From Escherichia phage FL20: a stretch of 64,000 nt of DNA. Below the pieces are notes generated by a model. The model did not search any database. It was not told the origin of the DNA and was given only the letters and a program-made list of their open reading frames with translations. The position numbers and the translations under genes are program-made. Positions 1 through 64,000 of this stretch are shown piece after piece (within the stretch, counting starts at the first letter, position 1; each line of letters opens with the position of its first letter). Where the stretch lies: the sequence record PP400781. One strand, given 5' to 3'.

Positions 1-58
1 ATATATTATCATGCGGGGAGAAGTTCCCCGCCTAATTTCTCCCAATTCGAGGTGAATA

Positions 59-1624
59 ATGTTTAGTAGATTAAAAATGCTTGCGCGTTGGGCTGATTTT
101 GACAACGACAAATACGAAGAACAAATTAAAGATAAAGCAGAGTCTATCGCCGCACCTAAAAACAATGATGGTGCTACGGAAGTAGAAATTAATGATAATT
201 TACCTGCTAGCGCGTGGAACTCTCTTACCCAGCAATTTTACAGCACCGACCAGAAAATCAGCACAACTAAGCAATTAGTTAACACATATCGCGGTTTGAT
301 GAATAACCATGAAGTCGAAAACGCTGTACAAAATATCGTTAACGATGCGATTGTATTTGAAGAAGGTCATGAAGTTGTTTCATTAAATCTTGAGGCGACT
401 GGCTTTAGTGAATCTGTAAAAGAGCGCATTCATGAAGAATTTAAAGATCTTTTAAACACTATCCAGTTTGATAGGCGCGGTCAGGATATGTTCCGTCGCT
501 GGTATGTCGATTCGCGTATTTTCTTCCATAAAATCATCGGCAAAAATCCAAAAGATGGTATCGTAGAATTACGCCAGCTTGACCCACGTAATCTTGAATA
601 CGTTCGAGAGATCATTACAGAAGACACACCGGAAGGTAAAATTTATAAAGCAACGAAAGAATATTTCATTTACACTGTAGGCAATAGCTCTTATTGCGCA
701 GGTGGTCAAGTATTCTCTCCTAATAGTCGCGTTAAAATCCCGCGTAGTGCTATTACATACGCTCACAGCGGCTTGATGGATTGCGATGATAAATATATCA
801 TTGGTTATTTGCATCGGGCTGTTAAGCCAGCAAACCAGCTTAAATTGTTGGAAGACGCAATGGTCGTTTATCGTATCACGCGTGCACCGGAACGCCGAGT
901 GTTCTTTATTGATACCGGAAACATGAACAACCGCAAGGCTGCACAGCACATGAACTCAGTGGCACAGTCTTTTAAAAACCGCGTTGTTTATGATGCATCG
1001 ACTGGTAAACTTAAAAACCAGCAAGCAAATCTATCAATGACAGAGGACTACTGGTTACAGCGTCGAGATGGTAAAGCAATCACCGACGTTACTACTTTAC
1101 CCGGTGCATCCGGTATGAGTGATATCGATGATATTCGCTACTTTAACCGTAAATTGTATGAAGCGTTGCGTGTACCATTGTCACGCAGTAATCTCTCCGA
1201 TGCTAATATGGTGATCGGTGGTGACGGTTCAGAAATTACTCGCGATGAGTTGGAATTTTCGAAATTCATTAGAACTCTGCAATCACAGTTTTCGGAAGTA
1301 TTGCGCGATCCTCTGAAATATAATCTGATTCTCAAAAATGTAATTACGGAAGACGATTGGGATCGTGAAATAAATAATATCAAGGTGGTTTTCCATCGGG
1401 ACTCTTATTATACAGAAGTTAAAGACGCGGAAATTTTAGAACGTCGAATCGGTCTAATCGAACGTATTACACCTTACATTGGTAAATATTTCTCTAACCA
1501 GACAGTGATGCGTGACATTCTGAAATATACCGATGACCAGATGGACACCGAGAAGAAACAGATCGAAGAAGAAGCGAACGATCCGCGCTTTAAACAAACT
1601 CCCGATGAAATAGAGGATTTTTAA
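59..1624 (+). CDS. 20: portal vertex protein
   Basis: 521 aa; reads colinear with T4 gp20 as recalled (TYRxLMNN, RRWYVDSRIFFHKII, GYLHRAVKPANQLKLLED); first gene of head module. Confidence 0.9.
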   Translation: MFSRLKMLARWADFDNDKYEEQIKDKAESIAAPKNNDGATEVEINDNLPASAWNSLTQQFYSTDQKISTTKQLVNTYRGLMNNHEVENAVQNIVNDAIVFEEGHEVVSLNLEATGFSESVKERIHEEFKDLLNTIQFDRRGQDMFRRWYVDSRIFFHKIIGKNPKDGIVELRQLDPRNLEYVREIITEDTPEGKIYKATKEYFIYTVGNSSYCAGGQVFSPNSRVKIPRSAITYAHSGLMDCDDKYIIGYLHRAVKPANQLKLLEDAMVVYRITRAPERRVFFIDTGNMNNRKAAQHMNSVAQSFKNRVVYDASTGKLKNQQANLSMTEDYWLQRRDGKAITDVTTLPGASGMSDIDDIRYFNRKLYEALRVPLSRSNLSDANMVIGGDGSEITRDELEFSKFIRTLQSQFSEVLRDPLKYNLILKNVITEDDWDREINNIKVVFHRDSYYTEVKDAEILERRIGLIERITPYIGKYFSNQTVMRDILKYTDDQMDTEKKQIEEEANDPRFKQTPDEIEDF

Positions 1625-1858
1625 ATGAAACAATTTATCGAAGCAATTAAAACTCGAGATCTAACGCTGATCGAAAAAGAATTTGATAAGATCATGGAGG
1701 CTAAAAAAGCCCAGATCATAGAATCCCAGCGTGTCGAAATCGCATCCAGTATCATGATCGAAGGTGAAGAAGAAAAAGACCGCGATGATGAAGATATGGA
1801 AGATGAGGACGACGAAGATCACAAAGACGATAAAAAAGACAAAGAAGACGACGAATAA
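1625..1858 (+). CDS. 67: prohead core protein, acidic C-terminus
   Basis: 77 aa, D/E-rich tail; position between 20 and 68 as in T4. Confidence 0.65.
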   Translation: MKQFIEAIKTRDLTLIEKEFDKIMEAKKAQIIESQRVEIASSIMIEGEEEKDRDDEDMEDEDDEDHKDDKKDKEDDE

Positions 1859-1870
1859 TAGGAAGCCAAC

Positions 1871-2278
1871 ATGATTAAAGATTTTACTCCTAAAGCTGAC
1901 TTAGAAACTTTTCTGCCGGAAGCACAGGAAAAATTGGACATGTTGGCTATGTTTGAGTCAGAAGAACTATTGAAAATCGTTGAAGGTATCTCCGAGGATG
2001 AGCCGGAACTGGCGGTAGCAATGCTGTCTATCATCGACGGAATTACTGTAAATGAAGCAATGGTTAAACATGTAAACGCACGCGGGGAAGTTGCACGTAA
2101 GAAAGATCGCAAAACCCGTGAGCGTAATGCTTACATGACTACTGGCCTAAGCAAAGCTAAACGCCGTCAAATTGCCCGTCGTGCTGCAAAAACCAAACGT
2201 GCAAATCCATCTATCGAACGTCATGCGGAACGTAAGCGCAAAAAAGCAATGCGTAAACGTAAGGCGTTAGGATTATAA
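1871..2278 (+). CDS. 68: prohead core protein
   Basis: 135 aa, basic C-terminus; synteny 67-68-21. Confidence 0.65.
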   Translation: MIKDFTPKADLETFLPEAQEKLDMLAMFESEELLKIVEGISEDEPELAVAMLSIIDGITVNEAMVKHVNARGEVARKKDRKTRERNAYMTTGLSKAKRRQIARRAAKTKRANPSIERHAERKRKKAMRKRKALGL

Positions 2279-2289
2279 CAGGAAACAAC

Positions 2290-2985
2290 ATGGAAAAGAA
2301 CGAATTACTGATCGAACAATGGGGCGTTCCTTGTGCTCGCGGTAGTTCGTCATTGCTTGAATCATTTGATGATAAGGCTACAGGAAATCTCTATATTCAA
2401 GGGATTTTCCTGCAAGCCGAAACGGTAAACCGCAATAAACGCTGGTATCCTCGCAGTGTTCTAGAAAATGCGGTTACTAAATACATACATGAACAAGTTG
2501 AGACACATCAAGCTCTAGGCGAACTTAATCACCCAGCAAGAGCAATGCCAGATCCATCCAATGCTTGCATCATAATTGAAAAATTATGGTGGGAAGGTAA
2601 TAACGTGATGGGTAAAGCCCGTGTTATTGAAGGGGATAAAGGCGCAGGTGATAAACTTGCTGCACTGATTCGCGCTGGCTGGATTCCTGGCGTTTCCTCC
2701 CGTGGGTTGGGTCGGTTGAAAGACTCTGGTCGCGGATACAATATTGTACAGGAAGGTTTTGTGTTGACGGTTGGTGTTGATGTTGTATGGGGTCCGAGCG
2801 CACCAGATGCGTGGGTAACTCCGGTGGTTGAGTCAACGGATAGCGATTCTAGCGCGTCAGACGCACCAGAAAGCGATAAAACCGAAAAGGTGACTAACCC
2901 TACAGCCTCACAACAAAACATCGTAGAATCGAATAATAGCGCGTTTATGGCGCTCGCAGAAGCGTTATCTAAACGCTATAAATAA
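2290..2985 (+). CDS. 21: prohead core scaffold protein and protease
   Basis: 231 aa; LGELNHP, GDKLAALIRAGWIPGVSSRGLG, WGPSAPDAWVTP match T4 gp21 as recalled. Confidence 0.9.
   Translation: MEKNELLIEQWGVPCARGSSSLLESFDDKATGNLYIQGIFLQAETVNRNKRWYPRSVLENAVTKYIHEQVETHQALGELNHPARAMPDPSNACIIIEKLWWEGNNVMGKARVIEGDKGAGDKLAALIRAGWIPGVSSRGLGRLKDSGRGYNIVQEGFVLTVGVDVVWGPSAPDAWVTPVVESTDSDSSASDAPESDKTEKVTNPTASQQNIVESNNSAFMALAEALSKRYK
2977..2984 (+). promoter_or_regulatory. T4-type late promoter TATAAATA (gene 22)
   Basis: Exact TATAAATA 33 nt upstream of gene 22 start, overlapping last codons of gene 21. Confidence 0.6.
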
Positions 2986-3016
2986 TAACGTCGTTATCAA
3001 CAAGAAGGTTATAACC

Positions 3017-3811
3017 ATGCTTAAAGAAATGCTGCTCGAAGAAGCAAAACAGATCACCGTAGACGTTGCTCTCGATGACCTGTTTGAATCCGTCGAACTG
3101 TCGCCGGAAGTAAAAGAAAATTTTGGTACTATCTACGCTCAGGCGGTAAAAGCTAATGCTGTTGCTCTGGCAGAAAGCCACATTGAAAAAATCGCCGCTA
3201 AAGCCGATGAACTGGTAGAATCAAAGGTCGAAGAAGCACGCACCGAGATTGAAACCAAACTGTACGAAGATGCAGATAAATTCCTGAATCACTTAGGCGC
3301 TAAATGGCTGGCAGAAAATAAAGAAGCCGTCACCCGTAATATTAAAGCGGATCTGTGCGAATCCCTGATTGGTTCTCTGAAAGATGTTTTCGTTACTCAC
3401 AATGTTGTAGTACCGGAAGAATCTGTAGACGTTGTTGCTGAACTTGACGAAGCACTCAAAGAAGAAAAAGAAAAAACCTCTGAACTCTTTGATGCCAAAC
3501 TGCAACTTGAAAGCGAAATTCGTGGCATGAAGCGCGAACAAGCGATCAATGAAAGCACTCGTGATCTTTCCGATACTCAGAAAGAAAAAGTAACCGCGCT
3601 GATTGAAGGTCTGGAATATAGCGAAACTTTCGATAAGAAATTAACTGCAATTGTCGAAATGGTTGCTAAGAAAGAAGACAAACCAGCGAAGATTGAAGAA
3701 TCACTAAATACTGATGCCGACAAGCTGAATGTTATTGCAGAAGCTGTCGAAGAATCAGAGAAAAAGGCAACTGTAGATTCCGGCGTATCCCGCTACCTGA
3801 ATTTCATCTAA
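3017..3811 (+). CDS. 22: prohead core scaffold protein
   Basis: 264 aa, acidic and helical, synteny 21-22-23. Confidence 0.85.
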   Translation: MLKEMLLEEAKQITVDVALDDLFESVELSPEVKENFGTIYAQAVKANAVALAESHIEKIAAKADELVESKVEEARTEIETKLYEDADKFLNHLGAKWLAENKEAVTRNIKADLCESLIGSLKDVFVTHNVVVPEESVDVVAELDEALKEEKEKTSELFDAKLQLESEIRGMKREQAINESTRDLSDTQKEKVTALIEGLEYSETFDKKLTAIVEMVAKKEDKPAKIEESLNTDADKLNVIAEAVEESEKKATVDSGVSRYLNFI

Positions 3812-3829
3812 TGTAATTCAAATCTACTT

Positions 3830-3837
3830 TATAAATA
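3830..3837 (+). promoter_or_regulatory. T4-type late promoter TATAAATA (gene 23)
   Basis: Exact TATAAATA 34 nt upstream of gene 23 ATG. Confidence 0.7.
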
Positions 3838-3870
3838 CTTTAGGTTAACAACAAACAAGGTTTAAAGAAC

Positions 3871-5469
3871 ATGAAAACTACCAAAGAACTGATGGAAAAA
3901 TGGTCCCCGCTGCTGGAGAACGAAAAACTGCCGGAAATCGCAACTGCGTCTAAGCAGAAACTGGTTGCTAAAATTCTGGAATCTCAGGAAGCGGATTTTG
4001 CTGTAGACCCGATCTATAAGGATGAAAAAGTTGTTGAAGCATTCGGTGGCTTTATCGCAGAAGCCGAAGTTGCTGGCGACCACGGTTATGACGCATCTCA
4101 GATCGCGGCTGGTCAGACTACTGGTGCAATCACTAACGTAGGTCCGGCTGTTATCGGTATGGTTCGCCGTGCTATTCCTAACCTGATCGCATTTGATATT
4201 TGTGGCGTTCAGCCGATGAGCACTCCGACTAGCCAGATCTTTGCAATCCGTTCTGTATACGGTCCAGATCCACTGGCAGGTGGCAATGCTCAGAATGTTC
4301 GTGAAGCATTCCATCCGATGTATGCGCCAGATGCTTTCCATAGCTCTCTTGCTGCTAAAGGTGCATCTGTAGGTTCTCCGACTGGGACTCCGTTTGCTAA
4401 ACTAACTATCAATACTCAGATTGAAGCAGGTGATATTGTACACCACACCTTCGCAGAAACTGGCATTGCATATCTGCAAAACGTTACCGCTGGCGCAGTA
4501 ACCCCGGCCAAATCTGGCAGCGAGTCCGAAGATGAAGTTGTCATGAAGCTGATGGAAGAAGGTAAACTGGCTGAAATCGCTTTCGGTATGGCGACTTCCA
4601 TTGCCGAAATTCAGGAAGGCTTTAACGGTTCCAGCAATAACCCGTGGGCTGAAATGTCAATGCGTATTGACAAACAGGTTGTTGAAGCGAAATCTCGCCA
4701 ACTGAAAGCCCGTTACTCTATCGAAGTTGCGCAGGATCTGCGTGCTGTACACGGTATGGATGCTGACGCTGAACTGAATGCTATCCTGGCTAACGAAGTT
4801 CTGCTGGAAATCAACCGTGAAATCGTTGACGTGATCAACTTTACCGCTCAGGTTGGTAAGACTGGTATGACTCAGACCGTTGGTTCTAAAGCTGGTGTAT
4901 TTGACCTGCAAGACCCGATCGATACTCGCGGTGCTCGTTGGGCTGGTGAATCCTTCAAATCTCTGATCTACCAGATCGACAAAGAAGCTGCTGAAATCGC
5001 TCGTCAGACTGGTCGCGGTGCTGGTAACTTTGTTATCGCTTCCCGTAACGTTGTAAACATTCTGGCTTCTGCTGATCAGGGTATCAGTCTTGCTATGCAG
5101 GGTGCTGCAAAAGGTCTGAACACCGACACCACTAAAGCTGTTTTCGCTGGTGTTCTGGCTGGTAAGTACAAAGTGTTCATCGACCAGTATGCTCGTCAAG
5201 ACTACTTCACCGTAGGTTACAAAGGCGACAACGAAATGGATGCTGGTATCTACTATGCTCCGTATGTTGCTCTGACTCCGCTGCGTGCAACTGACCCGCA
5301 GTCTTTCCACCCGGTTCTGGGCTTCAAGACTCGCTATGGCATCGGCATTAACCCGTTTGCAGACAGCAAATCCCAGGCACCGTCCGCTCGCATCACCTCC
5401 GGTATGTTGAGCAAAGACAGCGTAGGTAAAAACGCATACTTCCGTCGTGTATGGGTTAAGGGTTGCTAA
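3871..5469 (+). CDS. 23: major capsid protein
   Basis: 532 aa; strongly biased codon usage; typical gp23 sequence and position. Confidence 0.95.
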   Translation: MKTTKELMEKWSPLLENEKLPEIATASKQKLVAKILESQEADFAVDPIYKDEKVVEAFGGFIAEAEVAGDHGYDASQIAAGQTTGAITNVGPAVIGMVRRAIPNLIAFDICGVQPMSTPTSQIFAIRSVYGPDPLAGGNAQNVREAFHPMYAPDAFHSSLAAKGASVGSPTGTPFAKLTINTQIEAGDIVHHTFAETGIAYLQNVTAGAVTPAKSGSESEDEVVMKLMEEGKLAEIAFGMATSIAEIQEGFNGSSNNPWAEMSMRIDKQVVEAKSRQLKARYSIEVAQDLRAVHGMDADAELNAILANEVLLEINREIVDVINFTAQVGKTGMTQTVGSKAGVFDLQDPIDTRGARWAGESFKSLIYQIDKEAAEIARQTGRGAGNFVIASRNVVNILASADQGISLAMQGAAKGLNTDTTKAVFAGVLAGKYKVFIDQYARQDYFTVGYKGDNEMDAGIYYAPYVALTPLRATDPQSFHPVLGFKTRYGIGINPFADSKSQAPSARITSGMLSKDSVGKNAYFRRVWVKGC

Positions 5470-5553
5470 TATAAGCCAATTCCTGAAAACTCCGGTCGGG
5501 TGCAATACCCGACTTATCATAAACCTTATGACAGTGTAAAGTGTTAATTCCAA

Positions 5554-5584
5554 AGGGAAGACTCGAAAGGGTCTTCCCTTTTTG
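5554..5584 (+). terminator. rho-independent terminator after gene 23
   Basis: AGGGAAGAC-tcgaa-GTCTTCCCT hairpin followed by TTTTT. Confidence 0.8.
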
Positions 5585-5599
5585 CGTATTATAACCAGT

Positions 5600-5607
5600 T
5601 ATAAATA
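5600..5607 (+). promoter_or_regulatory. T4-type late promoter TATAAATA
   Basis: Exact TATAAATA just downstream of the gene 23 terminator. Confidence 0.45.
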
Positions 5608-5968
5608 AGGTTGCAAGCCTATATTCTATTGGGAGCGAAAATAGATACACACAACAAAGACAGGAAGATGCAGAACATCGGTGGGTTGCTAGCCTAAATC
5701 CGGTGGCTATGATATGTGATTGATTTTGATGCTGGATTTATTAAAACACAACAAACAATTCCACCAATTTTCGTAGTAACTGCATGGCAAAGGGACCAAT
5801 GAATGAAATGAGCGTTCATGTTGATATTGGGTCGGATAGATTTGGTAGATATACAGATCTGGTGTATGCCGACCTTGTTATGACATTCCAGTGTGACGCT
5901 AGCGGTAATTTTTGGTTTTGGTACGCTGTTCCCCGAATTAACCCAAAATTCTCCATAAGGAGGAATGC

Positions 5969-6121
5969 ATGAGTAAGAAAGAAAACAGCTATGTTATGAC
6001 TCGTAAGGAATACAACGAATTGATGTTAGCATTAGCTTATGCAATTATTCGTTCTGATCATGCAATTAATCTGGTAAACAAAGTTAACCGTAGCGTTGAT
6101 AATGTTTCTAGGAAGAAGTAA
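5969..6121 (+). CDS. hypothetical small protein (50 aa)
   Basis: ORF below track cutoff; strong SD AAGGAGG 5 nt upstream of ATG; sits in 23-24 intergenic region where T4 has segD. Confidence 0.4.
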   Translation: MSKKENSYVMTRKEYNELMLALAYAIIRSDHAINLVNKVNRSVDNVSRKK

Positions 6122-6160
6122 GTTTATTTTTGGAATCCTTTGGATTCCTTTTTCTTTTTG

Positions 6161-6168
6161 TATAAATA
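6161..6168 (+). promoter_or_regulatory. T4-type late promoter TATAAATA (gene 24)
   Basis: Exact TATAAATA 38 nt upstream of proposed gene 24 start. Confidence 0.65.
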
Positions 6169-6205
6169 TGATATATCCATTAAGGCAAATACAGGATTCA
6201 TAAAC

Positions 6206-7447
6206 ATGACTCATATTTTTACTGAACTGTTGCGGGAATCTACTTCCTCAGTAGCTAACCAGACAGCGCGACCGCAACTATTATCATTAACTCGCGCGGT
6301 AAACAACCTGATTTTCTCTGATCTGGTAGCAATCCAGCCAACGGATCAACCAGTATCTGCATTGTACGGCCTACGTTATCTTAATCATGATGGTCAGATG
6401 ACTTTCCGAACTGCTGCAACCTACGGTGGCGCGGTTGGTGATCGCACAGAGATTGAAGAGTTTTCAAAAGAAAAATCTTATGACGAAGGCGCACTATTCA
6501 AATCAGGCGATGTTGTATACGAAGTTGTGACCGCTGGTACAGTCGGTGAAGATGCCGCAACTCCAGAAGCTGCGATCTTTAAAGGCGTAATGACAAACAA
6601 AATTCGTTTCTATAGCGATTGTGCATCGGTAGAATACTTTGAAGATAAAAACACCGAAATTGCGTCTACCTCTATGCAGTTTGACAAGTGGCAAGTTAAT
6701 GTAGGTTCTCGTAAACTGAAAACCTCATTCACGACCGAATTGATGCAGGATCTTGAGGCAAGCCAAATCAACTCTGAAAACTCTGTAATTGATCTTCTGG
6801 CGACTGTTGCTTCCGAAGAGATCAACAAAGATATTATTCAGAAGTTGATCACTGTATCATCTCGCTATAAAATTAAAGGGATCACCCCTGATGGCGTACT
6901 TTCTCTCGTTAGCGTTCAGGATGCACCAACACAAGCGCGTGAACTTTACCGCTACGCGTGCGAGATGAGCAATCAAATGTTGCGGACTTCCTCCTTTGCT
7001 GGTACATACGTTTTGGCGTCTTCTCGCGTGGTTGGCCTCCTGCAATCATCCGGTTGGATGGAAGAAACCGACAATGCTCTAAGCGAAGGTCGTCTACGTT
7101 GCGGTCTGGAAGTGTACGCAGACACGACAACACCTTTCGATTATATGCTCGTTGGTTGTAAGCACATGATCGGTGATATGGAGAGTGTAGGTTCTCTGTT
7201 CTACTCCCCATATACAGAAGCCGACGGCGCTGGCGCGTATAAGAGCGTAATTGACCCTAATAGCTTCCAGCATCATGTAGCTATTATGAATCGTTATTCA
7301 CTATCTGTCAACCCATACACATCAAAAGTTGATCAGGAAGAACACCAGGTCATCAAGGGTGACGATTGGGGTAAAATGGCTGGACGTTCAGAAATGTCCT
7401 ACATTTTAGGAATCGAACTGCCACCGCTTGAGATTGACAACGCTTAA
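6206..7447 (+). CDS. 24: capsid vertex protein
   Basis: Start moved to ATG at 6206 (MTHIF, AGGA upstream, downstream of late promoter); gp23 paralog by position. Confidence 0.85.
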   Translation: MTHIFTELLRESTSSVANQTARPQLLSLTRAVNNLIFSDLVAIQPTDQPVSALYGLRYLNHDGQMTFRTAATYGGAVGDRTEIEEFSKEKSYDEGALFKSGDVVYEVVTAGTVGEDAATPEAAIFKGVMTNKIRFYSDCASVEYFEDKNTEIASTSMQFDKWQVNVGSRKLKTSFTTELMQDLEASQINSENSVIDLLATVASEEINKDIIQKLITVSSRYKIKGITPDGVLSLVSVQDAPTQARELYRYACEMSNQMLRTSSFAGTYVLASSRVVGLLQSSGWMEETDNALSEGRLRCGLEVYADTTTPFDYMLVGCKHMIGDMESVGSLFYSPYTEADGAGAYKSVIDPNSFQHHVAIMNRYSLSVNPYTSKVDQEEHQVIKGDDWGKMAGRSEMSYILGIELPPLEIDNA

Positions 7448-8035
7448 CTAAATATCTAACCAAGACAAGTCAGATCCGCCCAAGATTTTTTCGACGGCGG
7501 ATCTATTTTCTTGATGATATAAGTTAAAACATGGTATCCCATGTCTACGGGCAACATAAACAGCAATTCGAGTTCCTCCCGAAACGATTCCATTAACTTC
7601 TTTCGCCCAAAATAACACACAATCTACAGGATCATCAAGTGTCTCACCTAAAACTTGAGCAACATTTCTAGAAAACAGATTTTGCATGTATAACGGTATA
7701 GAACGAGGATTATCATAAACTTGTTCTAATTCATCCATCGCCAGATTTTTTTGTTCTAAGGTTTGCCATGCAATCACATCATGACCGTTATGCTTGTGGT
7801 CATAAAACTTCCAATTTGGAATGAAAATTTTTCTATAATCTGGATCGTAATATTTCATGAAAGCATTGTCCATACCGTAAGCCCCTCCAGAATGCGCTAC
7901 AACGCGATTTTCTGACAATACCCTCCCAATGGTACTAGCCATTATCAAAATGTCGCTAGGCGCTTTTCTAGAGCCTATTAAAGCACATCTACGAAGTGGT
8001 TTTACTCCAAATAGATCTTGTAACTGGTCAAACAT
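7448..8035 (-). CDS. DprA/Smf-like Rossmann (SLOG superfamily) protein
   Basis: 195 aa; ALIGSRKAP and AHSGGAYGMD resemble DprA GSR and SGxAxGxD motifs; C-terminal SGGTRIAVYVARRHGIPCF. Confidence 0.55.
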   Translation of the reverse strand: MFDQLQDLFGVKPLRRCALIGSRKAPSDILIMASTIGRVLSENRVVAHSGGAYGMDNAFMKYYDPDYRKIFIPNWKFYDHKHNGHDVIAWQTLEQKNLAMDELEQVYDNPRSIPLYMQNLFSRNVAQVLGETLDDPVDCVLFWAKEVNGIVSGGTRIAVYVARRHGIPCFNLYHQENRSAVEKILGGSDLSWLDI

Positions 8036-8188
8036 AATATTTCCTCCATAGAAAGCAATATCATACTACAAGTTAATAACAAATACAAGTATCCGCGTAG
8101 CGGAAGCGAGCACAGCGAGCAATAAAAACACTTCCAGTAATTGATTAATAAATGTTCGAAACAAATTTTTATTATTCTATAAGATAAG

Positions 8189-8214
8189 TCTTCGTTTTGA
8201 TCATAATTTAATCA
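8189..8214. repeat. 26-bp direct repeat, copy 1
   Basis: TCTTCGTTTTGATCATAATTTAATCA, identical at 8338-8363. Confidence 0.8.
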
Positions 8215-8337
8215 CACATGTAAAAACTACACAAAAGGATATCGCTTCGCGAACTCCTACGGAGTATAACATTTGTGTTACAATATGTAGTGATTAATAA
8301 TTAACCAAAGATACATTTTCTATGTTCTAAAGATCTT

Positions 8338-8363
8338 TCTTCGTTTTGATCATAATTTAATCA
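8338..8363. repeat. 26-bp direct repeat, copy 2
   Basis: Identical to 8189-8214, 149 bp apart in AT-rich non-coding region. Confidence 0.8.
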
Positions 8364-8416
8364 AACAGTATTAATATTGTGCACATGTAAACTAAAATTA
8401 TGTTAATAACATATAC

Positions 8417-8441
8417 AAAAAAGCCGCCCCGAAGGACGGCT
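8417..8441 (-). terminator. rho-independent terminator (minus strand)
   Basis: Minus-strand hairpin AGCCGTCC-TTCG-GGGCGGCT followed by U-run; just after stop of 8450..8887. Confidence 0.7.
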
Positions 8442-8449
8442 AATGTTAA

Positions 8450-8887
8450 TTATTTGTTGATAACGATCTGATTTCGGCGAATGGTAACATTACTCTTAGA
8501 GATGATCAGATCATCCGGCACTACGTTAGTTTTGTATGGTTGGAAGCGAACAAGCATCTGATTGCGTTTAGACCCTTCCTTAATCTTGATTTCCATCTGG
8601 ATATTGTTGCCTACGTGAGCAACCGCAATTTCACCTTTATTCTCATAGACCCACTTGCTGGTAACGTCTCCAGCAAAAGCCTTAATAACTTGCAATGCTT
8701 CGTCGTATGCGGTAGAGCTGTGAACTTTCAGAAGGCCAGCCGTAGAAAGACGGGAGCAGGTGATCGCCGGAGATTGCCAAACATCAACATTAATTTGCTC
8801 AATCAGAGTAACACCGCCCTGATCAACTGCTTTGAATGCTTCGAACATTGCCTTTTTCATTGCTACGTGGTTTTTACGGAATTTCAT
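8450..8887 (-). CDS. hypothetical protein (145 aa)
   Basis: Intact ORF between gene 24 and hoc; own terminator; no recognisable motif. Confidence 0.5.
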   Translation of the reverse strand: MKFRKNHVAMKKAMFEAFKAVDQGGVTLIEQINVDVWQSPAITCSRLSTAGLLKVHSSTAYDEALQVIKAFAGDVTSKWVYENKGEIAVAHVGNNIQMEIKIKEGSKRNQMLVRFQPYKTNVVPDDLIISKSNVTIRRNQIVINK

Positions 8888-8933
8888 AATTAGTCACCTC
8901 TATTGATTAGTTATTCAGAATATTAATTACAAA

Positions 8934-9209
8934 TCAGGACATTGCCCGTTTGAATGCGTCCATTATAACAGTGTTATTTGGCATGTCAACACGTTTTTGA
9001 ACTTTATTTTTAAATTTTTTGTTGATGTGGTGTTTACGATAAACAACCTTTTCACGGTTGGCGTAAGCCTCTCGTGCATCTTTTACCATCAACCATGCCT
9101 TAGCCGCATCTTGTCCGCTGATCCCGCCAATCTTTTTAGCAATATCAACAAAATTAAGACCGTGGTCTTCGCGTAGCATGTAAACCATTAACGCTGTTTT
9201 CTTGTCCAT
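8934..9209 (-). CDS. hypothetical protein, possible HTH
   Basis: Start placed at internal Met (MDKKTALMV) coupled to stop of upstream ORF; the track ORF extends to 9317. Confidence 0.4.
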   Translation of the reverse strand: MDKKTALMVYMLREDHGLNFVDIAKKIGGISGQDAAKAWLMVKDAREAYANREKVVYRKHHINKKFKNKVQKRVDMPNNTVIMDAFKRAMS

Positions 9210-9406
9210 CACTTCGCCCCATTGACGATTAACAGGATAGTGATCAGCACCGGAAACTGGATCATGATAGTGCCAATAAACCGGATAAACGCATTTTCTG
9301 ACTTCCACACATGACATGCGACTAGCTGATATACCATTGTTGCCACCAAAGCCAGAAAATACATCTCGATTGGTGTTTCTTTGATCAATCGTACAATCTC
9401 ATTCAT
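9209..9406 (-). CDS. small hydrophobic membrane protein (65 aa)
   Basis: Two hydrophobic segments; downstream of sigma70-type promoter at 9533-9560. Confidence 0.4.
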   Translation of the reverse strand: MNEIVRLIKETPIEMYFLALVATMVYQLVACHVWKSENAFIRFIGTIMIQFPVLITILLIVNGAK

Positions 9407-9532
9407 ACTTCACCTCATACATTCATAAACACAACAACGAATAATACAGTAACAGTTATCAACGCCATTTTCAACCCCACATTCATAATATTTTCTTCGC
9501 CTCACTATGACAGTAGCATGTCGATGCGTGCC

Positions 9533-9560
9533 ATTATAGGCATCTAAATCGCTCTGTCAA
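9533..9560 (-). promoter_or_regulatory. sigma70-type early promoter (minus strand)
   Basis: Minus strand reads TTGACA - 16 nt - TATAAT; lies between hoc terminator and 9406 ORF. Confidence 0.55.
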
Positions 9561-9570
9561 GCACAAAAAC

Positions 9571-9596
9571 AAAAAAAGCCACCCCGAAGGATGGCT
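9571..9596 (-). terminator. rho-independent terminator after hoc
   Basis: Minus-strand hairpin AGCCATCC-TTCG-GGGTGGCT followed by 7 U. Confidence 0.75.
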
Positions 9597-9607
9597 GATA
9601 GATTTCA

Positions 9608-10822
9608 TTAAGCAGGATGCGTTTCACGAATGCGTAGAACTCGCTCTAACGTCTCTCGGTCCAGTTTATGTAACTCTTTGGACTGATACATGAAACCATT
9701 GCGAGATTCCATGCAAGTGCAATCACTATATTTTTCTTCCGCTGCCGCGATTGTCTCCAGATCTTTGGCGTACTTGCTGGTAGAATAAACTTCTCGGTCA
9801 CGCCACTCTAACCCAGCCTCATTGAATTTAACAATCTCGTCAAATACCCACCATCCAATGTAGATAAATGAAGTTTTGCGCCACGGGATCGGGTGTACGT
9901 AACGAAACATTTTAACAACTTCCATTGAACATTTTCTACTTGTACTTGTTGCAACTTCTACTGTTTCATCTTCGATCTGTTGATATAGTTTAGCAACACA
10001 CCAGAATTTGGCTGTGTCATCGTAAGTAGCACTCTCTTTGAACAGATGACCGTCTGGAGTGATAGAAAATCCTTCCAGTGCTTCGCCAACCTCACTACCG
10101 ATCAGAGTCGGTGGTATTTGCCCTTCGCGCTGCAAATACCAGTTATATTTGATCGTCAAATTAGGCATACCGCTAGAATCGCCTACAATGTTCTCTGACA
10201 CAACATAATTAAGTAAGATCTCATTACCTAGTGCCACGGTCTTTGATTCCACCACATCCTGATCTACGTTCATTGTTGCCAGCATGATTTTAGTCGATGC
10301 GCTATTGGCTGAATTTTCCGACTCACCCCACACTTTTACAGTATACACGCCGTTTTTATCTGCTGTAAATTCTTTGATTGTAATATTCTGTTTTGTGTCT
10401 ATAACTTCTTCGCCCTTACTCCAACTATAATGTAGTTCATAGTCGTCTGCTGGAGTCTTCCCACCAGAAAATTTTACTGTTGCATGTAATTCTACGTCTT
10501 TTTGTGATGATACGTAGAAATGCGGCGGTTCGGTGATATTTACGATTAATTCCGCTTCTTCCATGAGGAAAACTTCAGATTCTACTGATTCCATCGTATC
10601 GGTATCCTGTACCGTTACTTTATAGCTACCCGCATTTTCACTTGTTGCACCTACTACAGATAGCGTAGCTGTGCTATTTTCATGTGGTTGGTCGTCTTTT
10701 GTCCATGTATATGTCAAATTGCTGGGTAATGGTTCGTCACCCGCTACAGTCGCCGTTAAGGTGAAACCATCTCCAGCAAGAAAACATCTTTTGTCAGATT
10801 TAATTGATACTGTGAAAGTCAT
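9608..10822 (-). CDS. hoc: outer capsid decoration protein Hoc (Ig-like domains)
   Basis: 404 aa; repeated beta-rich Ig-like segments (GSYKVTVQ, GVYTVKVW); position matches T4 hoc. Confidence 0.75.
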   Translation of the reverse strand: MTFTVSIKSDKRCFLAGDGFTLTATVAGDEPLPSNLTYTWTKDDQPHENSTATLSVVGATSENAGSYKVTVQDTDTMESVESEVFLMEEAELIVNITEPPHFYVSSQKDVELHATVKFSGGKTPADDYELHYSWSKGEEVIDTKQNITIKEFTADKNGVYTVKVWGESENSANSASTKIMLATMNVDQDVVESKTVALGNEILLNYVVSENIVGDSSGMPNLTIKYNWYLQREGQIPPTLIGSEVGEALEGFSITPDGHLFKESATYDDTAKFWCVAKLYQQIEDETVEVATSTSRKCSMEVVKMFRYVHPIPWRKTSFIYIGWWVFDEIVKFNEAGLEWRDREVYSTSKYAKDLETIAAAEEKYSDCTCMESRNGFMYQSKELHKLDRETLERVLRIRETHPA

Positions 10823-10888
10823 ATAAAGCCACTCCCATAGAAAATCCGAATTTAATTAATTGAAATAGTTGATTGCCATCAACCAGAT

Positions 10889-10906
10889 AACCATTGCGAG
10901 ATTCCA
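10889..10906. repeat. 18-nt duplicate of hoc 3' sequence
   Basis: AACCATTGCGAGATTCCA identical to 9694-9711 inside hoc; encodes ESRNG in both. Confidence 0.6.
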
Positions 10907-11087
10907 ATACATGAGTATTAGAATAGTGATGCAACGAGGCCGAAATAGTATCGATCTCGTCTGGGTATTTGTTCTGTTTGATGTAATACATTGATTTTGT
11001 TAGACATGTAGTATCCTCTTTTTAATTGCATAACGGAACTACAATTAAAATTATAACAAATATTTCACAACTTTTATCACCCAAAAA

Positions 11088-11813
11088 TTACTTGAGTGTG
11101 TGGAATTGGCTGTGTTTAGTCTCTCGCACCTTGACAGACCCATCGCGTTTGATATAATAGATCAGTGACTTGAGGGTGTCGTGTACATACGCGTGCGGGA
11201 AACGCTCTGGATACTTCTTCCAATCTGGAGTATTAACGATCCAGTCGAAAATCCACCACGGGCAGGAGTAGTAACCACGACCGCCACCGATCAAGCAAAT
11301 GGTCGGACGGAAGCCAGTAAGATCGCAAAATGAATCAGTGTCATGTGCTGGGGAACGATGCTCTGCTTCGTTAGAGAAAATGTTGGCTACCGGAGATTCC
11401 ACTTTAACTTCCGGTGCTTCTTCAACATCCGACTTAACTTCTTCGACCACTGGTTCAACTGCTGGAGATTCTTCTTTTGTTTCTTCAATGACGATCTCAG
11501 GTTCTTTCATTGCTTCAACCAGAGACGGATCAACTTCGTCGAATACCACTTTATCATCTGCGGTGTCTGCTGCCAGAATAAGATCGTTAATACTGGTTCC
11601 TTCTGCCGGAGTTTCTTCTTCCATTTCGGAAGCCAGTTTAGTTAATTCGGTTTCTACGAACTCGATCATGTTCTCTAACGAGAGCGTCTTTTTGACCTTA
11701 ATATCAAATTGTTTTGCGTAGTCAGCTAATTCTGTTTTAGCTGTTTTCTGTGCTTCTTTGTCGTCGGACGCCGCAATAGCGCGGAGTTCTTCGAAATATT
11801 CTTTATCAAACAT
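11088..11813 (-). CDS. inh: acidic protein, Inh-like by synteny (prohead protease inhibitor)
   Basis: 241 aa, E/D-rich; between hoc and segE as T4 inh; sequence identity to Inh not verified. Confidence 0.45.
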   Translation of the reverse strand: MFDKEYFEELRAIAASDDKEAQKTAKTELADYAKQFDIKVKKTLSLENMIEFVETELTKLASEMEEETPAEGTSINDLILAADTADDKVVFDEVDPSLVEAMKEPEIVIEETKEESPAVEPVVEEVKSDVEEAPEVKVESPVANIFSNEAEHRSPAHDTDSFCDLTGFRPTICLIGGGRGYYSCPWWIFDWIVNTPDWKKYPERFPHAYVHDTLKSLIYYIKRDGSVKVRETKHSQFHTLK

Positions 11814-11838
11814 GTTATTCTCCTGATTGGGGTGTTTG

Positions 11839-11846
11839 TATAAATA
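11839..11846 (+). promoter_or_regulatory. T4-type late promoter TATAAATA (segE/uvsW)
   Basis: Exact TATAAATA 39 nt upstream of segE ATG. Confidence 0.55.
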
Positions 11847-11884
11847 TTTGTATACTGTATTTATTGCATACGGAGATTTTTACT

Positions 11885-12616
11885 ATGGCTAAAAGATTTC
11901 ATTATGTTTATGAGATAAAGAATCTTGTAAACGGCAAATTGTATATAGGTAAACATTCTACTAACAATATGCATGATGGATATATGGGGTCTGGTGACCT
12001 TCTTCGTGCTGCATTTGAAAAATATGGCATTGAGAACTTCGAGAAGCGCATATTAAAAATGTTTGATACCGAGCAAGATGCTTACCTATACGAAAAAGAA
12101 CTTGTCACTGTTGACATTGTAAAAGATCCCAATTATTATAATGTAGTTACTGGCGGTCGTTATGACGGAGACCAGGTATACTCAGACTCTGTACGCGCTA
12201 AAATGTCTTCTTCTGCCAAAGAGCGCGTAGAACGTGATATGAAAACTGGAAAACTAAAAAAAGCAATAGTAGGTATGCGAGATAGTGTTTCCGGCAGCAC
12301 ATGGTACAGCGACGGTGTTAAATCTATACGAGTTCGAGATGGAGAAACTCCACCTGACGGATTCATCAAGGGTAATTTACATGTTGGGTGGGACCATATA
12401 GAATGGACGGAGGAACGCAAAGCCGCTAACAGGGAAATGTGTCTAAGACAAGTCCAAAAGGATCGTGAGTCCGGTGCTCTCGCCGAGCGTGTAGCAAGGC
12501 TTAACGATTTTCATACTGGTAGTAAGTGGTATAACAACGGGGTAGTTAATAAGGTCGTGAAACGCGGTGACACCCCTCCTGATGGTTTTGTTCTTGGAAA
12601 ACTTGTTAAAAGGTGA
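11885..12616 (+). CDS. segE: GIY-YIG homing endonuclease
   Basis: YVYEIKNLVNGKLYIGKH GIY-YIG motif; repeated WY..G..PPDGF DNA-binding motifs; T4 segE position. Confidence 0.8.
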   Translation: MAKRFHYVYEIKNLVNGKLYIGKHSTNNMHDGYMGSGDLLRAAFEKYGIENFEKRILKMFDTEQDAYLYEKELVTVDIVKDPNYYNVVTGGRYDGDQVYSDSVRAKMSSSAKERVERDMKTGKLKKAIVGMRDSVSGSTWYSDGVKSIRVRDGETPPDGFIKGNLHVGWDHIEWTEERKAANREMCLRQVQKDRESGALAERVARLNDFHTGSKWYNNGVVNKVVKRGDTPPDGFVLGKLVKR

Positions 12617-12620
12617 TGTG

Positions 12621-14123
12621 ATGCAAGATATTCATGTGCATTTTATGAATTATAGTTTTGTTAAAATTGAATGCTCTGATTCAATATCTATGGAACTACG
12701 AGACTATTTTTCTTTTGAGATTGAAGGTGCAAGATTTAATCCTCGTTATCGCTACGGGCAATGGGATGGGCGAATCCGGCTATTTACCTATGAAAACACT
12801 CTTCCTATCGGACTGATCAAAACTTTGGGTATCTTTGCTAAGAATATGAGCTATTCTGTTTGGATTGATCCCCGTCTTCTGGAAAAGGAGAAAATCACTA
12901 AAGAAGACATTGACAGTTGGATCGGTTCGTTGGCGATATATTCTGGCGCTAATAAGATCACCCCTCACTGGTATCAAAGTGAAGCTGTATTTCAGGGTAT
13001 ACATAATCGTCGTAGAATGTTAGTTTTGCCTACTTCTGCTGGTAAAAGTTTGATTGCTTGTTTATTATCTCGATGGTATCTGGAAAACTACGAGGGAAAG
13101 GTGTTAATCATTGTTCCAACTACTTCTCTTGTTCTCCAGATGCGTGATGACTTCATTGATTATAGGCTATTCCCTTTTGAGGCTATCCATACAATGATGA
13201 GTGGTAGCCAAAAACATCCAGGGGAACGATTGATAACTGTTTCAACTTGGCAATCTGCATGTAAGATGCCTAAAGAGTGGTTCCAGCAATACGGAATGGT
13301 TATTGTCGATGAATGTCACAAAGCAACCGCTAAAAACCTTCAAAATATTGTAAATGATATGACTCATTGCCAATTTAAGATTGGTATGACTGGTTCACCT
13401 CGTGAGGGTAAGTGTAATGCTTTGCAATACGTTGGATTGTTTGGAGATATATCTAGGATCGTAAGTATTGATCGTCTTATGGATGAAGGACAAGTTACAA
13501 AACTGAAAATCAACTGTCTATTCCTAAAATATGCTGATGATGAATGCGCGGCTATTAAGGGGAAAGAATACGCGGAAGAGATCAAATATATAACTTCACA
13601 CGGCAGACGGAATAAGTTTGTGTGTAATTTGGCACTAAAACTCGCTAAGAAGAACGAAAACGTCTTTTTAATGTTTCGCAACACTAAACACGGAAAAATG
13701 ATGTATGAAGCCTTACAGAAGGTACATGATAAGGTTTACTACATTGATGGTGGGGTTAAGACTGCGGAACGAGACGAGTTCAAAAAATTAGCGGAAGGAG
13801 AGACCGGGATCATTTGCGTCGCCTCCTACGGCGTTTTCTCTACTGGCGTTTCTATCAAGAACTTACACCATGTAATTTTCGGTCATCCTGTCAAAGAGTC
13901 TACTATTGTTCGTCAAAGTATTGGTCGTGCATTGCGTAAGCATGGTTCTAAGGATATTGCTTATGTATGGGATATTATTGATTTGTTGGGTATAAAGACA
14001 AAGAGTAAGACCGCTAAGAAGCAATATAGTCATCTCAATTACGCAACTAAGCACGGCATAGAAAGGGTTCGAGTGTACAACGAAGATAAATTCGATTATT
14101 CAACCAAAACAATCGAAATTTAA
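12621..14123 (+). CDS. uvsW: UvsW DNA/RNA helicase (SF2)
   Basis: Walker A PTSAGKS, DECH box (VIVDECHKA), motif VI; start set at MQDIH after segE stop. Confidence 0.9.
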   Translation: MQDIHVHFMNYSFVKIECSDSISMELRDYFSFEIEGARFNPRYRYGQWDGRIRLFTYENTLPIGLIKTLGIFAKNMSYSVWIDPRLLEKEKITKEDIDSWIGSLAIYSGANKITPHWYQSEAVFQGIHNRRRMLVLPTSAGKSLIACLLSRWYLENYEGKVLIIVPTTSLVLQMRDDFIDYRLFPFEAIHTMMSGSQKHPGERLITVSTWQSACKMPKEWFQQYGMVIVDECHKATAKNLQNIVNDMTHCQFKIGMTGSPREGKCNALQYVGLFGDISRIVSIDRLMDEGQVTKLKINCLFLKYADDECAAIKGKEYAEEIKYITSHGRRNKFVCNLALKLAKKNENVFLMFRNTKHGKMMYEALQKVHDKVYYIDGGVKTAERDEFKKLAEGETGIICVASYGVFSTGVSIKNLHHVIFGHPVKESTIVRQSIGRALRKHGSKDIAYVWDIIDLLGIKTKSKTAKKQYSHLNYATKHGIERVRVYNEDKFDYSTKTIEI

Positions 14124-14128
14124 TAAAT

Positions 14129-14152
14129 AGGGGCTGTATGCCCCTTATTTTT
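14129..14152 (+). terminator. rho-independent terminator after uvsW
   Basis: AGGGGC-tgtat-GCCCCT hairpin plus TATTTTT. Confidence 0.7.
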
Positions 14153-14165
14153 ACGGAGATTAAAA

Positions 14166-14402
14166 ATGATTAGTTTTAAACGATTCTTAGCCGAGGCGGT
14201 TATTGATGGTTTCATGAATAAAATCTATTCTTGTAATACTATGGAAGGTTTGGACGAGCTTGAAAAATATTATGAAAAGCGCAAGAAAGAGACCGATCTC
14301 AAACCGTCAGATGATATCTCTATTCGTGATGCAATCGCAGGTCGAAGAAAACAGTTAGAGAGTGAAAATGAGCCGGAAGAGGAGCCGGAAGAGGATTTTT
14401 AA
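14166..14402 (+). CDS. uvsW.1: UvsW.1-like small protein
   Basis: 78 aa ORF directly after uvsW, acidic C-terminus; synteny. Confidence 0.55.
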   Translation: MISFKRFLAEAVIDGFMNKIYSCNTMEGLDELEKYYEKRKKETDLKPSDDISIRDAIAGRRKQLESENEPEEEPEEDF

Positions 14403-14407
14403 GATAT

Positions 14408-14432
14408 AAAAAAGCCCCATCATTGATGGGGC
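14408..14432 (-). terminator. rho-independent terminator (minus strand, uvsY transcript)
   Basis: Palindrome GCCCCATCAttgATGGGGC followed by 6 U on minus strand. Confidence 0.65.
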
Positions 14433-14465
14433 AAAATAAACCAATTAAAATCGGTTATCAACAAA

Positions 14466-14642
14466 TTACATTAACAGCATTGTTTGCTCTACGAGTTGTT
14501 CTTGTTCTTCGCCGTTCGCATCTTCACTAATCGAACGTTCTGTTACTAGCTGTAAGCAGTAGCCAGTGTGAACAACGCCGTTTTCTGTCTGGACGGATAA
14601 CGCATCCTCGACAGGTTGTTTACAACAAATACAGATTTTCAT
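14466..14642 (-). CDS. small Cys-rich protein (58 aa), uvsY.-2-like position
   Basis: MKICICCKQP...HTGYC; ORF below track cutoff; downstream of uvsY. Confidence 0.45.
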   Translation of the reverse strand: MKICICCKQPVEDALSVQTENGVVHTGYCLQLVTERSISEDANGEEQEQLVEQTMLLM

Positions 14643-14663
14643 AAAAATTCCTCCTGCATGTAT

Positions 14664-15071
14664 TTAGCGACCAGATTCCAGCATACGCAATTCTATAGCA
14701 TTCTTGATCGCAAAGCCACGAGATTTAACGATATCAAGTGCGCGACCAGCAAAATCCATTACCATCTGGTAATATGCAATTTTCGTATCAAGTGGTAAGA
14801 TCTCGTCGTCTGCTGCCATGACAACTTTCAATTCTGATTTCTCATATTCAGCACGACACCAGTCATCACTACGGTTAGTGTAAAAATCAAGACGATTTTT
14901 CATAGCCTTTTTCTTTTTAGCCTCAAGAGCAATCGTCTCTCTTTTCGCCTCGCTGTAAATCCTTAACCACTTTGAGTATACTACCGGATTATTCAGCGCC
15001 TCCCATTGCAACTTAGTCGCATCGATCTTCATGTCAGCTTCTAATTGTTCTTTCAAATCGTTTAGGTCCAT
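14664..15071 (-). CDS. uvsY: UvsY recombination mediator
   Basis: 135 aa; length and position as T4 UvsY. Confidence 0.85.
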   Translation of the reverse strand: MDLNDLKEQLEADMKIDATKLQWEALNNPVVYSKWLRIYSEAKRETIALEAKKKKAMKNRLDFYTNRSDDWCRAEYEKSELKVVMAADDEILPLDTKIAYYQMVMDFAGRALDIVKSRGFAIKNAIELRMLESGR

Positions 15072-15118
15072 AATATCCCCTTATTCACACTAAGACCTAT
15101 ATCATATCACACACAAAA

Positions 15119-15505
15119 TCACTTTGCAAGTCTTATGCGTAGTTGTTCAAGATCATCTGGGTTATCTATTACTGAAAAGTAGATTGATACTATGATTGAG
15201 TTATCGTCGTACTGCGGAGTTACTTCTACTGTCAGGTTTCGGACCCGTGGTTCATAGTTTCGGATCGCCTCATTGATGTTTTTTGATAAGGTGTCCACTG
15301 TCAGTGGGTTCATGTTCTCAAACAGTGATTTATTGAGATCGCATCCAAACAGTGGATCAAATGGACGAGATCCCTTGCGAGTAGTCACGATCAGTAGAAT
15401 AGAATCCTTAACCGCTTTAATCCCTATGTTCTTTTTAACGTCGTTATTCCACGATCTGGATATATTGAGATCCAAATCAGTATACATCTGATTAATAGTT
15501 GCCAT
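15119..15505 (-). CDS. 25: baseplate wedge protein gp25
   Basis: TTRKGSRPFDP.FGCDL and FSVIDNPDD match T4 gp25; start set at MATIN. Confidence 0.9.
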   Translation of the reverse strand: MATINQMYTDLDLNISRSWNNDVKKNIGIKAVKDSILLIVTTRKGSRPFDPLFGCDLNKSLFENMNPLTVDTLSKNINEAIRNYEPRVRNLTVEVTPQYDDNSIIVSIYFSVIDNPDDLEQLRIRLAK

Positions 15506-15513
15506 GTTATACC

Positions 15514-16143
15514 TCAAAGAATTTTAAGGAAACTGGATAGACCTGATAATGAATATACACCAGATTCCCCGCATTCGCACTTGATCGGTACTGCCAGCGT
15601 GATTTGATTTCTTGTTAGCTCGTCGATCACTTCTTCCACTTTATCCGTGGTAAGCATATCCAGCACGCGGTCAAAGTCCTGTGCGTTCAGGTCGTCTATA
15701 TTGAATTGCTGATCTCCGATCACGATATATTCGATACATGCAATTACCATCTGCATAATATCAACATCTTCTGTAAACTTAGGTTGACGAAACTTGATTT
15801 TTACTTGTCCTAAGTCCAGAATATACGGTTCAACTTCTGGTATCTGTGTGCGTGAAACATCAAGAGAATATACTTTCTCTTTATTGCATACACCACATAC
15901 CCAAGTAGCATCAATTTTCATCTTATTGAGGCTGTGACACCATAAGAGAAGAAAAATATATTCTGCTTCGCATTTCTCTAGCTCTAATGCATTGATCCCC
16001 GTACATTCATGTATGATCTCTATAACAACCTCTGACAGCTTGCCAGTCTCTTTTGCTGCTACCAGTTTTTGAAATTCGCCGAAGGTGAAAGCACGGGCGT
16101 GTATCAACTTTTCGCCTAATTGGATCTTGAAAAAGTATTGCAT
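15514..16143 (-). CDS. 26: baseplate hub protein gp26
   Basis: 209 aa; synteny 25-26 divergent from 51. Confidence 0.8.
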   Translation of the reverse strand: MQYFFKIQLGEKLIHARAFTFGEFQKLVAAKETGKLSEVVIEIIHECTGINALELEKCEAEYIFLLLWCHSLNKMKIDATWVCGVCNKEKVYSLDVSRTQIPEVEPYILDLGQVKIKFRQPKFTEDVDIMQMVIACIEYIVIGDQQFNIDDLNAQDFDRVLDMLTTDKVEEVIDELTRNQITLAVPIKCECGESGVYSLSGLSSFLKIL

Positions 16144-16185
16144 AATAAAACACCCTTTATAAACACATAGAATTATTTAGTATTT

Positions 16186-16193
16186 TATAAATA
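16186..16193 (+). promoter_or_regulatory. T4-type late promoter TATAAATA (gene 51)
   Basis: Exact TATAAATA 21 nt upstream of gene 51 ATG. Confidence 0.65.
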
Positions 16194-16213
16194 CCCGAAA
16201 GGGGGATTATACC

Positions 16214-16984
16214 ATGAATATTATCCGAATAAAACTGCCGGAAGGTGTGCAGAGATTTAAACCATTCACGGTAAAAGATTATAGAGATTTCCTTCTGGTG
16301 TCAACTGAAATTAAGATGAATCCAGAAGAAGAACAAACGATTCTGGATGAGCTATTAGAAGAAATATATCCAGACGTAGATCCGGCATTTCGTGAATATA
16401 TTTTCCTGAATGTCTTTACTAGTTCAATTGGTAAAACTAAGATACCGCTTTGTTTTACTTGCCCGACTTGCAACAAAGAAAGAAAAATGTTGCTTAACTT
16501 ACAGGTTGAAGCATTAAAACCAATCGTTCTAGAAGCCGCAGGGCTTAAAATAACTTTCCGGTATGTTAAACCATCAACCGACTATGCAAAAACGTTTCTG
16601 GATGCGATAGAGCGTGTATCCGATGGTATTAATGATTATCTATGGACTGAATTACCGGAAGACGTTAGAGAACAGGTTATCGATTCAATCTCATTTGCTG
16701 AATTTGAAGAAGTTGTTAAGCAGATGCACACAATCAAGATCGAACAAAAGATATCTTGTTGTGAAAGTCATGACCTGAAATACATAGGTCTTCTTCCATT
16801 GTTCAAATTGTTGTTGAATCCAGATGAGTTATTCATCTTTTATCGAATAAACCATCTATTGGCAAAATCAAATTATTCTATCAGTGATCTTATGGACATG
16901 TTACCCGTCGAGAGAAACATTGCACTGACACTGGTCGAGAAAGACGTAAAAGAGGCAAACAATGCAAAGAACGGGGTTTCCTAA
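16214..16984 (+). CDS. 51: baseplate hub assembly protein gp51
   Basis: 256 aa; synteny. Confidence 0.8.
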   Translation: MNIIRIKLPEGVQRFKPFTVKDYRDFLLVSTEIKMNPEEEQTILDELLEEIYPDVDPAFREYIFLNVFTSSIGKTKIPLCFTCPTCNKERKMLLNLQVEALKPIVLEAAGLKITFRYVKPSTDYAKTFLDAIERVSDGINDYLWTELPEDVREQVIDSISFAEFEEVVKQMHTIKIEQKISCCESHDLKYIGLLPLFKLLLNPDELFIFYRINHLLAKSNYSISDLMDMLPVERNIALTLVEKDVKEANNAKNGVS

Positions 16985-18071
16985 TGTCTCAATAAAACTT
17001 TATCAGGATTATGAGGCATTTCTAAATCATCGCTTTATAGAATTGGGTGCTACCTTTGTTACAATGACTCTGCGTGATTCGATTCGTGGAGTGAACGAAG
17101 GATTGTTGCAATTCTATGATAATAAGGCGATGCATACAAAATTAAACGGGAGAGAGATCATTCAGATTTCGCTATCCACTGCTAATACAGATGAAGTGTT
17201 TAACCGAATCTATGGGATCTCTCATAGTAATGTAACAATTGACCAAAAATCTGACAACATTTTAACATTCCAGTTAAAGAGCTATCACGAAACATTAAAC
17301 CTTAAATTTTCTCGCTCATTGACAAATAACGCGGTTAATAACGTAACTAGCATGATTGATGCTATCTATAAGGAAGTTCCTTTATGGAAACCTACTATAA
17401 AGGGTGATAACGTTGTTATTCCTCGTTGTCCGTGGGTTAGTACCATAAATGACTATATGGATTTTGTGAGGGCATACGGGCAAAGCGTAGAAACCGAGTC
17501 TTTCGTGTATTGCTGGGAAGATTTTGATGGTATAACGATCGCTGGACACGATACAATATTAAAAAATGAGCCAATACCAGCTATAATCTGTGAGCCTAGA
17601 CTCATGGGGCAGTTTATTGATATGTCGCCTAATCTGATGGTTTTTAATTTCGAGTGGCAGACTAAGAGTAATGCTAAAGTTAAAAATTCATTTAGCAATG
17701 TGACATACACAACTATTGATTTTGTTACTAAGCAGTATAATAAAATTGTTGTTGGTAATGGGGATAATATTGCACACTTTGCTCATGGTGGCGCTTATGG
17801 TAATTTAACTTATAAGAATGCGTTTTTGGAAGGTTCTAAACTTGCCACAATAGAACAATATGATTCATATGCTACCGCCGTGTGTCACGGTAATTTTTCG
17901 TTGCGCCCCGGTATGGTTATTCGATTCTTTGATGAGAAGCAACAAGCACGCAATGATTTTATTGTTGACGAAGTTGTGCATGAAATTAGCCGAGAGCAAT
18001 CATTAACTCACCTGTATATGATCGGTAACAGCGAAGAATTGCAGGAAGTCAAATTTGAAGGTAAGATATAA
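16962..18071 (+). CDS. 27: baseplate hub protein gp27
   Basis: N-terminus similar to T4 gp27 (RDS..G.NEGMLQFYDSK..HTK..G.EIIQIS). Confidence 0.9.
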   Translation: MQRTGFPNVSIKLYQDYEAFLNHRFIELGATFVTMTLRDSIRGVNEGLLQFYDNKAMHTKLNGREIIQISLSTANTDEVFNRIYGISHSNVTIDQKSDNILTFQLKSYHETLNLKFSRSLTNNAVNNVTSMIDAIYKEVPLWKPTIKGDNVVIPRCPWVSTINDYMDFVRAYGQSVETESFVYCWEDFDGITIAGHDTILKNEPIPAIICEPRLMGQFIDMSPNLMVFNFEWQTKSNAKVKNSFSNVTYTTIDFVTKQYNKIVVGNGDNIAHFAHGGAYGNLTYKNAFLEGSKLATIEQYDSYATAVCHGNFSLRPGMVIRFFDEKQQARNDFIVDEVVHEISREQSLTHLYMIGNSEELQEVKFEGKI

Positions 18072-18589
18072 TGACAGAAACTAAACCTATGTTAAAATTT
18101 GTTGTTCCTGTAAAAAAATTAGAGATAAACGGGAAACATATCAAGATCCCAAAAATGGGGATTAAGCAACATCGATTATTAAAAGATGTTCGTAGCTGTG
18201 ATGAAACATTAAAGATTCTTCTTGATTCAATCTGTCCTGGGTTAAACGCTGCCGAGTCTGAATTGGTTATGCTTAACCTTTGTGCGTTTAATGGTAAGTG
18301 TCTGGAAGAAAAAGATGGTCTTAAGCTGTCTGATGTGTATATTTGTACAGAGACTGAATTTACTTTAAATGGTAAAGTCTTTAAATTTAAAAATCCAATG
18401 TATACTTCTGACCCCATTATCGATGACGCTGATTTCTTGAGTCATCATTATCACGATCCTAGTGTAGACTTCCATGATTTCCCAGCTTTTATTATGGATT
18501 GGGCTACAGGATTAAGAAAAACTATTGCACTGGATACACCGGAAGGTACTATCTATGGTGGAATTAACATATTGGATCGCCTATCATGA
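18071..18589 (+). CDS. 28: baseplate hub distal subunit gp28
   Basis: 172 aa; coupled to 27 and 29. Confidence 0.8.
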   Translation: MTETKPMLKFVVPVKKLEINGKHIKIPKMGIKQHRLLKDVRSCDETLKILLDSICPGLNAAESELVMLNLCAFNGKCLEEKDGLKLSDVYICTETEFTLNGKVFKFKNPMYTSDPIIDDADFLSHHYHDPSVDFHDFPAFIMDWATGLRKTIALDTPEGTIYGGINILDRLS

Positions 18590-20319
18590 ATGACGCATTA
18601 ACATCATTTCGCGGGATGCGCAAGGAAGCGGAAGAAAACCCGATTGATAAACTTAACAAATTAGATAAACTTGATTCTATTGATAATTTGCAAGCCGCTA
18701 CCGAATTGGTGGCGGAGACAGTAGAACAAAAATCTAATGAAGTTGTTGGTGCGGTAGAGGATAACACCGCAGCCAATGAATTGACGGCAGAGAATACCCA
18801 ATCTACCGCTGGTAATACCCAAAAAACTTATGAAGAATTGCAAAAACTCAATAATTTCTCTTCTCAGATGAACGAGAAATTACGTGGTTTTGGTGTTATG
18901 ATGGAACGTAGATTTGGTGTTGTCAGTAAAATGGCTAGCGGTATTGGTGCGATTGAAGAAGCACTGAAAAAACCGGAACAACCGCAAACAATGCCATCAC
19001 CTCAGCCAGTTTTGCCTACTGTACCGGAACAGCCTAATAATGACAACTATCAAGGTCTTCCAAAGAAAAAACCAGATGTTGAGGAACGGAAGAAAAAGAA
19101 CGCCACAGATAAGCGTAATGCCGATTCTATGGAAAATCTTCTTAAAGTTGTTCGTGGAGGATTTAAAGAAACCATAGGTATCTCCAATAAGGTCTTAGGG
19201 ATGTTATTTAAGATCACCTTGACCGCTATGGCAGAAGCCGCAAAATGGGGCGCTATTTTGATGGGTATTGTTTTTGCCATCGACACCCTTATGATTCATT
19301 TCAGATATTGGAGTGATTTATTCGAAACAAAATTCGATGAATTTATGGATAAGGCCGGAGAATGGGCTGGTCCTATTAGTGATATTTTAACTACTGTTCG
19401 TCAGGTTCGAGATTATTGGTCTAAAGGCGAATATGGAGAGTTAATTAAATCTCTTGTTATGGGTATTGGTGATGCATTCTATAAAACCTTTATCCAACTT
19501 GATCGAATTATCACTACTGGTATTGCTAAAATTCTTCGCATGATCCCCGGTATGGGTGATTATGCCGATAAGTTAGAATACGGTGCTTTAAAGTCTGCTG
19601 TCGCTAAAGGCTATAAGCCAAATGAAAGAGAACTTGAATTAATGGATAAGGTCGAGTCTGAACACGAAGAAGACAAATATGGAGAGCGCACAGGATGGAC
19701 AGGAAAAGCCCGTGATATTGGCGAGGTCATAGGCGAATCTATTAAAGATAAATTTAATGAAGGTCTTGTTAGTCTGGGCTGGAGAGATCAAAAGGATGTT
19801 GACGCAGAGAAACGACAAGAAGAATTAAAACGCGGGGAATACAAGTCTGTTTCTGCTGAACAACGATCTGCTAGTCGTAAACTTAAAATTAAAAGTGAGG
19901 GAGCGATCAATAATATTAATGAAGTTATGGAGAATTTGAGCGGTGACTATGACAAAGAAAGAATGGAAGAGTTGAAAAAGGATATTGATGTTTACCGTGA
20001 GCAAGTTCAAGATCCTACATTAGTTGAAAGTGATCGTTCTCAGTTAGAGCGTCTTATTGAAAAATTTGATGAGATGTATGCTGATAAAACTAAGGGTGTG
20101 GTTCCAACTAATCCTGTTCCTGCAACTGAAACGGAAACAGCAAAACAAGCGGAACGTACTGAACAAATGCAGAAACAAGCTGCAATCCAGCAACAAACGA
20201 CAAATCAGACCTCAAACGTAAATAATACACAAATTGTAACAAACAATAGAACTATTAAACAGGGTGCACCAACAACTAGAATTGATGCTCCCGGTACAAT
20301 TAATATGGGGAACTTTTAA
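18586..20319 (+). CDS. 29: baseplate hub protein / tail length determinator gp29
   Basis: 577 aa; synteny 28-29-48. Confidence 0.85.
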   Translation: MNDALTSFRGMRKEAEENPIDKLNKLDKLDSIDNLQAATELVAETVEQKSNEVVGAVEDNTAANELTAENTQSTAGNTQKTYEELQKLNNFSSQMNEKLRGFGVMMERRFGVVSKMASGIGAIEEALKKPEQPQTMPSPQPVLPTVPEQPNNDNYQGLPKKKPDVEERKKKNATDKRNADSMENLLKVVRGGFKETIGISNKVLGMLFKITLTAMAEAAKWGAILMGIVFAIDTLMIHFRYWSDLFETKFDEFMDKAGEWAGPISDILTTVRQVRDYWSKGEYGELIKSLVMGIGDAFYKTFIQLDRIITTGIAKILRMIPGMGDYADKLEYGALKSAVAKGYKPNERELELMDKVESEHEEDKYGERTGWTGKARDIGEVIGESIKDKFNEGLVSLGWRDQKDVDAEKRQEELKRGEYKSVSAEQRSASRKLKIKSEGAINNINEVMENLSGDYDKERMEELKKDIDVYREQVQDPTLVESDRSQLERLIEKFDEMYADKTKGVVPTNPVPATETETAKQAERTEQMQKQAAIQQQTTNQTSNVNNTQIVTNNRTIKQGAPTTRIDAPGTINMGNF

Positions 20320-21377
20320 TGAAAATTAGTGTTATCAATGATGCCGTTGATAGCTTTAAAGCGGGGGTTAAAACCTCCGCTGGTTTTACCTCAAAAAATA
20401 AAGGAAAAACATTAACCGCTCAATTCCCCGCTGAACGTGCTAGCGGTAATGATGCTAGCGGTTATTATATCAACGACTTATATAATAATGGTCTGTTATT
20501 CACTGCATACGATTATACATCTCGTACTACTGGTTCGTTGCGTGATTTCAGGAAAAAGAAAAATGTTGCTAGCGGTTTTGGCGGTAGCGTTAATATCGCT
20601 GGTTTTGATTTAAATTTGGGTGGGAGAAATGCTGCATTTGACCGAGAGGCAATTGCTAATATTCTTCTTCCTCGTAGTCAATCTGACGTTGACGCTGCTA
20701 GCCATAAGTTTAATGATGTTGGTGAATCTGTCATTTCTCGCGGTGGTGGTACTTTAGGCGGTGCTCTTTCTAATATGGCATCTACTGCCGTTTTTGGTGG
20801 TATCGAAAGTATTACTGGTGGATACCTTGCCGATCACGGTGAACAGATTTATAATACTGCGCGAAGCATGTATGCTGGTGCTGACGCACGAACTAAAAAC
20901 TACGTATGGCATCTAACCCCACGTAGTATTGAAGACCTTCGCAATATTTTGATCATATACGAAACGTTTTTAGAGTTGTCTTATGGGTCTAGTGGTATTT
21001 CCAGCACCGCAAAAGAATTAAAAGCGGAAGTTGATGCGTGGTATAAAAATACACTATTGAGAAAATCCACCCCAGAGGAAGCGAAGAGAAATGATACTCT
21101 GTTTGAAGGGATCACCGATTTTCTATCAAACGCAATTACTGTATCTAACCCGACAATATGGATGATCTCTAACTTCGGCAAGCGTACATCGTTTGAAGGG
21201 CGTAGCGATGCATTTGGTCCCGCTCAGATCTCAAGTGTACGTCTGGACAAGTCGCCTGATGGTAAGTTTAATGGCCTTGCTATTTCTCCTAACTTGCCTA
21301 GTACATTTGTTCTGGAAGTATCATTTAGAGAGATCTTGACACTTTCCCGTGGTACTATATTTGGGAGTGTGGTATAA
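20319..21377 (+). CDS. 48: baseplate tail tube cap gp48
   Basis: 352 aa; synteny. Confidence 0.85.
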   Translation: MKISVINDAVDSFKAGVKTSAGFTSKNKGKTLTAQFPAERASGNDASGYYINDLYNNGLLFTAYDYTSRTTGSLRDFRKKKNVASGFGGSVNIAGFDLNLGGRNAAFDREAIANILLPRSQSDVDAASHKFNDVGESVISRGGGTLGGALSNMASTAVFGGIESITGGYLADHGEQIYNTARSMYAGADARTKNYVWHLTPRSIEDLRNILIIYETFLELSYGSSGISSTAKELKAEVDAWYKNTLLRKSTPEEAKRNDTLFEGITDFLSNAITVSNPTIWMISNFGKRTSFEGRSDAFGPAQISSVRLDKSPDGKFNGLAISPNLPSTFVLEVSFREILTLSRGTIFGSVV

Positions 21378-22309
21378 TGTTTGATTTAAATGATTTTAAC
21401 GAACAAGCCGCTAACCTTGACTTTCAGCGATCTAACTTATTCAGCGTGGCATTTGCCACCACTCCAAGTAATAAGACACAAGCGATCCTAGAAAGTATGG
21501 GCGGTGCGGTATATGATATTATACCAAATGCATTAAATGACTATTTCGGGATTACTCGTGGTGATTATACTGACGCATTAACAAATCTTGCTGTACAGGG
21601 TGTTAGGCGTGCTGTTGATTCATCCGGTGTCAAAAAGTATCTTTTAGGTGCAATGTCATCCCGCGTAGTTCAATCTCTTCTGGGGCAATTTGATGTTGGT
21701 ACATATGCGCTTGACTGGTTCAATATGGCATATAAGACAAGCGGTCTTCTGGTGTATGCTGTTAAGGTTCCAGAAAACAGATTGAATTATGAAATGGACC
21801 GTAACCACAATGCGCCAAACATTCGAATTACCGGACGTGATTTTGATCCGCTTGTATTGAGCTTTAGAATGGACTCTAGCGCATCAAACTATAGAGCAAT
21901 GCAGGATTGGGTTAACTCAGTAGAAGACCCCGTTACAGGGCTTCGTGCGCTTCCTGTTGACGTTGAAGCAGATATTCAGGTTAACTTACATAACCGAATG
22001 GGAGTTCCTCACACGATCATGATGTTTAATGGTTGTGTTCCTGTTGGTGTGAGTGCACCGGAATTAACCTATGAAAATAACAACGAAATTACAACATTCG
22101 ATGTTACTTTTGCGTATAGGACTATGCAAACTGGTGCTGTAGGAGAGCAAGCCGCGCGAGAATGGATTGAGGATAAGGCAATAAACGCAATAACAAACAC
22201 TTTCGGCAATAATTTACTTGATAGTGGGTTATCTGCTGCTGGTAATGCTTTATCGCGTCTAAATGGCGTTGGTGGACGTGTGGTGAATACTGTCACTAAC
22301 TGGTTCTGA
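21377..22309 (+). CDS. 54: baseplate tail tube initiator gp54
   Basis: 310 aa; synteny. Confidence 0.85.
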   Translation: MFDLNDFNEQAANLDFQRSNLFSVAFATTPSNKTQAILESMGGAVYDIIPNALNDYFGITRGDYTDALTNLAVQGVRRAVDSSGVKKYLLGAMSSRVVQSLLGQFDVGTYALDWFNMAYKTSGLLVYAVKVPENRLNYEMDRNHNAPNIRITGRDFDPLVLSFRMDSSASNYRAMQDWVNSVEDPVTGLRALPVDVEADIQVNLHNRMGVPHTIMMFNGCVPVGVSAPELTYENNNEITTFDVTFAYRTMQTGAVGEQAAREWIEDKAINAITNTFGNNLLDSGLSAAGNALSRLNGVGGRVVNTVTNWF

Positions 22310-22316
22310 TAAACGA

Positions 22317-22347
22317 AAGGCGGGGATAATCCCCGCCTTTTTATTTT
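22317..22347 (+). terminator. rho-independent terminator after gene 54
   Basis: AAGGCGGGGAtaaTCCCCGCCTT hairpin plus TTTTATTTT; lies between convergent genes. Confidence 0.75.
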
Positions 22348-22826
22348 GCTAAATCATTGCAATATTTTAGTGCCTTAGTTTGAAATTCTGCGCTGTTAAG
22401 TTCTTCATAACGGTCATAATCACCGTTTAATGCTGCCTTTCTTGCTTCTTGCTCTATCTGCATGTCAGACATGATAATACAGCGATCCCGTGCTTTCATC
22501 TTCTCAAGTTGTATAGACTCTTCTTTCTGCTTGCGCAATTCTTCTTGACGCTTCTTTTCTTCTCGTGCTTTCTCTTCCCGCGCTTCTTTGATTGCATCCT
22601 TGAACATCTGCGTTTGTGGTGCTAAACCAACTTTAACTCGATCTACGTCTCGACGTTCCATTTTAGAAATAAAGCATGATTCGATCTGATCATCACTTGC
22701 ATATGCTGTTTTACATTCACGAAGCAAGAAAACCGGATCTGATTTAGCATTCATCATAGCTTCCATGTTGGCACAACCAGTAAGCATGAATGCAGCCGCA
22801 AGACCAATCAGTTTAATCATTTTCAT
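22341..22826 (-). CDS. lipoprotein with coiled-coil segment
   Basis: Signal peptide with lipobox LTGC; charged repeat KEAREEKAREEKKRQEELRKQKEE. Confidence 0.6.
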   Translation of the reverse strand: MKMIKLIGLAAAFMLTGCANMEAMMNAKSDPVFLLRECKTAYASDDQIESCFISKMERRDVDRVKVGLAPQTQMFKDAIKEAREEKAREEKKRQEELRKQKEESIQLEKMKARDRCIIMSDMQIEQEARKAALNGDYDRYEELNSAEFQTKALKYCNDLAK

Positions 22827-23647
22827 TTAGTCACCTCACCGAAAATTGTAAATTGTCTACGATTCTCATCGCCGAAAGATTCTACTACGTCGTTTACCTT
22901 GACGCAAGTCCCGCGCGGTAAAATTACTTCACATTCGCAAGGATTCCATGCAATTGACCCAACAACAAAACCTTTATGATCTTTTACGTCAATTACCCAT
23001 GATACATTACAAGAATGTTGCATCTTTCCGGTCATTGATTCATATCGATTCTCACAATAAAGGCTAGTGCTGTTTGATAGCCATCCTCCAAAGATGATCG
23101 GTGTCATGCTGGTAGATACAAAGTTTTTAAAGGTAAACTCCTTATATTCAATGATACGCTCTATTGTCTGAATGTCAAGATGTTGACCGCGATAAAGAGT
23201 ACCGTTTAACTTTTCGGTTTTATCCATGACGCAATCCATCAAATCGACAATCTCTGATATCTCATCGGTCATGTCTTCTTCCCCTAAGAGAGCACCATTT
23301 ACCCATTCGTATTGTTCAGATACATAATCACAGATTGCATTATATTCTGCTGGTGTTATGTTGTTATGTTTGTAATGTTTGAATACATTATCTCCAAAGT
23401 CTTCGGAGTGTACTTCATACATCACATTAATGATTTTCTTGACAAATCCATAATCTTGTGTCTCACGCTCAAGGAAGCGGATAACCTTCACATAATCATC
23501 AAAGTTAATCTGATCACTGATCATCTCAGTGATCATGTAACCATTAATCCCCTCAATGTCATATGTTTCGATGTAATTATCCATACGTTCCATCATTGAT
23601 TCGCGTGATTCTTCTGAAATACGAAAATCCTGTAATTTCTTGAACAT
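22823..23647 (-). CDS. ADP-ribosyltransferase, Alt/Mod-like (short paralog)
   Basis: R-S-E triad: LYRGQ, FVSTS, CECEVILPRG; same motif order as adjacent alt. Confidence 0.7.
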   Translation of the reverse strand: MFKKLQDFRISEESRESMMERMDNYIETYDIEGINGYMITEMISDQINFDDYVKVIRFLERETQDYGFVKKIINVMYEVHSEDFGDNVFKHYKHNNITPAEYNAICDYVSEQYEWVNGALLGEEDMTDEISEIVDLMDCVMDKTEKLNGTLYRGQHLDIQTIERIIEYKEFTFKNFVSTSMTPIIFGGWLSNSTSLYCENRYESMTGKMQHSCNVSWVIDVKDHKGFVVGSIAWNPCECEVILPRGTCVKVNDVVESFGDENRRQFTIFGEVTK

Positions 23648-23725
23648 TTTAAGCCTCCCATATAACAGAAAACGGGGCTAGTATAAAACTAGTCCCCGTT
23701 TGAGTCAACCATTATTTCTTAAAAA

Positions 23726-25777
23726 TTACATTTTAAATTTATCTGGCATTGCGTCTACAGATACCAGATCAGCGATAAGCTGACGTAGAGTTGCCTTATC
23801 TGCTTTCTTACGTTCGGTTTTAGCTTCGGTAATAAAGCTGGAGAAAGACAGGTCAGAAGCAGGTTTAATAACACCTTCACGGATGAATGCATCACCGTCC
23901 GCGATCATCTCGCCAGATTCTTGTAATGCTGCCAGTTCATTTTTGTTCATAATATGTGCCTCAATGTAATAAGTTTCTTGTGAATCCGTCGATGCCGTAG
24001 CACGAGTTACCGTATCAAAGGATAACACAACACCGCGAGGAAGTAAAATCTCGCATTCTTTGTAAGCAAATGCTTTGTTACCTACTGGCAAGACAGGGAT
24101 GTTTTCCGCGCCAGCAATGGAGAAAGCAACATTAGCGCCACCTTCACCACGAGAGCCAGCCATAGAATCAACACCAGCAACGGCACTAGCCACGTTTGCA
24201 TTCCAGCCGCCAAAAATGTTAGGTGCAAGGGAAGTGCTCACATAGTTTTTAAAGTAAAACGCTTTTTGCTTACGTGCAGTTTCCCACATTTGCGACCGGA
24301 AGTCCATACCACGATACAGAATAGTACCCGGATCAAGTTTAACTCCATAGTTGGAGAAGGCATTATCCAGTGCATCACACATCTTGACCAATTCTTCTGG
24401 ATCTGCGATGCCTTCAAACTCTTCCAGCTTACGGTCGGTTAGGAAGTTGTTCATATTGATGTATGCTGCATCGGCATATTCGCTCAACACAAAACCTTCC
24501 GCGCCCGGCAGATCAAGATCAATATCTGCCATCATTTCACCCATGTTGCTAGCAATTGCTTCAAACATACCGGAAGCAACATTACGTAGGGCATCGGTTT
24601 TAATCTGGGTGATGTGACTACGCAGCATTTCAGCTTTTACATCTGCTGGCATAGACTGGTCTACTCGATCCATTGCCAGGGCGGTGATCTTGTTTTCGAA
24701 TACTTCCTCGCTCATGATTTCTTTTAAGCGTTTGATTGATGCTGCGATAACTTCCGCAGACAATGGATCATATTGATCCTGAACTTTTACCAGTTCGCTT
24801 ACTGCGTATTTTGCATCGGCTTCGCTTTCAAAAATAGTACGCATGAAACCATAGCGAGTGATAATATCACTTGTCCAGTCATTCAGAGAACGAGCGGTTG
24901 AACGTTCTAAGGCTTGACGGTCAATCAGAGTATTAAACTGTTTCTTAGGTTCTGCTTCGGTGATATCTTCTTCCGGTTTAAGATTAATTTTTTCTGGATG
25001 ATTCACATAGTCGCTGTTATAGGTCGCTTGAGTTTTCAGCATTTCTTCTTTAGTCAAACGAGATTTAGCCGCTACGCGTTGTTCTGCTTCCGCGTTTCGT
25101 TCTTCTTCTGACACAAGACTAGCCGCATATGCCTCATCTTTAGTCAGAGATTCACCAGTAGCCTTAGATACCCAGCGATCACCTAAATCACTTTCTACTT
25201 TAGTGAACAAGGATTCATCAAGTTTAATCCCTTTAATCTTATCAATCGCCATCCCGCGACGCTTGACAACAACTAAAGCGATCTTTTTGCTGGTCATTAC
25301 TTCCTGCTGGAATACTTCAAACTTCGGTGTACGACGCACCAAACGCTCTATAACGCGCTTAACCAGTTCGGTCTTACCTTTCATGCGGGATACGTTAAAA
25401 CGGAACATAACAGCGTCTAATTGCGCTTTACGGGCTGTTTCCATAACCACATCAAAAGCACTTGACATAACTGCAATCGGGTTATCGCCTAGACCATTTT
25501 TAAGCTGTACAATACGACCGCTTTTGTTCATTTCGCACAGTACAACATGTGCGGTCTTGTCACCCATACGAATGATTTTAGGTGTTTTGTTGGTGAAGTT
25601 ACAAAGACGGACAATCACATCTTTATCGCGTGTCTGTACTGCAAAAAGCTGTTTAGGATTCTGCTTAGGCTTTAAGCACTGTACCGGGGCAATACTACCA
25701 AAGTTTTCTTCCTCTTCCGTCAACAGCCATTTCTCGAAAGATTCAATCATTAGATCGTCGATTTCTAAGTTAAACAT
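23726..25777 (-). CDS. alt: ADP-ribosyltransferase Alt
   Basis: 683 aa; R-S-E triad ILYRGMDF, YVSTSLAP, ECEILLPRG in C-terminal domain; position after gene 54. Confidence 0.85.
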   Translation of the reverse strand: MFNLEIDDLMIESFEKWLLTEEEENFGSIAPVQCLKPKQNPKQLFAVQTRDKDVIVRLCNFTNKTPKIIRMGDKTAHVVLCEMNKSGRIVQLKNGLGDNPIAVMSSAFDVVMETARKAQLDAVMFRFNVSRMKGKTELVKRVIERLVRRTPKFEVFQQEVMTSKKIALVVVKRRGMAIDKIKGIKLDESLFTKVESDLGDRWVSKATGESLTKDEAYAASLVSEEERNAEAEQRVAAKSRLTKEEMLKTQATYNSDYVNHPEKINLKPEEDITEAEPKKQFNTLIDRQALERSTARSLNDWTSDIITRYGFMRTIFESEADAKYAVSELVKVQDQYDPLSAEVIAASIKRLKEIMSEEVFENKITALAMDRVDQSMPADVKAEMLRSHITQIKTDALRNVASGMFEAIASNMGEMMADIDLDLPGAEGFVLSEYADAAYINMNNFLTDRKLEEFEGIADPEELVKMCDALDNAFSNYGVKLDPGTILYRGMDFRSQMWETARKQKAFYFKNYVSTSLAPNIFGGWNANVASAVAGVDSMAGSRGEGGANVAFSIAGAENIPVLPVGNKAFAYKECEILLPRGVVLSFDTVTRATASTDSQETYYIEAHIMNKNELAALQESGEMIADGDAFIREGVIKPASDLSFSSFITEAKTERKKADKATLRQLIADLVSVDAMPDKFKM

Positions 25778-25845
25778 TTTATATCCTCTAGTTGATAACC
25801 TATAAACCTATATTTATGAAAACGGGGCTTAACGCCCCCTTTTTA

Positions 25846-26058
25846 TTATAATGCACCATCGAGCAATTGCTCTAAGGTGTATCCTGAATAGTCTTTTTCA
25901 ATCAGGATATATTTTCCTACTCGTTTAATACAACCGCGCATTTCAACGTATTCTGCGTAGTTGATGGTGCGAGTTGTTCCATCTTCCAGTAATGCAGTAC
26001 CGATTTCGTTAATGCGGTCATAAGTTACGTCGGTAATGATGATTTCGATGTTAGCCAT
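25846..26058 (-). CDS. hypothetical small protein (70 aa)
   Basis: ORF directly downstream of PeSL cassette; starts MANIE like 28183..28434. Confidence 0.45.
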   Translation of the reverse strand: MANIEIIITDVTYDRINEIGTALLEDGTTRTINYAEYVEMRGCIKRVGKYILIEKDYSGYTLEQLLDGAL

Positions 26059-26123
26059 TTGATACTCCTTAGTAGTTCGTTTCGGTATGAGTGTATTATG
26101 ATATACACCATCTGTTATGTCAA
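26059..26123 (-). promoter_or_regulatory. PeSL-like early promoter cassette
   Basis: Minus strand: TTGACA, 17-nt spacer, CATAAT, conserved leader, AGGAGT RBS, ATG. Confidence 0.65.
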
Positions 26124-26129
26124 CAACTT

Positions 26130-26309
26130 TTAGAACATTTTTGAAATTAATTCTGCTTTGATTTCGCAGAGAACATCTAAAGATTTCTCGTCACCCGCTT
26201 TTGCTGCTTCTGCTTGCATTTTTGAAATGGCTTCAATGTCAGTGCAATTATAAGCCGCTTGAACTTTAGCTATTGCGATGATTGCCGATTCGATGGTTAA
26301 GTGTTTCAT
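26130..26309 (-). CDS. hypothetical small protein (59 aa)
   Basis: ORF with AGGAGAATC RBS downstream of PeSL. Confidence 0.4.
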   Translation of the reverse strand: MKHLTIESAIIAIAKVQAAYNCTDIEAISKMQAEAAKAGDEKSLDVLCEIKAELISKMF

Positions 26310-26371
26310 GTTTGATTCTCCTTTCGTTTCGGTATGTGTGCATTATAGGGGATCACCGATCCCCCTGTCAA
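26310..26371 (-). promoter_or_regulatory. PeSL-like early promoter cassette
   Basis: TTGACA / 18-nt palindromic spacer GGGGGATCGGTGATCCCC / TATAAT / leader / RBS. Confidence 0.7.
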
Positions 26372-26378
26372 CAATTTT

Positions 26379-26897
26379 TTAGTTATTTTTTAATTGCTCA
26401 TCTTGCAATAGGGCAATCACATGCTGGCGATGTTCTTCCGATTGAGGCACACCGAAAAAGTTTGTTTTGTAGAAATACTCTAATCGGTCTTCTCGTGTGC
26501 TCTCTTCCATCATGATCGCGGGTAGTCCGAGATTTCGGAAACGTCGCTTTTCTGCTGGCGTAAAATCACTGTAATACAACATAGAATCATCATTACAAGC
26601 AATGCTAAACTCATCCTTCATAAAGGAGAATATTGCGTTTAAACGCTGTTTACCGTCCACGATTTCGATCTCATAGCGAGAGCCATCATCAATCTTAGCC
26701 ATTGCGATAGCACCAACCGGAAAATCATTAATCAGGTTTTCGATAAACATACGTTTGTTTTCGGTGTCCCATACTAAAGGACGCTGATAATCTGGGTTCA
26801 TGTTGATATAGCCATCTTCTAACCATGCATCATAAACAGAGATGACAAAGTTTTTAGTATTGGTATAGTAACGGCGTTTAGGCGTTAAACGGTTCAT
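26379..26897 (-). CDS. DUF262 (ParB/GmrSD N-terminal-like) domain protein
   Basis: DYQRPLVW and IVDGKQRL match DUF262 QR and DGQQR motifs; start at MNRL coupled 1 nt after upstream stop with AGGAG RBS. Confidence 0.65.
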   Translation of the reverse strand: MNRLTPKRRYYTNTKNFVISVYDAWLEDGYINMNPDYQRPLVWDTENKRMFIENLINDFPVGAIAMAKIDDGSRYEIEIVDGKQRLNAIFSFMKDEFSIACNDDSMLYYSDFTPAEKRRFRNLGLPAIMMEESTREDRLEYFYKTNFFGVPQSEEHRQHVIALLQDEQLKNN

Positions 26898-26898
26898 G

Positions 26899-27231
26899 TT
26901 ATAGTCTCCTGAATGGATCATCACGTAAATCAATATCTTTTAAGAACTCATCCCATGAATGCCGGATATTGTTCTTAATTCTCCAGATAAGCGCAGGGAT
27001 TGAACGCTCTCCCATCTGGAAGTATGGATCATATGATCCGTATGCCCAATATGCTACTACAATTCCACAATCAGCGCAATAGTATTCTATTTCACTTGCT
27101 GGCGACCAAAGTCCATCAATATGATCGGTGATCTTGCTTTCGATGTTATGGCTATGACAATCAGGGCAACGGATGCAATGACCTTGTTTATCGTAATTTG
27201 ACGTTAGCGAATACTTAAACAATCTCATCAT
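26899..27231 (-). CDS. Cys/His-rich zinc-ribbon-like protein
   Basis: CIRCPDCHSH ... CADCG paired CxxC motifs; overlaps neighbours by 4 nt. Confidence 0.5.
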   Translation of the reverse strand: MMRLFKYSLTSNYDKQGHCIRCPDCHSHNIESKITDHIDGLWSPASEIEYYCADCGIVVAYWAYGSYDPYFQMGERSIPALIWRIKNNIRHSWDEFLKDIDLRDDPFRRL

Positions 27232-27944
27232 AGATCCTTATTTGCTTCAAATACTGCCTTTGCGAATCCTCGCGGGGTAAGTGACCTGATAGTCTTTGTT
27301 TTCGTTCCTTTCCCGCCTAGCTTAGAATGCTGTTTACTGTACCCTTTATTAATCTGCAAAGGTTTCTTTTCTGGCATTATAAAGCCTTGTCCGGTCCATA
27401 AGCAAGTCTTTTTTGGGTACATATCACGGGCGGCAATATACTCAGGAAACGTAGGATGCTTATCATCTTCCGGCAAATAACCGCCATATTCCCACGGATG
27501 GAACATATAATCAGGCTTACGCCACATGCTAGAGATAACGCTTACAGGATTCTCTATCATGTAGGGAACTCCTAGCCATTCACCCAAATAAGCGGTTATT
27601 TTAGCTGCCCTTACATCATGAACTTGAATCAATGGTCCTTGTTCTAGTTTCTTTCGTTCAAAGTGCGCAGCGCCACTAACAGCTAAATTGGTGCACGGTG
27701 GGAATGCAAAGATAATATCCGGTTTCCCCCATTCAAGGTCCATTGCTCTTTCCAGCCAATTCAAATCAATCCAGGTGTTTACATAGGTAATGTTTTGATG
27801 TTCAAATCGGGTATTATATTTTTTGTATGTACCGTGGTCGCCATCATCAGCATTAAAGCAGATCACCTTATGACCTGCTTTAGCCCATTCTAGCCCCATT
27901 ATCCCCGATCCGTCAAAGTTGCAGAATATTAATTTTTGTTTCAT
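27228..27944 (-). CDS. C5-cytosine methyltransferase-like protein (short)
   Basis: FCNFDGSG (motif I-like), FAFPPCTNLAVSG (PC motif IV-like), YMIENP (ENV motif VI-like); only 238 aa, no clear target-recognition domain. Confidence 0.45.
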   Translation of the reverse strand: MKQKLIFCNFDGSGIMGLEWAKAGHKVICFNADDGDHGTYKKYNTRFEHQNITYVNTWIDLNWLERAMDLEWGKPDIIFAFPPCTNLAVSGAAHFERKKLEQGPLIQVHDVRAAKITAYLGEWLGVPYMIENPVSVISSMWRKPDYMFHPWEYGGYLPEDDKHPTFPEYIAARDMYPKKTCLWTGQGFIMPEKKPLQINKGYSKQHSKLGGKGTKTKTIRSLTPRGFAKAVFEANKDL

Positions 27945-28186
27945 ATACGACCCTTTAACCCAGCACAGATTTTAGTCGGTTCTTTACCGTGCCACATTAA
28001 GTAAAGTCCGTTAATGCGACCTTGTTTTGTGTGTGATTCTTTTCTGATCTTCTTATAGTGTCGTGCTTCCTCAACCGATTGTTTAGAATACCAATCATAA
28101 AGGAAGAGGAACAAAGGCCAGCCATTAGCGACCTTAATACAGTTATTCAAAAATTCCTTATTTCGTTTAATTAATTTTCTTTTCAC
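27941..28186 (-). CDS. hypothetical small basic protein (81 aa)
   Basis: Translationally coupled within the 28434-to-26379 operon. Confidence 0.45.
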   Translation of the reverse strand: MKRKLIKRNKEFLNNCIKVANGWPLFLFLYDWYSKQSVEEARHYKKIRKESHTKQGRINGLYLMWHGKEPTKICAGLKGRI

Positions 28187-28434
28187 GCTGCCCCCATTGG
28201 TTTGATAGTAACAGAATCTAAAAGACCTTTGTTAGCCAGTTCGCGGCAAGTTTTCAGATCCGCAACTTCCCAGCCAGCCGCAATCAGGTTATCAATCAGG
28301 CTGTTAGCAACTTCTTCGCTCATGAAAGAGCACTGTTTGCCGATGGTGTAGCGCACACGCTGTAATTTCAGTTTACGGAAGCCTTTAACGTTCAGGTCTT
28401 TAGCGATTTTCTTTGCGGTTTCGATGTTAGCCAT
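28183..28434 (-). CDS. hypothetical small protein (83 aa)
   Basis: First gene after PeSL; N-terminus MANIE shared with 25846..26058. Confidence 0.5.
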   Translation of the reverse strand: MANIETAKKIAKDLNVKGFRKLKLQRVRYTIGKQCSFMSEEVANSLIDNLIAAGWEVADLKTCRELANKGLLDSVTIKPMGAA

Positions 28435-28503
28435 TGTTTGATTCTCCTAAGTGGTATCTCGTCTTGATGGTTGTATTGTAGGGGAGTTATCCTCCCCTGT
28501 CAA
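28435..28503 (-). promoter_or_regulatory. PeSL-like early promoter cassette
   Basis: TTGACA / palindromic spacer GGGGAGGATAACTCCCC / TACAAT / leader / AGGAGAATC RBS. Confidence 0.7.
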
Positions 28504-28550
28504 CACTTTTTATAAAATTATTTGTTAATTTCTGGTGCGTTGCTAGGATA

Positions 28551-28685
28551 TTAACCTTCTTTAACTCCGAGGTATTTCGCAACCATCCCTACAATCTTCT
28601 GTGCTACTACAATGTCAAATTTCAGATAATCTTCGCCGTGGGTTTCAATGATATATGCTTCACATGCTGCTTTAGTCTCGAACAT
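28551..28685 (-). CDS. truncated paralog of 31801..31968 (44 aa)
   Basis: MFETKAACEAYIIETHGEDYLKFDIVVAQKI; TAA replaces TAC, shortening it by 12 codons relative to the paralog. Confidence 0.45.
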   Translation of the reverse strand: MFETKAACEAYIIETHGEDYLKFDIVVAQKIVGMVAKYLGVKEG

Positions 28686-28747
28686 TTTTATTCTCCTATT
28701 TCGTTTCGTTATGTGTGTATTATAGGGGATCTCCCGATCCCCGTCAA
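28686..28747 (-). promoter_or_regulatory. PeSL-like early promoter cassette
   Basis: TTGACG / palindromic 17-nt spacer with two GATC / TATAAT / leader / RBS. Confidence 0.65.
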
Positions 28748-28761
28748 CAACTTTTTTAAAA

Positions 28762-29043
28762 TTATTCGTGATTAGTTTCGATGTTGTGCATTTTGCACCA
28801 GTTCAGCCAATCACCCAGATCCTGATAGTTAATTCTTTTATCTGCTGCCATCGTTTTTGTCTTGATACCCATATGTGCGTTATGAGTAAGCATTTTTACA
28901 GTGAACTCAATTTTATCACCTTTAGCTTTAACATCAACCAGTTTGGTCCACTGGCTACCAGCTCCGCGAATGTTCATACCAACGATGTTTCCGATGTATG
29001 CTTCTTTGTTTTTCAGGATTTCGGTTGCTTTGATGAATTTCAT
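28762..29043 (-). CDS. hypothetical small protein (93 aa)
   Basis: ORF downstream of PeSL. Confidence 0.5.
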   Translation of the reverse strand: MKFIKATEILKNKEAYIGNIVGMNIRGAGSQWTKLVDVKAKGDKIEFTVKMLTHNAHMGIKTKTMAADKRINYQDLGDWLNWCKMHNIETNHE

Positions 29044-29105
29044 TTTTGATTCTCCAGTTCGTTTCGGTATGTGTGTATTATGCTATGTTCTTACTTTGGT
29101 GTCAA
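29044..29105 (-). promoter_or_regulatory. PeSL-like early promoter cassette
   Basis: TTGACA / 17 nt / CATAAT / conserved leader ACACACATACCGAAACGAA / RBS. Confidence 0.65.
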
Positions 29106-29113
29106 CAACTTTT

Positions 29114-29383
29114 TTAGATATTTTCAGAAATAAATTTTAAAACTTGACGTAAATGTTTCTCATCTTTGATAGTCGCCGGAAGTTCTTCTTTTACTTCCTG
29201 TGCAAGATAGATATTTCCGTTCCAAGTGAAAGATCCGTCTTCGTTTACGCGATAGCTGAACATCCACTCGCAATCATTTTCGATTTCATATACACACAGA
29301 AGGGTGTAATCGTTAAAGCTATTGATTTCAAGGTCGAAGCCGTGACGTTTTGCAAAGTTGGTAGTGGTTTTAGTCAGCGCCAT
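29114..29383 (-). CDS. hypothetical small protein (89 aa)
   Basis: ORF downstream of PeSL. Confidence 0.5.
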   Translation of the reverse strand: MALTKTTTNFAKRHGFDLEINSFNDYTLLCVYEIENDCEWMFSYRVNEDGSFTWNGNIYLAQEVKEELPATIKDEKHLRQVLKFISENI

Positions 29384-29452
29384 TGTTTGATTCTCCTAAG
29401 TGGTATCTCGTTTCGATGGGTGTATTATGCTATAGGCGTGATCTGGTGTCAA
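29384..29452 (-). promoter_or_regulatory. PeSL-like early promoter cassette
   Basis: TTGACA / 17 nt / CATAAT / leader variant shared with cassette at 28435. Confidence 0.65.
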
Positions 29453-29476
29453 CAACTTTTTTAAAATTTTATGCAA

Positions 29477-29502
29477 TAAAAAAGCCGACACTAAGGTCGG
29501 CT
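29477..29502 (-). terminator. rho-independent terminator (minus strand)
   Basis: Minus-strand hairpin AGCCGACCttagTGTCGGCT followed by 7 U. Confidence 0.65.
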
Positions 29503-29509
29503 AATAAAA

Positions 29510-29818
29510 TCATTTAGACAAATAATCATTCAGTGCAATCCGGTTGGCGTATGCTGGTGTTACGTCAATCGCAATCACTTTAACGCGTGCTTTCTTGCGA
29601 CCTGGGTTTTCTCGTAACCAGTGCTCATGACCGTGAACATTTTTATACTGCGATGCTTCTTCGAAGGTACGGATCGGACCTGGATAATCTGCGTAAAGGA
29701 TCTCTAGGTCTTCGGTGATGTAAAAATATACATCATAATTACTGTTCTCTAGTTTAAGCAGAGACTTTCGGAACATTGGGAGATTTTCGCGGGTAAATTC
29801 AAAGATATTATCTTTCAT
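29510..29818 (-). CDS. small protein, HxHW family member A
   Basis: YDVYFYITEDLEILYADY ... HGHEHW ... VKVIAIDV; paralog of B-G. Confidence 0.55.
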   Translation of the reverse strand: MKDNIFEFTRENLPMFRKSLLKLENSNYDVYFYITEDLEILYADYPGPIRTFEEASQYKNVHGHEHWLRENPGRKKARVKVIAIDVTPAYANRIALNDYLSK

Positions 29819-29871
29819 AGTATTATCCTCAATAGTTGGATGAAAAGGGGTGGGGCTTAACGCCCCGTATA

Positions 29872-30159
29872 TTAAAACAGTCCTTCCTGTACACCGTAGT
29901 AGAGTTCATCGCTGATAATTTCATTAATGCGACGGTGTGCATATTCCTGATTTGCGAAGTTATCAGCAAGTTCTACTTTAGTTTCGCCGTCATGAGTCCA
30001 TTTAGTGATAACTTTACCATCTGCAAATTTGAAGTTGAACTCTTTAGCTACCGCATCGCGTACCAGACGTGCGAACTTGTTGTTACGGATTGCATTATCG
30101 GTTTCGTGTGCAGCGTGAGCGAATTTGTTAACTTTCAGAGTGATAGTAATGTATGCCAT
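29872..30159 (-). CDS. hypothetical small protein (95 aa)
   Basis: ORF downstream of PeSL. Confidence 0.5.
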   Translation of the reverse strand: MAYITITLKVNKFAHAAHETDNAIRNNKFARLVRDAVAKEFNFKFADGKVITKWTHDGETKVELADNFANQEYAHRRINEIISDELYYGVQEGLF

Positions 30160-30234
30160 AATTTGATTCTCCTAGTTAGAAAGTGTATCTCGTTTCGATG
30201 GGGATATTATGCTATACACCCGATCTTATGTCAA
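30160..30234 (-). promoter_or_regulatory. PeSL-like early promoter cassette
   Basis: TTGACA / 17 nt / CATAAT / leader / AGGAGAATC RBS. Confidence 0.65.
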
Positions 30235-30240
30235 CACTTT

Positions 30241-30519
30241 TTATAAAATAATTTTTTGATATTTTTCTATGATGTTTGTGTAGGTCACGTCAACCGCTAG
30301 CACCGTTGCTTCGAATCCACCGTTTAACCAATGGCTATGATCATGATCGTGAAAGAAACCTAGACCAGTACGAAGACCTTCTTTATATTCGGCGCGTACA
30401 TTTAGATCATCATCGATAAACAGATAAAACCATGAATTTTTACTAGGATTGATGATACAACCTTTCAGATTAGGGAGAATATCACGACTAAGAATAAACT
30501 TATCACCTACTTTGAGCAT
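30241..30519 (-). CDS. small protein, HxHW family member B
   Basis: WFYLFIDDDLNVRAEY ... HDHDHSHW ... ATVLAVDV; start at MLKVG. Confidence 0.55.
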   Translation of the reverse strand: MLKVGDKFILSRDILPNLKGCIINPSKNSWFYLFIDDDLNVRAEYKEGLRTGLGFFHDHDHSHWLNGGFEATVLAVDVTYTNIIEKYQKIIL

Positions 30520-30533
30520 AATATTTTCCTCAC

Positions 30534-30842
30534 TTATAAAGTTTGACCGTTGTTTTTCGCGTAATGCTGAATGCGTGCTTGATCTGCTTCCGCTGGTGAT
30601 AGATTCCATGCAACCACTACAACTTCTGACGCATCGTCATCCGTTTTTGATACCCAATGATTGTGATTCATACAGTTATTTGCTATCGAGTGAGAAAATG
30701 ATTGCGTCACTGGAGACGTATAATCATAGTAACGGATTTTCAGATTTTCATCAACGTACAAGTAGATCGTATACGGCTTATATTCAGTAACCAGTAACAG
30801 ACAGTTACGCAATTCTGGGAAAATCTTTTTAGTTAATTTCAT
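30534..30842 (-). CDS. small protein, HxHW family member C
   Basis: YTIYLYVDENLKIRYYDY ... NHNHW ... VVVVAWNL; start at MKLTKK. Confidence 0.5.
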   Translation of the reverse strand: MKLTKKIFPELRNCLLLVTEYKPYTIYLYVDENLKIRYYDYTSPVTQSFSHSIANNCMNHNHWVSKTDDDASEVVVVAWNLSPAEADQARIQHYAKNNGQTL

Positions 30843-30843
30843 T

Positions 30844-31062
30844 TTATAATCCTCGGTCGCGGCTATAGTACACGGTACGCCATACAATTTCATGTTTCGT
30901 GTCGCTCCAGCACACGATCTCATTTACTCTTAAATCTTTGTTATCAACAAAAGATGAACATTGTGACGCTTCTTTCATCATTTTATCTGCTGTTTTCTCA
31001 TCAAATACAGCACAGATTTCTTTATACACTCGATAATCTTTGAATTGACTCTGAATACCCAT
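30844..31062 (-). CDS. hypothetical small protein, tandem paralog 1
   Basis: FKDYRVYKEICAVFDEKTADKMMKEASQCSSF resembles the next ORF. Confidence 0.4.
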   Translation of the reverse strand: MGIQSQFKDYRVYKEICAVFDEKTADKMMKEASQCSSFVDNKDLRVNEIVCWSDTKHEIVWRTVYYSRDRGL

Positions 31063-31279
31063 AATTAACACCATTCCAACCAATTGTTTTTGAGAAAACG
31101 TTTATCCACTGTTGAGTGTAGCATGTTTCTTTCCATGATACAATACGAGTAGAATAATGGTTTTTGTTTCCAGAAAAGGACGGGCATTTTGATGCATCTT
31201 CCATCATCTTTTCGGCGAACTCTGGTGCGTATACTCGCAGGATCTGTTGATATGCTTTGTATTCTTTAAATTTGCTCAT
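31022..31279 (-). CDS. hypothetical small protein, tandem paralog 2
   Basis: FKEYKAYQQILRVYAPEFAEKMMEDASKCPSF resembles the previous ORF; 3' end overlaps it. Confidence 0.4.
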   Translation of the reverse strand: MSKFKEYKAYQQILRVYAPEFAEKMMEDASKCPSFSGNKNHYSTRIVSWKETCYTQQWINVFSKTIGWNGVNYGYSESIQRLSSV

Positions 31280-31544
31280 AATCATTCACTACCTTATCAG
31301 CTTCTTTTGTTGTTTTTACATCAACTGCGATAACTCGTAAAGGTTCGTCATGGTTCCACCAGTGGTCATGAATATCAGCTTGTGATTTATCACAAAAGGA
31401 ATCACGAATATCATTTTTACATTTATAGCTAATGTGACCGTCATAGTCAACATAAAGGTAATTATCGAAAATCGGCGTTTTTAAGATCATACCGAAAAAT
31501 CTTTCTTTGTGTGTCTTATCCAGTGTTGCAGTAATTCGCATCAT
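31266..31544 (-). CDS. small protein, HxHW family member D
   Basis: NYLYVDYDGHISYKC ... HDHWWNH ... LRVIAVDV. Confidence 0.55.
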   Translation of the reverse strand: MMRITATLDKTHKERFFGMILKTPIFDNYLYVDYDGHISYKCKNDIRDSFCDKSQADIHDHWWNHDEPLRVIAVDVKTTKEADKVVNDYEQI

Positions 31545-31556
31545 AATATATTCCTC

Positions 31557-31736
31557 TTAGAAAGGGATGGTCATTTCTTGAGCTTGTACATTCTCGTTAG
31601 GATTAAACTTCATCCAGCCGATATTGTCTACCAGCATATGCACATTTTTATCATATCCTACGTGGGTAGTCAATACTGTATGTGCTTTACCTTCAATGAT
31701 GAGTTCCATGTACTTCTGAACTTCGATAGCTTTCAT
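31557..31736 (-). CDS. hypothetical small protein (59 aa)
   Basis: ORF below track cutoff, immediately downstream of PeSL. Confidence 0.4.
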   Translation of the reverse strand: MKAIEVQKYMELIIEGKAHTVLTTHVGYDKNVHMLVDNIGWMKFNPNENVQAQEMTIPF

Positions 31737-31797
31737 TTTGATTCTCCGTTTGTTGTCTTGATGGGAGTATCTTACTACTCCCTTTAATCATTGTCAA
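31737..31797 (-). promoter_or_regulatory. PeSL-like early promoter cassette
   Basis: TTGACA / 17 nt / TAAGAT with hairpin GGGAGTAgtaagaTACTCCC overlapping -10. Confidence 0.6.
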
Positions 31798-31800
31798 CTA

Positions 31801-31968
31801 TTATTTGTTAATTTCCGGTGCGTTGCTCGGATAGTAACCTTCTTTAACACCTAGATATTTTGCAACCATTCCGGTGATCTTCTGTGCTACTACGATATCG
31901 AATTTCAGGTAGTCTTCACCGTGGTTTGCTACAATGTATGCTTCGCATTCTGCTTTAGTCTCGAACAT
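31801..31968 (-). CDS. hypothetical small protein (56 aa), full-length paralog of 28551..28685
   Basis: MFETKAECEAYIVANHGEDYLKFDIVVAQKITGMVAKYLGVKEGYYPSNAPEINK. Confidence 0.5.
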   Translation of the reverse strand: MFETKAECEAYIVANHGEDYLKFDIVVAQKITGMVAKYLGVKEGYYPSNAPEINK

Positions 31969-32031
31969 TTTTGATTCTCCTATATCTCGTTGGTATGTGT
32001 GCATTATAGGGGATCACCGATCCCCTGTCAA
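31969..32031 (-). promoter_or_regulatory. PeSL-like early promoter cassette
   Basis: TTGACA / GGGGATCGGTGATCCCC / TATAAT / leader / RBS. Confidence 0.7.
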
Positions 32032-32038
32032 CAACTTT

Positions 32039-32341
32039 TTATTCTTCGTCTTTATCTTTATATGCGTATTTCATAAATTTGTCTGCTACTTCGTCCGCGT
32101 TTTCAGGTTCTACATCTGACGCTAGGACAACAGCTAGTTCGGTTTTGTCGTTTCCATCATACCAATGATTATGAGTGTCTTTTTCTTCGATATAAAACGA
32201 ATCATTTGGAGTTGGGCGACAATATACGTCTAAATTCCCATCGATATAAAAGATCCAATCCGAATACAAAATGATTGTTTTAGCCAGATTTTTATTGTCT
32301 CTTACAAAAGGTTCCGCGACAAATAGCTTAGTTTGTTCCAT
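32039..32341 (-). CDS. small protein, HxHW family member E
   Basis: WIFYIDGNLDVYCR ... HNHWYDG ... ELAVVLASDV; start at MEQTK. Confidence 0.55.
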   Translation of the reverse strand: MEQTKLFVAEPFVRDNKNLAKTIILYSDWIFYIDGNLDVYCRPTPNDSFYIEEKDTHNHWYDGNDKTELAVVLASDVEPENADEVADKFMKYAYKDKDEE

Positions 32342-32357
32342 AGTAATTTCCTCAAAA

Positions 32358-32549
32358 TTATACAGCTTCGTAAACTTCCCAATGTCCAACACCAGCACGC
32401 TTAACGAAAAGGTTTTCTTTGATGTTATTCATAAACGTCTGGATGGATTTAATGCGGTTGGAAGGTTTCCAGTCTTCGTTGGCATTGCGGCGATACATCA
32501 TAACATTACCAGTTCGCTTATATTCAGCAACCATTTTAAGACCACACAT
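32358..32549 (-). CDS. hypothetical small protein (63 aa)
   Basis: ORF downstream of a variant cassette. Confidence 0.4.
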   Translation of the reverse strand: MCGLKMVAEYKRTGNVMMYRRNANEDWKPSNRIKSIQTFMNNIKENLFVKRAGVGHWEVYEAV

Positions 32550-32627
32550 AATATTATCCTCAATTTGTGGGAGAGTATTACCCTCCCGATTATTGTTATA
32601 CTACATTACGCAAAATGGCGTGTCAAT
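32550..32627 (-). promoter_or_regulatory. variant early promoter with leader stem-loop
   Basis: TTGACA / spacer / TATAAC, then hairpin GGGAGggtaatactCTCCC in leader, RBS GAGGATAA. Confidence 0.5.
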
Positions 32628-32926
32628 GCTTCTTTTGCTGTTCCGCTAAGATTCTCGATCTCTCCTGGCATAACATCAACCGCAAGAACTTCTACAACAT
32701 CCTCTGATCCTAACCAGTGAGTATGACCTTTGTAGAACTTGATAACCAGACTACCTTCCTCATCCCATTTAACGCTATCGCTAGCCCACCACACATCACC
32801 GTCGATAAAGTTGATGTAAAGCACACTACGCCACATTGAATCGGTTACTTTCAATATTGCGCCTTTCATCTCTTCCACGGTGTGGTCTTCCATTTTGAAG
32901 ACCTCGCCTACTTGAACTTTTGCCAT
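32606..32926 (-). CDS. small protein, HxHW family member F
   Basis: VLYINFIDGDVWWASD ... HTHWLGSED ... VEVLAVDV; start at MAKVQ. Confidence 0.55.
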   Translation of the reverse strand: MAKVQVGEVFKMEDHTVEEMKGAILKVTDSMWRSVLYINFIDGDVWWASDSVKWDEEGSLVIKFYKGHTHWLGSEDVVEVLAVDVMPGEIENLSGTAKEALTRHFA

Positions 32927-32927
32927 G

Positions 32928-33194
32928 TTACATGCTCCGAATATGTTTAGCTGCATCTTCCAGTTCGTCGATAGTGACACTGTGTGCCAGTAAGTGTACT
33001 GGTTGTGGTTCTTCACCTTCCATAGTATTGATCAGATGACCGTTTCCTGGGTGGAATGTATCGTTGCCGTTCCAAATAGCATACACATCATCTTCTGTTA
33101 CGTAGATAATAAGTCCAATCGGTGATTCTGGTAATTGAAAAATTTTACCCACTGCATCTTTGCGATTGTCTACGATATCTTTTACTGTCTTCAT
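32928..33194 (-). CDS. small protein, divergent HxHW-family-like member G
   Basis: GLIIYVTEDDVYAIW ... HPGNGH ... HLLAHSVTID; weaker motif match. Confidence 0.4.
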   Translation of the reverse strand: MKTVKDIVDNRKDAVGKIFQLPESPIGLIIYVTEDDVYAIWNGNDTFHPGNGHLINTMEGEEPQPVHLLAHSVTIDELEDAAKHIRSM

Positions 33195-33213
33195 TTAGTT
33201 ACCTCTCGTTAAA

Positions 33214-33393
33214 TTACATCACAATCACGCCAGCCGTAGAAAGTTGATGTTTCAACTGAGCATTTTCTGCTACCGTCAAATCAATGATTTCTTGTGACGC
33301 TGCAATCATATAACCATTGGTGATATTGTTTTGCATCAGTTCAATGGTTTCTTCGTTGTAGCGGATTTTAGCGATGATTTCGTTGAAGTTCAT
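33214..33393 (-). CDS. hypothetical small protein (59 aa)
   Basis: Start at MNFNEII just downstream of PeSL RBS. Confidence 0.4.
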   Translation of the reverse strand: MNFNEIIAKIRYNEETIELMQNNITNGYMIAASQEIIDLTVAENAQLKHQLSTAGVIVM

Positions 33394-33456
33394 TTTTGAT
33401 TCTCCTAGTTCGTTTCGGTATGTGTGTATTATAGGGGATCGGTGATCCCCTGTCAA
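33394..33456 (-). promoter_or_regulatory. PeSL-like early promoter cassette
   Basis: TTGACA / GGGGATCACCGATCCCC / TATAAT / leader / RBS. Confidence 0.7.
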
Positions 33457-33469
33457 CAACTTTTCTGAA

Positions 33470-33946
33470 TTATTTTTCTTGATGCTCGCGCTCGTACTTT
33501 TCGAAATAAAATTCTACTGGCTGGTCATGAATTGACAGCAAGCCAAAGCGTTTAGCCGCTCGCAATCCCATATTGCGCTGAATGTACTTCTGGAAGTTCT
33601 CGCGTATACACTTACGCCAGTATTCTAAGCCCATACAGCTTTTATAAAGATTGCATTGCACACACGCCGGATTCATGTTATCAAGTATATCATGCTCCGG
33701 TTTATGCATTCCTACAACCTTATACTTCCACGATCCATCATCATTACGGGCAATTCGTCCATTTTCATCATAGACTACCTTTGAGCGTCGCAATACTGGT
33801 TTGATGTGGTCTGCGTGCCAGCGATCCCCTAGTTCCTCGCCACAATAGGCGCAACGTCCACCATATTTCATTTTCAGGATCTGGCGTTGCTCTTTCTTTG
33901 ACAATTTTTTAGGTTTAGGGGCTTTCGCCCCTTCATTATCACACAT
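33470..33946 (-). CDS. HNH endonuclease
   Basis: CAYCGEEL...WHADHIKP...ACVQCN HNH zinc-finger motif; overlaps ligase 3' end by 8 nt. Confidence 0.75.
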   Translation of the reverse strand: MCDNEGAKAPKPKKLSKKEQRQILKMKYGGRCAYCGEELGDRWHADHIKPVLRRSKVVYDENGRIARNDDGSWKYKVVGMHKPEHDILDNMNPACVQCNLYKSCMGLEYWRKCIRENFQKYIQRNMGLRAAKRFGLLSIHDQPVEFYFEKYEREHQEK

Positions 33947-35441
33947 CGAATACCTCTTTTACTGTATTTGCAGTGGTCTTGTCGTAGCGAATACGTTTGA
34001 TGATTGGGAGAAATAAAGAGAACTCCGGTTCATCTTCTTTACGTGATTTGCTGCGGATATACCCGTTGCATGTCATCTCAATGACTTTTCCAATCAGGTT
34101 ATGACGGTCAGACCATAACATTTCTCTGTCAAGTTCATTTCGACGGTCAAACGGAATCACACGTTCAATACCATCATCGCCTTTTTCGGTTGTGGTGTCG
34201 GTCAATCCCGATCCGGTGTTAGTCATCATTCGTCCGCACGCACTACGGACAGTAAAACCTCCTACCTTATTAGGATCTTTACTATGCGGATATACATCAA
34301 CAATTTCCGCGTCGAAGTCAATCACTTCTTTAAATTTAACCTGATCTTTACTGCGACGATCTTCAAATACACCATGTAAATTTTTAAGGATAATACCTTC
34401 TAAGCCCATGTTTACATAGCGATGATATACTTCGCGAGCTTCATCGATATTGTTAACTACAGTATTTTCGATTATCTGAACACGAGGATCGTTAAGTTCT
34501 TCAACAATCTGTTTTAGTTCTTCGAATCGATCTTTATATTGCTTCGTTGCTTTCTCGTTTCCGTAATACACATCACGGTCGATAACATCCCAGACAGTGT
34601 AAACAATACATTGGGCTTCTTCTTTTGGAATAGTTCCTTTCAGTGATTTGTTGAGGATACCATTTCCGGTCTGACGGTCTGCAACAACGGATTCTTTTAC
34701 TGCTTCCGCTACTGGCGTTAATGGCATTTCCTCTTCTTCAAATATCCATGACAGAGTACCATCATAAACGCTTTCAACGAAGTTCTGCGCTGGTGTTTGC
34801 GAAAGGGTAGGCATATATACCAATTCGCCATCTAGAACAATTCCACGGCCTCGTAGACGCTCTAAAACCGCAAACAAATCATCAAGTCCCTGATAGGTAT
34901 TACCTGAGCGGGTATAGATTGCTAATGTTTCCCCGTCAATATCAGCCATACCACGAGCGCCATCGCTTTTAAGTTGTGCATACGCCGGATACTTGATATT
35001 AGCAATAGTCTTATCAGAACATGACGATGCAAGGTGACACGGTTGCTGGGGGATCAGTTTCTTCCATACCTTGTTTGCAGTGGTAGCGGAACAACCACAT
35101 TCCAGATCACGATTCAGAACCATCATTGCAACTTTAGCATCATCTTCTGACAAGCAAGTCAGAGTATCGGTAACTAGCTGTAATGCTGCGTTACCAGTTA
35201 CTTGACGCGTGGCAAGTTTATTTTTAAAGACCTGTAATGCACCGGATAAAGACAATACAGACGAATAGCGAGATGGTTTATCGTATTTCTTTACGCCAAA
35301 CGTAACCTGTTTGCAATATGCCAGATAAAAGCATTCTTTCAGTGTTTCATTGCTTGCAGATTCTTTCAGGATCTTTTCTTTCAGCGATGTTTTGTCGGTC
35401 GCTGCAAGCTGGTTAATGATATTAAGAATTGACATTTTCAC
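33939..35441 (-). CDS. 30: ATP-dependent DNA ligase
   Basis: Adenylation motif AQLKSDGARG (KxDG), C-terminal FKEVIDFDAEIV; colinear with T4 gp30 as recalled. Confidence 0.9.
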   Translation of the reverse strand: MKMSILNIINQLAATDKTSLKEKILKESASNETLKECFYLAYCKQVTFGVKKYDKPSRYSSVLSLSGALQVFKNKLATRQVTGNAALQLVTDTLTCLSEDDAKVAMMVLNRDLECGCSATTANKVWKKLIPQQPCHLASSCSDKTIANIKYPAYAQLKSDGARGMADIDGETLAIYTRSGNTYQGLDDLFAVLERLRGRGIVLDGELVYMPTLSQTPAQNFVESVYDGTLSWIFEEEEMPLTPVAEAVKESVVADRQTGNGILNKSLKGTIPKEEAQCIVYTVWDVIDRDVYYGNEKATKQYKDRFEELKQIVEELNDPRVQIIENTVVNNIDEAREVYHRYVNMGLEGIILKNLHGVFEDRRSKDQVKFKEVIDFDAEIVDVYPHSKDPNKVGGFTVRSACGRMMTNTGSGLTDTTTEKGDDGIERVIPFDRRNELDREMLWSDRHNLIGKVIEMTCNGYIRSKSRKEDEPEFSLFLPIIKRIRYDKTTANTVKEVFDV

Positions 35442-35901
35442 CTCGTTTTGTTAAACGTTCACGAATATCATTGAGGATACTACAAAATTCCGATTCAGTC
35501 AATATAGTCTTTAACGGATCAGTTCCACCTATGCTATGACGCAATTTCTTATTTCCGGTAGAGAGTAATGCTTTACAAAATTCTGGGTTATTCCGTGCCA
35601 TCGTAACAAATGCCAGATGTACCAGTCTGTAATAATGCTCACTCATTCGATGAATAGGGCGACCCTGAAAATATAACATGTGATTCTCAATCTTTTCAGT
35701 TCTTCCGGTTCTTTTTGCTTTGCCACCGTGCATCAAAAAGATTTCTCTTTGTCTCTGAGGGTTCTTAAATCTTAGCCCCTGTAAAAATCCTTCTGTGCTG
35801 TTAATATCGCAACCAAATAGACGGAATGGTCTTTTATTGAAGTTACTCAATTCACCCGATGGATAAGGTCCACCCGCATAGATATCAATTTCAGAAGTCA
35901 T
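35422..35901 (-). CDS. NADAR (YbiA-like) domain protein
   Basis: IYAGGPYPSGELSNF...STEGFLQGLRF resembles YbiA/NADAR N-terminal core; sits in the 30.x position. Confidence 0.6.
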   Translation of the reverse strand: MTSEIDIYAGGPYPSGELSNFNKRPFRLFGCDINSTEGFLQGLRFKNPQRQREIFLMHGGKAKRTGRTEKIENHMLYFQGRPIHRMSEHYYRLVHLAFVTMARNNPEFCKALLSTGNKKLRHSIGGTDPLKTILTESEFCSILNDIRERLTKRGENVNS

Positions 35902-36055
35902 TGAAACTAATCTCGCTAATCATAGAGAACGGATCATAATCGTCATGAGGAATATCGATAGTAATCGAATGAGGATTTACCCATACACCAAACTGGTCTT
36001 CTTCGGCGAATACTTCGGTATGGATTTCGTGGATGTTTACATTCATAGTTTTCAT
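35891..36055 (-). CDS. hypothetical small protein (54 aa)
   Basis: ORF below track cutoff; stop overlaps NADAR start (ATGACTTCTGA). Confidence 0.35.
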   Translation of the reverse strand: MKTMNVNIHEIHTEVFAEEDQFGVWVNPHSITIDIPHDDYDPFSMISEISFNDF

Positions 36056-36137
36056 AATAAAATTCCTTAATAATCAATAACTTACAAAATCATATAGCCA
36101 AAATATAGGCGGGATTATTACCCGCCGTTTAAAATCA

Positions 36138-36461
36138 TTAACCGTAAACTACCACAATATTCTGTTTGTGTGTTACAGTCCATTTCAGGTCGATCTCTTC
36201 TTCCTTCTTAACGCCGTTAATAACGTCTGGATGAGGAACTTTATTAAGTTTCCCATGAGGAAGCAACACAGTCTTGCCCAGCAATTCTTTATCAACGTTA
36301 TCGCCGATATCAATAATCTTACCGACTAAAGGAATCTCTCCCATAGTTCGTTTTTGCTCGATGATAATACCAAAATCGCTCTTTACTTCGGTCCCTGCGC
36401 TTTCCGCTTTAGCTTCAATGATCACATAGTCACCAAGTGCTTTAGGAGTTTTAACGGTCAT
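36138..36461 (-). CDS. 31: co-chaperonin for GroEL (GroES-like) gp31
   Basis: 107 aa; GroES-like beta pattern, position before cd. Confidence 0.75.
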   Translation of the reverse strand: MTVKTPKALGDYVIIEAKAESAGTEVKSDFGIIIEQKRTMGEIPLVGKIIDIGDNVDKELLGKTVLLPHGKLNKVPHPDVINGVKKEEEIDLKWTVTHKQNIVVVYG

Positions 36462-36497
36462 AATTTTCTTACCTCTTCAATTCATCTCAATAATAAA

Positions 36498-37116
36498 TTA
36501 TTTATATTTCGCGACCTTTGGATTTCGCCGCAGACCGGAATGTATTTGCGCTATACAACAATAAGAAACATTAAACATATCAGCTATAATTTGCTTCTTA
36601 ACTTTTCCTTTAAGCCGCATTATTTCTTCGACTTGCGCATTTGTCAGTTTTGCCCGTGAGTGGTTTTCACCGACATTGTTATTGAGTCCAGTTATAAATG
36701 AATGTCTCATATTTTCTAGTAAGGTTACTATTTCTAGATTCCACACAAAATTGCAGGTTTTTACACCATTGATGTGATTAACCTCAAGTCCGGTAAACGT
36801 CTCCTAGAAATGCATTTGCTACAAGTCGATGTATCTTTTCGGCTTTAACTGAGATTTTACCATTGTCTTTTTGTTTTGACAATGTTGAATAATAATATCC
36901 ATATCGGTCTAAAATTGGTTTTATTATTTTACCAGCACGTTTTTGTTGTACGAGCTTAATATTACCGGGAGAAACTTCTCTATAAAATTCGATACTTCGG
37001 TCAATAGATCTCAATCTACCATAATTAGAGATTTCATACCACGGATAACCTACAGCTTGTCTCCATTCTTCCGGCGCTGGTAATATGATATTATCATCTT
37101 TTGTTTCCATTGTCAA
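36498..37116 (-). pseudogene. frameshifted NUMOD4-HNH homing endonuclease
   Basis: Upstream ORF has NUMOD4 (GYPWYEISNYGRLRS) and IHRLVANAF; HNH core EVNHINGVKTCNFVWNLEIVT...ENHSRAKLT continues in another frame. Confidence 0.6.
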
Positions 37117-37439
37117 CTGCCACCGTACATTTCGACGATCTGCGCTGGAGTCAGCCCGTCTACATTAATCAGACTATCAAGCCCAAAACTACGAAAACCT
37201 TCAACTGCAATTTCATATACTGGCAAAGATGTTTCTGATTCTTTACGCGGTTTTTCAACATTCGGAACTAACCACTTTTCGTATGTTTCGAAAGGCATCA
37301 GTGCCGGATCTCTCGTGGCGATCATCTCGCGGACAGTACCATCTTTCTTAGTAAACTGCAAAGAGTGAGTACCGACCGAAAACATTTTCTTTAGTGCTTC
37401 ACGAAGTGCGATATTATCAATTTGTTCAGTCATTATCAA
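37113..37439 (-). CDS. hypothetical protein (108 aa)
   Basis: ORF coupled between cd and the endonuclease remnant. Confidence 0.5.
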   Translation of the reverse strand: MIMTEQIDNIALREALKKMFSVGTHSLQFTKKDGTVREMIATRDPALMPFETYEKWLVPNVEKPRKESETSLPVYEIAVEGFRSFGLDSLINVDGLTPAQIVEMYGGS

Positions 37440-37932
37440 TACCCTTCAAATCAGTCAATAATGCTTTTGGAATACGCGTGATCGTAATATCTGCATTATT
37501 CAGAATATCAGCCCAATCACGCCCACCATTTCGATCATATGTGTCGCAATAGTATAGATGTTTAATTCCACTGTTTGCAATTGCTTTAGCGCAATCTGGA
37601 CATGGTGAAGCAGTACACCACATACTAGCCCCTTCAATCGATACACCGCTACGGGCAGCAAACAAAATAGCATTTAATTCAGCGTGGATCTCGTTTTTCT
37701 GTGACCATGCACTATGTTCTGGTCGTTTTTCTGGGATCATTTTGCCGTCATCATCCAGCCAGCCGTTTTTATGTGCATGACAGCTACAATTTACTTGCCC
37801 TGCTGGAGTTCCGTTAAATCCAGTAGAAATGATTCGCCCGTCTTTTTCGATCAGTGCGCCTACCTTCCACGAAACACATTTAGAGTTCTTTGCGATCAGA
37901 TAGGCGATCTGCATGTAAGTTTGTGACAACAT
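37426..37932 (-). CDS. cd: dCMP deaminase
   Basis: Zinc-binding HAELNAI and PCPDCAKAI motifs; colinear with T4 Cd. Confidence 0.9.
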   Translation of the reverse strand: MLSQTYMQIAYLIAKNSKCVSWKVGALIEKDGRIISTGFNGTPAGQVNCSCHAHKNGWLDDDGKMIPEKRPEHSAWSQKNEIHAELNAILFAARSGVSIEGASMWCTASPCPDCAKAIANSGIKHLYYCDTYDRNGGRDWADILNNADITITRIPKALLTDLKGIDND

Positions 37933-37953
37933 AATATAATCCTCACATATTAA

Positions 37954-38157
37954 TTAACCGTATACGCGAAAGTATTCTACTGATCCGTCGCTATACTGTT
38001 TTACATTGAATGTATTCACACCACGGTCATTGCTCATAATGACATACACACTTCGACGCTCGTCCACAAACGGGTTAACTGGTGCTGGTTCAATCTCAAC
38101 ATTAAAACCACGTTTAGCAAGTGCTTCGCCTAATTGCTTGAGTTTATCGGTAAACAT
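37954..38157 (-). CDS. hypothetical small protein (67 aa)
   Basis: ORF between cd and pseT. Confidence 0.45.
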   Translation of the reverse strand: MFTDKLKQLGEALAKRGFNVEIEPAPVNPFVDERRSVYVIMSNDRGVNTFNVKQYSDGSVEYFRVYG

Positions 38158-39035
38158 TAAAAGTCTCCGTAGTTAACCTGAAAACATTCTACGCCAATTG
38201 AGCGGTACATGTCAACCACTTGATCACGGTCATCTACCGCCAAAACAACATGATAACGTGGTGCAATTTCAGAGAAGAAAATCTCTTTCTTTACTTCATG
38301 GTCTGGACGTCGATCATTAGTTTCACGCTGGAAGTGATCGCTAGGTTCAATACCATGTTCACGCAGCCATTGCAGAGTATCTTCTTCGCAAACATCCTCA
38401 CGCCCTGAGCATGTAATGATACGATAACCATTATCACGATACAGTTTAAGCATTTCGATCACTTGCGGACGCGGTTTATCTTCTTTGACCTTTGTCCAGT
38501 CAAACGGATGACGACCGCCCTTATCCGCTAATGTCCCATCAATATCAAAGATCACTGCCTTTGGCAGCATGGTATTCGGTTTGTATACTTCTTGACCCAT
38601 ATATTCCTGCATCAGATAAAATTGGTTACGCAAATGAGAAAGTGGAATTGCTTTCTCGCCTCGATAGAAATTACGTTTCTTTAGTGTCTCAAATGATTCA
38701 TTGAACACTTGTTCAGTATACACCGCGTTAAATTCTTTTGCAAGTTCTTTGTAGAATACACGATGTTTTTCTTTCAGGTTAGTATCAGAGATAATGATAC
38801 TCAATCCGCGTGATAGAGTCTCACGAGCAATCATTCTCTGAATAGACTCTACCAGCTTTTCTTTTTCCTTAGTATACTTGTATTTCAAATGTGAGTCAAC
38901 ACCAAACAACATAAGACGAAGATCATCGCGATTCACATTACGATAATTACTAAACCGTTTACATGTTTCCATAGCCCATGTAGTTTTACCGGACCCAGAA
39001 CAACCAACGGTTAAAATCACTTCACATTTCGGCAT
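38157..39035 (-). CDS. pseT: polynucleotide 5'-kinase / 3'-phosphatase
   Basis: P-loop GCSGSGKTT and HAD motif DIDGTL; start set at MPKCEVIL overlapping upstream stop. Confidence 0.9.
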   Translation of the reverse strand: MPKCEVILTVGCSGSGKTTWAMETCKRFSNYRNVNRDDLRLMLFGVDSHLKYKYTKEKEKLVESIQRMIARETLSRGLSIIISDTNLKEKHRVFYKELAKEFNAVYTEQVFNESFETLKKRNFYRGEKAIPLSHLRNQFYLMQEYMGQEVYKPNTMLPKAVIFDIDGTLADKGGRHPFDWTKVKEDKPRPQVIEMLKLYRDNGYRIITCSGREDVCEEDTLQWLREHGIEPSDHFQRETNDRRPDHEVKKEIFFSEIAPRYHVVLAVDDRDQVVDMYRSIGVECFQVNYGDF

Positions 39036-39487
39036 TATTTCTCCTTCGGTTTGCACCGTTCCTCATTAAGTTCTTTTCGATAATAACACATGATCAACTT
39101 ACTTTCAAGTGTATATCTCTTAATATCCGCAAGCCAGACTCTGAATTTTTGGGAGTCCTCCCACGACATAGAAACTCTAGGTTTACCGTCTATTGTATCC
39201 ACTTTCAGGTCAATGTCAACTTTTTCTATTGGTGCTGGTAGTGGAGGATGTAATTTCGGTTCCTGTGAATAATGGTCCATTGTACACGAAGAAAGAGCAA
39301 ATACAATAGGCACAGCGAAGACATGGATTATGGCGGTCTGAAAATTCTTATGTGCTTCCTTAAACAACCAGTGTATCACGAAAATTGAAAACACCATCAG
39401 GATAATAATGCTTGCACCTATCCCCAGATAATCAACCAGATTAAAATTGCTTATCTGCTCTTGCGTAGGCAATATTTCTATGCTCAT
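39035..39487 (-). CDS. putative o-spanin-like lipoprotein
   Basis: Hydrophobic N-terminus with lipobox-like ALSSC, proline-rich linker; coupled to upstream TM protein; T4 spanin position. Confidence 0.45.
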   Translation of the reverse strand: MSIEILPTQEQISNFNLVDYLGIGASIIILMVFSIFVIHWLFKEAHKNFQTAIIHVFAVPIVFALSSCTMDHYSQEPKLHPPLPAPIEKVDIDLKVDTIDGKPRVSMSWEDSQKFRVWLADIKRYTLESKLIMCYYRKELNEERCKPKEK

Positions 39488-39807
39488 TTAGTAGCCTCCT
39501 TTAATTCTTCGGTAAACTCCTTAAATGAATCATTAAGCTGTTTCTCTACCAACTTGGGTTTTTGTGCTACTACATAGCCTCGTGTAGCGTCTTTCATTGC
39601 TTTGTTTTGTTCTTCTGCAAACTTAGTTCTTATTCCGTACATCTCCTTTTGTAGTGAGTCTACGACCTTCATCTTTTCATCTGTCTTTTTCTTATACTCT
39701 GTAAATTCCTGATTTAATCGGTCCACCTCCTTTTTATTTTCCCACCACATATTGCCACCTACCCCCAGCAACACAGATATGATAACAATGTATATCAGCT
39801 TTGACAT
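39484..39807 (-). CDS. putative i-spanin (N-terminal TM, coiled coil)
   Basis: Start at MSKLIYIVIISVLLGVGG TM helix then charged helical region; 4-nt overlap with next gene. Confidence 0.55.
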   Translation of the reverse strand: MSKLIYIVIISVLLGVGGNMWWENKKEVDRLNQEFTEYKKKTDEKMKVVDSLQKEMYGIRTKFAEEQNKAMKDATRGYVVAQKPKLVEKQLNDSFKEFTEELKEATK

Positions 39808-39821
39808 ATTACCCCCAACGA

Positions 39822-39845
39822 CAAAAGGCGGGGAACTAGCCCCGC
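39822..39845 (-). terminator. putative terminator after rnlA (minus strand)
   Basis: Hairpin GCGGGGCtagtTCCCCGC followed by short U-run. Confidence 0.45.
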
Positions 39846-39851
39846 TTATTA

Positions 39852-41021
39852 TTACCAATCAATCTTATCAGCCGGAATCAGTTTCTTATAATTCCGTAGA
39901 TAGTAAGTTTTCATTGAAGCCAGAATACGGTCATAATCAAGACCATCAAATGCAATCATCAGACACATGAAAATATATGATTGTGCATCACCATGTTTAC
40001 GTGATTCGATAGTCGCATTGGATGCATATGTCTTTCTGTCTTCTCCCGCGTGTGCGTTATAAAATTCTGTTGCTGTCGTAAAGGCATTGCGAAGAATGGA
40101 CCTGAATGCTTCCTCGAATAGCTCAATTCGTTCCAGTGCTTCCGGTTCTCCTTCATATGCAGCACGCAAATCATCGGTTTCGCTTTCTACGACATAGTAG
40201 ATCAGGTTATTAGGAAACATAGATGTGTTTTTAATGTTATGCACACCAATATACCATTCACTCTTCACCTTGAACATTTGACCGTCTTTAGTGCGTGCAA
40301 CAATTCCTTCGATACCTTCTGCGGTCCGAACTTCATCAAGAATATTGCTAAAACGCGCTGAATCAACCTGTAACGCATTTACCAGATGAGGACGTAGGAT
40401 TGCGTCAGCAAATAGCATTTGATGCGGTACGTACTCTCCTGTGACGTTATGGCGTACATTCAGAAGTGTTAGCGACGGTTCAGAATATTCTACAACAATT
40501 CGGTTGCTGGGTGCTGTATATTCAAAGTTGAAAGTATAATCAGACCCAATATCAGCAATCTTAGCGCGTAGATCCGCATACTTCTCTGAATACAGAAGAC
40601 CGTTTGCTCTCTCTGCCTGGCTTGAGTACAAGGCCGCTTTAGACTTCAACTGAACATAGCCGTTATCAATGTAGGTGCTTACTAGACTACCGTCCATTTT
40701 GTCCATGACCATTTCCACATCTTCCGACTTAAAGCGAGCGCGATCATTCTCGCCTAAATTAAAAAACTTCTCCATAGGACGAGATGCAATGCGGACCGGA
40801 CGACCTTTATCGTCAATTTCAAACATGATCCCGCGACACTCTAACGCATCTGGTTTATTCCACATTTCCGGTTTGCTCAAGTACAGATAACTAAAAATGC
40901 GCATACGGGTTTGCATCGCCGTAATTTCATCTTTGTAATAGAACGTATCAGATCCGTCACATAGTGCCATCAGATTTTTGAACAATGCTAAAACTTTTTT
41001 GTTGTTTTCTTTTGTTGACAT
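39852..41021 (-). CDS. rnlA: RNA ligase 1
   Basis: ALECRGIMFE and ligase KxDG motif MDKMDGSL; colinear with T4 Rnl1; start may be slightly internal. Confidence 0.85.
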   Translation of the reverse strand: MSTKENNKKVLALFKNLMALCDGSDTFYYKDEITAMQTRMRIFSYLYLSKPEMWNKPDALECRGIMFEIDDKGRPVRIASRPMEKFFNLGENDRARFKSEDVEMVMDKMDGSLVSTYIDNGYVQLKSKAALYSSQAERANGLLYSEKYADLRAKIADIGSDYTFNFEYTAPSNRIVVEYSEPSLTLLNVRHNVTGEYVPHQMLFADAILRPHLVNALQVDSARFSNILDEVRTAEGIEGIVARTKDGQMFKVKSEWYIGVHNIKNTSMFPNNLIYYVVESETDDLRAAYEGEPEALERIELFEEAFRSILRNAFTTATEFYNAHAGEDRKTYASNATIESRKHGDAQSYIFMCLMIAFDGLDYDRILASMKTYYLRNYKKLIPADKIDW

Positions 41022-41418
41022 AATTTGTGTTCCATTCTGGTTTAAATTTGGTGATCAAAACAGGTTCTTCGATATCGGCAGTGCTTATAATATCCTTACC
41101 CGTTGGATTCTCGATGTACAACTCAAAGCACTGTCGGTAATAGAATGTTACTGTCTTACCTTCCTCTAGCGCCTTATGAATATTCTTACTCTTGCGAGTA
41201 TCCGCTGTTGGTGTTTGTCTGTTAATGCTAGTCCGGTAATAATTGATCCGCTTTCTGAGATTGACAGTCTGACCAATGTATACCAGTTCATCATCAACAA
41301 CAATAGCGTAAAGAACATTTAAACGGTTCTTCTGAGGCGGCAGAATCACATCACCATCTTTACACTCTAAACATGAATATTTAACGAATCCATAGTTTTC
41401 TATTAGCTCATTAATCAT
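40957..41418 (-). CDS. denA: GIY-YIG nuclease, endonuclease II-like
   Basis: LYAIVVDDELVYIGQT...R..NYY GIY-YIG-like motif; position between rnlA and nrdB as T4 denA. Confidence 0.6.
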   Translation of the reverse strand: MINELIENYGFVKYSCLECKDGDVILPPQKNRLNVLYAIVVDDELVYIGQTVNLRKRINYYRTSINRQTPTADTRKSKNIHKALEEGKTVTFYYRQCFELYIENPTGKDIISTADIEEPVLITKFKPEWNTNYVNKRKQQKSFSIVQKSDGTM

Positions 41419-41434
41419 TATCCTTTCCTCACGT

Positions 41435-41461
41435 CACAACAAAGGCGGGATTTCTCCCGCC
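41435..41461 (-). terminator. putative terminator (minus strand)
   Basis: Hairpin GGCGGGAGaaaTCCCGCC followed by TTTGTTGT. Confidence 0.4.
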
Positions 41462-41468
41462 CACCTTA

Positions 41469-41867
41469 TTAACTTTCCAGAATATCGCGAGCTTCGTTAC
41501 GCTCCTTGATGATTTTCAGGACAAATTCCAGTTTTTCTTTGTTCAGTGTTCCGTTTTCCATTGCTTCTTTGACGGTAAACACTCCGCCACCTTGCCCGTA
41601 TACAGTGACAGTGATTTCACCTAACATCGTGGTATGAAAACCGCCAATTTTCGGTGATTCGAAAGAAACAATTACCTCGCGAACAGTATTACCGTCGTTG
41701 ATTTCTGAGAGGGTAATGTCGTTTTTGTAGGCGGTTGCTTTAACCATACGGATCAGCATAGTCTGATCTGGGGAGATGGTCATTTTGTCCATTGCATGTT
41801 GCAATGCAGCGTAACCGAAAACTTTAACGAAGTCCAGAACATCTTTGCGAGTTTGAAATTTAATCAT
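41469..41867 (-). CDS. hypothetical protein (132 aa)
   Basis: ORF immediately downstream of PeSL. Confidence 0.5.
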   Translation of the reverse strand: MIKFQTRKDVLDFVKVFGYAALQHAMDKMTISPDQTMLIRMVKATAYKNDITLSEINDGNTVREVIVSFESPKIGGFHTTMLGEITVTVYGQGGGVFTVKEAMENGTLNKEKLEFVLKIIKERNEARDILES

Positions 41868-41929
41868 CTTGGTACTCCTTAGTTGTTTTGGTGTGGGAGT
41901 ATCTTACTACTCCCGTGATATGCTGTCAA
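41868..41929 (-). promoter_or_regulatory. PeSL-like early promoter cassette
   Basis: TTGACA / 17 nt / TAAGAT with GGGAGTAgtaagaTACTCCC hairpin / RBS. Confidence 0.6.
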
Positions 41930-41937
41930 CTGCTTTT

Positions 41938-42087
41938 TTATGCAACCGCAAACATCAACATTTGAACATTCTTGGCTGTCTGGCTTTCAAAGTTCTGACA
42001 TTCTTTGATAATGTCCTCTACTTTCTCGCCGGAGATCTCCGCGTAAGTTTCGATTGCCATTTTCAGTACCGAGTCAAAGTTGTTCAT
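41938..42087 (-). CDS. hypothetical small protein (49 aa)
   Basis: ORF below track cutoff, downstream of PeSL. Confidence 0.35.
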   Translation of the reverse strand: MNNFDSVLKMAIETYAEISGEKVEDIIKECQNFESQTAKNVQMLMFAVA

Positions 42088-42154
42088 TTGATTCTCCTTA
42101 AAGTTTATTTCGTTTCGATGGGGGTATATTAATACCCCCGTTATTCAGTGTCAA
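42088..42154 (-). promoter_or_regulatory. PeSL-like early promoter cassette
   Basis: TTGACA / spacer / TAATAT with palindrome GGGGGTATtaatATACCCCC. Confidence 0.6.
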
Positions 42155-42373
42155 CTACTTTTTAATGACAATTTCGAATTTTGCTACCTTGCGTCCTCGT
42201 TTATTGAAAGCAACCCACGGACGGTTTTCAATATAGAACAATTCTTCGCCAATAATGAATACTGGCTGATTGTAAAGGCGACCCATCAGGTCACGCTGGC
42301 GAATGGTAGTAGATTCGTATACTTCGCCTACTACAAAGTGTTTGCTGATAGAGTCGGTGCAAGTAAATTTCAT
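42155..42373 (-). CDS. hypothetical small protein (72 aa)
   Basis: ORF downstream of PeSL. Confidence 0.45.
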   Translation of the reverse strand: MKFTCTDSISKHFVVGEVYESTTIRQRDLMGRLYNQPVFIIGEELFYIENRPWVAFNKRGRKVAKFEIVIKK

Positions 42374-42435
42374 TTTGATTCTCCTTTGTTTCGTTTCGAT
42401 GGGAGTATCTTACTACCCCCGTTATTCAGTGTCAA
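42374..42435 (-). promoter_or_regulatory. PeSL-like early promoter cassette
   Basis: TTGACA / 17 nt / TAAGAT / leader CGAAACGAAACAAAGGAGAATC. Confidence 0.6.
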
Positions 42436-42442
42436 CTACTTT

Positions 42443-42661
42443 TTACTTGTTGTATTCATTCCACCATTTGGTGAGCTTATCAATTATTTTTGTGTTTCTA
42501 TCCAACTTCTCCCACCGTTTTCTAGGGTTTATCAACCGGAATAGGTAAGGTGTACTTGTTAAGTGAACTCGGTCAATGTAGTGATTGATGTACTGTTTTT
42601 CGATTCTAAGTTTCATCTTTTTACGATGAAAATATGCAATGACTTGTTCTTCTGTTTCCAT
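42443..42661 (-). CDS. hypothetical small protein (72 aa)
   Basis: Start at METEEQ after GGAGGAAC RBS. Confidence 0.45.
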   Translation of the reverse strand: METEEQVIAYFHRKKMKLRIEKQYINHYIDRVHLTSTPYLFRLINPRKRWEKLDRNTKIIDKLTKWWNEYNK

Positions 42662-42712
42662 ATGTTCCTCCGTTTCGATGTGTATTATGCTATGGCAAGA
42701 TCCTATTGTCAA
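42662..42712 (-). promoter_or_regulatory. PeSL-like early promoter cassette (short form)
   Basis: TTGACA / 17 nt / CATAAT / short leader. Confidence 0.55.
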
Positions 42713-42759
42713 CACCCAATAACAAAAAAGTCGCCACTATGGGCGACTTTGAACAAACA

Positions 42760-43236
42760 TTAATCATGACCGTGATTTGCAATATCCGCTCGCGTCTTAT
42801 CTTTGTGATTTCCTACGTCAAAGACACGATAACCATTTTCACGCAAAACTTTAATCACTTCTGGGTTATCCTCAAAGACTCCGACAACTTCATCTTTATC
42901 AAAGGATTTAATTACCTCTAATTTGATGTGATAGTCTTTACGGGAATCGGTACGGCCTCTCATAAAGATTTTATCAAAACACACCCCGTTAGAAATTAAC
43001 CAATCAATTGTTTCCATGTAAGCATGTGAACTTCGTCCGGTGAGGATGTAAATCAAATGCCCGTTGTCGGAAAGAGCATTAATAACACGAATTACATCGT
43101 AAATGGGGGAATCTCCCCCACATGCCTTGTTATATTCGATCCATGACTCGACTTTATCAAGATTTTCGGTTGGCATCTTTGCTAGTCGATGTGTTGGATC
43201 TGTGATCGTAAAATCTAAATCGACAAAATATATCAT
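42760..43236 (-). CDS. HAD-superfamily phosphatase-like protein
   Basis: N-terminal FVDLDFTI (DxDxT) motif, later ILTGRSS and GxFEDN. Confidence 0.5.
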   Translation of the reverse strand: MIYFVDLDFTITDPTHRLAKMPTENLDKVESWIEYNKACGGDSPIYDVIRVINALSDNGHLIYILTGRSSHAYMETIDWLISNGVCFDKIFMRGRTDSRKDYHIKLEVIKSFDKDEVVGVFEDNPEVIKVLRENGYRVFDVGNHKDKTRADIANHGHD

Positions 43237-44393
43237 AGATATTTCCCGAATCGGTTGTAGTCATCGTCTGTTAAATCGGTATTAACCTGAGATACCAGAT
43301 ACATAATCTCTACTTCCTGCGCTGCATTCTGTACTTCGTCAGAGTTCAACCATTTACGCATCCACGGTAACGGATGACGACGAACACTAAACGGGCTTTT
43401 CAGTCCGGCAGCACGCATACGGGAATCTGCCAGGTATTCTACATAGGTTTTCAGAATTTCCGGTGACAGGTTAGGAATTGCCCCCATTGCGAATAGGTGG
43501 TCTACCCATTCTTTTTCTTGCTCGACAACATCCAGAAAGATTTTCGTTGCTTCGCCTTCAAGTTCTTCCGCAATCTGTTTCCACTCATCACCATCAACCC
43601 CCGTTTGCCATTGACGAATAATGTATTGTGTGCCTTTTAAGTGAAGTTGTTCATCACGCGCAATAAATTTCATGATCTTCGCGTTACCTTCCAGTAAACC
43701 ACGTTCGGCAAAGCTGAAAGTACATGCAAAGGACACATAAAAACGAATTGCTTCCAGTGCATTGACGCAGTGTGCACACAGATAAATCGAAGCCATCAGA
43801 TCTCGTTTTGTATCTTCAAAAAATCTTCTTGCATCATCTAATGCTGTCTGGTCGTCTCGTTCTTCCCAATAGCGGAGATCTTCTTTTGCATTCTCATACT
43901 TACGAATCCAATAAAGAACATCATCATAATATTTCCCGATAGATTCCGCTCGCTTCATGATAGCAGGGTTATCGATGATCTGGTCGAACTCACTAGCCGG
44001 ATCAATGAAACAGTTACGCATAATGTGTGTATAGCTTCGGCTATGAATCGTTTCGCTGAATGTCCATGTTTGCAACCATGTATCGAGAGTTGGATCAGAT
44101 ACAATTGGACCAAATGCTGCGGACGGTGCGCGACCTTGAATAGAATCAAGTAATGTCTGATACTTCAAGTTTTCAGTAAAGAAACGTTTTTCAACATCGC
44201 CCATATTCAGATACTGAATGCGGTCGGTTGCAAGTGAAATTTCTTCGGGGCGCCAAAAAAATGACAATTGCTTTTCGATCAGTTCTTCAAATACTTGATG
44301 ACGCTGAATATCATAGCGAGCGATACCCAACCCACTACCCAGAAACATTGGTTCGTTCATAATATCAACATGTTCGCGGTTAAATACGCTCAT
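43233..44393 (-). CDS. nrdB: ribonucleotide reductase small subunit
   Basis: 386 aa; di-iron ligand pattern; no intron seen in this copy. Confidence 0.9.
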   Translation of the reverse strand: MSVFNREHVDIMNEPMFLGSGLGIARYDIQRHQVFEELIEKQLSFFWRPEEISLATDRIQYLNMGDVEKRFFTENLKYQTLLDSIQGRAPSAAFGPIVSDPTLDTWLQTWTFSETIHSRSYTHIMRNCFIDPASEFDQIIDNPAIMKRAESIGKYYDDVLYWIRKYENAKEDLRYWEERDDQTALDDARRFFEDTKRDLMASIYLCAHCVNALEAIRFYVSFACTFSFAERGLLEGNAKIMKFIARDEQLHLKGTQYIIRQWQTGVDGDEWKQIAEELEGEATKIFLDVVEQEKEWVDHLFAMGAIPNLSPEILKTYVEYLADSRMRAAGLKSPFSVRRHPLPWMRKWLNSDEVQNAAQEVEIMYLVSQVNTDLTDDDYNRFGKYL

Positions 44394-44740
44394 TAATTCA
44401 CCTCACTATCACTTTTTAACACAAAAGATCTTAGTATTTCTGTTTACTTCGCTATCCTGCTGCAATTCCTGCACAGCTTCAAAACAATTTTGATGTGATG
44501 AAAACTCTACGCTGGTAACAGTTCCTTTATTATATGATCCTACGCTAACGGAAAGCAATAACCATACAGTAGCCATTATCCGACAACCTCAAAACATTTA
44601 TCATCAGGAAGAATCGCCCATTCTACACCATATTCATCCTCGACGTAGTCAAGTCCCATCATGTCGAGCATCATATTCATCACCAACAACAAAGCTATCA
44701 GCTAGTTCAAAATCTACAGCAACACATTTTAATTTGGTCA

Positions 44741-44801
44741 TAATAAAATCCTCACTTGTTTTTGATGGTTGTATTATAGCGGGGATTTCTCCCCGCGTCA
44801 A
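44741..44801 (-). promoter_or_regulatory. PeSL-like early promoter cassette
   Basis: TTGACG / palindromic spacer GCGGGGAGAAATCCCCGC / TATAAT. Confidence 0.6.
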
Positions 44802-44809
44802 CACTTATT

Positions 44810-47053
44810 TTACAGCTTGCAAGATGAGCACTCGCTAGCGTCTTCCGTACCATCTGCACCGTCGCGAACGTTCGCATAATACAGGGTTTTCAGACCGTAA
44901 TGTTGAGCGAACAACATATCATCTAACACATCAGCAATATCGACTTTACCAGTCTTATAAGTGCTTGGATCATAGGATGTATTGGAACTAATCGCCTGAT
45001 CTACAAACTTCTGCATGATCGCTGCCAGTGTCAGATAGGGCTTGTTACCTTTCTTGATCAGTGTCCAAAGCAGGTCAATAACATCAGCATTATTCTCTAC
45101 GTTCGGAATAACCTGATTAAATTGCCCTTCTTTCGATCCTTTAACCGATACAATCCCGCGAGGTGGTTCAATACCGTTTGTGCTGTTAGACACCTGAGAA
45201 GATGACTCACAAGGCATCAGCGCCGAAAGCGTACTGTTACGAATGCCATATTTTTTCAGGTCTTCGCGCAGTTCTTCCCAATCCATCTCATACACCGGAT
45301 CAACCAGTTCATCTACTGTCTTTTTGTACCAGTCGATAGGCAGTTCACCGCGACCATAACGTGTTTCATGCATCAGTTCGCAAGCACCCTTCTCTTTAGC
45401 CAGTTGCACACTAGCCTTAATCAGAGCATATTGCAAGCGTTCAAACGTTTTATGCGTAAACTCGCTAGCGTCTTCATATGTGAAGAAATTATCTGCTAGA
45501 TATGATGCAAAGTTAGTCACACCAACACCCAGAGAGCGACGTTTTTTGGCTGTCAGAGCTTGTTCTACAGGATAATCCTGATAATCTAACAGGTTGTCCA
45601 GTGCACGCACCATAACCATAGCAATGCGTTCTACTTCTTCCATATTTTCGATATCAAAGTTTCCTAAAACATATGCTGCCAAAGTACATAGGCTGATCTC
45701 TGAATCATCACGACCCATCGGTTTTGTAGGCAGAGCAATTTCACAACACAGGTTAGATTGTTTAATCGGTGCTACATTACGAATAAACGCCCCGTGATTG
45801 TTCATGTTGTCTGTGAACGTTGGGTAGATTCGACCAGTGTTAAAACGTTCAATTGCCACCGCTAAAAACAGGTCTTCGGCTTTAACACGAGTTTTACGAA
45901 CACTCGGATCTTTTTCCAGTTTTTCGTAAAGTTGGCGGAAACCTTCCTCGTCTCGGAAGTACAGATCCCACAACAAGCCACCCGCAACATCTGGACTAAA
46001 CAGAGTAATGTAATCCCGTTTAAGGAATCGCTCTACCATCAGGTTATTAATCTGTACGCCGTAGTCAAGATGGCGAATGCGGTTATCTTCCACGCCCTTA
46101 TTGTTCTTTAACACAATCAGACTTTCAAACTCTAAATGCCACATTGGGTAATAGAGTGTCGCTGCCCCGCCACGAATACCGCCTTGTGAGCATGACTTAA
46201 CGGCAGTCTGAAAATGTTTCCAGAATGGGATAACTCCAGTATGACGAACTTCACCATGCCCGATCTTAGATCCTTCCGCGCGAATCATGCCAGCGTTGAT
46301 ACCGATACCAGCACGCTTGCTAATATACTTGATGATTGCATTTGCGGTTTCATTAATACCCTGCAATGAGTCATCACTTTCAATCACCACACACGAACTA
46401 AATTGGCGTGTTGGGGTACGCACACCTGCCATAATCGGAGTAGGCAGAGAGATTTGCTTATTCGCAACCGCATTATAAAAATCAATCACATGTTCAAGTC
46501 GATTTTCTGTCTCTTCTTGATGCAAGCACATACCGATCAGCATATACGCAAATTGCGGTGTTTCGATGATTTTCTTAGTGCTGCGATCTTGAACAAGATA
46601 TTTCTCTTTTAACTGCATCGCACCAGCATAGGTCATTTTAAAATCAAGTTTATGGTCGATGAATTTCTCCAGATATTCCACTTCTTCACGGGAATACTTT
46701 TGCAGAATTTCGCGATCATATTTTCCGGTTGCAATATTACGCTCAATATGGCTGTAAAAATCAATCGGTTGGAATTGACCGTATACTGATTTGCGAAGCG
46801 CGAACATTGCAAGGTTACTTGCTACATATTGATAATCGGGTGTTTCTACAGTAATGTTATCTGCTGCGACCTTAATCAATACTTTCTGGATATCGTTGGT
46901 AGACATACCTTCTGTCAGAAGTGGTTCAACCATATCAAACAATTCATATGGATCAACGTTATGACCTTCGGCTGCCGCTTCCAGAATTTTCATTACTTTT
47001 TCTTTTTCAAAAGGAACAGTCAGACCGGAAGACTTAACAACATTTTTAATCAT
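44810..47053 (-). CDS. nrdA: ribonucleotide reductase large subunit
   Basis: 747 aa; N-terminal ATP-cone, catalytic NLCCEI, C-terminal CSSC; class Ia. Confidence 0.95.
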   Translation of the reverse strand: MIKNVVKSSGLTVPFEKEKVMKILEAAAEGHNVDPYELFDMVEPLLTEGMSTNDIQKVLIKVAADNITVETPDYQYVASNLAMFALRKSVYGQFQPIDFYSHIERNIATGKYDREILQKYSREEVEYLEKFIDHKLDFKMTYAGAMQLKEKYLVQDRSTKKIIETPQFAYMLIGMCLHQEETENRLEHVIDFYNAVANKQISLPTPIMAGVRTPTRQFSSCVVIESDDSLQGINETANAIIKYISKRAGIGINAGMIRAEGSKIGHGEVRHTGVIPFWKHFQTAVKSCSQGGIRGGAATLYYPMWHLEFESLIVLKNNKGVEDNRIRHLDYGVQINNLMVERFLKRDYITLFSPDVAGGLLWDLYFRDEEGFRQLYEKLEKDPSVRKTRVKAEDLFLAVAIERFNTGRIYPTFTDNMNNHGAFIRNVAPIKQSNLCCEIALPTKPMGRDDSEISLCTLAAYVLGNFDIENMEEVERIAMVMVRALDNLLDYQDYPVEQALTAKKRRSLGVGVTNFASYLADNFFTYEDASEFTHKTFERLQYALIKASVQLAKEKGACELMHETRYGRGELPIDWYKKTVDELVDPVYEMDWEELREDLKKYGIRNSTLSALMPCESSSQVSNSTNGIEPPRGIVSVKGSKEGQFNQVIPNVENNADVIDLLWTLIKKGNKPYLTLAAIMQKFVDQAISSNTSYDPSTYKTGKVDIADVLDDMLFAQHYGLKTLYYANVRDGADGTEDASECSSCKL

Positions 47054-47121
47054 ATTACCTCACTTCATATTTTAGCAGGAACAAGTTTATCCTCCATATT
47101 GGGGGCTTTCGCCCCCTTTGT

Positions 47122-48354
47122 TTATACTGCCATTTGAGCGGTGATTGCTGGATGGCTTTGATAGTTGTGAATTTTAAAGTCTTTCGGAGTCTTTGTCAAT
47201 ACCTCATCTAAAGATTTAAATTCCGGCAACTCAATCGTTGGTTTATCAAACGGAACACGGCTTAACTGTTCCATAACTTGATCAAAATGGTTTTTGTAAA
47301 TGTGAGTATCTCCACCAGAGAAAATCAGTTCTCCTACCTCAAGATCACACATTTTCGCTATGATGTGAGTTAACAGCGCATAGCTGGCGACGTTAAAGGG
47401 CAAGCCTAAAAAGCTGTCTACGCTTCTCTGAAACCACATACAAGACAGTTTACCTTCATTGACGTAGAATTGCACGAAAGGATGACATACACCCAATACA
47501 GCATTATGTGTTCCTTGTACGTTCCATGAGTCAATAATGATCCGGCGATCCGTTGGATTGTTTTTAATTTGTTCAATCACGTTTTGTAACTGGTCTTCCC
47601 AAATCTTCTGGCGATAGACATATTCTTCATCGTCTTTAGTGCTCGATGTGTCTACGTCCATACTAGCAAAGATCGTGGTATCTGGTGCTAAAATATCCCC
47701 ACCCAGATAATCACTATCAAGCAGATAACCGAAATAACCATCATCTACCCATTCCTGGAATCCCCACAAGCAATATGCATCATTAACAAAATTAGATTGA
47801 GTCTTCCAGTGGTCTGCTACTAAGAATAGATTATACTCAGAATCAAACTCTTCATAACGCATACCACGCCAGATAGCACATAAACGGTCTTCTGTTTCAT
47901 TGGTTGGCGTAAAGTCTTCTACCCACGGGTGCTTAAATGTATGTGCATATTTGCTCTTAACGCGCTTAATTTTGATTTCACCGTGTGGATGAATCGGTTT
48001 GCGTCGCCATGCCATACCATACATATTGCCGACATTATAACCATTGAATCGCAAAGGATTCTTTTCTTTCATATCAAGACAGTTGCCGCGCCAAATGTCG
48101 AAGGCTTCTTCGTCAAACTTACCGCGTGTAATTTCCTGTAAGCGACGGCGGTCAAGTGATCCCTCCATAAACCATAGCAATTCACCAATTACAGAGGCTG
48201 TAGCCATCTTTTTAGTGGTCAGTAAGGGGAAACCCTTGCTTAAGTCAATTCGCATTTCTGCACCGAATTTAGAGAGCGTACCTATCCCCGTTCGGTCTTC
48301 ACGAGGCCAGCCATTATCAAGAACATCACGCAACAGTTTCAAATATTCTTTCAT
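47122..48354 (-). CDS. td: thymidylate synthase with ~125-aa insertion
   Basis: ThyA motifs CHPFVQFYV, GKLSC, QRSVDSFLGLPFN, ASYALL; extra residues between the YGxxWR and DQL..V..IKNNPTDRRII regions. Confidence 0.85.
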   Translation of the reverse strand: MKEYLKLLRDVLDNGWPREDRTGIGTLSKFGAEMRIDLSKGFPLLTTKKMATASVIGELLWFMEGSLDRRRLQEITRGKFDEEAFDIWRGNCLDMKEKNPLRFNGYNVGNMYGMAWRRKPIHPHGEIKIKRVKSKYAHTFKHPWVEDFTPTNETEDRLCAIWRGMRYEEFDSEYNLFLVADHWKTQSNFVNDAYCLWGFQEWVDDGYFGYLLDSDYLGGDILAPDTTIFASMDVDTSSTKDDEEYVYRQKIWEDQLQNVIEQIKNNPTDRRIIIDSWNVQGTHNAVLGVCHPFVQFYVNEGKLSCMWFQRSVDSFLGLPFNVASYALLTHIIAKMCDLEVGELIFSGGDTHIYKNHFDQVMEQLSRVPFDKPTIELPEFKSLDEVLTKTPKDFKIHNYQSHPAITAQMAV

Positions 48355-48622
48355 CCCACATCACCTTTTTCTTATTGATTGCTTTCTTACGCAGTTTTGC
48401 TACTGTCTCGTCAATATCGATAAAGACAACGCCACGGTCGAATACAGTAGCAGGTCTTGAGATATCGCTATTTTCTTGCACAGGAAGCCATGATGCGCTC
48501 GCTTCATCATAGAGATATTGTAAACCGTAATAATCTACGGCTACTGCGTAGTTTTCACTGGTAGCCGTCCATAATTGAATAATACCGACTTTCATTATTG
48601 TTCCCGTCCGCAATGTAAGCAC
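48326..48622 (-). CDS. hypothetical protein (98 aa)
   Basis: ORF between frd and td. Confidence 0.4.
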   Translation of the reverse strand: MLTLRTGTIMKVGIIQLWTATSENYAVAVDYYGLQYLYDEASASWLPVQENSDISRPATVFDRGVVFIDIDETVAKLRKKAINKKKVMWDERIFETVA

Positions 48623-48688
48623 CGACTACCAGCAAACATTAAAGATTCACCACAATGTTTGCACTCATAATCTGTCAGAATTTTCATG

Positions 48689-49270
48689 TTACGCCTTCTT
48701 ACGTTCTAAAATTTGTTCGCTGATCAGGTAATTATCAAGGAAGTAATTATGTTCTTCTTTGGTTACAAAGTCAAAATACAATTCCTGAATCATTTCCTTA
48801 GATATACCAACATCATATTCAAATGGATCGTTGATCCCTGAACGTTGAACATACGTTAACACAATACGGTCCGCAAAGTCAACTGCTTTTTCAATCAGGG
48901 AAGGTCCACCAATAACGCTTACCAAACCTTGCAATTTCTCTATGACTTCTAATAATTCCTTCAATCCACCATCATTAGTAATCGCGGTATACACATCAGG
49001 TTGTTCGCCGTTTTTTGCTGTCGGTGCTGGCTTACTGGTATCGGTACTAACAACCACATTCACACGACCTTCCAGTGCTTTAGGAAGACTTTCAAAGGTA
49101 TTGCGTCCCATTACAACCGCCGCAAGATCAACATCTCCCATAGTGCGCATTTTAAAGTTTTCCATGTCCTTTTTGATTGGACGACCCCACGGTAAACCGC
49201 CTTTAAAACCAAAAGACCAATTTTCATCCGACATTTTAGTGTCACCAATCGCAAATACACATTGAATCAT
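48689..49270 (-). CDS. frd: dihydrofolate reductase
   Basis: 193 aa; GLPWGRP motif; T4 frd position. Confidence 0.85.
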   Translation of the reverse strand: MIQCVFAIGDTKMSDENWSFGFKGGLPWGRPIKKDMENFKMRTMGDVDLAAVVMGRNTFESLPKALEGRVNVVVSTDTSKPAPTAKNGEQPDVYTAITNDGGLKELLEVIEKLQGLVSVIGGPSLIEKAVDFADRIVLTYVQRSGINDPFEYDVGISKEMIQELYFDFVTKEEHNYFLDNYLISEQILERKKA

Positions 49271-49285
49271 AATATAAATCTCCTA

Positions 49286-49615
49286 TCAAACCAGCTTGAG
49301 ATAGTTTTCGTTAACGTTTTCTTCTGTGATCTCGGTTTTAAACTCATTACCAACATCAGGAGAAACATAATAGCGTTCGGAATAATCACGCCACATTTTC
49401 AGTAGGCTGACACCAACATTAACACCATTTTCCCAGAAACGGAAGATAATTTTATTTGCGGTGTAGCGGTAATCGCTTTGAATCAAGCTGCCATCACCGC
49501 GACGTGATTCATAAACCGTAATACATTCACGGTTAGCGGCTTTAAGACATTCTTCAATAGTGCCGCATGAGATAATTTCGGTTGAGTCGTTTACGATTTG
49601 TTCTACAGTCCACAT
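49286..49615 (-). CDS. hypothetical protein (109 aa)
   Basis: ORF downstream of PeSL; frd.x position. Confidence 0.5.
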   Translation of the reverse strand: MWTVEQIVNDSTEIISCGTIEECLKAANRECITVYESRRGDGSLIQSDYRYTANKIIFRFWENGVNVGVSLLKMWRDYSERYYVSPDVGNEFKTEITEENVNENYLKLV

Positions 49616-49674
49616 AATATAATCCTCTCTTTGTTTCGATGTGTGTATTATACATTACCACATCAGCATGTCAA
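49616..49674 (-). promoter_or_regulatory. PeSL-like early promoter cassette
   Basis: TTGACA / 16 nt / TATAAT / leader CACACATCGAAACAAAGAGAGGATT. Confidence 0.6.
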
Positions 49675-49701
49675 CACCTTTTTCATAAAATTTTAGTCAA
49701 T

Positions 49702-49726
49702 AAAAAAGCCTCCCCGAAGGAAGGCT
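49702..49726 (-). terminator. rho-independent terminator after gene 32
   Basis: Minus-strand hairpin AGCCTTCC-TTCG-GGGAGGCT followed by 6 U. Confidence 0.7.
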
Positions 49727-49736
49727 TTAAAATTCA

Positions 49737-50738
49737 TTACATCCCTAACAGAGCGTCAAGATCATCCAGATCAGAAGCGGAGGAAGTACCGCCACCCAGA
49801 TCCAGCGATGCCATCAGGTCATCAGCGGAAGAATCTAACGCCGTGCTAGCTGCGTTAATACCAACTACAGTGCTAGCTGCGTTAATACCAACTACAGTGC
49901 TAGCTGCGTTAATACCAGAATCGAATGCATTCATCTGTGCGTCAAAATCGTCAAGCTGGCTGTTAATCGCTGCCGCAGCACTGGAAGCCGCAGCACCAGC
50001 TACCATAGAAACGCCCATAGTTTTCTTAAATTTTGTTTCCAGTTCATCGAACGGTTTAAACTGGCTAGGCGCTACAATCTCACTCAGATCAACCATGTTT
50101 TCCATCAGATATTTCTGATATGCTTCGTCTTCAATTTTCGGAAGCTGTGATTGCTGCATGAAACGAGAATCATCATAGTTCTGGTGTTTATCAACCTTCT
50201 TAGCTTTCAGGAGGAAGTTAGCACCAGAGAACACACAAGTTACATCGACCGGAACTTCGCCCATATCGGTATTCACGTTCACCATTGCAACGATCTTATC
50301 ATAAATTTTCTGACCGAAGCGGAATTTGAATACCTTACCTTCATTTTCTGGTGCTTGAGGATCTTTCAGTACCAGAATATTTGCGTAGTAAGACGCTTTA
50401 CGCTTAATCAGTTGCCATTCGGTTTTATCGGTATTGTACAGGTCTTTTTCGTTAATATATTTGCACACAGGGCAAGAATCAAAATCACCGTGGGTGCTGG
50501 AGCAGTTTTCCCAATACCATTTGCCATTAACTTTGAAGGAATGGTTTACCAGTTTCACAATCGGCAGACCGTCTTCTGTCTTAGACGGCAGGAAGCGAAT
50601 CAGGGCTTCACCGTTACCTGCTGCATCAGTCTTAATCTTCCACTCTTTTGGATCTTCTTTGGAGAAACCGTTGCCACCTTTCAGTGCGGCCAGTTGAGCT
50701 TGCAGTTTGGAGCTATCTTGACGACGAAACATGTTCAT
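49737..50738 (-). CDS. 32: single-stranded DNA-binding protein gp32
   Basis: N-terminal KxKx-like basic region, [13 protein letters not shown], zinc ligands [16 protein letters not shown]; acidic C-terminal domain. Confidence 0.9.
49843..49916. repeat. 27-bp tandem repeat (about 2.7 copies) in gene 32 C-terminal domain
   Basis: GTGCTAGCTGCGTTAATACCAACTACA repeated; encodes GINAASTVV x2-3. Confidence 0.85.
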
Positions 50739-50798
50739 AATTATACCTCTTTATACATTAACTATTGATTAATTTACGTTTTATACTATATCAGATAC

Positions 50799-51395
50799 TT
50801 AATTGCTTGTCAATACTTTATCAATTATATCTAACAGTTTTGGCTTTCTATTTTCAAATTCTAACATCTCTTCGGGAGAAATGTCAACTACTTCTGTTTT
50901 GTTGAAAAAGTTTGGGTCTATAGCATCAGCAACAAAGTTTCTCGCAAGTGCTGCCGCTTTCTCATGAACATATATTCCCAAATATATCAACTTCTTTCTT
51001 TCGACCTGAATATTGGCAACATATTTACCATCTCGTTTATAAAGACTAACACCGATATATTCAGACGATCGACCTTTCTGTTTACCCATATTTCTTGAGT
51101 TTTGTTGCTCGTTCGCATCTCTCAAGTTTTCAATCCGATTATCTGTTATAATTCGGTTAACATGGTCAACGTATTTTGGCATGTATCCATGATGCATAAA
51201 GAAAATTATTCTATGCTCTTTATGATGTTTACCATCGATACACACCAATCTGTATCCATGACTAGGATTAACTCCACCCGCTCTAGATCCGACTTTATGC
51301 TTTCTGTTTGTCGATATCTTGCGAATCAGCTTACCGTTATCATATTTAAAGAGTTCATGACAACGAGCATACAATTCAGGATCATATGTTTTCAC
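50799..51395 (-). CDS. HNH homing endonuclease with AP2 DNA-binding domain
   Basis: HNH core GYRLVCIDGKHHKEHR...VDHVNRIITDNRIENLR; AP2-like YIGVSLYKRDGKYVANIQ; between 32 and 59 where T4 carries segG. Confidence 0.8.
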   Translation of the reverse strand: MKTYDPELYARCHELFKYDNGKLIRKISTNRKHKVGSRAGGVNPSHGYRLVCIDGKHHKEHRIIFFMHHGYMPKYVDHVNRIITDNRIENLRDANEQQNSRNMGKQKGRSSEYIGVSLYKRDGKYVANIQVERKKLIYLGIYVHEKAAALARNFVADAIDPNFFNKTEVVDISPEEMLEFENRKPKLLDIIDKVLTSN

Positions 51396-52059
51396 CTTTT
51401 AACCTCGATATTTCTTTACACTCTTTAACTACTTTAACAAATAATGCTCTTGCTTTTGCGGCGTCAATAACAAGTAGTTTCTTGTACGCCTTCATTTTAA
51501 CACTATAAGTTTGCCAAATCAAGTCTTTGGCTACCTTGTCGTGTTCGTCGATTATATTTAGAAAGCTATCTAACAACATAAACGACTCAAACGATATAAT
51601 CCGATTTTGCAGTAGTTTAAAGATACCGCTAGTTTCGGTTGCGGGATTATATGTAATTAGCTCTTTAAGAGTAACCCCGCGTTTCTCTGAGAAGTATACA
51701 AGACTTTTAATGTCATCGTCAAATCTTGTTGCTGCATCTGTTATCTTTCCTATGTATTCCATATAAAAGCCGTATGCGTCAACATCAGTGATTTCACCTA
51801 CCCATGCATCGGTATTAGCTACCAGATTGCTTAGGAATAGGAAGTATAATTCTCTTAGATTGTACTTTTCCGCTAATTTTGCGAAATAATACTTATCTCT
51901 GCGTTTATTGAATGCGGCATCAGATAACCGCATCCTCCAATTATATTTTACGCAATCATAACGCCCGTTCATATGAGCTTTCATCATGCAATATAACATA
52001 TACACAGATTTAGCATTAATTCGCATATCTGGATCTGGAGGAAGACGGTTTCTGATCAT
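51382..52059 (-). CDS. 59: helicase loader gp59
   Basis: GKSVY.LY...HMNG.YD..KYNW.MR.SDAA..KRRDKY.F.KL similar to T4 gp59. Confidence 0.9.
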   Translation of the reverse strand: MIRNRLPPDPDMRINAKSVYMLYCMMKAHMNGRYDCVKYNWRMRLSDAAFNKRRDKYYFAKLAEKYNLRELYFLFLSNLVANTDAWVGEITDVDAYGFYMEYIGKITDAATRFDDDIKSLVYFSEKRGVTLKELITYNPATETSGIFKLLQNRIISFESFMLLDSFLNIIDEHDKVAKDLIWQTYSVKMKAYKKLLVIDAAKARALFVKVVKECKEISRLKGENI

Positions 52060-52068
52060 ACATACCCC

Positions 52069-52338
52069 TTAAATATCGAGAGTGTTGGTCGGTTCGTCGA
52101 TCACTCCCTTCCTGAGCGTTCTATTTACTATACATTCTTGTGTGATCTTGTCAATAATGGACACCGGAATATATTTCTGATAGTGACCATATTCTATAGA
52201 GTTTTCCTCTACAAACTGAGTTGTCGCTTCAAGATAAGTCAATCCCTCTTCAACAACCAGTTTTTCGATTGCAAGACCGTTTGCTGTTTTATTCGCGGCT
52301 TTTACCGCATGTTCATTAAGCATTGAACACCCGATCAT
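52069..52338 (-). CDS. 33: late transcription accessory protein gp33
   Basis: YLEATT.F.EENSI similar to T4 gp33; synteny 59-33-dsbA. Confidence 0.7.
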   Translation of the reverse strand: MIGCSMLNEHAVKAANKTANGLAIEKLVVEEGLTYLEATTQFVEENSIEYGHYQKYIPVSIIDKITQECIVNRTLRKGVIDEPTNTLDI

Positions 52339-52591
52339 AGAGTTCTACTGCTTCATCGCGTTCTGCTTCGAAGGTTTCGCGCTGTTGCTGGTGATACAGT
52401 TTAAACAGAATGCCCCACATTTTACCATCTACGCCTAATTCTTCTTTAGCACGCTGTTTGATCTCTTTGATCTTATCGCCATATGCTTCTTGAATGGTTT
52501 TCTGATCACTGGCTTCTTTAATCAGTTGTGCCAGGGTATTTCCGTGCACTGCTTCGTCAAATACTACTTTTTCTTTTTTCTGTTCAGTCAT
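52316..52591 (-). CDS. dsbA: dsDNA-binding protein DsbA
   Basis: FDEA.HG..LA..IKEASD, ELGVDGKM, FEAE..E.VELYD.VF match T4 DsbA. Confidence 0.75.
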   Translation of the reverse strand: MTEQKKEKVVFDEAVHGNTLAQLIKEASDQKTIQEAYGDKIKEIKQRAKEELGVDGKMWGILFKLYHQQQRETFEAERDEAVELYDRVFNA

Positions 52592-52595
52592 AATA

Positions 52596-53192
52596 TTAAC
52601 CCTCTTTCGTCATTAATTGAAAACCACGTTCAGCTTTTGAAATTTCGCTAGGACTTAAATCGTCACCAACATATTCTAGCATCATTTCTCGGATAATGTC
52701 AAGTGCTTTTTCATCACCTGATTTTAACTCGAACTCAAGTTCATAGTGAGCATCTCCCATGACTTCGCCGACTTTGCAATAATAGAAAGTGTCTTTGCAC
52801 ATTTCCACTATAGCACCCTCAAGGTCAAGTGTCAATGACTTGAGGTATGTCATTACTTGCAACAAAGGAACTATAAGGTCGGAGTTTACGCCTAGACTAT
52901 CAACATAGTGATAGAAATCATCCATTGTTGAAAAAGTAATTTCTTCTCGGTTGAATAGTCCAGATTCACCATCACCTATTTTGATCATGATCAATGATCT
53001 ATTAACGTCAAGTCGAGCATAAATTCCTTTTCGACGCAGTGCATGATCTTCGGTATCATAATAAAATTCGTGTTTTAGAGTGTTAGCATGATCTACGATA
53101 TTGTACCCGTCATACATTGCCGCCCACAAATCACAGATGGTTTCGACGCCAATTTGTGAGTGTACATAGTATTTTAATTCAAGTTCTTTCAT
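52596..53192 (-). CDS. CYTH-like (triphosphate tunnel metalloenzyme family) protein
   Basis: N-terminal ELELKYYV (ExExK), YYDTEDHALRRKGIYARLD, C-terminal HYELEFELK; not present between dsbA and rnh in T4. Confidence 0.55.
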   Translation of the reverse strand: MKELELKYYVHSQIGVETICDLWAAMYDGYNIVDHANTLKHEFYYDTEDHALRRKGIYARLDVNRSLIMIKIGDGESGLFNREEITFSTMDDFYHYVDSLGVNSDLIVPLLQVMTYLKSLTLDLEGAIVEMCKDTFYYCKVGEVMGDAHYELEFELKSGDEKALDIIREMMLEYVGDDLSPSEISKAERGFQLMTKEG

Positions 53193-53202
53193 GTGTCAAC
53201 CC

Positions 53203-54150
53203 TTAGAACTCACCAATTTTCTGTAACATTTTAACTAACGCATTTGTTACAAAATAGTTATAAATTTTACCGCGTGGTGCTGGTTTAGATTTTTCCCATG
53301 CTAACAAAATTTCATATTCGATGTTATCGGGAATAAATTCAAAATCAATAAGTTCGCGGTTTTCGTCAAAGCGTCGTGCTTCTTCCTCTGTCATCAAAGA
53401 CTTTGGATCTTCGGCATCGAAAATTTGCTCTAACCATTTGGTTGCAATTGGTTTAGCTCGTTCTCCTTCCAGTCGTGAGATAATGAAATCACTACGGCAC
53501 TTGATCGAAGCTACACCGTCTTTTGCGTCACCCTTAACACATTTTACCATAAGGTCTTTGTAAGGGCTACCATATTTGCATTTCTTCCATGCTTTCTGTA
53601 CTGGCGCCCACTGTTTCACATTTTTGTATTTGTGCAACTGTGTGTAGTCACCATCGCCGGAGTTGATTAGCACCTGGCGACCTTCTACAGAAAACTTTTT
53701 AGTTAATACAGCGATTATGTCATCTGCTTCAACTTTGTCAACCTTAATAACGTGATAAGGCATGTTCTCTTTAAACTCTTCGGTGATCTTATTGATCGCA
53801 GCAAAGATCATCTCCCAATCACGCGGATCTGCGTCTCGTTTTTCCTTACGGTTGCGTTTATAGTAAGGGGCGATATCACGTCGCCAGTAACCTTTGCTTG
53901 AATCAAAAGCAAGTACCGTAATAGGGTATTGCTCTTTGAATTTTGTCATATTATAACGCATGGTGTCAAGAATAAGATGACGGATCATGCCTTCATTAAT
54001 AGGATCTTCCGGTTTAAAGGTATGCGAGATAGTGGCAATCATAAGCTGCGACATATCAATCAAATGCACACCTTCCGGTAGTTTATCTTCTGGATCATCG
54101 AAGAAATCATTAAGTGTAGCGGTCGTTTTTGTAAACGGGTTATACGTCAT
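53203..54150 (-). CDS. rnh: RNase H (5'-3' exonuclease, FEN family)
   Basis: GYWRRD, MPY.V...DK.EADD.IAVL.KKFS.EG, SGDGD.TQLHKY.NVKQW, PRGKIY.YFV match T4 RNase H. Confidence 0.9.
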   Translation of the reverse strand: MTYNPFTKTTATLNDFFDDPEDKLPEGVHLIDMSQLMIATISHTFKPEDPINEGMIRHLILDTMRYNMTKFKEQYPITVLAFDSSKGYWRRDIAPYYKRNRKEKRDADPRDWEMIFAAINKITEEFKENMPYHVIKVDKVEADDIIAVLTKKFSVEGRQVLINSGDGDYTQLHKYKNVKQWAPVQKAWKKCKYGSPYKDLMVKCVKGDAKDGVASIKCRSDFIISRLEGERAKPIATKWLEQIFDAEDPKSLMTEEEARRFDENRELIDFEFIPDNIEYEILLAWEKSKPAPRGKIYNYFVTNALVKMLQKIGEF

Positions 54151-54152
54151 AA

Positions 54153-54338
54153 TTAAGTTCTCTCCACTCTCACAACAACATATTCTTCAAACGAGTTAGA
54201 TACTTCACGGTCATACCCGTATTTCTCCATAACTCGCAGAATTGCATTGTTTAATTCGGCACGGAAATAATTGTAATCCTTATCAGGGATTCTGTCAACT
54301 ACCCATTTTGCACCTTCTGACAAATCAACTTTAACCAT
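54153..54338 (-). CDS. hypothetical small protein (61 aa)
   Basis: ORF coupled upstream of rnh. Confidence 0.4.
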   Translation of the reverse strand: MVKVDLSEGAKWVVDRIPDKDYNYFRAELNNAILRVMEKYGYDREVSNSFEEYVVVRVERT

Positions 54339-54344
54339 AATATA

Positions 54345-54910
54345 TCATCCTCTTTTTGGAAAATTTAAATAAGCATACTCGCCAACTCTTTCATGTGCTG
54401 CACGGTCATAAGCCTTAGCCGCCTCAACTTCTGTCTCAAAGTATCCTAGATGTATATTCTTTCGATTGATAACAATATACGCCTTCCACGGCTTTTTCTT
54501 GCTTGTTGATAATGATACACCTTTATATTTGCTATGACAAGCCTTTTTCTTTGAGACGTTAAACTGATTTTGCTGTTCTGTTGCTTCTCTCATGTTTGAC
54601 GGTCTATTGTTAGTTTTGTCTTGGTCTATGTGATCTATTAGTTCAACCTGAGTACCATACTCTAAAAACCAGACAACTCTATGTACAAATAGATTAAGTT
54701 TATGACCATTGTTATAAAATGTAAAGTATAAATATCCTTCTTTATGGAGACGTTACCCTTACCACATCACCTTTTTTGTATCTGGACCCTTCTTTTCGGA
54801 ATCCAGCAGCTACAGAATCCTTTAAATGGTATAATATTCCATCAACATGATAAAATCTACCTTTTATCGCTTTCTGTGTCTCGATATCCCAAAATTTTGT
54901 TTTTGCCACA
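54345..54910 (-). pseudogene. degraded HNH-AP2 homing endonuclease (paralog of 50799..51395)
   Basis: AP2 part intact from internal Met (YKGVSL...KPWKAYIVINRKNIHLGYF); HNH motif HRVVW...IDHIDQDKTNNRPSN in frame but without start; N-terminal part in another frame. Confidence 0.55.
54727..54734 (+). promoter_or_regulatory. T4-type late promoter TATAAATA
   Basis: Exact TATAAATA 227 nt upstream of gene 34, inside the endonuclease remnant. Confidence 0.35.
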
Positions 54911-54960
54911 ACAACACCTCACACAATAAATAATTTCATATTATAACAGGAGACCCAATA

Positions 54961-57900
54961 ATGGCAGATTTTTCTCAACATTTCAAGGCCACATTTGGCT
55001 TTGACGCTGGTAATGAAAAGGTCGTCAATGTAGCATACGCAGATAAAAACACATCAACGGATGCGGTCAACGTTGAATTTTTCAATTACCATAATGGTAT
55101 TACTCAGTATGACACAACTCGCGGTTATGATCAATACGGAACTACAATCTATCAAAACCGTCCATATTATGCAAAAGAAGATATCACAAAGCCAGCAGGT
55201 GATTTTGACCCGACTAAATGGCAAGCACTGCGCACGGACCCACGTTGGGATTATGTTGCAGCCACTTCCGGTGATACTCCTTTAAAGTCTGGTGATTATA
55301 TCGCAGCAGATGGTCAATTTGCAAACTTGACTTTCTCTATGCCAACTAAACCAGCAGAGGGAGACACTATAACAGTAAAAGATATCGGTGGCAAGTGTGG
55401 TGTTAACGAATTATCGTTCTTGAGTTCAGGACACGAGTTTTACCATAACGGTAATGTGTATAACCGAAAATGGTATTGCACTACCCCGTATGCAATGAAC
55501 TATTTCATCTTTGTTCGGAATCGTTGGCATGTTTATCAGACGGGAACAGAGCCGCGCGGTGTGTACGCACAGCCAGCGATTGATGCTATTCAAATGCAGA
55601 ATGGTGATCAGGTATTTCGTCGTAGTTCGTTGGGTAATATTACCTTAGTGCTTCCTAAGTTTGCCAACAATGGCGACATGATCCAGACTACAGACCTTGA
55701 CGGATTAACCGCAACCAACCACGTTACGGTTAAAGTTCATGAGCACGCAGAAGAACAATCAATTGGCACGTCCGGTCTAAAAGAGATTATCGGTAAGCGT
55801 AGCGGTCATGGTGTATTCATCTTTGACAAGACGGAAAACTTATGGCGTTTGTGGGATGATGATCAGTCTGTTCGTCTTAACCCGATCATCAATGACACTC
55901 GCTTGCAACCTAATAGCTATGTTGCTGTATTTGGTGGTCGTGATGTTACTCTGACGCTGCCGACCAATGTCGAGCCGGGTGATCGTATTCAAGTTTCTAT
56001 GCAGTATATGCACGGAAACCAGACTTGCCGAATCATTACCTCAGAAGAGGATACAAAAATCCTTATGCAGAAAAACATGGTTCAGTTTCCTAAGCGTAGC
56101 GAGTACCCATTCAATGGGACCGATACATGGACTGGAGTGTCTGAATTGTCTTTCAACGCTGCAAATGATTATGTACCTTATCTGGAGTTCTCTTATTCAG
56201 AAGGTGATGATGGTAAGAAATACTGGTTGGTGGCACATGCTCACCCGATTGTAGAACGAGTAGATCCGACTCGTAAAGATCGTGTTGGTGTAATTGCACT
56301 GGCTACCCAGGATGAAACAAACAAAAACCATGAAGATAATCCTAGCGACGAAGTTGCGGTGACTCCAAAGGTTCTGGCTAACAAAACAGCCAACGAAACT
56401 CGACGCGGTATTGCTCGCATTGCGACTCAAGCGGAAACGCATCAAGATACTGGTTCCAACTTCCTGGATGATGTTATCGTTACGCCTAAAAAGTTAAATG
56501 ACTGTGTTGCTACCGAAGCCCGTCGTGGTGTGATGGAAATTGCAACCCAGCACGAAACCAATGAAGGTTTAGACGATACCCGCGCTATTACTCCTAAGAA
56601 ATTAGAAGAACGTCGCGCTTCCGAAGATCTCGCTGGTATTGCTGAAATTGTTCAGGTTGGCGGTAGTGCTGCCGCTCGACGTGGCGAAGCTGGTACAGGG
56701 ATCTATAACATCAACGACCATGCTAAAATTGTTACGCCACAAAACATCAACGAAGTCAAGGCGACCGAAACTTCCCGTGGTGTTGGCTATCTGGCAACTG
56801 ACGCGGAAGTGCAAGGGGCTACAGAATCAACCCCGCAAGATGCTTTACTAATCACGACTCGCACGCTAACGAAACGTACTGCTACCGAATCTCGCACTGG
56901 TATCGCTGAAATTGCAACTCAGGAAGAAACAAACTTAGGTCAAAGTGATAACCATATCATCACGCCTAAAAAGCTGCATACTCGCCGCGCAACGGAAACT
57001 TTACACGGTTTAGCAGAAATTGCAACTCAGTCGGAATTTGACGCAGGTCTTGACGATGCTCGCATTTCTACCCCATTGAAGATTAAAACCTTCTTTGAGA
57101 ATGCACAGCGTTTGAAAGTAGATCCGACTCAGGGGCTTAACCTTACTGGTGATTTGTGGCAAGGTATCATGATCAGCGGTCTGGATGCAACCGAAGACAC
57201 AAAAGGTGTCTCTAAAGTTGCTACTACTCAGCTTACGGATGCTGGTCAAGATGATACTACAATCATCACTCCTAAAAAGCTGCAAGGCAAAAAGGCCACC
57301 GAAGGTAAAGAAGGTATTATCCGAGTTGGTACTCAAGCCGAAACCGTGGCTGGTATTATGGACAATGTAGCAATTTCTCCGAAGAACTTCAAATATGTTG
57401 TTCAGACAGAGGATACATGGAAAGCAACCGAAGCGCGTCGTGGATTCTTGAAAGTTGCTACTCAGGAAAACTGTTTTGTTGGTGATAATCTGCAAGGTTC
57501 TACTCAAGAACTAGGAAACTACCAGCATGACGGAATTGCTGTTACCCCTAAAGGATTAAACTACGCACTTGCTAATTTCTTACCTAAGATGGCAACCGCT
57601 CAGAATAGTTTGAAATTGGGTAACGTAGAGGCCGCTAAATGGGCGCGTAGAGACGTTGACCAGACCATTGAGAGCAATTACACGTTTAATAAAAAAGTTA
57701 ACGTGAAGGGCGATTTAGAGTGCTTAAAATCTGGTTCCTTTGAAACTCTGTCTGTGACTAAGAACTCAACCGATGATCCGAGTAATGGTCATCTGGTGTT
57801 GGGTGAGCGTGGAGTTGACGGTCACACCGGAATTACTCTGCATGGCACAACCGCATCGGAAGGCATGGAAAACTCATGGTCTATTATCGTTGGTGGCACT

Positions 57901-58701
57901 GGAACATCTCAAGTTGTTGATAGTAATGCTATCGCTTTCGGTAAAATCAATGATGGTGGAGTCGTCGAGCATTACGCCTTTGCTATGGAACACAATGGCG
58001 ACGCGACAGCATATAGAGACTTTATTGCAGGTCGTAACCTGTATGCGAAACAAGGCGGTTTATACATTGTTGACCAGTCTAATCCGGCAATGACTCGTTC
58101 CCCAGATGGTATGCTGAATATCGGTCACGGTGGAAGTGTTAACATCAAGGCAGGTCATCAAACGTTAACTACAGAGATCGCCGGACAGAAATATCAGATC
58201 GTCCACGCAGGAAACGCAGACGAAGTTCTTAACCGTCAGTTTGTTAAGAATGCTGGCGATACAATGGTCGGTAAGCTGACTATGGATAATGCGCCTATTG
58301 TTTCTGTTAAGCATGAAGCTAGCGCGGCAACCGCTCCGGCAATCAGCAACATCGGTTTCTGGAATATGCGCGTTACTACCCAGAACATCAAAGAAACTTA
58401 TCCAGAGAAGAAAAACGGTACTCTGATGCAATGGGGTACTGACGCGGACGGGCTTACCCAGCTTTGGTCCCCCGATGGTACTCATAAACATTATATCCGT
58501 TCCGGTACTGGTGGTCAATGGACCGCATGGGGTGAAATTTACACCAAACAGAATAAGCCTACCGCTCAGGAAATCGGGGCAGTAGTTGCAGAAGGTGGTT
58601 TAATGAACTCTATGACGGTTCGTGACTGGATCAAAGTTGGTAATGTTAAAATCATCGCCAATAATCTGACTCGTACCGTAGACTTTATCTGGGAAGACTA
58701 A
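54961..58701 (+). CDS. 34: long tail fibre proximal subunit gp34
   Basis: 1246 aa; about nine ~36-aa repeats of type ATExRRGIAEIATQxET; position after rnh. Confidence 0.9.
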   Translation: MADFSQHFKATFGFDAGNEKVVNVAYADKNTSTDAVNVEFFNYHNGITQYDTTRGYDQYGTTIYQNRPYYAKEDITKPAGDFDPTKWQALRTDPRWDYVAATSGDTPLKSGDYIAADGQFANLTFSMPTKPAEGDTITVKDIGGKCGVNELSFLSSGHEFYHNGNVYNRKWYCTTPYAMNYFIFVRNRWHVYQTGTEPRGVYAQPAIDAIQMQNGDQVFRRSSLGNITLVLPKFANNGDMIQTTDLDGLTATNHVTVKVHEHAEEQSIGTSGLKEIIGKRSGHGVFIFDKTENLWRLWDDDQSVRLNPIINDTRLQPNSYVAVFGGRDVTLTLPTNVEPGDRIQVSMQYMHGNQTCRIITSEEDTKILMQKNMVQFPKRSEYPFNGTDTWTGVSELSFNAANDYVPYLEFSYSEGDDGKKYWLVAHAHPIVERVDPTRKDRVGVIALATQDETNKNHEDNPSDEVAVTPKVLANKTANETRRGIARIATQAETHQDTGSNFLDDVIVTPKKLNDCVATEARRGVMEIATQHETNEGLDDTRAITPKKLEERRASEDLAGIAEIVQVGGSAAARRGEAGTGIYNINDHAKIVTPQNINEVKATETSRGVGYLATDAEVQGATESTPQDALLITTRTLTKRTATESRTGIAEIATQEETNLGQSDNHIITPKKLHTRRATETLHGLAEIATQSEFDAGLDDARISTPLKIKTFFENAQRLKVDPTQGLNLTGDLWQGIMISGLDATEDTKGVSKVATTQLTDAGQDDTTIITPKKLQGKKATEGKEGIIRVGTQAETVAGIMDNVAISPKNFKYVVQTEDTWKATEARRGFLKVATQENCFVGDNLQGSTQELGNYQHDGIAVTPKGLNYALANFLPKMATAQNSLKLGNVEAAKWARRDVDQTIESNYTFNKKVNVKGDLECLKSGSFETLSVTKNSTDDPSNGHLVLGERGVDGHTGITLHGTTASEGMENSWSIIVGGTGTSQVVDSNAIAFGKINDGGVVEHYAFAMEHNGDATAYRDFIAGRNLYAKQGGLYIVDQSNPAMTRSPDGMLNIGHGGSVNIKAGHQTLTTEIAGQKYQIVHAGNADEVLNRQFVKNAGDTMVGKLTMDNAPIVSVKHEASAATAPAISNIGFWNMRVTTQNIKETYPEKKNGTLMQWGTDADGLTQLWSPDGTHKHYIRSGTGGQWTAWGEIYTKQNKPTAQEIGAVVAEGGLMNSMTVRDWIKVGNVKIIANNLTRTVDFIWED

Positions 58702-58735
58702 TTAAAGGGGGCGAAAGCCCCCCTATGGGGTTATT

Positions 58736-59875
58736 ATGACACAAGAGATAGAATTACGCAACACTGGAATTAGGTTTGCGCATTTCGACGAAGACTCTGC
58801 GACATTTACCAACATTTCAGAAAATAACTCTGTGATGTATAAGCTGGAAGTGCGCGGATCTAATGCGGATTCTACCAAACCAGCAAGAATTAGATTTAAT
58901 GGAGTGGAGATCGTCGGGACTGGCTATGAGACTGGCCTAAACTTTAAAGTTTTTACTCCAACTGGACAATTGCACGAAGAAAAGGTATTCTATGGTCGTG
59001 GTGCTGTATTGGGAATGCGTGATTATCTTTATTTGCTAAAAGGCGACTATATCATTGCGATGGCAACGCATGGAGAATTGTTTGCAGATCCGATAAGTGA
59101 TGATATATTTTCTAAGCTGGGATCTGTATCATTCCCGAATCACATTTTGTTACAGCAAATGCCTCGTGTATCCTATGCAGCAATTTATTCGACTAAAATG
59201 GGCAAAATTGTGTGCGAAGGGATGCAAGCAACGCACGGAGAAGGTCAAGATTCGTCTATACAGATCGAGAAAGTTTATGATACTATAGACGATCTTGCAA
59301 TAACAGGAACACCACAACGATTTTTAGATTATCCGGTTGAATATGTTAGCGAAGATGCCGAACATTTCGAGCTAATACAATGGCCTCATGATGAGATCAG
59401 CGCACCACTTGAATATTTTAACATAAAGGCAGGTGACAAACTATCAATATCCTTTGAATTGTTCCGTGATAGTGCCGCAGCCGCAGCCAACGTAACAGCG
59501 CGTTTCTATCACAACTACTTCACCGATGGACAATATCAAACTGGTGTTCGATACAATGCCAGCAAAAAAGACCAATGGGAAAAGTTTGAAGCCGTCTATA
59601 CCGTACCGGAAGGAGTTGATAGTGTTGCCACTGGTTGTATCAGATATCCAACCAACTCAAATGAAGGTATTGTTAAAATTAGAAACATACTAATAACGCC
59701 GATCAGTGGAGTCGTCAAAACTACTGGTCCGACTTCATTTGGTGTTAATGGTGTTAGAACAACTCATATTCAGGATAACGGTGATTTTACTAACCCTGTA
59801 ATGAGTCTTCTTAAACTGCCTAGAGATAATAAACACATCACATCCAACAACTTTAAAGAGTTCGATGTTGATTAA
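58736..59875 (+). CDS. 35: long tail fibre hinge connector gp35
   Basis: 379 aa; synteny 34-35-36. Confidence 0.75.
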   Translation: MTQEIELRNTGIRFAHFDEDSATFTNISENNSVMYKLEVRGSNADSTKPARIRFNGVEIVGTGYETGLNFKVFTPTGQLHEEKVFYGRGAVLGMRDYLYLLKGDYIIAMATHGELFADPISDDIFSKLGSVSFPNHILLQQMPRVSYAAIYSTKMGKIVCEGMQATHGEGQDSSIQIEKVYDTIDDLAITGTPQRFLDYPVEYVSEDAEHFELIQWPHDEISAPLEYFNIKAGDKLSISFELFRDSAAAAANVTARFYHNYFTDGQYQTGVRYNASKKDQWEKFEAVYTVPEGVDSVATGCIRYPTNSNEGIVKIRNILITPISGVVKTTGPTSFGVNGVRTTHIQDNGDFTNPVMSLLKLPRDNKHITSNNFKEFDVD

Positions 59876-59886
59876 CATTTTTAACA

Positions 59887-59917
59887 AGCCGATCCTCGGG
59901 GTCGGCTTTATTTTTAT
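59887..59917 (+). terminator. rho-independent terminator after gene 35
   Basis: AGCCGACCccgaGGATCGGCT hairpin followed by TTATTTTTAT. Confidence 0.7.
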
Positions 59918-60036
59918 ACAGTTGGTTAAAACATAACCAAAACGAAGAAAGATCTTTAGAATAATAGAAAATTTGTTTCGGTTAAAAAATAGTCAGTGCC
60001 TACGGCACGTCGCGAAGCGATATTTTGTTAACATTC

Positions 60037-60044
60037 TATAAATA
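60037..60044 (+). promoter_or_regulatory. T4-type late promoter TATAAATA (gene 36)
   Basis: Exact TATAAATA 34 nt upstream of gene 36 ATG. Confidence 0.65.
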
Positions 60045-60077
60045 CTCGGAACTATAACTAATTTTTGAGGTTACTTT

Positions 60078-61568
60078 ATGGCAGATTTGAAACATGGATC
60101 TACTGTAGGCGGATCTCCCATTTGGACGCAAGGAAACTTGACGATCCAGCCAGCGGGGGATCAGCTTTTCTACAAAGGTCATAAAATCTATACCGCTTTT
60201 GATAAACCTTCGGCTGCCGATTTTGATGCTGTTAGTGCTAAAGACGGTGGCACATTTCAAAAGCAAGTTCATTTCGAGGAAGGTTTAAGCGTAGGTAGCG
60301 CATCGGCTGGAGAAACCAAAAAGAACGGGATCTTTAAAGGAAATAGTGATGCGGCTAACTTTGATGGTGTAAGTTGGGGTTTGCATTCGTGGAAATCTAT
60401 TGGTTTTGTTAATGCTCGTGATGATGTTATCATGGCTTATATTGACACTACCACAGGTGATTTTAAAACTAAAGGGACTATCGAAGGGACAACCATTAAA
60501 GACACAGGTCAACGCGTCTATAGCCCTGTTAATAAACCAACGAATAATGATTTAGATTTGGTGTCTCGTCGCGGTGATACCCTCACAGGAACATATAATT
60601 TAAACACGGTCACTGTTAAACTATCGGTTGATTCGAAATTAATTGCAAGGGAACGTGATTTAATTAATTTTGATGCGACTAAGATCTATTATGGTAACGT
60701 TCTTGATACGTTGGTCTTCCGAAGTAAAGATGAGCCTACCATTTTTGTTAATGGCAGAGAAGGTCGTTTTTATCACACCAACAATAAACCAACTAAAGCC
60801 GATGTTGGGCTAGGCAATGTCACCAATGATGCACAGGTTAAACGTGCTGGTGACATTATGGAAGGTAACTTGCAAGCGCCTAGAATGTTGGCGACAAACG
60901 ATCCTGCTGGTCCTAATGAATTGGTTCGTTTGAGCTACTTTGAGAGAAAATCAATGGTAGCAAATCCAACCATCATTGGAAACGTTGATTGGAACACTCT
61001 TATTAATCGCGGTATCTATCGTGTGGAAAATGCTGGGTCAGGTACTAATAAACCGTCTGATAGCTATTATAACGGCGTTTTGATGGTATATCGCCCAGAA
61101 GATGCGGTCGGTACTCGTCGAATTGTTCAGGTGTATTATCCTGAATCTATTGACCATCCGATGTGCTGGCGTTCGTGTTCTAATGAATCATGGACTGCAT
61201 GGAACTATGTAGATCACCGTAAATTGGCTGATATTCGCTATGTTAACGTAACTGGCGATACCATGACAGGACCGTTAACTGTTCCGGCTGCAAACGGTGT
61301 TAGAACAGCTAGAGGTGCATATAATGGTGATAACTACTATGCTGGACTTAATAGCTTAAATGGTACAGCAATGATTCATCGTGTTAGCGATATTAAAGCG
61401 CACGAGAAACTAGGAATCACACATGATTCTAAAATTATTTTCGTTAAATCTCGTGGCAATACTCAGGACACCGATACCTTTGAATTATACCACGAAGGAC
61501 ATAAACCAACTCCTGATGAGGTTGGCGCGGTTCCGCTCAATGCGGTAATTGATTTTGGTACTTTCTAA
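60078..61568 (+). CDS. 36: long tail fibre distal connector gp36 (extended form)
   Basis: N-terminus MADLKHGSTVGGSPIWTQGN..PAGD..YKGHKIY matches T4 gp36; 496 aa, much longer than T4 gp36. Confidence 0.75.
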   Translation: MADLKHGSTVGGSPIWTQGNLTIQPAGDQLFYKGHKIYTAFDKPSAADFDAVSAKDGGTFQKQVHFEEGLSVGSASAGETKKNGIFKGNSDAANFDGVSWGLHSWKSIGFVNARDDVIMAYIDTTTGDFKTKGTIEGTTIKDTGQRVYSPVNKPTNNDLDLVSRRGDTLTGTYNLNTVTVKLSVDSKLIARERDLINFDATKIYYGNVLDTLVFRSKDEPTIFVNGREGRFYHTNNKPTKADVGLGNVTNDAQVKRAGDIMEGNLQAPRMLATNDPAGPNELVRLSYFERKSMVANPTIIGNVDWNTLINRGIYRVENAGSGTNKPSDSYYNGVLMVYRPEDAVGTRRIVQVYYPESIDHPMCWRSCSNESWTAWNYVDHRKLADIRYVNVTGDTMTGPLTVPAANGVRTARGAYNGDNYYAGLNSLNGTAMIHRVSDIKAHEKLGITHDSKIIFVKSRGNTQDTDTFELYHEGHKPTPDEVGAVPLNAVIDFGTF

Positions 61569-61572
61569 TATT

Positions 61573-61596
61573 AGCGGGGATTCTCCCCGCTTTTCT
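61573..61596 (+). terminator. terminator-like hairpin after gene 36
   Basis: AGCGGGGAttcTCCCCGCT followed by TTTTCT. Confidence 0.55.
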
Positions 61597-61636
61597 AAAT
61601 AATATTATTCTAATAACCGTTTAAGGATTTTATAAA

Positions 61637-64000
61637 ATGGCAGATTTAAACAGAATCCAGTTTAAACGCACTAGCGCAGCCGGACGTAAACCGGATGCTG
61701 GTACGATGAATCCGGGAGAGTTGGCAATTAACTTAGCAGACCAATATCTGCTTACAAAAAATGATGATGGGCAAATTGTTAATTTAAGCTGCCCTCCTGT
61801 TTATGATAAAGGCTTTAATGTAAACGGTCGTGTTGTTGTAGATGACCTTGTGTGGAGTAATACCGCAAACTATTTCGATGATCCGACCGCACGAAATCTT
61901 GATAAATTTGGGGCGTTTCGTACTAATGATATGGATGGTCATCTAGCATTGGCTTTGCATATTCCCCATCCTAGCGGTATAAATCATGCTCGTGGGTTGG
62001 ATTTTACTTATGGTTCTAACGTTGTTCCTACTGTAAAAACCTATGGTTATAACGCTGATGGTGTATTGGCATATTCATATCGCATGTATCACGAAGGTGA
62101 TAAGCCTAGTCCGTCAGAATTGAATGTGTACAGCAAACAAGAAGTAGATCGGATGTTCCAGAAGACCATCAACTTTGGTGTAGAAACTGGTTGGTTTAAA
62201 ATTGCTACCGCCTTTATTCCGCAAAATTATGGACGTAGCTTGAAAATTAGATTGATTGGTGGAAATGGGTGGAACGTAGGACAAACTGGACAATGTAATA
62301 TTATTGAACTTGTTATAAGGACTAGCAACGGTTCGCCTAAAGGAATTAACTTTGTTGCGTATCATCATGTTTCTGGTTACGAAAATCAATTTTGTGCCAT
62401 TAATACAGGTGATGACACTTATGATATCTATGCATATTACTTCGAATTTACTAATATGGTAATGGCCGAATATCAAGCGTCCAGCGATGTTAATTTAACT
62501 GTACTTGATCGACCTGAATATGTAGGCGATAAACCTGTAGCTGACCATATCTATGATGCATATACAATACACTCCTTTAACAGTTTCAGTAACCGTGGAA
62601 CGTTAAATTTTGCTGGAAACCATCAAGGCCAATATGACATTGAGCATTTGAACGAACAACAAACAAATGCTAAGAAAATGTTGCGTCGCTTCCGTAGTTC
62701 TGCTCCTGCCACTATCTGGCACGAAAGTGTTGATGACCAAAATTATCGTCTTGCTACTGGATATACCGATGTAACCCAACAATTATTGCTTTCGGCTGTA
62801 ACCGGTTTGCATATTCGTAGATTGACCATCGATGGTGGCTTAGGTTCCGGTTCTAATGCTGGTATTGATATTCGTCGAGGACCAAACGAAGCAAGCCATT
62901 TTAATTTTATGGATTATCGCACTGGTCAAGATGTTCGTAATGGTTGGTTTGGTTTTGGTGATTTGACGACCAAAGATTTTATTTGGTGGAACGATAACGG
63001 TCAAAACTCGATAAACTTGATTGAAAACGGTGAATTACATATTACTGGCGGTAAAGGCCAGAAAATTGTAATGAATAGCGAAGTTGCATTATCTGAAAAT
63101 GCTCGTTTGGCTGTTAAAGGTGGCAATTATGGCTTAATTTTTAGAAATGATGGTACTGGTTTCCATATACTGACTACCGATTTAAAAGATTCTTTTGGTA
63201 ATTGGAATAATCGTAGACCATTCAGCTATGATTTTGCGGACGGTGGATTATATTTAGGTGGCACTGAAACCGCTCGGTGTTTGCATCTGGGAATTGATGG
63301 TAGCACTCGTCTTGAAGACAACCTGTTCTTTAAAGCTGGTTCTCGTCAGTCTATGGACTATATGGAACTCGTCCATTGGGGGGCAAGCAATACAGGTCGA
63401 AATAACGTTTTAAGTCTTCGTGACTCAAAAGGATTTTTCGCAGAATTTGAACGATTGGGTGATAATACCATTAAAAACACCTTCTTCGGAAGATTTAAAG
63501 TCAATGGTGATTCTAACGCTATTACCATTAATGCTCCTACTGATTCTGATGCTGTTTATGTGAAAGGTACTTGTAACGATGTAGATAACTGGTATATCGG
63601 TAAAGGTGGTGCTGGTAATGGATTAGTTTTTTGTAGTTATAGGTCTAATGCGGCTGTTCATCTCACAGATAATGGTGAGGTTTTATTAGCCCCACAAAAC
63701 ACCGCAATTGTTAACATAAATCGCGACCGTATACACATCAACGGAACACAGTGGGTGGCACACCAGTCAGGCGGCTGGGGTGACCAATGGGGATTAGAAG
63801 CGCCGATATTTGTCGATTATAATTATGTTTCACCGGACTGTTATTATCCGATTATCAAAGGAAGAAGTTTAATCACCAATCAAGGGTATACAACTGCCGT
63901 CGATTTTGGTATGCGTCGTACCCCTAACAATTGGGGACAAGCAATTATTCGTGTTGGATCTGCGGAGAACTCGCCAGCGGCTGGTCATCCTCAAGCTGTA
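61637..64000 (+). CDS. 37: long tail fibre distal subunit gp37 (partial, continues past window end)
   Basis: N-terminus MADLNRIQFKRTSAAGRKPDAGTMNPGELAINL matches T4 gp37; first ~150 codons read without a stop, remainder not translated codon by codon. Confidence 0.8.
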   Translation, partial: MADLNRIQFKRTSAAGRKPDAGTMNPGELAINLADQYLLTKNDDGQIVNLSCPPVYDKGFNVNGRVVVDDLVWSNTANYFDDPTARNLDKFGAFRTNDMDGHLALALHIPHPSGINHARGLDFTYGSNVVPTVKTYGYNADGVLAYSYRMYHEGDKPSPSELNVYSKQEVDRMFQKTINFGVETGWFKIATAFIPQNYGRSLKIRLIGGNGWNVGQTGQCNIIELVIRTSNGSPKGINFVAYHHVSGYENQFCAINTGDDTYDIYAYYFEFTNMVMAEYQASSDVNLTVLDRPEYVGDKPVADHIYDAYTIHSFNSFSNRGTLNFAGNHQGQYDIEHLNEQQTNAKKMLRRFRSSAPATIWHESVDDQNYRLATGYTDVTQQLLLSAVTGLHIRRLTIDGGLGSGSNAGIDIRRGPNEASHFNFMDYRTGQDVRNGWFGFGDLTTKDFIWWNDNGQNSINLIENGELHITGGKGQKIVMNSEVALSENARLAVKGGNYGLIFRNDGTGFHILTTDLKDSFGNWNNRRPFSYDFADGGLYLGGTETARCLHLGIDGSTRLEDNLFFKAGSRQSMDYMELVHWGASNTGRNNVLSLRDSKGFFAEFERLGDNTIKNTFFGRFKVNGDSNAITINAPTDSDAVYVKGTCNDVDNWYIGKGGAGNGLVFCSYRSNAAVHLTDNGEVLLAPQNTAIVNINRDRIHINGTQWVAHQSGGWGDQWGLEAPIFVDYNYVSPDCYYPIIKGRSLITNQGYTTAVDFGMRRTPNNWGQAIIRVGSAENSPAAGHPQAV

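Follow-up and report, generated by a model that had tools for sequence, protein, structure and literature searches.

A perfect in-frame 27-bp tandem repeat of variable copy number in the gp32 tail spacer of the Krischvirus Escherichia phage FL20

The DNA considered here, referred to below as the window, is a stretch of 64,000 nucleotides from Escherichia phage FL20 (sequence record PP400781). FL20 is a Krischvirus (RB49-like) whose DNA is 94-98% identical to that of RB49, JSE, Phi1 and other Krischvirus genomes; no mention of this phage was found in the literature searched. The gene at issue, gene 32, has the neighbours it has in the replication region of T4-like phages, with gp59 (51382-52059) upstream and dihydrofolate reductase (DHFR, 48689-49270) and thymidylate synthase (47122-48354) downstream. 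Its main features, all on the minus strand, are the following:

49737-50738, minus strand: gene 32, encoding a gp32 of 333 aa (open reading frame list, Pfam PF08804, matches to the T4 and RB69 gp32 structures in the PDB, XAO15410.1).
49914-49979, minus strand: amphipathic helix, residues 254-275 (AlphaFold; conserved L262, D263, F265 and F272; tail alignment with T4/RB69-type proteins).
49740-49835, minus strand: distal acidic tail, residues 302-333 (low column entropy in 65 Krischvirus-type gp32 proteins; family-wide motifs).
49705-49728, minus strand: intrinsic terminator hairpin just 3' of the gene 32 stop codon (terminator scan; kept in relatives and annotated in Makalu_001 and G2248).

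The identity of the gene, which an earlier note had read as gene 32 from the DNA letters, is borne out by several comparisons and by the position of gene 59 upstream. The open reading frame matches Pfam family PF08804 with an E-value of 1.1e-51 (176 bits against a cut-off of 26.8), and in the PDB it matches T4 gp32 (8gme, E 6.8e-106) and RB69 gp32 (E 7e-103); the gp32 structures 8gme, 2atq, 2a1k and 1gpc are all matched, with E-values from 1e-94 to 1e-106. The 333-aa product and NCBI XAO15410.1 (Escherichia phage FL20) are identical. The ATG at 50738 is preceded, at a distance of 7 nt, by a GAGG Shine-Dalgarno sequence.

The DNA-binding hallmarks of the family are also present. The zinc motif Cys-X3-His-X5-Cys-X2-Cys reads C79-SST-H83-GDFDS-C89-PV-C92, and in a set of 61 diverse gp32 sequences the three cysteines C79, C89 and C92 never vary, while H83 is retained in at least 90% of them; the T4 motif spans C77 to C90 (PMC535899). 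An internal KRKTS-type motif is found as K112-R113-K114-A-S116, with K112 and R113 invariant among the 61 sequences. At the N-terminus, taking the K3-R-K-S-T7 "LAST" motif of T4 as the reference for the basic cooperativity segment, FL20 has MFRRQDSS, which keeps two basic residues (conservation of F4 and R6 is at least 90%) and is not the T4 pentapeptide.

Several gene 32 annotations deserve a comment of their own. Two in-frame ATG codons, two codons apart, occur at the start of the gene (50732-50738, minus strand; MNMFRRQ...). The second, at 50732, aligns to M1 of T4, and the gp32 of relatives has been annotated from either ATG, giving 322 or 324 aa. Phage ECD7 (KY683735.1) lacks one base that G2248 and JK32 have directly behind the KFKKVKGVS codons, and its gp32 is thereby shortened to 252 aa. 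This removes the whole C-terminal domain, the sequence of which is intact downstream in another frame; the cause is a sequencing error or else a natural truncation resembling gp32-A. The gp32 of Enterobacteria phage phiC600P9 is annotated with 392 aa and a second Pfam domain (PF05798), and has the look of a fusion with the gene next to it or of a gene-calling artefact involving that gene.

The surroundings of gene 32 hold further items. The thymidylate synthase frame (47122-48354, minus strand) encodes 410 aa, compared with about 265-290 aa for an ordinary ThyA/Td. Its Pfam match is split into two stretches, the second covering residues 253-410 at profile positions 109-266, and this split implies an in-frame insertion of about 140 aa in the middle of the enzyme. 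Two small open reading frames lie between gene 32, frd and td, at 49286-49615 (109 aa) and 48326-48622 (98 aa); both are on the minus strand and have no Pfam match, and a perfect sigma-70 consensus promoter (49647-49674) stands upstream of the former.

Within gene 32, Tandem Repeats Finder (TRF), run on the whole window, reports an array with a period of 27, 2.8 copies, 100% matches, no indels and a score of 150. It is the strongest tandem repeat of the window, the second-ranked array scoring 59, and a direct reading of the letters gives the same array:

49843-49917, minus strand: 27-bp tandem array of 2.8 perfect copies (TRF and sequence; the 27-bp and 54-bp gaps of the relatives fall exactly here).
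49890-49916, minus strand: copy 1 in coding order, G275-V283, GINAASTVV (coordinates counted from the CDS start at 50738).
49863-49889, minus strand: copy 2, G284-V292, GINAASTVV (sequence and translation).
49842-49862, minus strand: copy 3, consisting of the 21-bp core only, G293-T299, GINAAST (sequence, TRF and alignment).

The earlier placement at 49843-49916, with about 2.7 copies of a 27-bp unit, was therefore correct to within one base. The coding-strand unit, GGTATTAACGCAGCTAGCACTGTAGTT, encodes GINAASTVV. As 27 bp are nine codons, the array is in frame, and it encodes residues 275-299. The third copy runs on into the unique residues A300-L301, and nucleotide identity with the other copies stops at 49843. 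The array also supplies the longest perfect periodic self-match of the window, 48 nt; by analytic calculation about 4e-22 such matches would be expected by chance, and none of 30 shuffled versions of the window gave a periodic self-match above 14 nt. The locus thus carries more than two head-to-tail, highly identical copies, beyond what chance provides, as is characteristic of a variable-number tandem repeat (VNTR). The count of three units in FL20 rests on one deposited assembly.

A much smaller in-frame repeat in another acidic tail was seen elsewhere in the window: the 12-bp unit GAGCCGGAAGAG, present in 2.2 perfect copies at 14370-14395 (plus strand), encodes EPEE-EPEE at the acidic C-terminal end of an open frame of 91 codons (14127-14399).

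The gene 32 repeat lies in the C-terminal (A) domain, in a stretch rich in Gly, Ala, Ser and Thr upstream of the acidic end. In the 61 diverse gp32 sequences the tail follows one order: an Ala-rich segment, a helix, a variable spacer, an [AE]DD[LF]M motif, a Ser/Gly-rich run and a DLDDLL tip. The two motifs of the distal acidic tail, [AE]DD[LF]M and DLDDLL, are family-wide, and A255, L262, F265 and F272 of the helix are at least 90% conserved. FL20 has both the docking helix (L262-D-D-F265...F272) and an acidic tip, which reads DLDDLDALL, and the repeat sits between them, as the earlier description of an Ala/Ser-rich segment just before the acidic C-terminus had it. By the tail alignment, the FL20 helix 254-275 is the counterpart of T4 gp32 helix 248-270, which docks on the 2A domain of the helicase Dda through L262, D263 and F265 (PMC11551737). 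The repeat starts three residues after F272, the equivalent of T4 F270, at the junction of the docking and acidic segments. The T4 segment that follows, about 273-301, is invisible in the structure and has been proposed to regulate ssDNA binding; the two segments have been proposed to function separately and, owing to their adjacency, in a mutually exclusive way (PMC11551737). The acidic C-terminal domain competes against nucleic acid for the gp32 core (PMC11811875). That this domain contacts other replication and recombination proteins, as the note also stated, agrees with the literature (PMC11551737, PMC12893549, PMC535899). Because the repeat itself is a non-conserved spacer between contact motifs and is predicted to be disordered, it probably serves as a tether rather than as a surface for contacts.

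The array differs in length among relatives. In ten aligned relatives, the gaps at the repeat are exactly 27 or 54 bp, which divides the alignment as follows:

One unit: phiS, SAP, Makalu_001, G2248, ECD7 and JK32.
Two units: G2494, MIZ4, JSE and RB49.
Three units: the window (FL20) only.

A targeted search of all phage records brought together 58 Krischvirus records, 46 of them exactly 27 bp shorter than the window across the repeat (two units) and the other 12 exactly 54 bp shorter (one unit); none of the 58 equalled the window in length here. The FL-series phages FL04, FL15, FL37 and FL38, found as phage-collection matches, have two units. At the protein level, tail lengths counted from INSQLDDFD fall at 57-60, 67 and 76 residues for one, two and three units among 65 distinct Krischvirus-type gp32 proteins from a large protein collection, and the 76-residue tail is unique to FL20. 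The reading frame and the conserved distal tail are kept in every one-, two- and three-unit allele. The length polymorphism that the repeat had been expected to show is thus found between phages, as one or two units in relatives and three here.

The three-unit allele is rare. A diagnostic pattern for at least three units, requiring the TVVG junction twice at a distance of 27 bp, had no match in IMG/VR and seven in the JGI metagenomes, all of them unrelated repeats with a 27-bp period and none in gp32. The exact 333-aa gp32 was not found in the assembly index, and its protein cluster contains the 333-aa form only from NCBI phage FL20. Logan contigs are built with k=31, at which a perfect self-overlap of 48 nt is not resolvable. 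For this reason, little weight attaches to how seldom three-unit alleles occur among Logan-derived proteins.

Some krischviruses carry an insert between genes 59 and 32. In FL20 it contains an open reading frame for an HNH endonuclease of 198 aa (50799-51395, minus strand), with a PF13392 match and a weak match to an AP2-like DNA-binding domain. An insert here occurs in only a subset of krischviruses, nine of the phage-collection matches (among them G2494, MIZ4/5, Skers, ELT4 and Makalu_002), and in one Logan contig (SRR23253372). All carriers have at least two repeat units, and the 12 one-unit records all lack it. An association between insert and repeat number is unproven, the sample being small and the genomes related.

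The alleles of the relatives suggest how the array arose. Apart from the repeat, the last approximately 300 nt of gene 32 differ between FL20 and JSE by a single base, and FL20 has the extra 27 bp. JSE and G2494 hold two identical 21-bp cores 27 bp apart, which are an obvious substrate for slippage or unequal recombination. The first unit is different in the other two-unit alleles: GIAAASTVV in RB49, GTTAASTVV in MIZ4 and GITAASTVV in the rest. The earlier note took the perfect identity of the copies to imply a recent expansion; this identity, together with a three-unit state in this phage only, does fit a recent step from two units to three, and so does the near-identity to JSE. The step is not datable by means of a near-identical sister genome, since none was found and even the nearest records share only about 96-97% identity across 24 kb.

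Loss of units can be read from the same alleles. The one-unit sequences of SAP, phiS and Makalu_001 are the exact products of a core-to-core deletion in two-unit alleles of the JSE, GITAAST and MIZ4 types, and these sequence comparisons suggest that contraction probably happened several times. The opposite route, a plain doubling of the unit in some extant one-unit allele to give the two-unit alleles, was rejected, as the ACT-GTA-GTT (TVV) junction is absent from one-unit alleles. Since the junction is not derivable from an extant one-unit allele, the original step from one unit to two must be older or more complex than plain slippage.

A second duplication with a 27-bp period occupies the same gene 32 site in another allele type, TSAIAASVS/TAAIAASSS, the copies of which have diverged. 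It is carried by phages KFS-EC and pEJ01 and by contigs of 38 Logan blocks (e.g., SRR23253372). The site is a recurrent hotspot for unit gain and loss. Two apparently independent duplications of nine residues could hint at a constraint on length, or they could reflect common ancestry and conversion.

The segment in which these changes occur is the most variable of the protein. Among the 65 Krischvirus-type proteins, the spacer columns reach an entropy peak of 1.0-1.45 bits, compared with 0.04-0.24 bits per 15-residue block through residue 255, and both flanks of the spacer are conserved. The pattern is read here as relaxed constraint, although diversifying selection could lie behind it instead. 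The length range is equally wide: from the Phe at the helix end to the Leu of the tip, 14-45 aa were counted across the 61 diverse gp32 sequences, and the 54 of FL20 are the longest sampled. The shorter interval between the helix and [AE]DD[LF]M measures 4-5 residues in T4/RB69-type proteins and 14, 23 and 32 residues in krischviruses with one, two and three units.

AlphaFold, run with the family alignment, predicts a confident core, the helix 254-275, a coil and a short terminal helix (325-332). The pLDDT stays below 50 over residues 277-324 except at residue 289, which covers the whole repeat save G275 and I276; low pLDDT is a mere proxy for disorder. The composition of the repeat is limited to G, I, N, A, S, T and V. 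By prediction, the spacer therefore has the properties of a linker, namely low complexity, poor conservation, variable length and no stable structure, and the model suggests that it is very probably disordered in the real protein.

All of this argues, with good confidence, for a genuine in-frame VNTR in a tolerant, probably disordered tether of gp32, which most likely originated by slippage or unequal recombination and is most likely nearly neutral. The starting point would have been a two-unit allele of the JSE/G2494 type with its paired 21-bp cores, and the third unit would have been gained by replication slippage or unequal homologous recombination between the cores. Every unit lengthens the low-complexity spacer by nine small uncharged residues (GINAASTVV), and this spacer would tether the conserved partner-docking helix to the conserved distal acidic tail. 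Given how much change in length and sequence this spacer can absorb, the third copy is most likely of little or no consequence for fitness and at most slightly alters the reach of the acidic tail; its neutrality is assumed.

A less probable reading, to which only a small chance is given, is that copy number is adaptive. The one-, two- and three-unit alleles would then form a natural series of tether lengths, in which the length sets how the acidic tail competes with ssDNA for the core, and thereby tunes its gating of ssDNA binding and filament turnover, or sets how independent the tail is of the docking helix. As part of the same doubtful proposal, the alleles would be functionally distinct variants matched to hosts or to alleles of partner proteins. 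The location of the repeat speaks for it, where the counterpart of T4 residues 248-270, which bind Dda, joins that of the acidic residues 273-301 (PMC11551737), as does the competition between the acidic domain and nucleic acid for the core (PMC11811875). Exactly nine residues are added by both types of duplication, and two-unit alleles are the commonest (46 of the 58 records), but shared ancestry can account for this predominance. Moreover, no part of gp32 is less conserved in sequence than the spacer, functional gp32 proteins have spacers ranging from 14 to 54 aa, and three units were seen in just one genome. If tuning were nevertheless true, recurrent expansion and contraction would be a fast-evolving means of fitting the central organiser of the replisome to hosts or partner alleles.

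Somewhat less likely still is that the third unit is an artefact of sequencing or assembly, the true count being two and the assembler having gone round the short repeat loop once too often. The allele does come from a single deposited genome and is absent from the 58 other genomes, IMG/VR and the JGI metagenomes. However, the array measures just 75 bp with a self-overlap of 48 nt, so that reads of at least 150 bp and k-mers of at least 55 should span it. FL04, FL15, FL37 and FL38, with their two units, give no sign of routine over-counting in the FL series. The insertion is also precise, in frame and perfectly periodic, and relatives provide independent evidence of copy-number change at the same position. 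That the repeat serves instead as an antisense gene, as a structural element of the DNA or RNA, or as a regulatory site inside gene 32 can practically be dismissed: there is a 159-aa antisense frame across the repeat (49639-50118, plus strand), but it has no Pfam match and lies across a gene that is itself strongly supported, the fold of the repeat DNA is no better than that of its shuffles (z = 0.70), Rfam gives no family at threshold and weak matches solely on the terminator hairpin, the promoter and terminator scan finds nothing within the repeat, and one-unit relatives do without the extra sequence altogether. The position of the terminator at 49705-49728 likewise implies that the repeat is no part of the 3' regulatory signals.

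The preferred reading, a near-neutral VNTR in a tolerant tether, can be set against better-known systems. The A domains of T4 and RB69 gp32 share with FL20 the Ala-rich segment, the amphipathic helix with its L/D/F residues, a low-complexity spacer, [AE]DD[LF]M, the Ser/Gly run and the DLDDLL tip. They differ from the krischviruses in the short interval between the helix and EDDFM, which in the latter changes by whole 27-bp units. The gp32 C-domain has been called apparently unstructured and prone to divergence; its length differs between T4 and RB69, with a difference of five residues in the Ser cluster (PMC12893549, PMC535899). No description of a perfect tandem repeat at the gp32 spacer was found in the literature searched.

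Bacterial SSB proteins offer a second comparison, although gp32 is a monomeric, Zn-containing OB-fold protein of unrelated sequence with an internal docking helix in its tail. The linkers of bacterial SSB proteins differ between species in length and repeat content. In E. coli SSB, as in gp32, the DNA-binding core and the partner-binding acidic end are conserved, and the low-complexity linker is poorly conserved (PMC11811875). The resemblance is one of working principle, not of family membership.

With coding VNTRs that arise by slipped-strand mispairing or unequal recombination, the array shares the head-to-tail arrangement, identical copies, a unit length that is a multiple of three and a count that varies between strains. 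It differs from them in its low number of copies, one to three, and in lying in an essential replication gene and not in a gene for surface structures or host interaction. Classical contingency loci switch genes on and off by a change of frame or of promoter spacing, whereas no such switching takes place here. A phase-variable locus was rejected on these grounds, as the unit is nine codons long and all alleles keep the frame and the distal tail.

The gene 32 array is ordinary length variation in a place where the C-terminal domain of gp32 was already known to be prone to divergence, and its value as a discovery is small. The site is handy as a strain-typing marker for krischviruses, varying in steps of 27 bp. 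The natural spacers of 14, 23 and 32 residues also provide a length series with which the proposal of separate, mutually exclusive halves of the C-terminal domain (PMC11551737) could be tested. For the biology of gp32, the result confirms that its tail spacer is a tolerant and fast-changing tether, as the comparison of T4 with RB69 had suggested.

Follow-up and report, generated by a model that had tools for sequence, protein, structure and literature searches.

A putative free-standing HNH-AP2 homing endonuclease gene between genes 59 and 32 of Krischvirus phages

We analysed a 64,000-nt stretch of Escherichia phage FL20 (PP400781; the whole stretch is hereafter the window), whose sequence places its host genome in Krischvirus (RB49-like phages, Straboviridae). 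An endonuclease gene lies there between gene 59 and gene 32. Alleles of this junction that carry the gene are called filled, and those without it empty. The features of the locus are as follows:

51382–52059, minus strand: gene 59 (helicase loader), the upstream flank (Pfam matches at 4e-41 and 6.5e-29)
51382–51406, minus strand: remodelled 3′ end of gene 59, encoding SRLKGENI and stop versus SQLKAETNS and stop in empty alleles (11 filled and 9 empty junctions compared)
50799–51395, minus strand: HNH-AP2 endonuclease gene, 198 aa, GTG start, TAA stop (ORF list)
51087–51218, minus strand: predicted HNH (beta-beta-alpha-metal) nuclease core, residues ~60–103, carrying H61, R62, D77, H78, N86, R87, E89, N90, R92 and N102
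50919–51062, minus strand: predicted AP2/ERF-type DNA-binding domain, residues ~112–159, a three-stranded sheet plus helix
50858–50887, minus strand: second sigma-70-like site, TTGACA-18-TAGAAT, in the 3′ part of the endonuclease ORF (consensus scan only)
50805–50876, minus strand: C-terminal helix, residues 174–197, modelled with high pLDDT; its coding DNA carries or abuts gene 32 promoter elements
50785–50813, minus strand: gene 32 promoter, TTGACA-17-TATAGT with TG, the right-hand boundary of the insertion (promoter scan)
49737–50738, minus strand: gene 32 (single-stranded DNA-binding protein), the downstream flank (Pfam gp32, 1.1e-51)
50712–50714, minus strand: codon 9 of gene 32, AGC for Ser where most relatives have the synonymous TCT; a flanking marker

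The ORF list gives the endonuclease frame as 198 codons without interruption, with exactly the coordinates that the preliminary description had assigned to an intact gene. A GAGG Shine–Dalgarno sequence (51406–51403) stands 7 nt 5′ of the GTG start (51395–51393), and the frame overlaps gene 59, whose TGA stop is at 51384–51382, by 14 nt, in agreement with the overlap described earlier. The TAA stop (50801–50799) is separated from the ATG of gene 32 (50738) by 60 nt.

Pfam searches with the protein returned HNH_3 (2.2e-11, residues 61–101), above threshold, and AP2 (7.4e-5, residues 112–153), under the gathering score; the latter shortfall was counted against a homing endonuclease reading. These were the only matches, and no GIY-YIG domain was found at E ≤ 0.01. 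Because the AP2 call was sub-threshold, the identity of this domain was checked independently with a homologue profile and a structure model. A search of 5.8 billion proteins yielded 50 homologues, mostly of ~160 aa. In an alignment of 47 sequences, R62, D77, H78, N86, R87, E89, N90, R92 and N102 were invariant and H61 near-invariant, and the window protein has H61 together with all of the invariant residues. The alignment profile matched solved AP2 domains (WRI1, 1.5e-8; TEM1, 4e-5; also ERF096/AtERF1) as well as the HNH homing endonuclease I-HmuI (1U3E; 1e-7). The AlphaFold2 model (pLDDT 94.5, pTM 0.81) has, in order, an N-terminal helix with beta-hairpins, the HNH core, the AP2 domain and a C-terminal helix; in the alignment, the last of these is restricted to Krischvirus proteins and the ~160-aa homologues outside the genus are without it. 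The protein thus shows the make-up of the HNH-AP2 class, a His-Me-finger HNH nuclease with its catalytic residues intact followed by an AP2/ERF-type domain, and the HNH core and AP2-type domain reported from the first reading are upheld by the Pfam matches, the profile matches and the model. By sequence and predicted fold, an HNH catalytic module that resembles I-HmuI and is intact is joined to an AP2 DNA-binding domain and the C-terminal helix; the protein shares the position of T4 SegG while standing outside the Seg (GIY-YIG) family.

With a 2.4-kb segment as query, 65 phage records matched, nearly all of them Krischvirus, at 96–98% identity; 11 span the whole query with the gene present, and ~50 match both flanks only. 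When gp59 was used as the probe, 58 records with gp59 of ≥95% identity were obtained, so that ~11 filled and ~47 empty records can be counted among ~58 Krischvirus (a count that includes some GenBank/RefSeq duplicates), and carriers make up about one fifth of close relatives. All 11 filled loci were fetched, together with nine empty ones (JSE, RB49, Phi1, phiS, TB34, ELT3 and three IMG/VR contigs); the three contigs were the close loci found in an IMG/VR scan with gp59, and all were empty. Phages with an empty 59/32 junction include RB49, JSE, Phi1 and GEC-3S. Both states occur within single ICTV species: in Krischvirus RB49, kvi and 011D4 carry the gene and RB49 lacks it, and in Krischvirus gec3s, E26 and Makalu_002 carry it and GEC-3S has the empty junction. 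The junction comparison proposed in the preliminary description therefore rules out strict vertical conservation without empty sites, given empty-site alleles in ~47 of ~58 records, and the gene has what is expected of a homing gene in this respect: a presence/absence polymorphism at a fixed site, with clean empty sites.

A second HNH-AP2 element lies in the window at 54345–54909 (minus strand), between rnh (53203–54150) plus a 61-aa ORF and gene 34 (54961 onwards). It is ~40% identical to the protein of the 59/32 element over residues 61–151, is split by a frameshift and now reads NNRPSNMR at the DNRIENLR motif; its sequence is probably that of a decaying copy. This element occurs in 8 of 58 Krischvirus records (PHB13, PTE-Eco09, ELT4, KFS-EC, G37-3, pEJ01 and FL15 among them), and its carriers are largely different from those of the 59/32 element.

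All nine sequenced empty sites have an identical clean junction, ...GAAATATC TCAATTAAAAGCCGAAACAAATAG/TTGACAAGTAAATTT..., in which TTGACA, the −35 hexamer of the promoter for gene 32 (TTGACA-N17-TATAAT), comes directly after the gene 59 stop. Filled alleles carry an insert of ~570 bp exactly between this stop and TTGACA. On the left, the last eight codons of gene 59 have diverged in filled alleles and supply both the GAGG ribosome-binding site and the GTG of the endonuclease gene; the change falls beyond residue 215 (of 225), the last one covered by the Pfam T4_Gp59_C match. On the right, the endonuclease ORF of filled alleles ends inside or just past the −35 hexamer of the gene 32 promoter (50813–50808), which falls within the last endonuclease codons of the window gene. 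The sequence that separates every filled from every empty allele consists of the last eight gene 59 codons plus the insertion, and nothing else. The second sigma-70-like site further inside the ORF, the sequence of which is kept in both endonuclease alleles (see below), is a possible additional promoter for gene 32. At the empty site, an AGCCGA patch is the sole G+C-rich patch (AGGTGA in filled alleles, AACAGA in JSE), and it would be a plausible, if speculative, contact for the AP2 domain. The leader and start region of gene 32 (50739–50784 plus the first codons) has two forms in Krischvirus, an A-type (...AATCAAAAGAAGGAATAGTGAATATGTTTAAACG) and a B-type (...TAGTTAATGTATAAAGAGGTATAATTATGAACATGTTTCGTCG), which segregate independently of the endonuclease gene and could be relevant to translational autoregulation of gp32.

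The slot just downstream of gene 32 (~49616–49736 of the window, where there is no ORF) also varies among relatives: Skers, Cognac, phiS and Phi1 have an ORF of ~390–460 aa annotated as GIY-YIG or ‘endonuclease’, and MIZ4, ELT4 and pEJ01 have shorter ORFs. Together with the 59/32 slot, this gives gene 32 an endonuclease slot on either side in Krischvirus. The C-terminal region of gene 32 (49843–49917) contains 2.8 perfect copies of a 27-nt unit in tandem, translated as GINAASTVV repeats; the number of copies differs among relatives, so that gp32 is 333 aa in the window versus 313–324 aa elsewhere. Further away, td (47122–48354, minus strand) is a thymidylate synthase ORF of 410 aa in which an insertion of ~120 aa, and no intron, splits the Pfam match; the td annotated in JSE is of similar length.

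No terminator was found between gene 59 and the endonuclease ORF, nor anywhere in 49600–52700, and the same interval contains no late promoter TATAAATA; an independent transcription unit for the endonuclease gene was rejected on these grounds. An RNA hairpin of the kind that masks ribosome-binding sites of T4 endonuclease genes was likewise rejected, as the predicted fold is no better than those of shuffled sequences (z = 0.02). The lack of a terminator and late promoter in this interval, the start overlapping gene 59 and the lack of a masking hairpin together indicate expression within the gene 59 message. The arrangement points to an endonuclease gene that is co-transcribed with gene 59 and probably translationally coupled to it, and the gene can be described from its sequence as a promoter-less cassette whose ribosome-binding site and GTG are built into the remodelled gene 59 tail.

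We next compare the diversity of the gene with that of its flanks. Nine genomes carry the same allele as the window, with 0–7 differences in 597 nt, and the window copy is 100% nucleotide-identical to those of G2494 and MIZ4. Among these nine, 10 sites segregate over the 597 nt of the endonuclease gene, which has five haplotypes, versus 32 over 653 nt in gene 59 (Fisher p = 0.0015) and 58 over 675 nt in the bulk of gene 32 (p = 1e-8). All nine are distinct in haplotype for each flanking gene, and the element is carried on three gene 59 haplogroups, each of which is also found in empty-site phages. The element is therefore less diverse than its flanks and sits on unrelated flank haplotypes, as expected of horizontal spread. 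On the gene 59 side, polymorphism associated with the element does not go beyond the junction; on the gene 32 side it extends over ~400 nt and comprises a promoter variant (50784–50805), the codon at 50712–50714 and site 50394. Low diversity of the gene on diverse flanks, combined with short associated tracts, is the pattern expected of recent spread with short co-converted flanks, although general recombination between co-infecting phages could account for part of it.

The AGC codon of gene 32 was considered as a strict mark of target immunity. The AGC/TCT difference was perfect in the first 11 genomes and was then broken by pEJ01, Makalu_002 and Phi1. AGC is present in 9 of 11 filled alleles, the exceptions being pEJ01 and Makalu_002 (intact element, TCT), and it is absent from the eight empty alleles first sequenced and from the other empty records listed, with Phi1 (empty, AGC) as the exception. 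On this distribution, the codon appears to be a linked marker and no strict determinant of immunity.

Two of the filled genomes, E26 and 011D4, carry a second allele that differs from the window type at 96–97 nt and has 85% protein identity to it. Between the two alleles dN/dS is 0.13 and dS 0.73, which shows that the protein has long been under purifying selection; the central region encoding HNH and AP2 is saturated with synonymous change (dS ~1.4) and has a dN/dS of 0.10. The first ~115 nt and the last ~90 nt are nearly identical, and the ends of the gene have probably been homogenized by recombination. The E26-type allele retains the native gene 32 promoter sequence, a point counted against the homing reading. 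Substitutions in the AP2 beta-sheet include V126K and N128C. That the two types are specificity variants for differing 59/32 junctions or gene 32 promoters is, in our estimate, a long shot; if true, it would amount to an arms race between target and enzyme inside one phage genus. In GenBank, the E26 and 011D4 allele is labelled ‘Fis family transcriptional regulator’, a mis-annotation given the intact HNH and AP2 domains, and the gene is already annotated elsewhere as ‘putative HNH (homing) endonuclease’.

We favour, with moderate confidence, the interpretation that a homing endonuclease gene of the free-standing HNH-AP2 kind has entered the space that separates the stop of gene 59 from the promoter of gene 32. 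During mixed infection with an empty-junction phage, the enzyme would be made from the gene 59 transcript and would bind the recipient genome at or near the 59-stop/32-promoter junction through its AP2 domain, with the N-terminal hairpins also taking part. It would then nick or cut the empty allele at or near GAAACAAATAG/TTGACAAG (I-HmuI, its closest solved relative, is a nickase, acting on one strand), and recombination-dependent repair would copy the gene and short flanking tracts from the endonuclease-bearing genome into the recipient. Because the gene 59 tail and the insertion are the sole difference between filled and empty alleles, the most economical target would span the junction between the gene 59 stop and the −35 hexamer, which we regard as the likeliest target on sequence comparison. 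The lack of a strict target-site immunity signature among filled and empty alleles was counted against homing.

Krischvirus genomes are highly mosaic, so ordinary homologous recombination could move the gene without any nuclease. This bears on the improbable case of an intact but immobile passenger, which would have entered once and then been inherited vertically or by ordinary recombination and lost by deletion, its nuclease being inactive or irrelevant. The strong mosaicism of the flanking haplotypes, with frequent general recombination, suits such a history, as does the lack of a strict immunity polymorphism; Phi1, which is empty on a flank otherwise identical to that of the E26-type filled allele, could be an instance of precise loss. 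Yet an inert copy should decay, as that at 54345–54909 did, whereas a dN/dS of 0.13 and the retention of all invariant HNH residues speak for selection on the function of the protein. Diversity significantly below that of both flanks in the same genomes argues for recent spread over old vertical inheritance, and the same clean junction recurs at all nine empty sites sequenced, in place of the assorted scars that deletions would leave.

An active homing enzyme need not cut at the junction. T4 SegG, encoded in the same slot, cleaves within gene 32 (PMC2988022, Table 1), and we give a modest chance to a SegG-like mode in which the Krischvirus enzyme makes a distant cut in gene 32 (around codons 6–12 or further in), the AGC codon and other gene 32 changes being the immunity polymorphisms. 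The associated polymorphisms reach into the gene 32 side only (50784–50805, 50712–50714 and 50394), and the AGC codon, a triple substitution, is found with either allele of the element and on two leader backgrounds. Against this mode stand pEJ01 and Makalu_002, in which an intact element coexists with TCT, and Phi1, with AGC and no element; moreover, the analogy with SegG, to which the protein has no relationship, is positional only. Homing might also be absent altogether if the protein were a domesticated DNA-binding or regulatory factor, its AP2 domain binding at the promoter or leader of gene 32, or else to DNA of the host or of a competitor, and its HNH part vestigial or repurposed, for example in phage exclusion. 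The gene sits directly on the gene 32 promoter, one GenBank record bears the label ‘transcriptional regulator’, and phage AP2 proteins known as CasPRs can silence transcription sequence-specifically (bioRxiv 10.64898/2026.02.23.707548). However, CasPRs pair AP2 with CapR and not HNH, and occur in Bacillota (bioRxiv 10.64898/2026.02.23.707548); retention of every invariant catalytic residue, the lack of the gene in ~80% of sister phages and an architecture that matches the recognized HNH-AP2 class of putative homing genes make a regulator highly improbable.

The preliminary description equated the position of the gene with the segG slot of T4, which is confirmed by the T4 annotation and the literature (PMC2988022; PMC535899): in T4 RefSeq, SegG lies between genes 59 and 32, starting 1 nt past the stop of the former and ending 55 nt short of the latter. 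Edgell et al. review segG as a promoter-less cassette at 32/59 with embedded gene 32 promoters and a target in gene 32 (PMC2988022); its homing has been shown experimentally (PMC2988022; PMC535899), and Borjac-Natour et al. describe a segG frame that runs into the leader sequence of the recipient gene 32 (PMC535899). Both elements therefore occupy the 59/32 slot in the same orientation, start within 1–14 nt of the gene 59 stop, end ~55–60 nt before gene 32, are promoter-less cassettes that contain or overlap promoter elements of gene 32 at their 3′ ends and are patchily distributed among relatives. They differ in that SegG is a GIY-YIG enzyme with another DNA-binding module and no sequence similarity to the HNH protein described here, and in that the homing and gene 32 cleavage site of SegG are experimental, whereas the Krischvirus element is known from sequence. 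Genes 59 and 32 are directly adjacent in RB43, Serratia phage X20, Klebsiella phage KpnM6E1 and Acinetobacter phage AC4. With the slot empty in these four other genera, the empty state looks ancestral and the slot appears to have been invaded at least twice, by different families.

HNH-AP2 putative homing genes have been counted in RB49 (1), JSE (2), RB43 (3) and RB16 (6) by Petrov et al. (PMC2993671, Table 5) and discussed by Nolan et al. (PMC1524935), and related ‘IPA-HNH’ genes of ICP1 were described by Barth et al. (PMC10448857). The element shares with this class (that of Magnani et al. 2004, including RB49ORF040c, the JSE, RB43 and RB16 genes and the ICP1 ‘IPA-HNH’ genes) an N-terminal HNH_3 domain, a C-terminal AP2 domain and a free-standing, patchily distributed gene in a T4-like genome, but differs in its 59/32 locus and in the additional C-terminal helix of ~40 aa. 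Its best relatives outside Krischvirus are ≤49% identical and lie in unrelated contexts; the possibility that the nearest of them occupy a 59/32 slot was rejected on those gene contexts. I-HmuI (Bacillus phage SPO1, PDB 1U3E), by contrast, is encoded in an intron and binds DNA through a helical C-terminal part in place of an AP2 domain. T4 MobE and other mob-type genes resemble the element as free-standing HNH genes that have an essential gene of DNA metabolism on either side and are expressed from the transcription unit that hosts them (PMC2988022), although mob genes are listed in an HNH category apart from HNH-AP2 (PMC2993671, Table 5). Our literature search found no paper on the 59/32 HNH-AP2 element or biochemical study of it, and no evidence of cleavage or homing for the protein or its close relatives. 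In the papers searched, the 59/32 locus is not described for the HNH-AP2 class; the class itself in RB49-like phages, re-use of slots and free-standing homing genes are already documented.

The suggestion that the gene is likely an active mobile element gains support from a near-identical gene on diverse flanks and from purifying selection; on its sequence, it looks mobile, yet ordinary for such phages, and the finding alters no concept. Its interest lies in the apparent independent colonization of one slot beside the essential gene 32 by two unrelated families, GIY-YIG SegG in T4 and HNH-AP2 in Krischvirus. Filled and empty alleles, together with two divergent enzyme alleles, are available in culturable coliphages and would make a convenient HNH-AP2 system for a first biochemical characterization of this class, covering the target, nicking versus double-strand cutting and the role of the AP2 domain.

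Follow-up and report, generated by a model that had tools for sequence, protein, structure and literature searches.

The window, that is, the whole 64,000-nucleotide stretch of Escherichia phage FL20 DNA analysed here (PP400781), carries between rnh and dsbA a gene whose 198-residue product is a member of the CYTH/triphosphate tunnel metalloenzyme (TTM) superfamily. Judging from its conserved residues, the gene probably encodes a stand-alone YgiF-like triphosphate phosphohydrolase and not a cyclase. The presence of a CYTH protein in this lineage has been on record since 2006, when 'RB49ORF244c, CYTH domain, 0.0026' appeared among novel open reading frames (ORFs; Nolan et al. 2006, PMC1524935). 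The RB49 RefSeq record notes the same gene, RB49p245, as 'similar to ... ygiF'; its product is 96% identical in amino acid sequence to the window protein. Most GenBank records label the gene 'hypothetical protein' and a few 'inorganic triphosphatase' or 'adenylate cyclase' (the latter in three records), and the phage CYTH family, PHROG 14893, is listed as 'unknown function'. Literature searches found no experimental work on the RB49-type CYTH gene, and nothing specific on phage CYTH function or counter-defence. The CYTH assignment thus agrees with an annotation made 20 years ago, and the 'adenylate cyclase' label needs correcting; the consequence as it stands is small. What is new here is the YgiF-like hydrolase assignment with residue-level support, a YxRxD motif, a recombining hypervariable cassette and a private R117L substitution.

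An additional gene at the rnh–dsbA junction

The window phage is a Krischvirus (RB49-like 'pseudo-T-even'), and the 2.7-kb region at this locus is 96–98% identical to those of KFS-EC, FL15, PHB13, RB49 and others. An earlier note had placed a CYTH-like ORF of 198 amino acids between dsbA and rnh; the ORF and both neighbours are confirmed, on the minus strand (Table 1). Beyond dsbA, gp33, gp59, a homing endonuclease of the HNH/AP2 type and gp32 follow further downstream on the same strand. The note had also stated that rnh and dsbA are adjacent in T4. This was right: about 9 nt separate the two genes in T6 and in Aeromonas phage B614. Homologues of rnh are found in 1,574 phage records and the CYTH gene in about 58, all of them Krischvirus, which bears out the proposed insertion at this junction and shows it to be lineage-specific.

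Table 1 Features of the CYTH locus in the window
Feature	Position	Strand	Basis
CYTH/TTM gene, 198 aa, orthologue of RB49p245 / RB49ORF244c	52596..53192	−	ATG start
rnh (T4-type RNase H / 5'-3' exonuclease), upstream neighbour	53203..54150	−	Pfam RNaseH_C 2.6e-37
dsbA, downstream neighbour	52316..52591	−	Phage_DsbA 5.4e-22; start 4 nt past CYTH stop codon
rnh–CYTH spacer, 10 nt, holds ribosome-binding site	53193..53202	−	Sequence; terminator scan
ExExK motif, β1 (E3, E5, K7)	53172..53186	−	Aligned to YgiF EIELK; 56/56 family sequences
Hypervariable central cassette, codons 11–147	52752..53162	−	Conserved ends; window versus Skers identity, π, 13 classes
Y58-A-R60-L-D62, β3	53007..53021	−	MAFFT, hhalign, DSSP hairpin register and strand parity
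K71, β4, YgiF Lys-69 equivalent	52980..52982	−	Invariant
R82-E83-E84, β5, conserved tunnel residues	52941..52949	−	R82, E84 invariant in family and outgroups
Codon 117, CTC (Leu), private to window isolate; YgiF R126 equivalent	52842..52844	−	Allele comparison
E151-L-E153-F-E155-L-K157, β8	52722..52742	−	Residue count on HMMER alignment to 5a60
C-terminal plug helix S185-K-A-E-R-G-F-Q-L193	52614..52640	−	Matches YgiF SKAARGYHL

The distribution was assessed in GenBank phage records and metagenome contigs; an IMG/VR scan with the family alignment gave at least two loci. A word-indexed search of 5.8 billion proteins retrieved 43 clusters, all at 44% identity or above. When 1.84 billion representatives were searched exhaustively with the family profile, only three clusters scored below 1e-30 and six below 1e-10, followed by a tail of generic CYTH proteins of about 200 residues and CYTH–CHAD proteins of about 500. 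Divergent members occupy the same slot on uncultured T4-like contigs: P0043 (44% identity) and P0044 (34–36%) lie between rnh and dsbA, and P0045 (28%) lies just upstream of dsbA on such a contig. From P0046 onward, the genomic context is cellular. This distribution, together with the divergent members in the same slot, indicates that the CYTH gene is an old resident of the RB49-like lineage, at whose rnh–dsbA junction it has been present throughout, and that it derives ultimately from a cellular YgiF-like CYTH protein.

A terminator scan of the rnh–dsbA interval found no terminator-like site, so transcription most likely continues from rnh into the CYTH gene. No T4 late promoter (TATAAATA) was found nearby on its strand. 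The gene lies in the rnh-dsbA-33-59 replication/late-transcription cluster, and the spacing suggests that it is probably transcribed together with this unit from upstream early-type promoters. On the minus strand of window positions 49500–55100, σ70-like matches number 29 versus 18.9 ± 4.6 in shuffled sequences, a count that was not used for promoter assignment, and coding sequence contains several near-perfect TTGACA-N17-TAxAAT sites. Two predicted σ70-like sites within the CYTH gene (52835–52807 and 52702–52673) could drive dsbA and 33. Another (53199–53171) extends from the rnh–CYTH spacer into the 5' end of the ORF; its transcript would begin inside the ORF, and the CYTH gene could therefore not be expressed from it.

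Other features of this region vary between phages. A 198-residue homing endonuclease with HNH_3 and AP2 domains is encoded at window positions 50799–51395 (minus strand), between gp32 and gp59. Its gene shares 14 nt with the 3' end of gp59 and occurs in Skers and pEJ01 but not in RB49, Phi1, Brandy and others. Between a small ORF upstream of rnh and gene 34, positions 54345–54909 (minus strand) contain extra DNA that is absent in RB49, Skers and Phi1. This DNA matches at 98% an intact 187-residue HNH/AP2-type homing-endonuclease gene of phage pEJ01. The window copy is frameshifted into a 55-residue ORF (54742–54909) and an 82-residue ORF with the AP2 domain (54345–54593), and is either a decaying mobile element or the product of a sequencing error. 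At least two mobile endonuclease genes have thus inserted into this conserved replication cluster. Within gp32 (49843–49917, minus strand), 2.8 copies of a perfect 27-nt tandem repeat specify GINAASTVV repeats near the C terminus of the protein; the copy number differs from that in Skers by a 27-nt indel at about 49872–49931.

Tunnel fold and active-site residues

The Pfam profile PF01928 matches the protein over profile positions 1–178 of 179 with 24.6 bits, 1.4 bits above the cut-off of 23.2, and sequence searches of the PDB retrieved E. coli YgiF only, weakly (phmmer E 0.13; profile E 0.0055). These marginal scores show the phage family to be divergent. Comparison by hhalign of a profile of 21 family members with a profile of 24 bacterial CYTH proteins gave a probability of 99.84% (E 2.5e-30). 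The AlphaFold2 model (pLDDT 89.4, pTM 0.82) has eight long strands and a C-terminal helix, forming the eight-stranded antiparallel β-barrel tunnel closed by a plug helix that is characteristic of CYTH proteins. The nearest structure is that of YgiF, followed by other TTMs only: BH2851 (16.2), a plant TTM3-like protein (15.6), thiamine triphosphatase (14.8), the mimivirus capping enzyme (13.4), CyaB (12.2) and Cet1 (11.1). A library of viral structures contained no close match outside the protein's own family. The tunnel fold predicted in the earlier note is thus borne out by the Pfam match, the profile comparison and the eight-strand model, and the motifs on which that prediction was built are in place: ELELK spans residues 3–7 and HYELEFELK residues 149–157.

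In YgiF, Glu-160 binds metal 1 on the substrate, and the attacking water is activated by metal 2, which is bound by Glu-4, Glu-6 and Glu-162; the catalytic arginine is Arg-56, and Lys-69 aids substrate binding (Martinez et al. 2015, PMC4641920). All six residues have counterparts in the phage protein (E3, E5, R60, K71, E153 and E155). The metal-binding glutamates anticipated from the motifs are therefore present: E3 and E5 correspond to Glu-4 and Glu-6 at metal site 2, E153 to Glu-160 at metal site 1 and E155 to Glu-162 at metal site 2. The β8 motif is invariant in 56 family sequences save for E153K in pEJ01 and K157V in P0044, and S185 and K186 of the plug helix are invariant, outgroups included. 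The basic residues of the tunnel in the family are R60, K71, R82, R117 and K157; the second Arg of β3 is replaced by Asp in 55 of the 56 sequences, and the window allele has Leu at position 117.

The register of R60 in β3 was assigned from alignments, DSSP assignments of two models and strand parity. An ungapped HMMER alignment sets Y58 opposite YgiF Arg-56, giving the site a cyclase-like or inactive look; this register was rejected, as MAFFT with outgroups, hhalign and the hairpin register all place R60 there. In the model of the YgiF-like outgroup protein P0058 (pLDDT 96.9), strand 54–60, turn N61–G62 and strand 63–69 form a hairpin that sets K69 opposite G54 and T67 opposite the first Arg. 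The hairpin of the phage model consists of strand 57–62, loop 63–66 and strand 67–76, and its conserved tunnel-facing positions are even on β3 and odd on β4, which yields the pairs D62:L67, R60:M69 and Y58:K71. From these pairs, R60 is the catalytic Arg equivalent to Arg-56, D62 stands in place of the second Arg, Y58 replaces the Gly of YgiF and the hairpin is two residues shorter. The family motif is thus YxRxD (Y in 53 and D in 55 of 56 sequences), and that of YgiF is GxRxR. An aromatic residue at the first position of the W/YxRxR motif marks enzymes that stack the ring of their substrate, as does W53 in thiamine triphosphatase (Vogt et al. 2021, PMC8233210); in the hairpin register, Y58 occupies this stacking position. 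YxRxD is thus a distinct variant that hints at an organic triphosphate substrate, with the proviso that the Tyr is missing from P0044 and P0045, the most divergent members.

A hypervariable cassette within conserved ends

Compared with Skers in 60-nt bins from gp32 to rnh, the window is 97–100% identical, except for the bins over 52751–53160, which are about 50% identical in nucleotide sequence. Across 13 genomes, nucleotide diversity (π) is 0.12–0.21 over CYTH codons ~1–157, versus 0.01–0.06 in the flanks and 0.03–0.04 over the last ~40 codons. Codons 11–147 fall into 13 classes at 85% identity. The RB49-type cassette (that of the window), the Skers type and the P0042 type share 40–42% amino acid identity pairwise, whereas their C termini are 92–96% and the neighbouring genes 97–100% identical; this divergence equals that of the copy in an uncultured relative whose neighbouring genes are only ~80% identical. 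The dN/dS of the CYTH gene is about 0.25–0.26, compared with 0.076 for rnh, 0.067 for dsbA, 0.034 for gp33 and 0.048 for gp59 (0.03–0.11 for the neighbours overall). Synonymous divergence (dS) is likewise raised, at 0.46 for codons 1–150 versus 0.12–0.20 in the neighbours, and falls to a flank-like 0.14 in the C-terminal 48 codons. An extra selective constraint on the conserved C terminus was considered and rejected on this last value: since dS there is at the level of the flanking genes, shared recent ancestry explains its conservation.

All CYTH alleles are intact: neither the 13 isolates nor the 45 cluster representatives show a frameshift or stop codon, and the protein keeps to a length of 185–206 residues. 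Seventeen tunnel residues are conserved down to 28–36% overall identity. Variation is concentrated in the surface helices 13–29 and 90–99 and in loops, whereas the residues facing the tunnel are conserved. The simplest reading of these sequence patterns is an active accessory enzyme with a fast-evolving surface, the cassette of which would be swapped between phages by homologous recombination, with the conserved 5' end (β1) and 3' end (β8 plus helices) as arms. Either an arms race or looser constraint plus recombination may account for the variability. A second, smaller diversity hotspot lies in rnh at window positions 53259–53378 (codons ~255–300; π 0.12–0.14), with a dS of 0.58 versus 0.17 in the remainder of rnh and a dN/dS of 0.11, which suggests that mosaic recombination tracts reach from the CYTH cassette into rnh.

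The window allele carries a change of its own. Codon 117 is CTC in the window versus CGC in RB49, pEJ01, KFS-EC and SSG23, and a 33-mer containing the change had no match in any other phage record. The position is Arg in all other family members and invariant in bacterial CYTH proteins. We infer that it corresponds to Arg-125 of thiamine triphosphatase, which holds the γ-phosphate to be cleaved. A literature search for mutational data on the equivalent Arg found none. Because R117L affects an Arg that is invariant in the superfamily, the window enzyme is probably impaired. Independently, the glutamate that binds metal 1 in all TTM enzymes is replaced in pEJ01 (locus L005, 3051–3059), where the codon change from GAG to AAG gives E153K. 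Catalytic-site variants thus occur in 2 of the 13 cultured isolates, and none as severe occurs in the 45 mostly metagenomic cluster representatives. These two substitutions suggest, with small numbers, that CYTH activity is dispensable in laboratory culture. The gene belongs to a tractable E. coli phage, and the natural variants R117L and E153K could serve as ready-made controls.

Enzymatic class, biological role and comparison with known systems

The class IV adenylyl cyclases have three signatures: an HFxxxxExExK motif, a small residue in place of the first Arg of β3, and Ala in place of the second Glu of the β8 ExE (Vogt et al. 2021, PMC8233210). The phage protein has none of them. The HF motif is absent, because the protein begins MKELELK and has no residues upstream of ExExK; the first Arg of the RxR is kept as R60 (in the ungapped HMMER register it would be Tyr, likewise not small); and the second Glu of ExE is kept as the invariant E155. 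No NCBIfam family, including cyaB (TIGR00318), was matched at E ≤ 1. The suggestion that a phage CYTH enzyme could make a nucleotide signal therefore fails. With these signatures absent and the two-metal hydrolase residues invariant across 56 sequences, the protein would be a YgiF-like triphosphate phosphohydrolase. By analogy with the family mechanism, we propose that a triphosphate would be held in the middle of the eight-stranded barrel by R60, K71, R82, R117 and K157. E153 would hold metal 1 on the substrate and E3, E5 and E155 would hold metal 2, which would activate a water so that the terminal phosphate is cleaved off. The default substrate would be inorganic triphosphate (PPPi), as for YgiF. 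An organic triphosphate (an NTP or dNTP, 5'-ppp RNA, or a compound resembling thiamine triphosphate) seems about equally likely, because Y58 is at the ring-stacking position and D62 replaces the second phosphate-binding Arg. The Asp at this second position and the Tyr in the tunnel may give the phage enzyme a specificity, or even a chemistry, different from that of YgiF. The gene itself would be a fast-evolving accessory gene, its central part being traded between phages through recombination at the conserved ends.

Two other catalytic assignments deserve consideration. Three GenBank records imply by their label a cyclase of class IV (CyaB-type), adenylyl or nucleotidyl, that would form cAMP or some other cyclic nucleotide during infection. 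We regard this as the least credible reading of all, given the retention of R60 and of E155 rather than Ala, the lack of HFxxxxExExK (PMC8233210) and the missing cyaB match; moreover, YgiF, the closest structure, is strictly specific for inorganic triphosphate and does not act on ATP (PMC3440374), and the same source describes 'adenylate cyclase' as a known legacy mis-annotation of CYTH proteins. An RNA 5'-triphosphatase converting ppp-RNA to pp-RNA, which would feed host transcripts into RppH/RNase E decay or act on pppAC-initiated replication primers removed by the neighbouring RNase H, is a more conceivable enzyme, yet still quite improbable: YgiF is a much nearer relative of the phage protein than the Cet1-type enzymes are, and the Tyr is absent in P0044 and P0045. 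The neighbouring position of rnh says little for such an activity, because T4-like phages keep their gene order for historical reasons.

As for biological role, the high dN/dS of the gene, the highest in the cluster, together with R117L in the window and E153K in pEJ01 at core catalytic positions, might suggest a passenger gene that is decaying or has no catalytic function, its product being a pseudoenzyme or binding protein that varies because constraint was lost. This is very improbable, as a dN/dS of 0.25 is clearly purifying, frameshifts and stop codons are absent from isolates and cluster representatives alike, the length is maintained, 17 tunnel residues persist in the most divergent members, and the contrast between tunnel-facing and outward-facing conservation fits a working enzyme. 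The enzyme could instead be a counter-defence or host-takeover hydrolase under arms-race selection, removing a harmful or host-alerting triphosphate-bearing molecule such as inorganic triphosphate from host dNTP triphosphohydrolases (Dgt-type, defence dGTPases) or a linear ppp-containing signalling nucleotide. Such a role is compatible with YgiF-like hydrolase chemistry. It would fit the divergence of the window, Skers and P0042 cassettes between near-identical neighbours, a dN/dS 3–7 times that of the neighbours with a fixed active site, the restriction of this accessory gene to one genus and the tolerance of isolates to catalytic-site mutations. The release of PPPi by dGTPases is established biochemistry. 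Against it, relaxed constraint with recombination can also yield hypervariability. The literature contained no link to defence, and neither the window protein nor P0044 nor P0045 matched a PADLOC model at E ≤ 1, the PADLOC library being one of defence rather than anti-defence systems. The known cyclic-oligonucleotide signals carry no triphosphate and are therefore poor candidate substrates for a TTM. Finally, the pyrophosphatase of E. coli itself already clears most PPPi (PMC3440374). We consider the counter-defence role unlikely, if the least so of the alternatives, and the idea of the earlier note that a phage CYTH enzyme could destroy a nucleotide signal is speculation.

A more specific version, which we hold to be rather unlikely, is an arms-race factor with a fixed tunnel, in which the surface cassette (codons 11–147) is swapped among co-circulating phages as a host factor inhibits or senses the enzyme, and in which the substrate is an organic triphosphate of immunological or regulatory importance. 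A fixed active site within a recombining hypervariable surface is a pattern of phage proteins that contact host factors, and may point to a new host–phage interaction involving triphosphate chemistry. Were this arms-race reading true, the two most attractive candidate substrates would be the 5'-triphosphate of host transcripts, in a 'missing' ppp-to-pp RNA triphosphatase step ahead of decay by RppH/RNase E, and a triphosphate that nucleotide-depleting defences produce as a by-product or use as a signal. A link to cytosine modification in Krischvirus was considered separately and dropped. Krischvirus SAP and TB34 are 99.96% identical and have no known modification genes, with the cytosines of SAP fully modified and those of TB34 not at all (PMC13390438). 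Both phages carry the CYTH gene, with equal similarity to the query, so the gene does not explain the difference in modification. A role of CYTH enzymes in the breakdown of unmodified NTPs, as put forward by Iyer et al. 2021, is unsupported here, Krischvirus lacking the genes of the hmC pathway.

Returning to the YgiF-like hydrolase that we favour, E. coli YgiF (PDB 5a60/5a61) is an inorganic triphosphatase of 433 residues that combines a CYTH tunnel domain (residues 1–200) with a CHAD domain. The phage protein, by contrast, ends three residues past the plug helix and lacks CHAD. It has Y-x-R-x-D where YgiF has G-x-R-x-R on β3, together with the shorter β3–β4 hairpin, and the sequence similarity of the two is barely detectable (phmmer E 0.13). 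The strict PPPi specificity of YgiF need not apply to it. The mammalian 25-kDa thiamine triphosphatase (3bhd, 5a64) is ~14% identical. Of the W/YxRxR motif of that enzyme, the phage protein has the aromatic residue two positions before the first Arg (Y58) but not both arginines, having Asp (D62) for the second. With the class IV adenylyl cyclases (CyaB; Yersinia pestis 2fjt/3n10) it has in common the CYTH fold, ExExK and two metal sites. The Cet1-type and viral capping RNA triphosphatases (yeast Cet1, mimivirus, vaccinia D1 and baculovirus LEF-4) are much more distant, are not its closest fold relatives and are usually fused to or partnered with a guanylyltransferase; to our knowledge, E. coli phages do not cap their mRNA. 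RB49 ORF244c (RB49p245, PHROG 14893) is the same gene in the same slot, and from this counterpart, 96% identical in amino acid sequence, the window protein differs by its private R117L.

Follow-up and report, generated by a model that had tools for sequence, protein, structure and literature searches.

The intergenic region in front of gene 34 of Escherichia phage FL20 holds, according to our analysis, a free-standing HNH-AP2 homing endonuclease gene broken by one base, with gene 34 keeping its own late promoter at 54925 and a consensus late promoter box inside the endonuclease gene being incidental; we estimate the probability of this joint reading at about 0.8. All positions refer to the window, by which we mean the whole 64,000-nucleotide stretch of record PP400781 that was analysed, and the coordinates of the features are collected in Table 1. 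The element is of an already known kind and bears the annotation of a homing endonuclease in relatives that are near-identical; a functional late promoter embedded in it would be an only mildly novel possibility.

Table 1 Features of the endonuclease locus and of the late promoter boxes discussed in the text
Feature	Position	Strand	Basis
Free-standing HNH-AP2 homing endonuclease gene; 187 codons when intact, 565 nt here through one extra base	54345..54909	-	Pfam on the repaired ORF; intact 564-nt CDS at the same locus in relatives and Logan contigs
Frameshift: one of two T's is extra (sense-strand A; GTAACG instead of GTACG/GTATG)	54753..54754	-	Alignments with 7 occupied genomes and 2 Logan contigs
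N-terminal fragment ORF, 55 codons: native GTG start, 52 native residues, T-S-P, stop	54742..54909	-	Same start in intact relatives and in P0001
Shine-Dalgarno GAGGTG, 5 nt upstream of the GTG start	54915..54920	-	Read from the sequence
HNH catalytic motif (HRVVW...IDHIDQDKTNNRPSNMR), out of frame with the start codon	54588..54683	-	Pfam; family alignment
AP2 DNA-binding domain (YKGVS...WKAYI...LGYF..EAAKAYD)	54381..54533	-	Pfam AP2; PDB sequence matches; fold match
AP2-only ORF, 82 codons, from an internal ATG (Met106)	54345..54593	-	ORF list
DNA of occupied genomes absent from empty ones; replaces 12 nt (GTTTCTATCAAG) of the empty site	54358..54914		Junction comparison
Divergent patch separating the endonuclease gene from gene 34	54915..54960		12/45 mismatches with JSE; 0-1 among the occupied genomes compared
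Sigma-70-like promoter candidate: -35 CTGCCA, 16-nt spacer, TG-extended -10 TATAAT	54940..54967	-	Consensus scans only
AATAAATA, T4-type late promoter box in its A(-13) variant, 36 nt before the gene 34 ATG	54925..54932	+	Positional homology to TATAAATA of empty sites; RB49 Pl:144977
Consensus TATAAATA, antisense to Tyr-Leu-Tyr codons TAT TTA TAC, inside a gene; 234 nt upstream of the gene 34 ATG	54727..54734	+	Exact match
TATAAATA in the long gap after the 3871-5469 ORF	5600-5607	+	
Gene 34 (long tail fibre proximal subunit), downstream late gene	54961..58701	+	ORF list; annotation of relatives
61-codon ORF homologous to RB49p247, lying between rnh and the endonuclease gene	54153..54338	-	ORF list; relatives
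rnh	53203-54150	-	

The comparison set consisted of 58 phage records matched by a 1-kb stretch around the feature, all of them, like the phage of the window, Krischvirus (RB49-like T4-type coliphages), with PHB13 as the best match (98.8%). Leftward from gene 34 the minus strand carries the endonuclease gene, the 61-codon ORF, rnh, a CYTH-domain ORF, two small ORFs and the homologues of genes 59 and 32. An earlier note on this DNA had placed the element between rnh and gene 34, which is right as to the interval, although rnh is not the direct neighbour, as the 61-codon ORF intervenes. This ORF is conserved in empty and occupied genomes alike and lies outside the mobile cassette. The endonuclease gene is the occupant of a divergent intergenic region, with the small ORF by rnh on the early strand on one side and gene 34 on the late strand on the other. 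An Rfam scan of 53000-56000 returned no RNA family. Further along the same strand, at the CYTH-domain ORF (52600-53200), PTE-Eco09 is 11.7% diverged from the window as compared to 1-3% in the adjoining segments, and this sharp local mosaic block suggests recombinational replacement. Gene 32 (minus strand) contains at 49843-49917 a perfect 27-nt tandem repeat of 2.8 copies encoding a repeated INAASTVVG in the C-terminal region of gp32, which is 333 aa long in the window and 322-324 aa in relatives.

That the minus strand at 54345-54909 encodes an HNH-AP2 protein, as had been proposed from the letters alone, was borne out by Pfam searches on the repaired ORF. HNH_3 (PF13392) was matched at residues 74-115 with 46.1 bits (E 3.8e-12; curated cut-off 24.8 bits) and AP2 with 28.9 bits (E 1.4e-6), just under its cut-off of 33.3. 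The residues of the HNH motif align with the DH..N..NN...N of I-HmuI, and D92, H93, N101, N105 and R107, invariant across 20 homologues, are all kept in the shifted frame of the window; relatives were found by tblastn in 2,057 phage records. In a PDB sequence search I-HmuI (1u3e) matched residues 44-159 (E 7.7e-5), and plant AP2/ERF proteins matched residues ~123-186 (WRI1, 2.5e-7; ERF096, 6.3e-6; AtERF1, 1.6e-5). An AlphaFold model of the protein (pLDDT 94.2) found its best PDB match again in 1u3e I-HmuI (E 3.3e-4, rmsd 2.7 A over 102 columns), and the AP2 domain of the model fits AtERF1 (1gcc) with a target-normalised TM of 0.81 and an rmsd of 1.6 A. By domain matches and fold, the protein is predicted to be a fusion of an I-HmuI-like HNH nuclease with a DNA-binding domain of the AP2 type.

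Six-frame translation confirmed that the reading frame is split across two frames. The first frame reads M/VAKTKFWDIETQ...GDVVRVTSP and ends in a stop, the second reads RLHKEGYLYF...HRVVWFLEYGTQVELIDHIDQDKTNNRPSNMREATEQ...YKGVSLSTSKKKPWKAYI...LNFPKRG up to its own stop, and the two joined give a protein of 187 residues. Where the intact sense strand has GTG GTA AGG GTA CGT CTC CAT AAA, the window has GTG GTA AGG GTA ACG TCT CCA TAA, and deletion of either T, 54753 or 54754, restores the frame. In this genome the single-base insertion after codon 52 would end translation at codon 55, so that the HNH core and the AP2 domain would not be made, the frame through the catalytic domain being interrupted. 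On the structural model the frameshift falls between a small N-terminal module (helix and beta hairpin) and the strands preceding the HNH motif, and since it precedes the HNH strands the 55-residue product is expected to contain nothing catalytic. The statement that a start codon survives only for the AP2 part has to be corrected on this point: the N-terminal fragment retains the native GTG together with GAGGTG, and it is the HNH core (residues ~53-105) that is left without a start.

The same holds for the description of the gene as decayed, which overstates the damage, because there is one lesion only and the gene is nearly identical to intact alleles. A protein search led to P0001, whose gene occupies this locus on Logan contigs and whose 187 residues show 99% identity with the repaired window protein; exactly one 1-nt insertion was found, and its removal restores a product that differs from P0001 at one E/D position. 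At the DNA level the window gene differs from the Logan contigs by three substitutions and the extra base. Two of the substitutions are synonymous, and the third is the E/D position, at which the window has the residue of the other haplotype described below. Instead of several disabling lesions or an excess of non-synonymous change, we found one frameshift and window-specific substitutions that are synonymous. Apart from this one +1 insertion the gene is pristine; it reads as freshly broken and not as a decayed remnant, and to judge from its sequence it is a dead or very recently killed passenger. On the opposite strand a 61-codon ORF (54744-54929, plus) starts 10 nt after the embedded TATAAATA, antisense to the N-terminus of the endonuclease; it is lengthened by the frameshift, as in intact alleles it would stop after about 26 codons (worked out by hand), and it is probably meaningless.

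Six relatives carry an intact 564-nt CDS at the same locus: PTE-Eco09, ELT4, FL15, G37-3, pEJ01 and KFS-EC. In PTE-Eco09 (XUY70959.1), ELT4 (UNY41502.1) and FL15 (XAO14301.1) it is annotated as 'homing endonuclease', in G37-3 and pEJ01 as an unnamed CDS. These five share with the window the insertion site, the flanking patch, about 98% DNA identity, the GTG start and the stop, but have 187 intact codons and belong to a second haplotype, which is separated by 4 synonymous and 6 non-synonymous changes from P0001, the allele that represents the window's haplotype in intact form in Logan. Intact copies of the window's own haplotype exist in the Logan assemblies. The copy of KFS-EC (L004) is an intact but unannotated ORF with the ribosome-binding site GTGGTG in place of the GAGGTG found at window 54915-54920, a possible third route to silencing. 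The closest relative, PHB13, has the window's haplotype and a truncated 'homing endonuclease' (QBQ74273.1) that is also frameshifted within the same 25-nt stretch, by a +1 change from A6 to A7 in Lys-Lys codons, about 20 nt upstream of the GTACG to GTAACG change of the window. As the two lesions differ, they must be independent events or independent errors. An exact-pattern scan of IMG/VR for a pattern common to all alleles found none, nor did the corresponding scan of JGI metagenome contigs.

In either the window or PHB13 the frameshift may be a true mutation or a sequencing error, and the view that the window's extra base arose in sequencing or assembly, the phage itself carrying an intact and functional endonuclease gene, is rather unlikely but has to be weighed seriously. 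It would account for a lone lesion in an otherwise flawless ORF, which apart from it departs from the intact Logan allele by two synonymous changes. The extra base lengthens a short run by turning a sense-strand A into AA, and an exact-pattern scan of IMG/VR for the frameshifted allele found none. The insertion site is, however, a dinucleotide and not a long homopolymer, and the separate frameshift of PHB13 in the same haplotype indicates that inactive alleles may circulate, even if its A7 run could equally be an error. It is hardly credible that the split is functional, either through programmed frameshifting that yields low-level full-length enzyme or through the internal ATG, giving a domesticated, nuclease-free AP2 DNA-binding protein. 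An AP2-only ORF with an ATG does exist, and transcriptional slippage is conceivable on the A7 run of the PHB13 allele, but the ATG at 54593 is preceded by no recognisable Shine-Dalgarno sequence (upstream sequence AGACCGTCAAAC). Programmed frameshifting was rejected, as no slippery sequence occurs between the insertion and the stop (ACG TCT CCA TAA) and the gene is in one frame in the six relatives and the Logan contigs.

Evidence for mobility comes from the distribution of the gene, which is present in 8 of the 58 Krischvirus records (seven distinct phages, KFS-EC being listed twice) and absent from 50, the locus being otherwise collinear. All 50 empty records have a contiguous site with at least 97.2% identity to the JSE-type intergenic region. 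The junctions are sharp, and the last four codons of the endonuclease gene together with its stop lie in sequence that empty sites also have, where they overlap the ribosome-binding site belonging to the 61-codon ORF. Such presence/absence polymorphism at a fixed intergenic site is what characterises a mobile free-standing endonuclease. The patch at 54915-54960, divergent from JSE and near-invariant among the occupied genomes compared, is strictly linked to the gene and travels with it; it could be co-converted donor sequence, a means of target-site immunity, or both. Compared with PHB13 and Logan, the window allele diverges by 0.5% in the endonuclease gene and by 2-3% in the flanks, and compared with PTE-Eco09 and G37-3 by 1.9% and ~2%, respectively, the flanks being mosaic. 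These figures are mixed, and we do not claim a very recent spread of the cassette: there is no sign of one, as the occupied alleles diverge about as much as the mosaic flanks do.

A second gene of the family, at 50799-51395 on the minus strand, had been named as an intact paralogue of the studied one. The two are indeed related (BLASTP E 4e-17), but the relationship is distant, extending over the HNH/AP2 core with 40% identity over 92 aa. This gene lies between genes 32 and 59 and is itself a polymorphic insertion, found in 11 of 58 Krischvirus records and absent, for example, from PHB13, PTE-Eco09, G37-3, JSE and Phi1; it fills the same 32/59 gap as segG does in T4 (PMC2988022 Table 1). Both endonuclease genes occur together only in ELT4 and pEJ01 among the records listed. 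Other Krischvirus contigs (L017-L019, 4001-4576) have a third HNH-AP2 gene (P0005, 51% identical), with rnh on one side and the CYTH-domain ORF on the other, and because of this gene and the other insertions there the segment from gene 32 to gene 34 can be regarded as a hot spot for the HNH-AP2 family.

The empty-site genomes (RB49, JSE, Phi1 and others) have a 74-nt intergenic region in which TATAAATA precedes the gene 34 ATG by 36 nt. The RB49 copy of this box (145003-145010) falls within Pl:144977, which Nolan et al. predicted to be a late promoter (PMC1524935 Additional file 5). In all occupied genomes the homologue of this box is AATAAATA. Replacement of T by A at -13 is the commonest deviation from the consensus, found at 9 of the 50 listed T4 late promoter sites (PMC2988020), and it is also common in late promoters of RB49 (PMC1524935). 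At 54925 the box (with A(-13) allowed), its placement and its homology to a described promoter are all in agreement, and the distance to the ATG matches that of the window's other late promoters. The box at 54925-54932 is likely to be the late promoter of gene 34, as predicted from these features, and as A(-13) is common among T4-type late promoters it is probably still functional, so that gene 34 would most likely still be transcribed from it. The right edge of the insertion is 8 nt from this box, which supports the idea that the endonuclease gene landed beside the gene 34 late promoter; what has to be changed in the earlier proposal is the identity of the promoter, which is the box that adjoins the inactivated gene and not the one at 54727. 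A further A(-13) box in promoter-like geometry was noticed at 11839-11872, where two late-promoter-like boxes stand back to back, a plus-strand TATAAATA at 11839 and a minus-strand AATAAATA at 11865, and each precedes the start of a divergent gene by about 45 nt.

For the endonuclease gene itself, the sigma-70-like candidate listed in Table 1 has its -10 at 54940-54948 and a -35 that overlaps the start of gene 34. At the position of the candidate -10 the empty site reads TATAGT without TG. The empty site also has, by consensus scan, a second promoter-like site whose -35 TTGATA lies within the 12 nt replaced by the insertion. The published RB49 predictions list no early promoter in the empty site; only late promoters are given there, on both strands. 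The candidate promoters seen here would fit a pattern in which cassettes rebuild the local promoter architecture and keep the neighbours expressed.

The plus-strand TATAAATA that had been reported inside the gene is there as an exact match. It is one of nine such motifs in the window, seven of which are followed after 28-46 nt by an ATG on the same strand that has a ribosome-binding site, while one lies in the long gap at 5600 and one, at 54727, inside a gene. A total of nine does not amount to an enrichment, as 5.5 +/- 2.7 are expected and 15 of 100 shuffles gave at least 9. No start codon occurs within 50 nt of the box at 5600-5607 (the nearest plausible ORF begins at 5784), and by spacing this box has an apparent RB49 counterpart among the published predicted late promoters. 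Comparison by eye of the flanks of the 54727 box with those of the other TATAAATA sites in the window revealed nothing conserved outside the box.

It is most likely that the internal box is an incidental by-product of coding sequence, created by the Tyr-Leu-Tyr codons on the other strand, although it is possibly an auxiliary late promoter. The stronger proposal, that it is a working late promoter inside the endonuclease gene which adds to or replaces the transcription of gene 34, we regard as unlikely. A working box at 54727 would give rise to RNA that runs antisense through the first 180 nt (the first third) of the endonuclease gene and on into gene 34, and it would make a dead cassette hard to delete, in the manner of the gene 32 promoters in T4 segG. 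Several observations speak for it. The box is a perfect consensus on the strand of gene 34 and no terminator is predicted between the two; late promoters need essentially only the 8-bp box (PMC2988020), and T4 offers documented cases of promoters lying within free-standing endonuclease genes, namely segG and other seg and mob genes (PMC2988022). The proximal box changed from TATAAATA to the weaker-looking AATAAATA with the insertion, the 54727 motif is kept in all 8 occupied records, and the box at 5600 is also far from a start codon, yet its apparent RB49 equivalent is a predicted late promoter. Conservation of the motif is, however, uninformative at 98% identity. An antisense TATAAATA arises in about 13% of random synonymous recodings of this protein with phage codon usage (the probability from composition alone being about 0.03), and neither three homologous genes nor the paralogue contain one. 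The distance of 234 nt to the ATG is far outside the 28-46 nt observed for seven of the other eight boxes, and with A(-13) being common and used in both T4 and RB49 there is no need for compensation.

An extended version of this proposal, which we consider quite improbable, would have the insertion downgrade the gene 34 promoter from TATAAATA to AATAAATA and at the same time bring in the embedded TATAAATA, now driving substantial late transcription of gene 34 along with antisense RNA. Point inactivation of the nuclease would then be tolerated (two independent frameshifts within 25 nt) and the DNA would be undeletable, a promoter 'addiction' preserving dead endonuclease genes.

By analogy with the family, from which its target site and mobility are deduced, an intact enzyme would nick or cut endonuclease-free genomes near the locus during mixed infection, and recombinational repair would then copy the gene and the adjacent 45-nt patch into the cut genome. 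As regards annotation, the gene should be labelled as a frameshifted HNH-AP2 homing endonuclease pseudogene, or else rechecked for a sequencing error, and the gene 34 late promoter belongs at 54925-54932. The locus offers a natural example of a free-standing endonuclease cassette slotted into a divergent T4-type promoter region with both neighbours presumably kept expressed, and two independent null alleles can now be compared with intact ones. Were the embedded TATAAATA active, it would add another case of host promoters residing inside selfish endonuclease genes.

I-HmuI, the HNH homing endonuclease of Bacillus phage SPO1, aligns with the protein described here in the N-terminal beta region and the HNH motif, both in sequence and in fold. 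I-HmuI is intron-encoded and its C-terminal DNA-binding domain is a helix-turn-helix, whereas the window gene is free-standing and its C-terminal domain is AP2. The AP2-HNH class of phage endonucleases was described by Magnani et al. 2004, as cited in PMC1524935, with ORF040c as its RB49 member; a paper of 2006 (PMC1524935) recognised it as a mobile-element class present in RB49 and RB43, as did one of 2010 (PMC2839356), and we found no mapped target for these enzymes in the literature. The RB49 class shares with the window gene the two-domain architecture and the phage genus, but RB49 is without the copy studied here, its rnh-34 site being empty. In T4, segG (between genes 32 and 59) and mobE, an HNH example, are likewise intergenic insertions beside essential genes with host promoters rearranged around them (PMC2988022). 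The difference is that in segG the gene 32 promoters have been mapped inside the endonuclease gene, whereas here the internal box is only predicted and the proximal box of gene 34 survives outside the gene.
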